A stretch of DNA of 29,000 nt from a candidate division FCPU426 bacterium (lineage in GTDB: Bacteria; Oederibacteriota; JAAXVQ01; JAUVAV01), in NCBI GenBank assembly GCA_030637655.1, contig DAOWGI010000017.1, forward strand, positions 1-29,000. The letters are read 5' to 3'. Both the position numbers and the translations under genes were made by a program. Positions within the stretch are counted from its first letter, which is position 1, and every line of letters starts with the position of its first letter. Positions 1-29,000 of the stretch are shown here, piece after piece. The notes under the pieces were generated by a model. The model had not been told where the DNA came from and made no database searches. It saw only the letters and a program-made list of their open reading frames with translations.

Positions 1-2504
1 GTAGTCACCATAGTAACCTGAGTTACTTTTTCCAGATTCCCGCTCTGTTTCCTTTCACGATAATACCCGGAAATAAAATGAATGGAGTAGTCAATCCCAA
101 TACCAATAGAAACCGAGGCCACCAAAGCTGTTCCAATTTCCAGAGGAATGTGAAAAAATCCCATTATGCCAAAATTGATCAGCAAGCAAATAGCCAACGG
201 CAAAATACCCATCAAACCGGCCCAGAAAGAACGCACATAAATGGCGAGCACAATAAGCACGAACAAAAGCGAGAGAAGAATACTGGTAATCTGGGTTTTT
301 ATCACATATTCATTAACAGCCAAAATAATCTCAGCCATGCCCACGGTTTCCAGAGAATATCCCAGTGGTTCAATGTGCTTTTTCGCATACTCCAGAATAT
401 CGTTTTTTAATTTCTTAATAAATTGCGGATGACCGTTATTCATCTGCACAGTCATTTTAGCGCTGGTAGGATTGTCCATATTATTTATAAAATCATCCAG
501 ATTGCCGGAATAAAGCACCAAATACTGGGAAATCAACCGGCGTAGCCCGGCTTTGTCCTTTTTTCCATATTTGGCAGGATCATACGGAATTTCATTAAAC
601 GCCTCAGCTTTGTGATCCCTTTCCTTGCTTACAGCCTCCACTAGCTCTTCCCCGGAAAGATCACGGCTTTCCGTCCGGCGCAATGATGGCTGCCTGATCC
701 CAGAGCGTTCTTGGTTCGTCACCTTTTCCTGTGCTGCTGCTTCATCCTCATCAACATGCATGACTTTATTCATTCGTTTGACCATATCCGCAAAAGAGAG
801 CACTTGCTTGACTTCCGGATATTTGTGTTTCAAGTATTTACCCATATCATCCATAGCCTTGAGAATATCCGGTTCCTTCAAACTTTTCAGAACAACCGTT
901 TGCTTCTCTTGTTTCGGCGCTGAAGCAACAGGTTCATCCAAAGTGGTAAAATCATCCTCTACCGCGAAATCATCATCCCCTACGGTTTGCGTTTCTGCCG
1001 CCACTGTGAAATCATCCTCTGCTACTACTTCTTCTTCTCTCCCTTCCACATGCAAATACATAATGGTCGAGCCATTAAAATGCTCATTGGAGTATTTATC
1101 CGCCTGCCGGATATCTGTGTTCGGCTTAAAATAATTTATAATTTCCTCGCCAATAATAATTTTCTGAATACCCACTACCGCCAAGACCACTACCACCAGC
1201 GCTAAAACAATAACTCGCACCGCACGTTTAGTAAAAAAGTGATAAACTCCCATAAGCATCTGAGTAGCCCAAGTTTCTCTACCAGTGGCCGGTTTTACAC
1301 CCATATGCCGCAAAGGATGTTTCTGCATCAGCAGCAAGGCCGGTATCAAGATTAAGGTGGCCAGCAAAGCCATGGCAACACCAATGGCTGTAAACAATCC
1401 GAAATTCCGCACCATCAGAATACTACTGGACATCAAGGAACCAAAACCGGCCATGGTGGTAATGCCGGTTAAAAAAATAGGAACACCTATTTTGCGAAGC
1501 GTGCCATATACAATTTGCCGATTCTCAGTCTTCCCCACCTCTTGGTGTTCACACGTGTAGGCTGCCAATTCATCGTAATAATGGCTGATCAAATGAATTC
1601 CATATGCGCTGCCAATAGCCACCAGGAGTACGGGTATGGCTGAAGACATTACCGCAAAATCCACCTGACACAGAGGCATCAATCCCATGGTCCAGATGCA
1701 ACTAACAACTACCGTAAGCGTAGTTAATAGTACTCCGCTGATATTGCGAAAGGCAAAGTAAAGAATGATCAGAGTCGCCACTAAAACAAATGGTACCAGA
1801 CGCAACATGTCATCCTTGATCCCCTGCGAGACCAGCATGCTCACTGCTTCATTGCCAACCACGTGAAACGAGGTGCGTTCATCCTCAAAACGTTTTAGGG
1901 TCTCCTGAATCTCGGCAAAAGCTTGTTTTTCTTCATCGCCACTGGTAGGCATCATTTGCATTTGCTTGATATTTTTCCCGTTCTCGTCTTTGACCTCAAT
2001 AGTTTGCATGGTCTCGGTTACCAAAGTGACAATAATCTGCGTAGCTTTTAAGTCATCTGAATATAAAAATCCCTGATACAAATCCCAGGAAAACAACCTT
2101 GCTTTAATCTTTAAAAGATCCTCTTCCGTAGCAGGCAAGTGGGGAACAATTTTTCCAACCGCAATACCGCCCTCCATTCCTTCCATATAATCGGTGTTCA
2201 TAAGCGAGGTTACGTTTTCTACGTATGGGATATTCTCAATAACACGGGTTACCTGATCCAGCTTATGCATGGTATCCAGAGAAAATATCGTATCTCCTTC
2301 AACCCGCATTATAATCATAATCACTTCATTATTACCGTAGCTGGATTCGAGTTTCCTGGACTTCTGTTTGGCCGGATGCTTGTCCATCAGGAAATTCCGG
2401 AGTGAATTATCAATCGTCATCCTGGGTATCTGCCAGCCCAAAAAACCGGTAATGCCTAAGACCAACACTAGAATAAGCAGTGGGTAGCGATATATATATT
2501 TCAT
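1..2504 (-). CDS. MMPL/RND-family transporter, 3' end runs off the window
   Basis: Absent from the ORF track because no stop falls in the window. Manual translation from ATG at 2504 (GGAGG RBS at 2516-2520) gives MKYIYRYPLLILVLVLGITGFLGWQIPRMTIDNSLRNFL..., then LVAIGSAYGIH (~1590-1625) and VSIGIGIDYSIHF (~75-115) in the same frame, the two TM4-type motifs of MMPL proteins. Confidence 0.92.
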   Translation of the reverse strand, partial: MKYIYRYPLLILVLVLGITGFLGWQIPRMTIDNSLRNFLMDKHPAKQKSRKLESSYGNNEVIMIIMRVEGDTIFSLDTMHKLDQVTRVIENIPYVENVTSLMNTDYMEGMEGGIAVGKIVPHLPATEEDLLKIKARLFSWDLYQGFLYSDDLKATQIIVTLVTETMQTIEVKDENGKNIKQMQMMPTSGDEEKQAFAEIQETLKRFEDERTSFHVVGNEAVSMLVSQGIKDDMLRLVPFVLVATLIILYFAFRNISGVLLTTLTVVVSCIWTMGLMPLCQVDFAVMSSAIPVLLVAIGSAYGIHLISHYYDELAAYTCEHQEVGKTENRQIVYGTLRKIGVPIFLTGITTMAGFGSLMSSSILMVRNFGLFTAIGVAMALLATLILIPALLLMQKHPLRHMGVKPATGRETWATQMLMGVYHFFTKRAVRVIVLALVVVVLAVVGIQKIIIGEEIINYFKPNTDIRQADKYSNEHFNGSTIMYLHVEGREEEVVAEDDFTVAAETQTVGDDDFAVEDDFTTLDEPVASAPKQEKQTVVLKSLKEPDILKAMDDMGKYLKHKYPEVKQVLSFADMVKRMNKVMHVDEDEAAAQEKVTNQERSGIRQPSLRRTESRDLSGEELVEAVSKERDHKAEAFNEIPYDPAKYGKKDKAGLRRLISQYLVLYSGNLDDFINNMDNPTSAKMTVQMNNGHPQFIKKLKNDILEYAKKHIEPLGYSLETVGMAEIILAVNEYVIKTQITSILLSLLFVLIVLAIYVRSFWAGLMGILPLAICLLINFGIMGFFHIPLEIGTALVASVSIGIGIDYSIHFISGYYRERKQSGNLEKVTQVTMVT

Positions 2505-2542
2505 TAAAAATATTTCCTCCGTGCAACAGTAAAAAAACCGTA

Positions 2543-3331
2543 TTATTGAGATTTGGCGCGTTGGATGTCTTTTGCCCGAAATGTGCCATCCGTGGTAATC
2601 CACTCAACACCCTGCTCCGCCAAACGCCGGGCCCAGTGCTGATCATTAACAGTCCAGACAGCTATTTTAATCCCTGCTTTATGGATGGCATAGAAAAAAG
2701 TATCCAATACTTTATACTGTTTATCAAATACTTGCAGCCACCGTTGGTTTAAAAAAATGGCTTCCAGCCCAATTTCATTATTAAACTCCAATATTTTATT
2801 GATAAAACCATTCACCGCCTTTTTGCTGGTGGGCATCAGCATTCCATAATCCTGGTTGTACAGAACACCCAGACGCAGTTTGTCAGAAATATTTCGTAAG
2901 GCTTTGAGAAATTTCCCAGCCACAGTGGTTACAATTACCCTTTCCTCCAATTGGTTGGCAGCCAAAAGTTCGTATAAAAGCGCACTGTCTGCTGTGGCAA
3001 TCCATTTCCCTTTGCTCAATTGCGCTTTAACATCCAGATGAATATGCACTGAAAGCGTGCTCACATACGCCAGCCAGGCTTCCAGGGTCAGCAATTGACC
3101 GCGAAATTCAGCAAACAGAGTTTTTGAGATGGTTTGGCCTTGGTGTCTTTTTTCATGATGAACGACCAGGATGTTATCCTGCGACATACGGACATCACAT
3201 TCAATGTAGACCTGTTCAGGATCGGTTATAGCAGCCAGGACTTGGTCTACAGCTGCCAGGCTGTTGCAGCGATGCGCTATTATATTCGGTAGCGATGGAT
3301 AAACAAATGGTGGCATGGTTTCTCTTTGCAT
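2543..3331 (-). CDS. Glycerophosphodiester phosphodiesterase (GDPD) family protein
   Basis: IIAHR, IECDVRMSQDNILVVHH, HLDVK, AVWTVND and GVEWITTD match GDPD motifs. The start could instead be the second Met (3316). Confidence 0.85.
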   Translation of the reverse strand: MQRETMPPFVYPSLPNIIAHRCNSLAAVDQVLAAITDPEQVYIECDVRMSQDNILVVHHEKRHQGQTISKTLFAEFRGQLLTLEAWLAYVSTLSVHIHLDVKAQLSKGKWIATADSALLYELLAANQLEERVIVTTVAGKFLKALRNISDKLRLGVLYNQDYGMLMPTSKKAVNGFINKILEFNNEIGLEAIFLNQRWLQVFDKQYKVLDTFFYAIHKAGIKIAVWTVNDQHWARRLAEQGVEWITTDGTFRAKDIQRAKSQ

Positions 3332-3357
3332 ATGTTGTTGTTTTTTAAGGACATTTT

Positions 3358-3366
3358 ATTTTATCA
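3358..3366 (-). promoter_or_regulatory. Possible extended -10 (TGATAAAAT) for the GDPD/MMPL genes
   Basis: TGn+TAAAAT on the minus strand about 27 bp upstream of the ATG at 3331. Short motif in AT-rich DNA. Confidence 0.35.
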
Positions 3367-3445
3367 TTTTTTTCGCTTCCAGGAAAGAATTCAAGTACTC
3401 AATATCCCATAAAATTGAATTCCAGCCTAATTCCCGCGCAAATCA

Positions 3446-3454
3446 TGCTATAGT
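3446..3454 (+). promoter_or_regulatory. Possible extended -10 (TGCTATAGT) for lgt
   Basis: TGn+TATAGT 30 bp upstream of the lgt start, with an AGGA RBS in between. Confidence 0.45.
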
Positions 3455-3484
3455 AGTCTGACCTTAAAAAGCCAGGAACCTGAT

Positions 3485-4342
3485 ATGAGTACAACCACCC
3501 ATTGGGTACACAACCTCAATCCAATTGTTCTGCAATTGGGCGATCATTTCGCCATACGTTGGTACGGGCTGGCATATATGACCGGCTTCATCATCGCCTA
3601 TTTTCTGCTGCGCTTTTATACTAAAAAAAAATTGCTGCCATTTAACGAGGACCAAATTTCGACGATTATTATCGCGAATCTCTTAGGTGTATTTATCGGC
3701 GGACGTTTGGGCTACATGCTTTTGTATGCCTGGCCGGAATGGTTTTCAGACCCTTTATTGTTTTTTAAAATCTGGCAAGGCGGAATGTCAAGCCACGGGG
3801 GATTTGTCGGAGTCTTAATCGCTATCGGCTGGATTGCCAAACGCTACCAGTATTCCTATTTCAGACTAAACGATCTTATCTGTACCTTGGTACCCCCGGG
3901 ACTCTTTTTAGGACGAATGGCGAACTTCATTAACGGTGAACTGTGGGGGAAAATCTCAACAGTGCCGTGGGCTGTTGTCTTTCCCCAAAGCATGCCCGGA
4001 GGGAGTCCGATCGCTTTGATCCCACCGCGCCATCCATCTCAAATCTACGAAGCCTTGTTGGAAGGGCTTCTACTTTTATGTTATACCCAGTGGCGATTGT
4101 GGAAGAGCAAGGCACTGCTTTCCCCAGGACGGCTCTCAGGCGAATTTCTATTCCTGTATGCCGTGGTCCGGATCGTAGGTGAACAGTTTCGTGAACCGGA
4201 CGCCTCACTACTGTTGGGAATGAGCCGGGGCATTTTTTACAGCTTATTCATCGCGCTCCTGGGTTCTCTCTCTATCTGGTTGTCTTTCCAGACAGCATCA
4301 CAAAAAAAGCGGAGCTTTCAGGGGGACCGCAGGTCCCCCTGA
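3485..4342 (+). CDS. lgt: Prolipoprotein diacylglyceryl transferase
   Basis: IRWYGLAY, GGRLGY, WQGGMSSHGG, GRMANFINGELWG, RHPSQIYEA and EQFREPD motifs. Confidence 0.97.
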   Translation: MSTTTHWVHNLNPIVLQLGDHFAIRWYGLAYMTGFIIAYFLLRFYTKKKLLPFNEDQISTIIIANLLGVFIGGRLGYMLLYAWPEWFSDPLLFFKIWQGGMSSHGGFVGVLIAIGWIAKRYQYSYFRLNDLICTLVPPGLFLGRMANFINGELWGKISTVPWAVVFPQSMPGGSPIALIPPRHPSQIYEALLEGLLLLCYTQWRLWKSKALLSPGRLSGEFLFLYAVVRIVGEQFREPDASLLLGMSRGIFYSLFIALLGSLSIWLSFQTASQKKRSFQGDRRSP

Positions 4343-4429
4343 CGCAAACGCCGATGCGTTTTGCTGGCCCCTCCTATCCAATTCAGGGGCTCCGCCCCCG
4401 AACCCCCGCTCTCTATCTTTATAGAGAGC
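4308..4429. repeat. GC-rich REP-like hairpin cluster overlapping the lgt stop
   Basis: CAGGGGGACC-GCA-GGTCCCCCTG (4319-4341), CAGGGGCTCCGCCCCCGAACCCCCGCT (4384-4410) and GCTCTCTAT-CTTT-ATAGAGAGC (4408-4429). Confidence 0.6.
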
Positions 4430-4481
4430 CACAGTAACTTACCGCCGCCGATCTATTTTTTCAAGGCTGGCCGTACAGACC

Positions 4482-4678
4482 CTACGGCAATAACCATTTC
4501 AGTTCATCCATAGCTTCTATGAGGGCTCTTGTTTCTCTTTGCCTGACTGCCGGATTATTCAGATTTTCTGTAACCTGGATTAATCCCGCCGGAGATCGTC
4601 CCTTTTTGTGCTGTCGCCGGGCGTATGCAGCATTTCATTCTGTTCGATCACAATTTCCTTCAGCAACTTTTTATCCAT
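4482..4678 (-). pseudogene. Internally deleted remnant of an AAA_14/DUF4143-type ATPase gene
   Basis: ATG at 4678 gives MDKKLLKEIVIEQNEML..., which resembles the N-terminus of this family. A second frame gives KKGRSPAGLIQVTENLNNPAVRQRETRALIEAMDELKWLLP* (stop 4482-4484), which resembles its C-terminus. No P-loop lies between them. Confidence 0.6.
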
Positions 4679-4688
4679 CCTGGCCCCT

Positions 4689-4750
4689 GTTAGTTCTCAT
4701 TGACAATGAACAATAACTGTATTGTGTTTTCATTAGCAATGAGAACTAAC
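4689..4750. repeat. 62-bp imperfect palindrome with perfect 14-bp outer arms
   Basis: GTTAGTTCTCATTG...CAATGAGAACTAAC, with inner pairing AATGAA/TTCATT and CAATA/TATTG. Confidence 0.75.
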
Positions 4751-4787
4751 TTCTCCGCGCGGAAAATAAACGGCTAATATATTTTTA

Positions 4788-4926
4788 ATAATATGTCAGT
4801 GGAGCGTTTTTTTTAGTTTGGCATTCCCGATTACAACTGCCTGCGGGCTGCCTAAGGCGTCCCTATATATCTTTTCCGGTCGGGGAATAACAAACTTTGT
4901 TTAACTGCAGTTCACTGACATGTTAC
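4788..4926 (+). mobile_element. Degenerate copy of the GTAACATGTCAGT MITE
   Basis: Left end ATAATATGTCAGTGGAGCGTTTTTTT and right end CTTTGTTTAACTGCAGTTCACTGACATGTTAC match the copy at 22749-22911. The interior is divergent and no TSD is visible. Confidence 0.75.
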
Positions 4927-5015
4927 GAGTCACACCCGGGGGTATTTTAAGCTGGTTTTGCCAGGTTGGGAATGATTAATTTTTTTTCAACAGCACGGTT
5001 CTAACATCGTCTACT

Positions 5016-5088
5016 GTAGAAGCGATCCTTGCTTGTGCCCTTATTTTGGGTATGAACGCCCTCGGGCGAATACAAGATTCGCCCCTAC
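5016..5088. repeat. GTAG-family REP doublet with a nested 21-bp insert
   Basis: GTAGAAGCGATCCTTG[CTTGTGCCCTTATTTTGGGTA]TGAACGCCC-TC-GGGCGAATACAAGATTCGCCCCTAC. Confidence 0.8.
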
Positions 5089-5204
5089 AACATTGTTTGG
5101 GGGGGCCCTGAGATAGAATAGTTAATTGAACTGCTTTGTTAGCTGCTAAATAATTCAGTATCCTGTCACCACATCACTTGAATGTCCCTATTTCCGCTAA
5201 ACCG

Positions 5205-5939
5205 CTAAGCCTCTTCTTTTTTATCGGAAAAGTCGTTGCAGTCTTCCAGGGATTGGTCTTCTTTCCGGGCTAATTGGTCGTATTTCTCTTGGCTAAGAAA
5301 ACGGGCATTGAGAAAGAAATTTTTTCGATAGATATAACATTCCGCCGGTTTGTCTTCAGAGCGGTCTAAAAATATTGCCAGGTCCTTATCTTTCCCGATA
5401 AATTCCCGGGATATCATTTGCGGGACATTTTTATGAACAATAAGATTGAGTTCCGTCAAACCGCTGCATAGGCTCATTTTACACAGGTTCCTTTTTTCAA
5501 GTTCACGCAATTCTTTTGCCTGTTCCGAATCCATGGGCATCTCCTTCTGGGTGTAAAGCTTATCTTTTTTATTATGAAATTTAATTGTCTTGACTGTTGT
5601 TGCTTTGATTTTATCGTAAAGTTCCCATACATCAAAGGGTTTTTCTATTAAATCATCCATACCCGCTTGCAGGCAGCGCTGCCTTTCATATTCTGCTCCA
5701 GCAGTCACAGCCAAAATCGGGATATATTTTTCTTTGCGGCGGATGAGTTTGGTTGCTTCGCATCCATCCATGATCGGCATAGCAACATCCATGAGACAAA
5801 GATCATAATTGCCATTATGGATTTTTTCAGCAGCATCCCGGCCGTTGGCCGCCACATCAGCCTCAAAACCCCAGTCAGCTAATAAAAACTGCATCACATC
5901 CCGCAATGGTTTGCGGTCCTCAGCAATAAGAATTTTCAT
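5205..5939 (-). CDS. Response regulator (REC domain) with an unrecognised C-terminal domain
   Basis: MKILIAED...DLCLMDVAMPIMDG...PILAVTA...DDLIEKPF. Start placed at the ATG at 5939; the ORF track uses GTG at 5954. Confidence 0.88.
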   Translation of the reverse strand: MKILIAEDRKPLRDVMQFLLADWGFEADVAANGRDAAEKIHNGNYDLCLMDVAMPIMDGCEATKLIRRKEKYIPILAVTAGAEYERQRCLQAGMDDLIEKPFDVWELYDKIKATTVKTIKFHNKKDKLYTQKEMPMDSEQAKELRELEKRNLCKMSLCSGLTELNLIVHKNVPQMISREFIGKDKDLAIFLDRSEDKPAECYIYRKNFFLNARFLSQEKYDQLARKEDQSLEDCNDFSDKKEEA

Positions 5940-6118
5940 TGTAGCAATTCTCACTTTTTCTCTTGAATATTAACTCTGAGTCGTTTCCCCAGCCATGCTG
6001 AATTGTATGTTTTTTTGTGCAAGTTCGTCCAGTAAAAAAAAGGGTTATATTGCCTGATACTTAAATCCACTAAACCACGGATACACACTGATATACGCAA
6101 ATAATACAAAATTATAAG

Positions 6119-6147
6119 GTGACGTTTTTTACAAAAATCCGTATGAT
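6119..6147 (+). promoter_or_regulatory. Possible sigma70 promoter GTGACG-17bp-TATGAT
   Basis: 17-bp spacing, located 33 bp before the ATG at 6181, which has an AAGGAG RBS. Confidence 0.45.
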
Positions 6148-6180
6148 ATGTAAAAAAAGAGCCGCAAAGGAGAACCCATC

Positions 6181-6489
6181 ATGATCGTTGCCAGCATCAC
6201 GGTTTACGTCAAACCGGAGCATATTGATGATTTCATTCAAGCCACTATTGCCAATCATCAGGATTCGATCCAGGAACCGGGTAATTTGCGCTTTGATGTT
6301 TTGCAATGCCAGGATGATTCCACACGTTTTTTATTATACGAAGCTTATGACTCCGAAAGCTCCGCTGCAGCTCATAAAAAAACCGGCCATTACTTAAAAT
6401 GGCGCGAAACGGTTGAGCCCTGGATGGCCAAACCGCGCACAGGTATTCTGCACACGGTCATTGCTCCTGATAAACGCGAACAATGGTAA
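6181..6489 (+). CDS. Antibiotic biosynthesis monooxygenase (ABM) family protein, LsrG-like
   Basis: VKPEHIDDFI...EPGNLRFDVLQ...FLLYEAY...AHKKTGHYLKWRETVEPWMAKPR; AAGGAG RBS. Confidence 0.9.
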   Translation: MIVASITVYVKPEHIDDFIQATIANHQDSIQEPGNLRFDVLQCQDDSTRFLLYEAYDSESSAAAHKKTGHYLKWRETVEPWMAKPRTGILHTVIAPDKREQW

Positions 6490-7667
6490 TTCCGGACTTT
6501 GTTTTTTCCAGACTCCCAAAAATCATCTTTGGTTCCGGAAAATTCAAGCTGCTGCCTGAAATCATTAAAGAGCAAGCTCAGCATGTGCTGTTAGTCACAG
6601 GCAAGCATTCCTTTCGCCGGACCTGTCAGTGGAATTTACTTATTGAAAATTTAAATGCTCAAGGTACTGTTTGGCAGGATTTCATAATTGCCGCTGAACC
6701 TTCTCCGGCCCTGATCGACGAAGCAGTCCAAGCCAACGCAGATAACAATATCGATTTGCTAGTCGCCATCGGAGGCGGGAGTGTGATTGATGCGGGTAAA
6801 GCAATTTCCGCCATGCTGACGCTCCAAGCTCCGGTGCAAGAGTATCTGGAAGGTGTTGGCAATAAAAAACATCCTGGCAACAAACTTCCCTTTATTGCTG
6901 TGCCCACCACCTCAGGCACTGGGACCGAAGCCACGAAGAATGCCTCGCTCAGCCAGGTGGGCAAAACCGGTTTCAAAAAATCCTTGCGCCATGACAATTT
7001 CGTGCCGGATATCGCTTTGTTGGATCCACAATTATCCGTATCTTGTCCTAAAGAAATTACTGCGAATTGCGGGATGGATGCTTTTGCGCAACTGCTGGAA
7101 TCCTATGTTTCACCCAAAAGCACTCCCTTAACAGACGCGCTGGCAATCAGCGGCTTGGAAGCTATTCGCGATAGTCTGCTCACAGCATATCAGGAAAACG
7201 GAAACATAGAAGCGCGGGCCGGCATGGCGTATGCCGCGCTGTTATCAGGTATCACCTTGGCACACGCCGGTTTAGGTATTGTCCATTCCCTCTCTTCCAC
7301 TATAGGTGGATATTGCACAATTCCGCACGGTGTAATCTGCGGCACTCTGTTGGGTCCGGGTATGAAAATGAATATCGAAAAGCTAAAACAGCAAGGCAAA
7401 GCCAGTTTTTCGTCCTTGCACAAGCACGCCAAAGTAGGCGCCTTACTGCGCAAACAACCGCTTAAGGATGTGTTTCAAGGATGCGAGTGGTTACTACAAA
7501 CCATTGCTGAGTGGAAAACATTTTTGAAATTACCGGGTCTTAAATCATTTGGAATGGAATCCAGCGACGTAGAACACCTTGCCTCAGAAACTCCCATCCG
7601 CAACAATCCGGTTCATTTGGAAACAGAGGACATTCAAAATATTCTGCTGGAAAATTTGAAATCATAG
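6483..7667 (+). CDS. Iron-containing alcohol dehydrogenase
   Basis: GGGSVIDAGKA, VPTTSGTGTEAT, GMDAFAQLLE, GLGIVHSL and IPHG motifs. Overlaps the stop of the upstream gene. Confidence 0.95.
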   Translation: MVIPDFVFSRLPKIIFGSGKFKLLPEIIKEQAQHVLLVTGKHSFRRTCQWNLLIENLNAQGTVWQDFIIAAEPSPALIDEAVQANADNNIDLLVAIGGGSVIDAGKAISAMLTLQAPVQEYLEGVGNKKHPGNKLPFIAVPTTSGTGTEATKNASLSQVGKTGFKKSLRHDNFVPDIALLDPQLSVSCPKEITANCGMDAFAQLLESYVSPKSTPLTDALAISGLEAIRDSLLTAYQENGNIEARAGMAYAALLSGITLAHAGLGIVHSLSSTIGGYCTIPHGVICGTLLGPGMKMNIEKLKQQGKASFSSLHKHAKVGALLRKQPLKDVFQGCEWLLQTIAEWKTFLKLPGLKSFGMESSDVEHLASETPIRNNPVHLETEDIQNILLENLKS

Positions 7668-7763
7668 GCGCGAACCTTTGCTTGTCACGCCGAAGTCGAC
7701 GACGAAGGCGGATGTTCGCCCGTTAAATATTTTTTATAGAGACGCGATTAATCGCGTCTCTAC
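7664..7763. repeat. REP pair between convergent genes, one carrying a nested 32-bp hairpin
   Basis: ATAGGCGCGAACCTTTG[CTTGTCACGCCGAAGTCGACGACGAAGGCGGA]TGTTCGCCC, then the perfect palindrome TAGAGACGCGATTAATCGCGTCTCTA (7737-7762). May double as a bidirectional terminator. Confidence 0.8.
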
Positions 7764-7769
7764 CTGAAT

Positions 7770-8975
7770 TTATTTACGCAATGCTTCGGCGGGTTGCAAT
7801 TTACCCGCATACCGTGCCGGGATCATAGCTGCCACGGCCGGAACAATGATGGATAGCACCATCGCGGAAATCAATGCCACCAGCGATAGCGTTGGATGTA
7901 TTATGTACTCAACCGGGAAACCTTCCATGGAATCTATGAATGCTTCAAAGTTGATGCCTGAGTAGTGAAAGTAAGTAATAATTCCGTAACCAAACAACGC
8001 ACCGGGAATACCTCCGGCTGCCCCAATAATTGCGCCTTCCAAAGTAAAATTCAGGAACAATTCCCGATCAGACATACCAATGGCTTTCAGAGTGCCGATC
8101 TCATGCAAGCGCTCAAAAATGGCCATCATCATGGTATTGATAACCACAAACGAGGCCAGAAACAGAATCAAGGCTTCGATAAATAAATATACATATTTCA
8201 TGGTGGCAAACATTGAATACATGGGTCCGATCTGCTCTTGGTAGCTCATGCTTACCGTACCTTCAGGCAAGACCTTTTTAACAGCAGCATGAACAGCATC
8301 TGTCTGTTTTTCCTGCTCAGTAAACACAAAAAGCTCGGTTGTGCCTGCATAAATTTTCAACAGACGTTTGGCATCCTCCAACTGGACAATGAACGTCTTT
8401 TTATTATACGCGGCCACACCCATATTATAAATTCCGGCTACCGGCAATTTTATCCCATTCAAGCCGCCTTCTGAGGTTTTGGTGGCCAGGAGCAACTTAT
8501 CTCCCACCTGCACTGCCAATTTTTTGGCTAAATCCATACCCATATAAATCCCGCGCGTCTCAACACTTCCCTCGATCATTTTATCTTTAACTTTCAGATT
8601 GGTGTTTAAAACATCCAAACCGAGCCCAAAAGCGCTCACCGTAGTATCATCATTCCCCAGTAAAATACCAAAGCGAATACGTTCTTCGACATGCTGAACA
8701 CCCGGTATTTTTTCAACCTGCTGTTTAATGGCATCGGATTCCAACATCAGGCTGTCCACCGGAATAAAGCGTTCGCGTTCCACAAACTCTTCGGTGGTAA
8801 TCCGCACATTCCCGGTTTGATAAACAATAAAATTCTGCATATACAAATCAATCATGCCATTGATCCAACCCTGGGCCAGACCCACAATCATAGCGCCAAA
8901 AAATATAGCCAAGGCAGTCAAAAAACTGCGGCGCCGGTTGCGCAAAACATTTCGAAAGGCAAATTTGAATAACAT
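7770..8975 (-). CDS. ABC transporter permease, FtsX/MacB/LolE-like
   Basis: AFRNVLRNRRRSFLT, INTMMMAIFERLHEIGTLKAIG and PAEALR. True start is the ATG at 8975 (AAGGAGGT RBS); the ORF-track extension is REP sequence. Confidence 0.93.
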   Translation of the reverse strand: MLFKFAFRNVLRNRRRSFLTALAIFFGAMIVGLAQGWINGMIDLYMQNFIVYQTGNVRITTEEFVERERFIPVDSLMLESDAIKQQVEKIPGVQHVEERIRFGILLGNDDTTVSAFGLGLDVLNTNLKVKDKMIEGSVETRGIYMGMDLAKKLAVQVGDKLLLATKTSEGGLNGIKLPVAGIYNMGVAAYNKKTFIVQLEDAKRLLKIYAGTTELFVFTEQEKQTDAVHAAVKKVLPEGTVSMSYQEQIGPMYSMFATMKYVYLFIEALILFLASFVVINTMMMAIFERLHEIGTLKAIGMSDRELFLNFTLEGAIIGAAGGIPGALFGYGIITYFHYSGINFEAFIDSMEGFPVEYIIHPTLSLVALISAMVLSIIVPAVAAMIPARYAGKLQPAEALRK

Positions 8976-8997
8976 GGTATTGACCTCCTTAAATGCC

Positions 8998-9139
8998 GTA
9001 GGGTCCGCCCCCCGCTTGTGCCCGTTTTCCGGGTATGTCGGCCCGGGCGGACACATAGGTCCGCCCCTACGGTTTGGATATTACACTGTGTTTTGTGCCG
9101 GGCGCTGGCAGATCACGGGCGCACTCAGTGCGCCCCTAC
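8998..9139. repeat. GTAG-family REP cluster with a nested 21-bp insert
   Basis: GTAGGGTCCGCCCCCCG[CTTGTGCCCGTTTTCCGGGTA]TGTCGGCCC-GGGCGGACACATAGGTCCGCCCCTAC (8998-9070) and GGGCGCACTCAGTGCGCCCCTAC ending at 9139. Confidence 0.8.
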
Positions 9140-9149
9140 AAGAATAATA

Positions 9150-10370
9150 TCATTGTACTGTTCTTAAACACTCCATGGCTTCCATTTTGGTCACCTTTTT
9201 GGCCGGGTAATAACTGGCCAGCACACTGGCAACCAGGGTAAAGATCATGGCAATCACATAGGCTTTTACCAGCCAGACGGATTTAATTACACCCATAACC
9301 GGCATGCCAAAATCCTGGTCCCCGAACATGGCATCCATATCAAATCCCACAAAGGCAAAATAGGAATTAAACAAAGTTCCCAGCACCAATCCCATCAGAC
9401 CACCGGCAATGCCGATTAAAGCGCCCTCGATCAGAAACAGATTGCTCACTTCTTGGTCAGTAAAACCCAGTGCTTTCATGGTTCCGATTTCACGCTTTTT
9501 CTCAAACACAGACATCAACATAGTATTGATAATGCCCACAATTGCAATGACCATAATCATCAAGACCAACATGTTTTGGAATTTTTGTTTCATAGCCATC
9601 AAGGCGCGAAAATCTTCGGAGAGTTTCTTCCAACTGTAGATATCACCTTCCACACCACTTAAAGCCGCTTTGATTTTCGGTTCGTATTCTTTCACCTTAA
9701 AAAAATCATCTGTCTTCAAGGCAATTTCCGATACATCCTGAGTATTCATAAGTTGCTGCGCTTCTCCCAGGTTGATAAAGGCCGAGGCTTTATTCACTTG
9801 TGGATTGGCTGACACAATTAATCCAGTAATGAGCACCTCAACTGAGGTATACATACCCTGCTGATTGCGAAAGGTCAGATAGGTCACATCCCCGAGTTGC
9901 AGACCCAAATCATCCGCCAACTCTTTTCCAATTATCGTCCCACCCGGTTCCAATGCTCCGGTCTTTACATATTTCTTTAGATTAAAGACTTTATTGTCAT
10001 CCGGACCAATTCCCACCGCCACCACCGGCATACTATCCACCCCATTATCCACCTCAGCTAAAAACAGTATACGTTCGGTGACATGGGTCACAAACTCCAG
10101 TGTCTTTATTTTTTCCTTAATGACCGCCACATTCTTTATATAGTTCTCTTTATCGTAAGGACGGTCTTCATCGAAATTCACACTTCTTATCTTGTAATGT
10201 CCGGTCTCAAAATCAATCACATTCTTGATTGATTCCTGGTCAAAACCGGACATGAGACAGGCAAACAGAATATAAACACCCACACCAAAGGAGAGAATGA
10301 GAAATGTCAGAATAGTTCTAATTTTAGAACGCAAAATATTTTTAAGAGCGAGTTTGAATAAGTAACTCAT
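9150..10370 (-). CDS. ABC transporter permease, FtsX/MacB/LolE-like
   Basis: ALKNILRSKIRTILT, INTMLMSVFEKKREIGTMKALG and SYYPAKK. ATGA overlap with the ATPase gene. Confidence 0.93.
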   Translation of the reverse strand: MSYLFKLALKNILRSKIRTILTFLILSFGVGVYILFACLMSGFDQESIKNVIDFETGHYKIRSVNFDEDRPYDKENYIKNVAVIKEKIKTLEFVTHVTERILFLAEVDNGVDSMPVVAVGIGPDDNKVFNLKKYVKTGALEPGGTIIGKELADDLGLQLGDVTYLTFRNQQGMYTSVEVLITGLIVSANPQVNKASAFINLGEAQQLMNTQDVSEIALKTDDFFKVKEYEPKIKAALSGVEGDIYSWKKLSEDFRALMAMKQKFQNMLVLMIMVIAIVGIINTMLMSVFEKKREIGTMKALGFTDQEVSNLFLIEGALIGIAGGLMGLVLGTLFNSYFAFVGFDMDAMFGDQDFGMPVMGVIKSVWLVKAYVIAMIFTLVASVLASYYPAKKVTKMEAMECLRTVQ

Positions 10371-11047
10371 GACTCAATCATCCCATCTCTGATTTTAATG
10401 ACACGCTTGGCATGTTTCATGATTAAAGGATCATGCGTAGAAAAAATAAAGGTCGCTTCCTCCTTTTCATTCAATTCCCTCATCAGATCCACAATCGCCT
10501 CTCCATTGACCGAATCCAGATTGGCAGTCGGCTCATCCGCGAAAACGACTTTGGGATTTTTTACCAAGGCCCGGGCTATGGATACGCGTTGCTGTTGACC
10601 ACCGGACAATTCCAAAGGCCTCCGCTTTTCCAATCCTTGCAAGCCGACTTTCACAAGTATTTCCAGAACTTTTTCTTTGATCTGAGCCGGACTAAAACGT
10701 TTCAAAATTTTCAAAGGCATTTCTACATTTTCAAACACTGTAAGTACTGGAATCAAATTGTAGGTCTGGAAAATAAAGCCAAAATTCTCTTTTCGCAAAG
10801 CAGCCAGCTCATTCTTGGTCTTGCCCATCAAATCCGTACTTTCCAGCAAGATTTGACCGCTTTCTGCCCGGTCAATGGTCCCCAAACAATTTAGCAGCGT
10901 AGTCTTGCCGGAACCGGATGGACCGGCAATGGCAGTGAACTCCTGTTTTTCAATGTTTATAAACACATTCTTTAGTGCCTGGAAATCAATTTTACCGGAA
11001 TGATAGGTCTTGTTTAAATTCTTTACTTCGAGAAGCATATGCATCAT
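10367..11047 (-). CDS. ABC transporter ATP-binding protein, LolD/MacB-like
   Basis: GPSGSGKT, LSGGQQQRVSIARAL, ADEPTANLD and STHD. RBS spacing favours the ATG at 11038. Confidence 0.96.
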   Translation of the reverse strand: MMHMLLEVKNLNKTYHSGKIDFQALKNVFINIEKQEFTAIAGPSGSGKTTLLNCLGTIDRAESGQILLESTDLMGKTKNELAALRKENFGFIFQTYNLIPVLTVFENVEMPLKILKRFSPAQIKEKVLEILVKVGLQGLEKRRPLELSGGQQQRVSIARALVKNPKVVFADEPTANLDSVNGEAIVDLMRELNEKEEATFIFSTHDPLIMKHAKRVIKIRDGMIES

Positions 11048-11081
11048 CTCCTTTGGGGGTTATACATATATTTCAACTGCA

Positions 11082-11108
11082 CGGGCGAATACATGGATTC
11101 GCCCCTAC
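11082..11108 (-). repeat. GTAG-family REP
   Basis: GGGCGAATACATGGATTCGCCCCTAC-type hairpin between genes, similar to 5064-5088. Confidence 0.75.
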
Positions 11109-11127
11109 GGCATCACATATAAAACGT

Positions 11128-12306
11128 TTATAATTTCGCCTCAGCGCGCAACAAAACAATATATTTCCCAAGTACCTCCCGGGAATACTGCGTGTCACCC
11201 ACACCGGTGGGAATCATCCATTGCAGACTCAGGTTCAACCCATCGGACAAAACCCAAGCCAGGGTATGCACGATCAGACTGCTGTAATCCTCAAGATTTA
11301 CAAACGCGTCCAATTGGAACCGGAAAAACTCATGCGGTGCATGCACCAGGTTGCCATACAAATAATAGGTATCCGTAAATCCCGCATAGTCCAATTGCGC
11401 AAAAGCGTTTAACGTATTGGTATTGGCATCAGTAGGGGCGACCGGCCGGTCGCCCCTACCTTCATTGCCATTATAATACACCTGCGTCCCAAGCAACCAC
11501 TCCCCCTCAAAAAAGCTGTAATCAAGTCCGAGTGTGGCTTCGGAATAGGAGTCCTGGGCCTGATCATTAAAATGATACGCATACGATCCTTGCACGCCCA
11601 GTTCCAGATCACCCTTAAAATAAACTCCGGCAATATTATCATCGCGCCCTGCCCGATTGGCAACCATACCCACATCAAATCCGGATAGATTGGTAAAAAT
11701 ACCAGTGCCCGCAGATACTTCCGAATCCTGCGCTTCCGGACTGACATAGACTCGCAAACCGGATAAATCCCCTAAAGGCAGATCATAGGAAAGCGCGACC
11801 AGACCGTCTTTGGTATAACTCAAATCCGAGACATTTATACTGGAATCAATCTCAAAGGGATTAAACACACCCAAATTGCCAAAACTCACATACGTCTTGC
11901 CCAAAGTAAAATCCCCGGAATCCGTATACCAGCGCACAAAGACGCGTAATACTTTGGCCAGAAAATAATCAGCATCCAGGGATAAGTCAGTGGGCGATTC
12001 ACTTGTGCCCGTCTTTTGGGTATGAATCGCCCCTACAGCATCACCGGTGTATAAATAGAAACGCACATCACTATAAAATTTCCAATCCTCCGCTTTTCTC
12101 TGCAGAATCAGTTTATTTTCTACAATATTATTAAACTGGGGCTCTCCCTCAGTGCCTATTAATACAGCATCATTGCGGATCGCGCCGGACAGATCAATTT
12201 TTGCCTGAGACATTACAGGCAACCATAATAATAGAATAAGCAGAGACGCGAATATAAGCAGAGACGCGATTAATCGCGTCTCTGCAGGTAATAACCAACG
12301 CAGCAT
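11128..12306 (-). CDS. Hypothetical secreted protein, probable outer-membrane beta-barrel
   Basis: Start reassigned to the ATG at 12306 (AGGAGGTG RBS). Signal-like N-terminus, alternating aromatic strands, FTLGK...SFG...FNP motif and C-terminal LRAEAKL. Lies between LolA-like and ABC genes and contains three REP palindromes. Confidence 0.75.
   Translation of the reverse strand: MLRWLLPAETRLIASLLIFASLLILLLWLPVMSQAKIDLSGAIRNDAVLIGTEGEPQFNNIVENKLILQRKAEDWKFYSDVRFYLYTGDAVGAIHTQKTGTSESPTDLSLDADYFLAKVLRVFVRWYTDSGDFTLGKTYVSFGNLGVFNPFEIDSSINVSDLSYTKDGLVALSYDLPLGDLSGLRVYVSPEAQDSEVSAGTGIFTNLSGFDVGMVANRAGRDDNIAGVYFKGDLELGVQGSYAYHFNDQAQDSYSEATLGLDYSFFEGEWLLGTQVYYNGNEGRGDRPVAPTDANTNTLNAFAQLDYAGFTDTYYLYGNLVHAPHEFFRFQLDAFVNLEDYSSLIVHTLAWVLSDGLNLSLQWMIPTGVGDTQYSREVLGKYIVLLRAEAKL
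11432..11459. repeat. Perfect 28-bp REP palindrome inside a CDS
   Basis: GTAGGGGCGACCGGCCGGTCGCCCCTAC, read through as GRGDRPVAPT. Confidence 0.9.
11990..12036. repeat. REP with a nested 21-bp insert inside a CDS
   Basis: GTGGGCGATTCA[CTTGTGCCCGTCTTTTGGGTA]TGAATCGCCCCTAC, read through as VGAIHTQKTGTSESPT. Confidence 0.85.
12258..12285. repeat. Perfect 28-bp palindrome in the signal-peptide coding region
   Basis: GCAGAGACGCGATTAATCGCGTCTCTGC, the same core as 7737-7762. One arm is duplicated 18 bp away (12237-12251). Confidence 0.85.
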
Positions 12307-12332
12307 GTCACCACACCTCCTGAAATAATGCT

Positions 12333-12447
12333 GTAGGGGCGATTCTTGCTTGTGCCCGTATTTTGGGTATGATCGCCCGCCATTTGGGTATGTCCGCCCG
12401 GGCCGACATACCCAAATGACGAACACAAGCGGGGCACGTGCCCCTAC
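12333..12447. repeat. REP doublet with two full nested 21-bp inserts and one partial
   Basis: GTAGGGGCGATTCTTG[12349-12369]TGATCGCCC...GGGCCGACA[12409-12429, reverse]CGGGGCACGTGCCCCTAC. Confidence 0.85.
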
Positions 12448-12451
12448 GAGA

Positions 12452-13195
12452 TTAACGGCGCAAATATCCCTTGGTAAACACCTTGGCCGGAACCTTGACA
12501 TCAAACTCAATCTCAGTAAAGGTTATCACAGTCTGAGAATTCTTTTTACGCATATCCTTGATAGTAATGCTAGTAGGCACCTGACGTATTCCGATCTTTT
12601 TTACATCTGTTTGACTCATTTTTTTCAGCAAGCGTCCGCCGCGCGCATAGAGCTCTATTTCCAGGGGAATAAACCAGTTTTTATCAACCACAATCACTTG
12701 TTTTTCATAAGTCACATCCGGTTTTTTAGCGATCAGTTCCACCACATAACAATCCCGGTCTCCCACTTTTTTATCTTCCAACAATTTAGCATCATATTGT
12801 TCATCAATGCTGTCATTTTCCAGCATGTCCTCATAGGAAATGTCCGAACCCATCATTCCCTGCCTAAGCATGTGACCGGATATTTTCATAATGTCATCAG
12901 CATCCGGAAAGTAAATCCAAAGCTCGTCATCCATTTTCAGATACTTCACACCTTTATCTTCCGGATTGGTAAATTCCATAAAAGATTTCATACCCTCTTT
13001 TTTACCATACCCGTAAAATTGTTTGGTTAAAGTGCGTTTGCCTTTGGTGATTACCATGGTGGCTGTGAATTTCTCAGTCACAAAGACTTGGTTCTTATCT
13101 ACTTTCTCAATAATACTTTTCGCAGTCTCTGAAGCCTGACTCATGGCCGGCAACAAGTAGAGCAATAAACTTAAGGTGATAACGTGTTTCAGCAT
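12452..13195 (-). CDS. Outer-membrane lipoprotein-sorting protein (LolA-like)
   Basis: Signal peptide, then FTNPEDKGVKYLK, LWIYFP and MMGSDISYED, typical of the LolA_like family; GGAGG RBS. Confidence 0.9.
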   Translation of the reverse strand: MLKHVITLSLLLYLLPAMSQASETAKSIIEKVDKNQVFVTEKFTATMVITKGKRTLTKQFYGYGKKEGMKSFMEFTNPEDKGVKYLKMDDELWIYFPDADDIMKISGHMLRQGMMGSDISYEDMLENDSIDEQYDAKLLEDKKVGDRDCYVVELIAKKPDVTYEKQVIVVDKNWFIPLEIELYARGGRLLKKMSQTDVKKIGIRQVPTSITIKDMRKKNSQTVITFTEIEFDVKVPAKVFTKGYLRR

Positions 13196-13215
13196 TTGAT
13201 TCCTCCGTTCATAAT

Positions 13216-13242
13216 GTAGGGGCGAGGTTACCTCGCCCCTAC
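13216..13242. repeat. GTAG-family REP abutting the receptor stop codon
   Basis: GTAGGGGCGAGG-TTA-CCTCGCCCCTAC. Confidence 0.85.
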
Positions 13243-15500
13243 TAAAATTCCCAGCGCATACCGCCGATAATCAAACGCGGAAGTTGGTTAATCTCCCGTT
13301 TTTCAGAATAATCGGTTTTGTATTGATAGGAATTTACATTCTGTACATTAAACAAATTCGAGACCTGAAGATAGGTATATCCACTTTCCAATCCAAAAAG
13401 CGGCATAGTCAATTTGATATCCGTTGACATGTAAGGAGGATACCGCTCACTGTTGTATTCCCCGAAGACAGGAATATATTCATTAATCGCCGGCTGGTAT
13501 ACAGCGCCTACGACAGGAGTATACAATTGGCCGGAGGCAAACTTCTGGGTTAATGCCAGTTTCCACTTCTCAGTAAAATTGTAATTGGCAATTAGGTTCA
13601 TAGTATGCGGACGCTCTGTTGAAGGCGCGTACCATTCCTGATACGGTGTATTGCTTTCCGGCATACCTAATGTTGCAGGATCTGTCCGTTGGTCAATGCG
13701 ACGCCGCGTCTTGAGCCGGCTATAGGTCAGCCAGCCATCCCACTTACCGCCAAATTCCTTTTTAATCATTACATCCAGACCACAGGCATAACCTCGTTCA
13801 TGATTGGTATAATTGATATCCGGATCATCATCCGACACAATGAGATTGCGATAATCTTTATAATAGCCATCCACCTGCACGGTAAAATCATCAGCAATAT
13901 TTATTTTGCCGCCCAAAATATAGTGAATGGCTTCCTCTGCCAATAAATCCGAGTTGCCAAGCTCATTATCAATTTGTTGAGCACTCAGTGGATACTGGCT
14001 ATAGATTCCCGAAGCCAAGGTGACTTCCCACCCTTCCTGGAGCTTCACTTTAAACATCAGGCGCGGATTGACCAGCCACTGGCTATTCGCAGTATAGTAT
14101 TGTACATTCATACTTGGGTTGGCAAACAATAAATCTTTAATAATTGTCATCTCATCCTGAAGAAACAGTCCGGCAAAATTAACCCAATCCATTTCCAGTT
14201 TGGTTTCTATTGATTCTTCATACCTGGTATTATTAGCCGTGGGGAGCGATATGGTTCTTTTCAAGTTGGCCTCACCAATAGCCGGAAAATAATACAGCCC
14301 GGTTCTCAATTTGTGTCCCTTGCCCAATTCCCATTGCCAGACATGGCGCAACTGCATAATCATTTGTTCCCGGTCCAGGTTGAACGGACTAAAGGAATCA
14401 TCAAAACTGAATTCACCCTGATTGTAATACACACCCAACAAGGTCAATACCGACAAATTCTCTGATATACGATAGTCTGAAGATACGCTCAGATTGACGT
14501 TCAGATTCGAATACATCAATTCCATTTCCTCGACATTGGCAGAACCATATCCTTCCTCCGGTTTGACAGACATTTGCATGCCCTCAAAGGAGTAAATGGA
14601 ATTGATGGCAATCATATTATTATCAAACGGCAGGTTGAGCTTGAATTGGCCATCGTAAAAAAACGGAAACACCAGGTTTTCATCCTGAAAAAAGAGACCA
14701 ATGATTAAATCATAATGCGTTCGTCGCAATCCCAGCATAAACGAACCGGCTTCCGGTCCCCAGAACGGCCCTTCCACAAAAACATCCAAGGTGGTGACCG
14801 AGAGGTCAATAAAACCTTGGTGTTGCTCCGGATTACCTGCCTTGTTTTTGACTTTAAGAATAGCGGACATGGCTTGCGGCCATTCTGCTGAAAATCCACC
14901 GGAATAAAAATCAATTGATTCCACCAGGTTGGGATTAAAGATGGATACGGCTCCGCCCCACAGATAAGGATGCATAATAACCATATCATCTAAAATGGCC
15001 AACACTTCATTCGGATCCCCGCCCCGAACAAAAAGCAGACTGGAAAATTCATGGGTTGAGGTAACCCCGGGCAACAACTGCACGACTTTCATCACATCCG
15101 GGAATAAGCTTACGGTAGTTTGCTTAATCACTTCCCGGCTTAGTTTCTGTTTACTGATTTTAATTAATTCTTCATCTTTTTCCGCCGTCACCACAAATTG
15201 ATCCATTTCATAAACATCGTATTCGTACAGTTCAATAGTATTTCCCGCTTTTTGCAACACCAGGCTTTTTTCCTGGAATCCGGCCAGTTTAATTCTTACC
15301 TTTGGATTTTCTGTGTCCAACCGAAAACAACCGTCAACATCGGTTAGCGCTTGCCGCCCCTGAGAATCTAGTATAACAGCATTCGCAAGCGGGTCCTGCG
15401 TGGTTCCATTACATACAGTGCCGGTATACGTTTCAGCCCATAGCAGCGCAGGAGCCAAACAGAAAAAAAAGAACATATATATAATAGTTAAAAACCGCAA
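13242..15500 (-). CDS. TonB-dependent receptor with N-terminal carboxypeptidase-regulatory-like domain
   Basis: TGTV...PLANAVI...TDVDGCFRL, plug motifs LLPGVT...VRGG and IDFYSGGFSAEW, LQVSNLFN and terminal MRWEF. Start reassigned to TTG at 15500 after GGAGG; the ORF-track extension is REP sequence. Confidence 0.9.
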   Translation of the reverse strand: MRFLTIIYMFFFFCLAPALLWAETYTGTVCNGTTQDPLANAVILDSQGRQALTDVDGCFRLDTENPKVRIKLAGFQEKSLVLQKAGNTIELYEYDVYEMDQFVVTAEKDEELIKISKQKLSREVIKQTTVSLFPDVMKVVQLLPGVTSTHEFSSLLFVRGGDPNEVLAILDDMVIMHPYLWGGAVSIFNPNLVESIDFYSGGFSAEWPQAMSAILKVKNKAGNPEQHQGFIDLSVTTLDVFVEGPFWGPEAGSFMLGLRRTHYDLIIGLFFQDENLVFPFFYDGQFKLNLPFDNNMIAINSIYSFEGMQMSVKPEEGYGSANVEEMELMYSNLNVNLSVSSDYRISENLSVLTLLGVYYNQGEFSFDDSFSPFNLDREQMIMQLRHVWQWELGKGHKLRTGLYYFPAIGEANLKRTISLPTANNTRYEESIETKLEMDWVNFAGLFLQDEMTIIKDLLFANPSMNVQYYTANSQWLVNPRLMFKVKLQEGWEVTLASGIYSQYPLSAQQIDNELGNSDLLAEEAIHYILGGKINIADDFTVQVDGYYKDYRNLIVSDDDPDINYTNHERGYACGLDVMIKKEFGGKWDGWLTYSRLKTRRRIDQRTDPATLGMPESNTPYQEWYAPSTERPHTMNLIANYNFTEKWKLALTQKFASGQLYTPVVGAVYQPAINEYIPVFGEYNSERYPPYMSTDIKLTMPLFGLESGYTYLQVSNLFNVQNVNSYQYKTDYSEKREINQLPRLIIGGMRWEF

Positions 15501-15517
15501 ACAGAACCTCCCCTCAT

Positions 15518-15580
15518 GTAGGGAACGGTCGCGACCGTTCCCTACCAATGGGATTCCCTTCGGTCGCGACCGTTCCCTAC
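15518..15580 (-). repeat. REP palindrome plus one 35-bp unit, inverted relative to the 18271-18403 array
   Basis: Minus strand reads GTAGGGAACGGTCGCGACCGAAGGGAATCCCATTG-GTAGGGAACGGTCGCGACCGTTCCCTAC. It supplies the TAG stop of the ApbE gene. Confidence 0.9.
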
Positions 15581-16584
15581 TTTATTTCCATTTCCTGAAA
15601 TCCGGAGGAATATATCCATTTCTTACCTTTGAGCAGAAGACCTTCCGCTTTGGGAATACTTTCCAGCAATTCCAACGCCTTTTCCGTGCCCAATAAAAAT
15701 AATACAATAGAAGGAATTGGATCCGGCTGCAGGTTGGACATAATAATCGTAGCTGCCTGCATAGTCTCACGGGGAAATCCGGTACGCGGATCAATAATAT
15801 GATGATATTTTTTCCGCCCGTGAGAAAACTCCCGGAAATAATCACCCGAAGTCAACACCAAGCTGTCCTCCAAGGCCAACTGGGTGATAATGGCACTTGG
15901 ATCTTCGGGATTTGAAATCCCGATTTTCCATTTCCGAATCGGCCCGCGTTGACCGGCCAGCACATCCCCTCCCAGGTTTATTAAATACTGATACACCTTC
16001 TGTTGTTTATAATAATCATCCAATCCGCGTAAAATCGCCAGCTTGGCAATACCACCCAGATCCAAGCGGATTTTTGAATTTTTGAAGATAATTCTTTTTT
16101 GCGCAGCATCCCATTCAACCTGCTGCATACCCACCTGTTTTAAAACAGAATGAACTTGCGGGACAGTAGGCACCTTTTCATAAGTCCCGCTTTTAAATCC
16201 CCACAATTCCCCTAAGGCACCGACTGTAATATCGAACAATCCCCCGGTCTTTTTATGCCAGTAGAAAGCATCATTCAAAATATCCGCCATCTCCTGAGAA
16301 ACATTCACCCAGTTCTTGGCTGCCTGTTGGTTGATACGAACCAATTCACTGTCCGCGAGACGATCACTGTATATTTTTTCCAAACGCGCGATTTCCTGAA
16401 AACCACCTTCCACCAGACGAAGTCCCTGTGCTTTCTTTTTTACCAATACAGTAACACTGACTTGCGTACCCAACATTGAACGGGTTTGCGTGACTTTAAA
16501 CCGATGAAAGACAAAAAATAAATATCCTGCCAGTATACCAAGAATACCTACCCATAGCATAATTTGACGCTTCTGGTTCACCAT
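15577..16584 (-). CDS. apbE: FAD:protein FMN transferase (ApbE family)
   Basis: LGTQVSV, DSELVRIN, TGGLFDITVGAL, DLGGIAK, NLGGD, TSGDY and HHIIDPRTG. N-terminal TM anchor; start at ATG 16584 (GGAG RBS, overlapping the upstream stop). Confidence 0.92.
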   Translation of the reverse strand: MVNQKRQIMLWVGILGILAGYLFFVFHRFKVTQTRSMLGTQVSVTVLVKKKAQGLRLVEGGFQEIARLEKIYSDRLADSELVRINQQAAKNWVNVSQEMADILNDAFYWHKKTGGLFDITVGALGELWGFKSGTYEKVPTVPQVHSVLKQVGMQQVEWDAAQKRIIFKNSKIRLDLGGIAKLAILRGLDDYYKQQKVYQYLINLGGDVLAGQRGPIRKWKIGISNPEDPSAIITQLALEDSLVLTSGDYFREFSHGRKKYHHIIDPRTGFPRETMQAATIIMSNLQPDPIPSIVLFLLGTEKALELLESIPKAEGLLLKGKKWIYSSGFQEMEIK

Positions 16585-17732
16585 TGAAACTCCAATCCAG
16601 CCAAGCTCTGAGTCTCTTTCCATTCCAAAAAACCGTTAAATGTTTTAGTCCAGCGTACATCCAAAAACAATCCTTCAGTAATCATCCAAATCAGGTTCAA
16701 CTCCGTATATTCGTAATGTTTAAATGCGCCCCATTCATCCTGGGGCTGTTCCGCATAAAGTTGTCCTTGCAGCCACAAGGTGTTTGAAATGGTACTTTCG
16801 ATTTTTATTCCCGGGACCCAGTAATTCCCATCCGGTGTATGTTTCAATCCCCAGGAAGGACGAATAATGAACTGTTCAGATAAAAAATTCATAGGAAAGC
16901 GCAGTGAAAAAAGAGTCTGCTTGTCACCTTCGCGGGAATATTGGCCCAAAAGCGGATTATATCCTTCGGCCATGAAACGCACCCGGGCCTGTAATGGAAG
17001 AAACGACCACAGCGGAATATCCAGACCACCAAACAAAGCCCAAGCCCCGGCATAAACTACTTCAGCCTGCGCATACCATTCATTGCTCCACTCCCAGTTT
17101 CCTTGCACACTCAGCGCTAAACCAGAACCAAGCTCACTGCGAGCAGCATCAGCAAAGACCGGTGAATCATCATAGGAAAATAACAACCCCAGTCGGCCGC
17201 GAGTAAAATTCAGGATTCCCGAAATCCCTCCATAACGAATATCCGCTTTTTGAAAAACCGAAGGCTCAAAAGCAGCGTAATAAAAAGCCGAAGTCTCCAG
17301 CCCGGACCTTTGATTATTATATGTAATGCCCAAGGCGGGATAATTTGCCAGCAACAAACCACTCCCCCAAGTCGATGTGGTATCGCGTCCAATTCGAACA
17401 GAGTGAAACGCATTATGATATTTTAACCACGGATAAAAAAGATATTGATAGGTTGCTCCCGAATACCATAGGACGCGTCCAAACAAACCGGCAGTCACTG
17501 TGGCCCGGGGAATTTCAATGTCCCATAAAGCTTCTATCTCTGTTACCGGCCCTTGTTCATTACTCAAGCGGGTCGCGCTGCTGACCGTATCAGACAACCA
17601 GGATTGAACCACTGTGGGATTAAAGAATTGGGCGCGTTTTTGGTATCCTTGTTTGACATATCCGCTCCATTCAGCAGGTGCTGAAAACGCGAAAAAACCA
17701 AGTATGAATAGAGTGAAGATGCTTTTCTTCAT
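16578..17732 (-). CDS. Hypothetical secreted protein, probable outer-membrane beta-barrel with a DTVSSAT motif
   Basis: Signal peptide, aromatic-rich alternating strands, terminal AGLEFQW. Translationally coupled to both neighbours. Confidence 0.75.
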   Translation of the reverse strand: MKKSIFTLFILGFFAFSAPAEWSGYVKQGYQKRAQFFNPTVVQSWLSDTVSSATRLSNEQGPVTEIEALWDIEIPRATVTAGLFGRVLWYSGATYQYLFYPWLKYHNAFHSVRIGRDTTSTWGSGLLLANYPALGITYNNQRSGLETSAFYYAAFEPSVFQKADIRYGGISGILNFTRGRLGLLFSYDDSPVFADAARSELGSGLALSVQGNWEWSNEWYAQAEVVYAGAWALFGGLDIPLWSFLPLQARVRFMAEGYNPLLGQYSREGDKQTLFSLRFPMNFLSEQFIIRPSWGLKHTPDGNYWVPGIKIESTISNTLWLQGQLYAEQPQDEWGAFKHYEYTELNLIWMITEGLFLDVRWTKTFNGFLEWKETQSLAGLEFQW

Positions 17733-18247
17733 GGGGTCGCCTGGCTGACGGCATCACTTTTATAAATATTCAAACGAACTCGTTTGACAAAGGTATCCCA
17801 AGAGGTATTGAGATCCGCATGCAGTATCCGGACAGCCTCAAAATAATCCTCTGCATTTTCCGGCAACCGGGCATTTAAAAATACATTCTCTTTTTTGAGA
17901 GGTATATGTTCCAGTAGCGGATAACGAACCACCTCTAACAACCGGCTTTTCCGGTCCAAAACCAGCCAAATGTGGTGATCTTCAATCCCAGTCTCCCAAC
18001 CGGAAAGCACACGATCAATCTTTCGGTTTTTAATCAGAATATAATAGAGCTTTTCTTTAAATAAGAGACGCTGTATCTTTTCCGCCTTAGGAAACAGTGA
18101 GCGAATTATCTGATAATCTTTTTGCGCCGGTGTTTTCGAACCTACACAGGCGCATTTGATATTTTTCCAGTCAAATTCAGCCACGGTGATTGGAGTCAGA
18201 CTGCTCAGTAAAAGGAAAATAAATGTATATCGGATAAGAAAACGCAT
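17729..18247 (-). CDS. Hypothetical exported protein ending in DAVSQATP
   Basis: Start reassigned to the ATG at 18247 (MRFLIRYTFIFLLLSSL signal peptide); the upstream ORF extension is repeat sequence. ATGA overlap with the next gene. Confidence 0.75.
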   Translation of the reverse strand: MRFLIRYTFIFLLLSSLTPITVAEFDWKNIKCACVGSKTPAQKDYQIIRSLFPKAEKIQRLLFKEKLYYILIKNRKIDRVLSGWETGIEDHHIWLVLDRKSRLLEVVRYPLLEHIPLKKENVFLNARLPENAEDYFEAVRILHADLNTSWDTFVKRVRLNIYKSDAVSQATP

Positions 18248-18270
18248 TGTTGCCGCCCAACAAAGAGTGA

Positions 18271-18403
18271 GTAGGGAATAGTCGCGACCGAAGGAAATCC
18301 CATTCGTAGGGAACGGTCGCAACCGAAGGAAATCCCATTCGTAGGGAACGGTCGCGACCGAAGGAAATCCCATTCGTAGGGAACGGTCGCGACCGTTCCC
18401 TAC
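18271..18403 (+). repeat. Tandem array of three 35-bp REP-derived units plus a full 28-bp palindrome
   Basis: Unit GTAGGGAACGGTCGCGACCGAAGGAAATCCCATTC at 18271, 18306 and 18341 (0-2 mismatches), then GTAGGGAACGGTCGCGACCGTTCCCTAC at 18376. Confidence 0.95.
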
Positions 18404-18449
18404 AGGCATTCCGGTTGGGGGACCGTTCCGTACGTTTTCAAACAGCCCT

Positions 18450-18477
18450 ATTCTATAATTGTTTTACTGAGGAGCAA
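18450..18477 (-). promoter_or_regulatory. Possible sigma70 promoter TTGCTC-16bp-TAGAAT for the envelope cluster
   Basis: Lies upstream of the repeat array and the gene starting at 18247. Confidence 0.35.
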
Positions 18478-18495
18478 AGCATTTTTTTGATTCAA

Positions 18496-18659
18496 GTAAC
18501 ATGTCAGTGAACTGCTGTTAAACAAAGGTTGTCATTCCCGAGGGTTTAATCGGGAATCTGGTTTTTTAAACCATATCCCCGATACAAGCATTCGGGGATG
18601 ACAGGGTGGGGGCTGCATTCACGGGTGACAAATAAAAAAACACATGACTGACCTGTTAC
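18496..18659 (-). mobile_element. MITE, 164 bp, inverted relative to 22749-22911
   Basis: Ends GTAACATGTCAGT...ACTGACCTGTTAC; flanks TGATTCAA and TAATTCAA (7/8 match). Its reverse complement aligns end to end with the 22749 copy. Confidence 0.9.
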
Positions 18660-18705
18660 TAATTCAACCTATTCTTTCCGTGCCGCCGCCCGCTTGTTTT
18701 GAGAA

Positions 18706-19704
18706 TTAAACGACCAGCAATGCCCGAACCTCCGCCTCTGCCAAGGGCGGTATTGAGCACTCCTCAATCGTTTGCTCATTGCCAGTCTTTTGATTGAGTA
18801 TCAGCTTTTCCCGGCTCCGGCAATAGTAGGCGACAATACCCAAGGCCCGTTCCACCTCCGGTGTTGCATACTCCCCACGCAACAAGGCAGTCGGACCTTT
18901 GCTCCCGGCTCCCGGTTCAATGAGAATATCGTCCGGCAGCACGAGTTTTTCAAGCTGAATACACTCTGATTCATTGCGCGCTACTACTACTTTACATTTT
19001 TTCGCCAGATCAAAAAAGCGACCGAACTGAATCCAATGACAATTAGGCACATCGAGCATATCAGAATCCATTAGTACCTTTAACTTGCGGGAGTATCCCG
19101 GATCAGTGAGCAAGCAACCCCCTCCTGGAGACCCAAAATCCGTGATTCCCCATTCCTGGGCCAGAGCGATTTGTTGTTTTCGTCCCCGACCCTTGATGTC
19201 CAAAAGATACTCCGGTGCAATCCAGCCTTTTTCCTGGGGAATGGTAGGTGCCAGTAATCGCGCGGACAATGGTCTGACCAACAGCCCTGCAATCTCCGAA
19301 TTTTCGGCAATCAGATTCAAAGACTGTTTGTTTTGACTCATAGGACGCTGACCCAGCACTTCGCCGGTGACCACAAAATCCGCCTGAAAATCATACATCA
19401 GATCCTTGGTCTTTTGCAGCATCAGCAAGTGACAATCAATGCAGGGATTGATATTCTTACCATGACCAAATTTCGGATTTTTGATCAGGGTGATCAATTC
19501 TTCCAGCAGCGGAATCTTTTGCAATTCCAGCTGAAAAGTTTTGGCAATAATCGTCCCCTTGTCCAACTGACCGGTCTTGCTCAAAGGATTGGTAAAGGGG
19601 GTTACAAAGGTGATCGGAACCACTTCCACGCCCGCGCGCCGCATTAAAGCTATGGCCAGCGTACTGTCCAAACCACCGGAATACAATGCTAATACGCGTT
19701 TCAT
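18706..19704 (-). CDS. PP-loop tRNA sulfurtransferase-like protein (ThiI/MnmA-related, no THUMP domain seen)
   Basis: SGGLDS, NPCIDCH, VTGEVLGQRPMSQ, RPLSARLL and PGGGCLLTD; GAGGAG RBS. Confidence 0.85.
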   Translation of the reverse strand: MKRVLALYSGGLDSTLAIALMRRAGVEVVPITFVTPFTNPLSKTGQLDKGTIIAKTFQLELQKIPLLEELITLIKNPKFGHGKNINPCIDCHLLMLQKTKDLMYDFQADFVVTGEVLGQRPMSQNKQSLNLIAENSEIAGLLVRPLSARLLAPTIPQEKGWIAPEYLLDIKGRGRKQQIALAQEWGITDFGSPGGGCLLTDPGYSRKLKVLMDSDMLDVPNCHWIQFGRFFDLAKKCKVVVARNESECIQLEKLVLPDDILIEPGAGSKGPTALLRGEYATPEVERALGIVAYYCRSREKLILNQKTGNEQTIEECSIPPLAEAEVRALLVV

Positions 19705-19728
19705 TTACACACTCCTCTTAAAAAGACC

Positions 19729-19859
19729 CACCACTAAGGCTCTAAGACTCAAAGGTTCACAAAGAAACACAAAATTAGAATTTATTAATGTTTATGGTTT
19801 TACTCTTATCACTTAATTTTTCCTTAGTGCTCCTTAGTGTCCTTTGTGCCTCTGTGGTG
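19729..19859. repeat. Imperfect inverted repeat built from ~9-bp CAC(A/T)AAG subunits
   Basis: Left arm CACCACTAAGGCTCTAAGACTCAAAGGTTCACAAAG; the reverse complement of the right arm is CACCACAGAGGCACAAAGGACACTAAGGAGCACTAAGG; AT-rich spacer. Confidence 0.7.
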
Positions 19860-19956
19860 TATCCTTTCACAATATTATTTTATTTTTTCATGTCATATTT
19901 GACACTACCCTACCCTAAATATTCACTTGTGAATTTGTATATTCTTGCTATCCACC

Positions 19957-21249
19957 TTACTTGGCCTGATCCAAAGCTTGGTCAATATCCTCCAGTATAT
20001 CCTCAATATTTTCAATACCAATAGAGAGACGAATTAAATCCGGAGTAATCCCAGCCACTTCTTGTTGCGCGGCGCTCAACTGCGAGTGAGTGGTTGATTT
20101 TGGATGAATCGCCAAACTCTTGGCATCTCCCACATTGGCCAAATGCGAAAAGAGTTGTAAGGATTCAATGAACTTCTGTCCTTTGACATCTCCGCCCTTG
20201 ATCCCAAAAATCAGCACACTGCCAAAACCATGGTTTAAAATCCGCTTGGCAACCGCATGGGACGGATCATTCTCCAAACCCGGATACCGAACCCAGCTGA
20301 CCTGCGGATGTTTTTTCAAATGTCGGGCCACAGCCAGAGTGTTATCGCAGTGACGCTGCATACGCAAAGATAAAGTCTCGATTCCCTGCAAAAATATCCA
20401 GGCATTATCCGGCGAAATACAAGCACCCAGATTCCGCATGGGAACCAGCCGCATACGCAGAATAAAAGCCAGGGGTTGAAGCTCTCCCAAATCACGCGCA
20501 AAGCGAAGTCCGTGATAACTGGGTTCCGGTTCATTGTAAAGTTTGAATTTCTTATCCGACCAGTCGAATTTTCCGCTGTCCACCACAATACCGCCGATTC
20601 CTGTGCCATGCCCACCCAACCATTTGGTCAGGGAGTGAATGACAATATCCGCACCCAGTTCCAAAGGTTTTACCAAATAAGGTGTCGCAAAAGTGGAGTC
20701 CACCACCAAGGGCAGTTTGTTCTCATGTGCCACCTTTGCTACGGCAGCAATATCCGTTACTTCCAGAGCCGGATTGCCGATAGTTTCAATGAAAACCACT
20801 CTGGTTTTATTGGTTATGGCTGCTTGGAAATTTTCCGGTTTGGAAGGATCCACAAATTTCACCGCAATCCCAAACTGGGGCAAAATCGCGTCAAACATAG
20901 TATAGGTACCGCCATACAGATTACGGGCAGCCACCACCTCCTCACCGGCTGAGCAGATATTAATAATAGAATTAAAAATAGCCGCAGTTCCGGAAGCATG
21001 GGCCAAGGCCGCTGCTCCTCCCTCCAGGGCAGTAATGCGTTTTTCCAGCACATCCTGGGTGGGATTCATAAGCCGGGTATAAATATTACCCAGCTCCTTT
21101 AAGCCAAACAAATTCGCTGCATGTTCAGTATCCCGAAACACATAACTACTGGTACGATGCACCGGTACGGCAAACGCATTTGTACCGGGATCCGGTTTCT
21201 GCCCGGCATGTAAAGCCAACGTTTCAAAACGATAGTTTTTATTTGCCAT
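19957..21249 (-). CDS. metY: O-acetylhomoserine aminocarboxypropyltransferase / sulfhydrylase
   Basis: FETLALHAGQ, GNIYTRLMNPT, HSLTKWLGGHG (PLP lysine) and HLANVGDAKSLAIHPKSTTHSQL; AAGGAG RBS. Confidence 0.95.
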   Translation of the reverse strand: MANKNYRFETLALHAGQKPDPGTNAFAVPVHRTSSYVFRDTEHAANLFGLKELGNIYTRLMNPTQDVLEKRITALEGGAAALAHASGTAAIFNSIINICSAGEEVVAARNLYGGTYTMFDAILPQFGIAVKFVDPSKPENFQAAITNKTRVVFIETIGNPALEVTDIAAVAKVAHENKLPLVVDSTFATPYLVKPLELGADIVIHSLTKWLGGHGTGIGGIVVDSGKFDWSDKKFKLYNEPEPSYHGLRFARDLGELQPLAFILRMRLVPMRNLGACISPDNAWIFLQGIETLSLRMQRHCDNTLAVARHLKKHPQVSWVRYPGLENDPSHAVAKRILNHGFGSVLIFGIKGGDVKGQKFIESLQLFSHLANVGDAKSLAIHPKSTTHSQLSAAQQEVAGITPDLIRLSIGIENIEDILEDIDQALDQAK

Positions 21250-21282
21250 GATCGTTCTCCTTTTCAGTATTTTCTCTCTTCT

Positions 21283-22203
21283 TTATTTGAAAATCCAGGT
21301 GGATAAATAACGTTCACCGGTATCACACGCAAAAGTAACAATCCTCTGTCCTTTATGTTCCGTCCGTCGTGCCACCTTCACGGCAGCCAAAACATTCGCC
21401 CCTGTAGAAATCCCTGCTAAGATACCTTCCTCCTTAGCTAACCGTTTGGCCATGTTTGCCGCCTCTTCATCAACAACCGTGATAACCTCATCGATATTAT
21501 CACGATTCAAAACATCCGGAACAAAGCCGGCCCCAATCCCCTGTATTTTATGTGGACCGGGTTTTCCACCTGACAAGACCGGAGAACCGGCCGGTTCCAC
21601 AGCAATGGCTTTTAGCTTTGAGTTTTTTGCTTTCAACGCTCCTGCTACTCCTGTCAATGTTCCGCCGGTTCCAACACCGGATACAATGACATCCACTTTA
21701 CCCTCAGTGTCCCGCCATATTTCTTCTGCCGTGGTTTTACGATGCACTTCCGGATTGGCCGGATTTTTAAACTGTTGTGGTAAAAATGAGGTTTTCATAC
21801 TCCCGGCCAATTGTTCGGCACGGGAAATAGCGCCACTCATGCCCTCTGCTCCCGGTGTGAGCACCAATTCAGCGCCCAAGGTTTGTAGAATCAAACGCCG
21901 CTCTATACTCATAGTATCCGGCATGGTTAAAATCAAGCGATATCCTTTTACCGCGCAAACCATGGCCAGACCGATTCCAGTGTTCCCGCTGGTTGGTTCA
22001 ATCACCGTATCACCTGGTTTCAATTGTCCGGATTGCTCGGCAGCTTCAAGCATAGAAAGTGTAATGCGGTCTTTTACACTGGAACAGGGATTAAACGACT
22101 CCATTTTCAATACAATCTCAGCCTTACTGTCCTGAGTAATTTTATTGAGTCTTACTAAAGGTGTCTTGCCAATTAATTTTAAAATATCCGCCGCAATACT
22201 CAT
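21283..22203 (-). CDS. cysK: Cysteine synthase A
   Basis: [47 protein letters not shown] and [18 protein letters not shown]. Confidence 0.97.
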
Positions 22204-22337
22204 CCTGTTCTCCTTACTTAAATTTGATAATTGCCCGCCGGCATAATTTCCCGCTCTTTTTGTCTGCTAAGCATTTCAGATTTTGATGATTTGTCAATAT
22301 TTTTTTTATTTTCTTTATTTTAAAATCCCGTGTTATT

Positions 22338-22366
22338 GTAGAGACGCCCAATTTGGGCGTCTCTAC
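22338..22366. repeat. GTAG-family REP palindrome
   Basis: GTAGAGACGCCCAA-T-TTGGGCGTCTCTAC. Confidence 0.85.
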
Positions 22367-22389
22367 ATAAATTCAAAAGGAAATAAACC

Positions 22390-22701
22390 ATGGATTCGAA
22401 TTACAAACTGGTTTACTCAGATGACCCAAACAAAGCGCAAGAACAAGCCAAAAAACAGCGTGCCCCAGGCTCCGGCAAGGCCCTGCTCCGTCTGGAGAAA
22501 AAAGGCCGCGGCGGAAAATCCGTAACAGTGATTGAACGACTAGCCTTGCCGGACAATGAGTTAAAAGTGTTCTGCCAAGAGATAAAACAAAAATGCGGGA
22601 CCGGCGGTACCGTGAAAAAACAGCATATTGAATTGCAAGGTGACTTCCGCGACCGCGTCCGTCCCCTGCTTATTGCCAAAGGATACACGCTGGCAGGATA
22701 A
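22390..22701 (+). CDS. yciH: Translation initiation factor SUI1 family protein
   Basis: LVYS, EKKGRGGKSVTVI, KCGTGGTVK and IELQGDFRD; AAGGA RBS. Confidence 0.93.
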   Translation: MDSNYKLVYSDDPNKAQEQAKKQRAPGSGKALLRLEKKGRGGKSVTVIERLALPDNELKVFCQEIKQKCGTGGTVKKQHIELQGDFRDRVRPLLIAKGYTLAG

Positions 22702-22748
22702 ATGCCGTCAGGCTATATGCATTTTAGCCTTCGGCAGGATTTTATCTG

Positions 22749-22911
22749 GTAACATGTCAGTGAAGCGTTTTTTGTTTGTCATCCCCGAATGCGGCCCCCA
22801 CCCTGTCATCCCCGAATGCTTGTATCGGGGATACGGTTTAAAAAACCAGATTCCCGATTAAACCTTCGGGAATGACAACCTTTGTTTAACCGCAGTTCAC
22901 TGACATGTTAC
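22749..22911 (+). mobile_element. MITE, 163 bp, with 16-bp perfect TIRs and an 8-bp TSD
   Basis: GTAACATGTCAGTGAA...TTCACTGACATGTTAC flanked by TTTATCTG on both sides (22741-22748 and 22912-22919). Interior has GTCATCCCCGA/CGGGAATGAC hairpins. Confidence 0.93.
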
Positions 22912-22995
22912 TTTATCTGAGTCAATTCGCTATCAGAATCCGGCTGAGTATGAAAAGATGTACAGAATATTTTAACTGGCGTAATTTTACATCCC

Positions 22996-23868
22996 CTAAT
23001 CCCTATAATCCTGGCTTTTCAATTCGCACAACCAATGAGCTTGATATGGAAAGAGCCAATGACTTTGCTGCAATACCCAAAACATTCCTTCATATACTGG
23101 AAAACTTTGTTTTGTCCACGGAAGCGGAACCCGAATAATGGCTTCCCGGGGATAGGCAATTTTTATAGTACATTTCACATTAATATTCCATTTGTCCGGC
23201 TGCCGGGTATTTCTTTTGGCATGGGCGGTAATTTGGGTGGGATTTAAAGCCAAAGCAAAGCGGTAAGGATCTTGGTGGTAATGAAAAACGATGCGTTTGG
23301 GTTCCATATGGAATTCATGGATTGATGCATCCAGGATATTCAGTTCCCTAATAAATTGACGTACTGGTTTTTGAATTTTAGCTGACTTTAACGCAAAGCA
23401 TGATTTCCAAGAACGTTCGTCTTTTCCCGGCAGATAAAGCAGTAAATGCTCTTTGGCTACTTCCGGGTAACCAGCCAAAAATCCGCCGACCCCCATAATT
23501 ATTCCGAAAACGTAAATGTTGGTTTTTTCATAGCAACTAAAATTACCGGGTGGCTGGGATAATGCTTTTTTACCTAAGCGTGTAAAATGCCCGCCAGCTG
23601 CCTGCAACATGAGATTATTGAATAAAATATAAATAACCAGGGAAGCGATACCTATTTTTCGTAAAACCAACTCGCGGTTTTGAAGTCGCGGAACAAAACA
23701 GCTTATCCGCCAAAAAATAAAGGCGATTAAAATTATGGAAAAAGTAATAATCAGAGCAAGCACGCCTAATAAAAAGCTTAGGCTAAGCAATATTATTGTC
23801 AGCATGAATCCAAACCAGATTAATCCTTGGCTAAAATTGTGTAAAATCAAAAATAGTTTGCGCTTCAT
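22996..23868 (-). CDS. Hypothetical membrane protein
   Basis: 290-aa ORF with 2-3 N-terminal hydrophobic helices and a basic soluble C-terminal part. No family recognised. Confidence 0.75.
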   Translation of the reverse strand: MKRKLFLILHNFSQGLIWFGFMLTIILLSLSFLLGVLALIITFSIILIAFIFWRISCFVPRLQNRELVLRKIGIASLVIYILFNNLMLQAAGGHFTRLGKKALSQPPGNFSCYEKTNIYVFGIIMGVGGFLAGYPEVAKEHLLLYLPGKDERSWKSCFALKSAKIQKPVRQFIRELNILDASIHEFHMEPKRIVFHYHQDPYRFALALNPTQITAHAKRNTRQPDKWNINVKCTIKIAYPREAIIRVPLPWTKQSFPVYEGMFWVLQQSHWLFPYQAHWLCELKSQDYRD

Positions 23869-23929
23869 GGTTTTCCCAAAAAAAACTGTTTACGTGCTTG
23901 AAGTGGACAAAAACAATTCCCCGGTCCTT

Positions 23930-26900
23930 TTACGCCGCGCCGGCAAATATCTTGATAGCCCTGCGCATAAACTCCTGGGCGTTTTTAGGCTGATAGTTGT
24001 GCTGCCGGACCATCTCACGCAAAGCGCCCAGTGAACCCCGAAATCCCAGCAGAGCAAACGGAATGCTTATATCTTGCTGTTTAATCCCCTTATCTTCAAG
24101 CATAGCGATAAGCGGAGCCAATTCACTATTGACTGGAGCAGCATAATTCTTTTCCACCACCATAATAGGATCCAACAATTCCGAGAGATAGGTTAAGGCC
24201 ATAAGATTCAGCATATTTTCCTCAAGCAGATCCAAATTATCCTTAGTATAATTTTCCCGGAAAAGTTTGTAATAATTGGTTACCAAGGCACTCAAATTCC
24301 GTGCAAACTTCGCCTGCGCCCGTACCGCGCTTTTTTCATCCTTGGCCGCGAACACTGCCATAAGCATGCGCTGCAGATAAGTATTATCCGGATTTTCCAG
24401 TACCTGAATGAGCAGCGCCTTTGCCCCTACAGGCATTAACCGATTAAGTTTAGCCATTATCTGATTAAAATAAGCTGAGGCGTTTTCTCTGGCAATGCTT
24501 TGATGAACTCGTGCACCGCCAAAAATCAACCGGAATTTCTGCCAAGTATTAAATCCGGCAGTACGATCAGCAGGCTTAGCCAAATCACGTCCTCCGAAGC
24601 GATGAATAGGAATATTACCGGCATTAACTTCCGCAATCACAGCTTTCCGGGATTGACCTTCTTCGGCTGTTACAGTGCCAACCACTGATAAATAATAAGT
24701 GGTCTCTCCATCTTCATCTTTAAAAGTAAATGGGGTAAATTCCCGAGTTGAAGCAATGGCATAAACCGGTTTGCCAAAATCATTTTTACCCAAATACCTG
24801 GACTGGGTGGATTCTGTTCGCGTGTCTTGAGGTTTTAAGATTTGCAATAAAGATGCAACTTCTTCCGGTTTATCCATGACGATCTTTTCACCACATTTAA
24901 TATCTTTTGCCGCCATTTTCTTTAAGACAGCCAACAGACCCGGGTTTATATTAATTTCTTCTTGTTTAACTTTTTCCAACAAAGCCCTGGCCATAACAGG
25001 CAAAGCTGCTATGGATATGGTTTTAACCTCATCATTATTGTACGCCAAGTCAAAACCCGGCAGAGTCAAAGCTGCTGACAAGGCCTGCTCTGCCATGGCT
25101 TTTATTTTTCCACTAACCTCACCACCTGTCTCCTGAGCCAGTAATTTCGCCAAAGAACCAGCCTGCGATTTAGCAGCGCTGTTTAAGACACTATTGTCAG
25201 GATCAAAAAACAAATGCAGATATTTTATAAACGCTTTTAATCTATTGGACGTCTTTTTTACTTGCTGTTTTGTTTCAGGATTAAATTGGCTTTCCAATGC
25301 CGCTACATCCGCTAAAGGTATAATAGGTGAACATAATTTCAGAAAATTATTCCATGCCACAGTTAAATCCTTGCCTGCTTTTGGTATAACACTGATTTCA
25401 AGGGGTTTGACATCTTCTGTCATCATTTCCACCATACTTTCTACCAGCGCGTCCTTGCGGTTTATGCCTAATGAAATCATAAGCAAGCGTAAGTTGCGCA
25501 GTTGAGATGCGCTCCCAAGCGCCAGCCGCAGCCAGAGTCGCATAATTGCACGACCCAGGGAGGGCATTATACCTGCGTTATCATTCAAAACCATTTTCCA
25601 GGCCCAAGCAGGCATACTTAGCACAACTTCCTCTTTCTTCTCAAAAAACTCGGCATTAATAGGGGCATCTGTTTCTTCTTCTTTTGGTCTGAACGTCACA
25701 CTTAAAAATAAGGATTTCGCAAAAATTACATTTTTTCTCAAATTAAAATTAGGGCCAAATAAAATATTTCGACGCTTTGATTCCTCTGTCGCAATTCCTG
25801 CCGCAGGTCGATCTGCTTGATAGCGGCTAAACTCCTGGCCGATTAGACTTTTATAAGGGGATTCATTGGGTTCGTGTAAATACTGCTCCTCCAATTCAGC
25901 CAGGTTAGCGGCATCTTTATCATCTTTCCGCTTTCTTAATGGTTTGTTCTCTTCCCCATGCCATTCCCGGCTAATTATTACTGCGATGATGTAGGCCATA
26001 GCCGGCCATATGGGCGCAACTAATCCGGAACTTGCTGCGATCATACCAATAACCATAACAATAACAGGAAATGATAATGAAGTGATAATTGCTTTTTTGG
26101 TGGCTGCTCTGATTTCCTCAGGTGTTTGCTTACCCTCATCAATGCCAACAATACCAAGGAATTTATGGCCCAAATACATCAGACCGTATAAGAAACCGAT
26201 TGGAACAAATAGGTAAACACTCATATTCAGGTCCGGAAACCACTGTGCAAGCACACTGGTGAACATTACATACATAACATTCAAAACCCACGTTTCGACC
26301 CTTCCGGTCCCTACTGCATCTAAGCCTAATTTGTCTGCCATCCATTTGATGGCACCGGGGGGATTTTCATCTGCAACATCTGCTATGGATTCTTCTTTGT
26401 TTTCTACCAGTTCAGCCTTAATAGATCGAACAATCGGTTCATCGGAGATGATCCAGTTCCTAAATAGATTGCCGTATTTGCTCAGAAGCGTCAGGAATTC
26501 ATTTCCAAATAATACGTTCTTTCCAAGTATTTGCGAAGCATCCGGCGTCTCTTCCTTTACGCCTGGTAAATCCGGTACAGTTAACTGCCCCAATAAGTTG
26601 CCAAATAGCTTTATGAACACACCTAATATATATGCAGGTAATACGAAGGCGACTTTTTCCGCTGTGGTCAGTAGATGAAATGTTGTGAAAAATTCATCTT
26701 TGTAAATATAATTAATAAAAGCTATTCCTGCGACCAGTAAACGCGGAGCAATTTCCCATAAATATTTAGCTGTTTTGACTAAATCAGCTGCCATACGCTT
26801 TGCGTCTATATCCAAAGCTTTATACAAATCTTCCCTTTTCATTATAATATTCATTAAATAATAAGGTTCACCTAAAATTACCAGTATCCTGACCGATGGC

Positions 26901-29000
26901 AGAGCCATAGCTCCTAAAGTATCTTTTATATATTTTTTAAGTAGTTCTAAATCCAACACCATTTTTTTTTGAGAATTAATAAGTAAATTGAAAATATAAT
27001 TTCTGAAGTTTACAATTCTATCAGTCAAACTCCTGTTCACCACCCCATGCACCCCGGCAAAAACTCCCACACCCAAAGCTATCAGCAATGGCATAGCCAA
27101 CTGTAAATGCAAGCCGGATACTAACGCGCTATAAAGCAGCGCGCTGGCTGCTGCGATAAACAAAGCTATTGCTACATTTATTGGCCGCGTAGCATATTTC
27201 TGCGTCCATTTTTTTATAGGATTATCATCTTCCAGGAAGGGATTGAATATCCGCAGCCAGACATCCAGCATATGCAGCAATACAAAGGCCGCTAAAATCG
27301 CGTTCAGGAAAGGATTGTCTAATAAAGGCGCAGCCAGACCAGCCGGCAGCAGGTTGATTAAACCATTGACCGCAGCCATCACATCCGCCCCGCTCAGGAA
27401 ATAACCGGCCGCCACGGCTGCCATGGCTGCCATGGCTGCCGCTGCCTCCGCTACAATCACTACCCACCCTTTATATTCAATTCCAAACCACTCCACCAGG
27501 CTCTGCAACCAACCTATCCTGCCGCCGGGGGGAGTTTGAGAATCTTTCGTGTCTGTCTCCATTGTCTGTAAAGCACTGGATCCCGTGCCTGGTACCTTTT
27601 GCACCGCCGGCGGAATTAAGCTTTTCGCAATTTCCGAAGATAAAAGTTTGGTGATATGAAAAATAACGACATCCGGAGCAGTAGGTTTTATTGCAGGGAG
27701 AAATTCAATCCAATTGCTTCTAGTACAAAAATCATGTAATTGATCGATGCTTATTTCTTCCAGGTTACTGGGCAGGTTTTGTATGATGCGTTCAAGTGCT
27801 TTCGTGCTGACCGCTTGATCACCCGAGGATAGAGCTTTGGCTAAATTGGTCGGCAAGTCACCCCGGATTTCAACCTCCCCTTCGTGTAAAGAGGCGATCA
27901 AGGCCAGAAATTTTAAAAATTTGGCAAAACGCTTATGCGTTTTATCTTTTTGAGCCAAGGCGCTTAACACAAAAGCGATTCCGCCGGTGAAGTCGGTTTT
28001 TCTTCGCAGAATTTCTTTCAATTCCTCACTTCGCTCACCAAAAGCTGTCTGTACGTCTATAACAATTTCACGCGTCTGGGCTTCGGTTAAATTGGGGCCA
28101 TTATAGCGTTTGGCGAATTTTCCGATTCTGAAGGCAAATAAATCTGCATCCGCTTTTTTAGATTCCTGCTCAAAATTCATGATAATCGGCAACACTTTGG
28201 ATAAAGCCGACGGATTCCAACCTGCCGTATCCAAGACCGTGTGGATCTTCAACCAGGGAAGCAATTCATGATTGATTCGCCTGGTAAAGGTCGAATACCG
28301 AATCTCGCCCCGGCCCAAAAATTCAATCATGGCCATATGCTCCCGGATTAGCACTGACGCCAAGCTGATGATGGCTGGCTCGACCCCGTACTCCTCCATA
28401 ATTCGCTCAGCGATTCGGGCTCCTTTGAGAGCATGATTGCCTTCATCGCCTTCAGAATAACCAATATCATGCAGGCGTAAAGCCCAACGCAATGCTATCC
28501 ACTCATGAGAAAACCGTTGCGGTTTGAGTCTGCTAAGCGCTTCCAAATGCTCTCGGAATTGGGCTTTCTCTTCACCTTCGGGCAAAACGCGCAGGAAATA
28601 TTCAAAATCACTAGGCTCATTAAACAAAGCCTCCTCAGCCTTAACCGCGTCTAAAATATGCTGGGCGCGGGACGGATCAATGGCCTTGATCTTTTTAAAC
28701 TCCGGCAGGTTGGTGATGTCCAACAGAGTCAGAGGCGACACTTGCTCCAAAACTCCGGTGTCTGGCGCCTTTTGCCCCGGTGTACTCAATTTATCTATGC
28801 CTGGCACCGATTTCGCTGAAAATACATTCCCCTGTGAGGTATCTACTTTTTCAAACATCCCAATAATATGTGCCCCTTGTCTCAATCTTCCATTTACTCT
28901 TAACCCTAGATTATATTCTTCTATCAAACGAAAACCATATGATTCCACTAATCGTTTCCAGCCTTCTTCCCATGGATAGTACTGTCCTGTCCACGGCATA
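23930..29000 (-). CDS. Giant multidomain membrane protein (at least 1689 aa, probably 5'-truncated) containing an HD domain
   Basis: Open frame to the window edge. WALRLHDIGY...NHALKGARIA...LIREH...D is HD-like; three multi-TM bundles follow; ends in KIFAGAA. Confidence 0.85.
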   Translation of the reverse strand, partial: MPWTGQYYPWEEGWKRLVESYGFRLIEEYNLGLRVNGRLRQGAHIIGMFEKVDTSQGNVFSAKSVPGIDKLSTPGQKAPDTGVLEQVSPLTLLDITNLPEFKKIKAIDPSRAQHILDAVKAEEALFNEPSDFEYFLRVLPEGEEKAQFREHLEALSRLKPQRFSHEWIALRWALRLHDIGYSEGDEGNHALKGARIAERIMEEYGVEPAIISLASVLIREHMAMIEFLGRGEIRYSTFTRRINHELLPWLKIHTVLDTAGWNPSALSKVLPIIMNFEQESKKADADLFAFRIGKFAKRYNGPNLTEAQTREIVIDVQTAFGERSEELKEILRRKTDFTGGIAFVLSALAQKDKTHKRFAKFLKFLALIASLHEGEVEIRGDLPTNLAKALSSGDQAVSTKALERIIQNLPSNLEEISIDQLHDFCTRSNWIEFLPAIKPTAPDVVIFHITKLLSSEIAKSLIPPAVQKVPGTGSSALQTMETDTKDSQTPPGGRIGWLQSLVEWFGIEYKGWVVIVAEAAAAMAAMAAVAAGYFLSGADVMAAVNGLINLLPAGLAAPLLDNPFLNAILAAFVLLHMLDVWLRIFNPFLEDDNPIKKWTQKYATRPINVAIALFIAAASALLYSALVSGLHLQLAMPLLIALGVGVFAGVHGVVNRSLTDRIVNFRNYIFNLLINSQKKMVLDLELLKKYIKDTLGAMALPSVRILVILGEPYYLMNIIMKREDLYKALDIDAKRMAADLVKTAKYLWEIAPRLLVAGIAFINYIYKDEFFTTFHLLTTAEKVAFVLPAYILGVFIKLFGNLLGQLTVPDLPGVKEETPDASQILGKNVLFGNEFLTLLSKYGNLFRNWIISDEPIVRSIKAELVENKEESIADVADENPPGAIKWMADKLGLDAVGTGRVETWVLNVMYVMFTSVLAQWFPDLNMSVYLFVPIGFLYGLMYLGHKFLGIVGIDEGKQTPEEIRAATKKAIITSLSFPVIVMVIGMIAASSGLVAPIWPAMAYIIAVIISREWHGEENKPLRKRKDDKDAANLAELEEQYLHEPNESPYKSLIGQEFSRYQADRPAAGIATEESKRRNILFGPNFNLRKNVIFAKSLFLSVTFRPKEEETDAPINAEFFEKKEEVVLSMPAWAWKMVLNDNAGIMPSLGRAIMRLWLRLALGSASQLRNLRLLMISLGINRKDALVESMVEMMTEDVKPLEISVIPKAGKDLTVAWNNFLKLCSPIIPLADVAALESQFNPETKQQVKKTSNRLKAFIKYLHLFFDPDNSVLNSAAKSQAGSLAKLLAQETGGEVSGKIKAMAEQALSAALTLPGFDLAYNNDEVKTISIAALPVMARALLEKVKQEEININPGLLAVLKKMAAKDIKCGEKIVMDKPEEVASLLQILKPQDTRTESTQSRYLGKNDFGKPVYAIASTREFTPFTFKDEDGETTYYLSVVGTVTAEEGQSRKAVIAEVNAGNIPIHRFGGRDLAKPADRTAGFNTWQKFRLIFGGARVHQSIARENASAYFNQIMAKLNRLMPVGAKALLIQVLENPDNTYLQRMLMAVFAAKDEKSAVRAQAKFARNLSALVTNYYKLFRENYTKDNLDLLEENMLNLMALTYLSELLDPIMVVEKNYAAPVNSELAPLIAMLEDKGIKQQDISIPFALLGFRGSLGALREMVRQHNYQPKNAQEFMRRAIKIFAGAA

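What the first reader, a model, noticed from the sequence alone, without database searches (positions are those of the whole stretch)
5032..12429. A 21-bp mini-hairpin repeatedly nested inside REP loops, always immediately 5' of TG
Seen: CTTGTGCCC-N7-GGGTA (21 bp) at 5032-5052, 9015-9035, 12002-12022 and 12349-12369, plus a variant on the minus strand at 12409-12429 (CTTGTGTTCGTCATTTGGGTA) and a partial copy at ~12375-12390. Every full copy sits in the loop of a GTAG-REP of a different sequence and is followed by TG. Removing it restores a clean hairpin, e.g. GGGCGATTCA|TGAATCGCCCCTAC. There is no consistent target duplication, and the loop varies while ends and length are fixed. Inference: an ultra-small mobile unit that targets REP hairpins, compatible with single-strand HUH (Y1/RAYT- or IS91-like) chemistry. 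Its 21-bp length preserves reading frames.
Basis: partly seen in the sequence, partly recalled or inferred. Interest (0 to 1): 0.75.

Follow-up and report, generated by a model that had tools for sequence, protein, structure and literature searches.

The report
Tiny mobile hairpin nesting inside repeats
A 21-letter piece of DNA behaves as a mobile unit of its own: it is inserted cleanly, without duplicating its target, into other repeats, into genes and into itself in bacteria of several phyla, which puts it among the smallest known mobile DNAs, but the enzyme that moves it was not found.

Summary
In detail: four exact copies and one variant, none expected by chance. The genome has 62 copies; removing exactly 21 nt restores a sequence found elsewhere for 49 of 62, with no target duplication. 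Filled and empty orthologous sites exist in other bacteria (MFS, ssb, gltB), and there are head-to-tail and self-nested arrays, so it is mobile as a unit. The weak rule is Y-R|N-N-N-G (G at +4 in 35 of 56; 7 of 9 held-out families), which the unit's own ends and self-insertions also obey. It is one of a set of 18-34-nt inserts with a CYTG foot and a T-A-closed stem. RAYT's C|T or C|A cut does not fit; no HUH, RT or nuclease gene is tied to it. Closest known kind: cyanobacterial small dispersed repeats. This scan noted the same unit before on another contig (e1-7259441).

The parts
5016..5061 (+). degenerate GTAG-REP host, interrupted by the unit
5032..5052 (+). 21-nt unit, copy 1 (loop variant TTATTTT)
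5064..5088 (-). uninterrupted partner GTAG-REP of the same REP pair
7681..7712 (+).
   Evidence: eight related 31-36-nt units elsewhere in the genome
8998..9044 (+). degenerate GTAG-REP host
9015..9035 (+). 21-nt unit, copy 2 (loop GTTTTCC)
9045..9070 (-). partner GTAG-REP
11128..12306 (-). 392-aa gene (no Pfam match) in a LolA-like/MacB-FtsX ABC operon; carries REP plus unit in frame
   Evidence: 7 of 7 aligned orthologues lack 10-11 residues at this spot
11988..12036 (.). double-foot-type GTAG-REP inside the gene, split at its centre by the unit
12002..12022 (+). 21-nt unit, copy 3, in frame (7 codons)
12333..12378 (+). GTAG-REP host; clean 7-bp hairpin once the unit is removed
12349..12369 (+). 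21-nt unit, copy 4
12376..12390 (+). 5'-truncated unit (3' 15 nt), its CCC shared with the end of the preceding REP; deletion through microhomology is inferred
   Evidence: sequence printed
12409..12429 (-). 21-nt variant copy with a broken stem (3 mismatches)
12400..12447 (-). degenerate GTAG-REP host of the variant; same composite as 8998-9053

Best explanation
The unit is a non-autonomous mobile micro-element: a 4-nt foot (C-N-N-G, mostly CTTG or CCTG) followed by a 6-bp stem closed by T5-A21 around a 5-nt loop. SHOWN: it inserts as an exact unit with no duplication or loss, into several unrelated repeat families, into coding DNA, head-to-tail with itself and into its own loop; in this genome about 9-13 insertions were then multiplied as passengers of their host repeats. 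SHOWN (statistical): target and both element ends share a weak motif, Y-R|N-N-N-G. INFERRED: it is cut out of, and joined into, single-stranded DNA by one cut-and-rejoin (transesterifying, HUH-like) enzyme acting in trans that cuts 5' of the N-N-N-G tetranucleotide, the polarity of IS91; a 21-nt single-stranded circle, or its multimers, would explain tandem arrays. INFERRED: repeats are favoured because they are often single-stranded or nicked by their own nucleases (RAYT, GxxExxY, Ssn), and REP loops relax the need for G at +4. The enzyme is not identified.
For: Boundary scan peaks only at the 21-nt register (22 of 62 exact, 49 of 62 within one mismatch; off-diagonal 0-5). Orthologous empty/filled sites: MFS gene with 5 x 21 nt in L152, empty in L218, L223, L230; an ssb tail site filled in L223, L218, L117 and empty in L152, L230; a 7-residue gap exactly at the unit in GltB against PDB 7mfm. 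15 tandem arrays among 212 sites; 4 self-insertions in the loop at CGCTTT|TTGG. G at +4 in 35 of 56 families (p 1.8e-9 uncorrected, 13 positions tested), pyrimidine at -2 in 44 of 56; prediction written then met in 7 of 9 and 7 of 9 new families. In this genome positions 1 and 4 are fixed in 61 of 62 copies while 2 and 3 vary. Loop-closing pair occurs as G.T, G-C and C-G across the 21- and 19-nt forms; the top strand folds better than the bottom (z -4.3 against -2.2). Patchy, bursty spread: 51 copies in 1 of 151 genomes of one class.
Against: No enzyme found: no recurrent transposase or nuclease neighbour within 1.5 kb in 223 loci (output partly cut); no Y1 or Y2 gene bounded by the unit or its halves; Y2 hits in 5 of 8 genomes with the 21-mer and 3 of 7 without. 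The motif is weak (21 of 56 families lack G at +4). The idea that the foot pairs with all four downstream bases failed its covariation test (p 0.35; only C1 with G+4 is significant). No circle or excision product was observed; contigs of four runs gave no clear empty allele for this window. Site families are clustered by flank similarity and may not be fully independent; about 15-20 of the 107 metagenome loci are expected to be chance matches (my estimate), which is why a stricter subset was used.
Confidence: 0.5

Rival explanations
1. The units are minimal recognition hairpins of small GIY-YIG nucleases (the Ssn clade or its tRNA-linked relatives). The nuclease nicks at the foot, the hairpin is released and host ligase or repair inserts it at other nicks.
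For: The core of the 24-nt sibling flanks GIY-YIG genes in L172 and L173; a 30-nt sibling-like unit lies in the leader of L474, and L461/L465 leaders have CCTG-TACC...TGGTA arms. CYYG-footed stems occur in 14 of 32 such leaders against a random-window mean of 5.6, max 10. SsnA cuts single-stranded DNA just upstream of a footed hairpin (PMC11893778 section 8).
Against: CYYG ranks 7th of 576 foot classes in those leaders, not first, and the random windows are mostly coding. No GIY-YIG gene is flanked by the 21-mer itself in 5 genomes searched (one copy lies about 700 nt from L172, inside a REP). The unit does not match the SRM pattern (0 of 5 window copies). The units may simply have inserted into the leaders. 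GIY-YIG enzymes hydrolyse and are not known to join strands (established knowledge).
Confidence: 0.25
2. One reading: a RAYT (TnpA-REP) moves it and targets REP loops at TG.
For: 26 of 62 copies in this genome sit in GTAG-REP loops, mostly one base before the 3' arm; foot-plus-hairpin anatomy is REP-like; the first 10 nt of the CCTG form equal the loop and 3' arm of a subclass 2.4 REP in Quentin et al. Table S1; other Y1 classes use other feet (CnGA).
Against: Characterised RAYTs cut C|T or C|A; neither junction has this on either strand. More than half of the copies, and most site families elsewhere, are not in REPs. The four Y1 hits in this genome are not flanked by the unit.
Confidence: 0.1
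3. A reverse transcriptase makes the unit from RNA (telomerase- or retron-like) and it is captured at breaks.
For: Tandem arrays and 14-nt/7-nt partial runs look like template slippage; one copy lies just downstream of a DGR-type RT (L450).
Against: The 14+7 runs are explained exactly by nested self-insertion. Ends are exact, with no 5' truncation class. No RT match in 2 of 5 positive genomes (G008, G044; incomplete assemblies); the RTs seen are DGR or group II types.
Confidence: 0.07
4. It is not mobile by itself; all copies descend from one composite repeat spread by its host.
For: Within this genome the sequence variant tracks the host family (same-variant pairs 0.37 against a null of 0.12, max 0.20), so most copies did spread as passengers.
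Against: 9-13 different host sites in this genome alone, 56-76 overall, insertions in unique coding DNA with empty orthologues, five variants shared between host families.
Confidence: 0.03

Closest known systems
Small dispersed repeats (SDR1-8) of Nostocaceae (Elhai et al. 2008, Genome Res 18:1484; paper not held; known here from citing passages and from recall)
   Same: [quoted passage not shown] Two cyanobacterial genomes carry 18-20-nt units with the same inner anatomy, CTTG...CCC-loop-GGGTA, many inside heptamer repeats (50 and 42 pattern matches against 6 and 10 in controls).
   Different: The HIP1 insert recovered from a Nostoc plasmid has other ends. The cyanobacterial look-alikes carry an extra TAG 5' of the CTTG and have G at +4 in 0 of 24 loci, so their junction rule differs. 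SDRs were reported only from Nostocaceae among HIP1-rich cyanobacteria (PMC5861425); this unit occurs in at least three other phyla and a Mu-like phage. Which SDR number the look-alike bears could not be checked.
GTAG-REPs and RAYT/TnpA-REP, subclass 2.4 (Quentin 2018 PMC6006769; Corneloup 2021 PMC8266576)
   Same: Tetranucleotide foot 5' of a hairpin; in-frame insertion in genes; these REPs are one of its hosts.
   Different: Foot CYYG, not GT[AG]G; ends flush with foot and stem; junctions not C|T or C|A; no flanked Y1 gene.
IS91 family ends (PMC13181058)
   Same: No target duplication; tetranucleotide CTTG/CTCG next to a subterminal hairpin at terIS; insertion next to a tetranucleotide target.
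   Different: IS91 targets keep T at position 2 and are nearly all CTTG or GTTC; here only G at position 4 is enriched. No separate oriIS; 21 nt in all; no linked Y2 transposase.
NTS/SRM hairpins of Ssn GIY-YIG nucleases (Chenal 2025, PMC11893778)
   Same: Short footed single-strand hairpins in many copies; SRM-type repeats are hosts in L225, L258, L266; sibling cores flank small GIY-YIG genes.
   Different: The 21-mer fails the SRM pattern and flanks no GIY-YIG gene found.

Membership tests
SDR-like very small mobile elements | 20-30 nt unit with fixed ends, dispersed in many copies | tested here: met
   62 copies, reversed-genome control 1; boundary scan
SDR-like very small mobile elements | precise insertion, empty orthologous sites | tested here: met
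SDR-like very small mobile elements | nested in other repeats and in itself (recalled from the abstract of Elhai 2008) | tested here: met
a named SDR family (SDR1-8) | sequence identity with a published consensus | tested here: inconclusive
   not SDR5 as recovered; other consensus sequences not available; look-alike with different ends in cyanobacteria
REP moved by RAYT | GT[AG]G foot | tested here: not met
   foot C-N-N-G
REP moved by RAYT | cleavage at C|T or C|A | tested here: not met
   junctions N|C and A|N on top, N|T and G|N on bottom
REP moved by RAYT | copies flank a Y1 gene | tested here: not met
   32 Y1 loci from 15 genomes scanned for the unit or halves, none bounded by it; not every hit was fetched
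IS91 non-autonomous derivative | target CTTG/GTTC with T at position 2 | tested here: not met
   T at +2 in 20 of 56 families
IS91 non-autonomous derivative | parent element with the same ends | tested here: not met
   10 Y2 loci scanned
IS110-type insertion in REPs | shared core dinucleotide at both junctions | tested here: not met
   unique register, no shared core; core rule recalled
Ssn-related motif (SRM) | match to the degenerate SRM pattern | tested here: not met
   0 of 5 window copies
HUH-mobilised element | single-stranded circle and 5'-phosphotyrosine intermediate | not testable with these tools
   needs biochemistry

The most novel reading that the evidence does not exclude
A cross-phylum superfamily of 18-34-nt 'CYTG-footed' hairpins is a class of minimal transposons moved as single-stranded units by an undescribed cut-and-join enzyme with a Y-R|N-N-N-G rule, which accepts unrelated hairpin cores as cargo and parasitises the repeats of several different nuclease systems. 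This would supply the missing mechanism for SDR-type elements and a ligation-free way to write short DNA tags without target duplication.
Probability: 0.3. Interest if true: 0.85.

Novelty: new variant of a known kind. Interest (0 to 1): 0.62.

Why it matters
How 20-nt repeats move has been open since SDRs were described. Here the ends, the empty sites, tandem and nested forms and a shared junction motif are defined well enough to build substrates and screen candidate enzymes. The unit also adds seven-residue blocks to conserved proteins (GltB, SSB, an MFS carrier), a source of protein loop variation, and it extends this kind of element far beyond cyanobacteria.

Tried and rejected
Empty alleles in four sequencing runs: inconclusive; one related contig spans 11202-12230 with 36 missing letters, 18 of them listed near another REP, the rest not shown, which does not add up to a clean 21-nt gap. 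Homologue search of the host protein timed out; orthologues came instead. Apical-loop preference across all genomes: not significant. Four-base pairing between foot and right flank: covariation not seen. Neighbour clustering for a mobiliser: only host repeats, ssb/rfbB/MFS orthologues and common genes. Y1, Y2, RT, GIY-YIG and GxxExxY searches: no gene bounded by the 21-mer. Viral relatives of the L172 nuclease: none confirmed. Nostoc plasmid NC_010631: no match to the shared-end or 24-mer patterns. The genome-contig scan used a pattern short enough that most of its 112 loci are probably chance; only multi-copy genomes and repeat contexts were used. One of 63 genome hits (C65, inside a long ORF, two mismatches) was dropped as chance. 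The label of G042 (Acidobacteriota) is doubtful: its ssb locus is close to L117, labelled Gammaproteobacteria, so it is not counted as a further phylum. A likeness to the I-TevI CNNNG motif (search listing only) is off by one base and was not pursued.
Full report
Observation. All five are followed by TG. Removal leaves a clean hairpin at 12002 and 12349 only; 9015 and 12409 are two copies of one composite with the same 18-nt right flank. The window also holds a 32-nt sibling at 7681-7712 in the same loop position of a REP. The copy at 12002 lies, with its REP, in frame in a 392-aa gene; 7 of 7 aligned orthologues lack 10-11 residues there.

Genome census. The 3.28-Mb genome has 29 exact matches (control 0) and 63 within two mismatches of C-N-N-GTGCCCG-N-N-TTTY-GGGTA (reversed control 1); one was dropped as chance, leaving 62. 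Sliding both boundaries by up to three bases, only the 21-nt register restores sequences found elsewhere: 22 of 62 exactly, 49 of 62 within one mismatch; off-diagonal cells reach at most 5, so there is no target duplication or shared core. 43 of 62 junctions fall in exact repeats against 17.5% of non-coding positions, and the other 19 are visibly degenerate repeat copies. By my assignment of the families, 26 copies are in GTAG-REP loops, 35 in non-palindromic 9-mer repeats and 1 at a REP end; those 9-mer repeats flank both GxxExxY (PF13366) genes of the genome. The 62 copies form 9-13 host-site families, and the sequence variant tracks the family (0.37 against 0.12): few insertions, then spread with the host.

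Elsewhere. 3 of 10 genomes of the same family carry the 21-mer. An Anaerolineae genome has 52 copies, a Caldilineaceae genome 7, a Sulfuricellaceae genome 6 and G042 13, while 150 other genomes of the first one's class have none. The metagenome scan gave 107 loci, some of them chance; a Mu-like phage contig has two copies in genes. Hosts include other GTAG-REPs, SRM-type hairpins and unique DNA. Runs holding this window are cold-seep metagenomes, the three best from one study.

Mobility as a unit. In an MFS gene L152 has five head-to-tail units in frame where L218, L223 and L230 are empty; one site in the SSB tail is filled in L223, L218 and L117 and empty in L152 and L230. In GltB of G041 the unit gives a seven-residue insertion with an exact gap in PDB 7mfm. 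15 of 212 unique sites are tandem arrays of 2-5 units, and runs of 14-mers followed by 7-mers resolve into insertions of the unit into its own loop (4 events).

Junction rule. In 56 high-confidence site families (174 sites; self-insertions and likely chance matches left out) G is at +4 in 35 (p 1.8e-9 uncorrected), a pyrimidine at -2 in 44, a purine at -1 in 38, T at +1 in 27, TG in 11. The prediction was written down and held in 7 of 9 and 7 of 9 new families. The element ends in T-A and begins with C-N-N-G, with positions 1 and 4 fixed in 61 of 62 copies, so both of its ends, the head-to-tail junction and the loop site fit the same motif. REP loops supply many of the exceptions. A general preference for hairpin loops was not seen, nor four-base pairing of the foot with the flank.

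A superfamily. The same sites hold other inserts with a CYTG foot and a stem from T5 to the terminal A: 18-19 nt (4 in this genome; 17 in G008), 24 nt, 30 nt (13 copies) and 31-36 nt (9 found). The loop-closing pair is G.T, G-C or C-G across the 21- and 19-nt forms. Length is therefore not held to a multiple of three.

Mechanism. Exact ends, no duplication, multimers and one motif at every junction point to a single-strand cut-and-rejoin reaction 5' of a tetranucleotide, the polarity known from IS91 (passages of PMC13181058); this is inference. RAYTs cut C|T or C|A (passages of PMC8266576), which does not fit. No Y1, Y2, RT or nuclease gene is bounded by the unit. The one positive lead is that sibling cores and CYYG-footed stems recur in leaders of small, mostly tRNA-linked GIY-YIG genes, weakened by the control.

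Relation to what is known. It works like the small dispersed repeats of Nostocaceae. That paper is not held; I saw only citing passages (PMC5861425, PMC4390886, PMC3116915, PMC2884548) and recall its abstract. The HIP1 insert on a Nostoc plasmid has other ends, but two cyanobacterial genomes carry look-alikes with the same inner anatomy and a different junction. Six motifs of the family were in none of the papers searched; descriptive searches found nothing relevant; supplements of PMC3733652 (4 files) and PMC11893778 (12 of 14 files) had no match and PMC6006769 one partial match inside a REP. Subscription journals and bioRxiv supplements were not searchable. Read: PMC11893778 abstract and sections 8, 10, 17; PMC6006769 passages and section 27; PMC3733652 passages.

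Verdict. A real, independently mobile micro-element, broader in hosts and taxa than first read, a new variant of the SDR kind. The scan had already noted it on another contig of this genome (e1-7259441, seen after I had formed the SDR reading); new here are the orthologous empty sites, the self-nesting, the junction rule and the sibling set. Interest 0.62.

Noticed in passing
window 11432-11459: A second, uninterrupted double-foot REP lies in frame in the same 392-aa gene; a related strain's contig lacks about 18 letters around it.
   Followed up: partly
window 15518-15580 and 18271-18403: Arrays of a GTAG REP alternating with a fixed spacer at a 35-nt period; this REP is the commonest in the genome (98 counts of its first 20 nt).
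   Followed up: no
G000:C2:1648-1675 and C15 near 21300: A 28-nt insert with different ends sits directly behind a 21-nt unit in the 9-mer repeat at two loci, suggesting serial insertion at one hot spot.
   Followed up: partly
L175 (G002:C8) and L456/L489 (G008:C85): Broken tRNA copies upstream of small GIY-YIG genes are interrupted by 20-nt CTTG-footed perfect hairpins closed by C-G rather than T-A.
   Followed up: partly
L170 (IMG/VR contig): Mu-like transposable phage with two in-frame copies of the unit in adjacent small genes; a possible vehicle between hosts.
   Followed up: partly
L450, L446, L447, L452, L453 (G041): Five DGR-type reverse transcriptase loci, most with Avd-like and FGE-sulfatase-like neighbours by inspection; one unit lies between RT and avd in L450.
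   Followed up: no
L506-L535 (G288, G297): Cyanobacterial 18-20-nt look-alikes preceded by TAG; in heptamer and other repeats they seem to replace one A rather than insert cleanly.
   Followed up: partly
window 23930-28999: A 1689-aa ORF with an HD-like N-terminal part and long hydrophobic stretches, of the giant-protein type frequent in this genome (ORFs of 4500-8500 aa).
   Followed up: no
window 7770-15548: LolA-like, two MacB/FtsX permeases, ABC ATPase and a 392-aa protein without Pfam match that has orthologues in 10 of 10 genomes of the family.
   Followed up: partly
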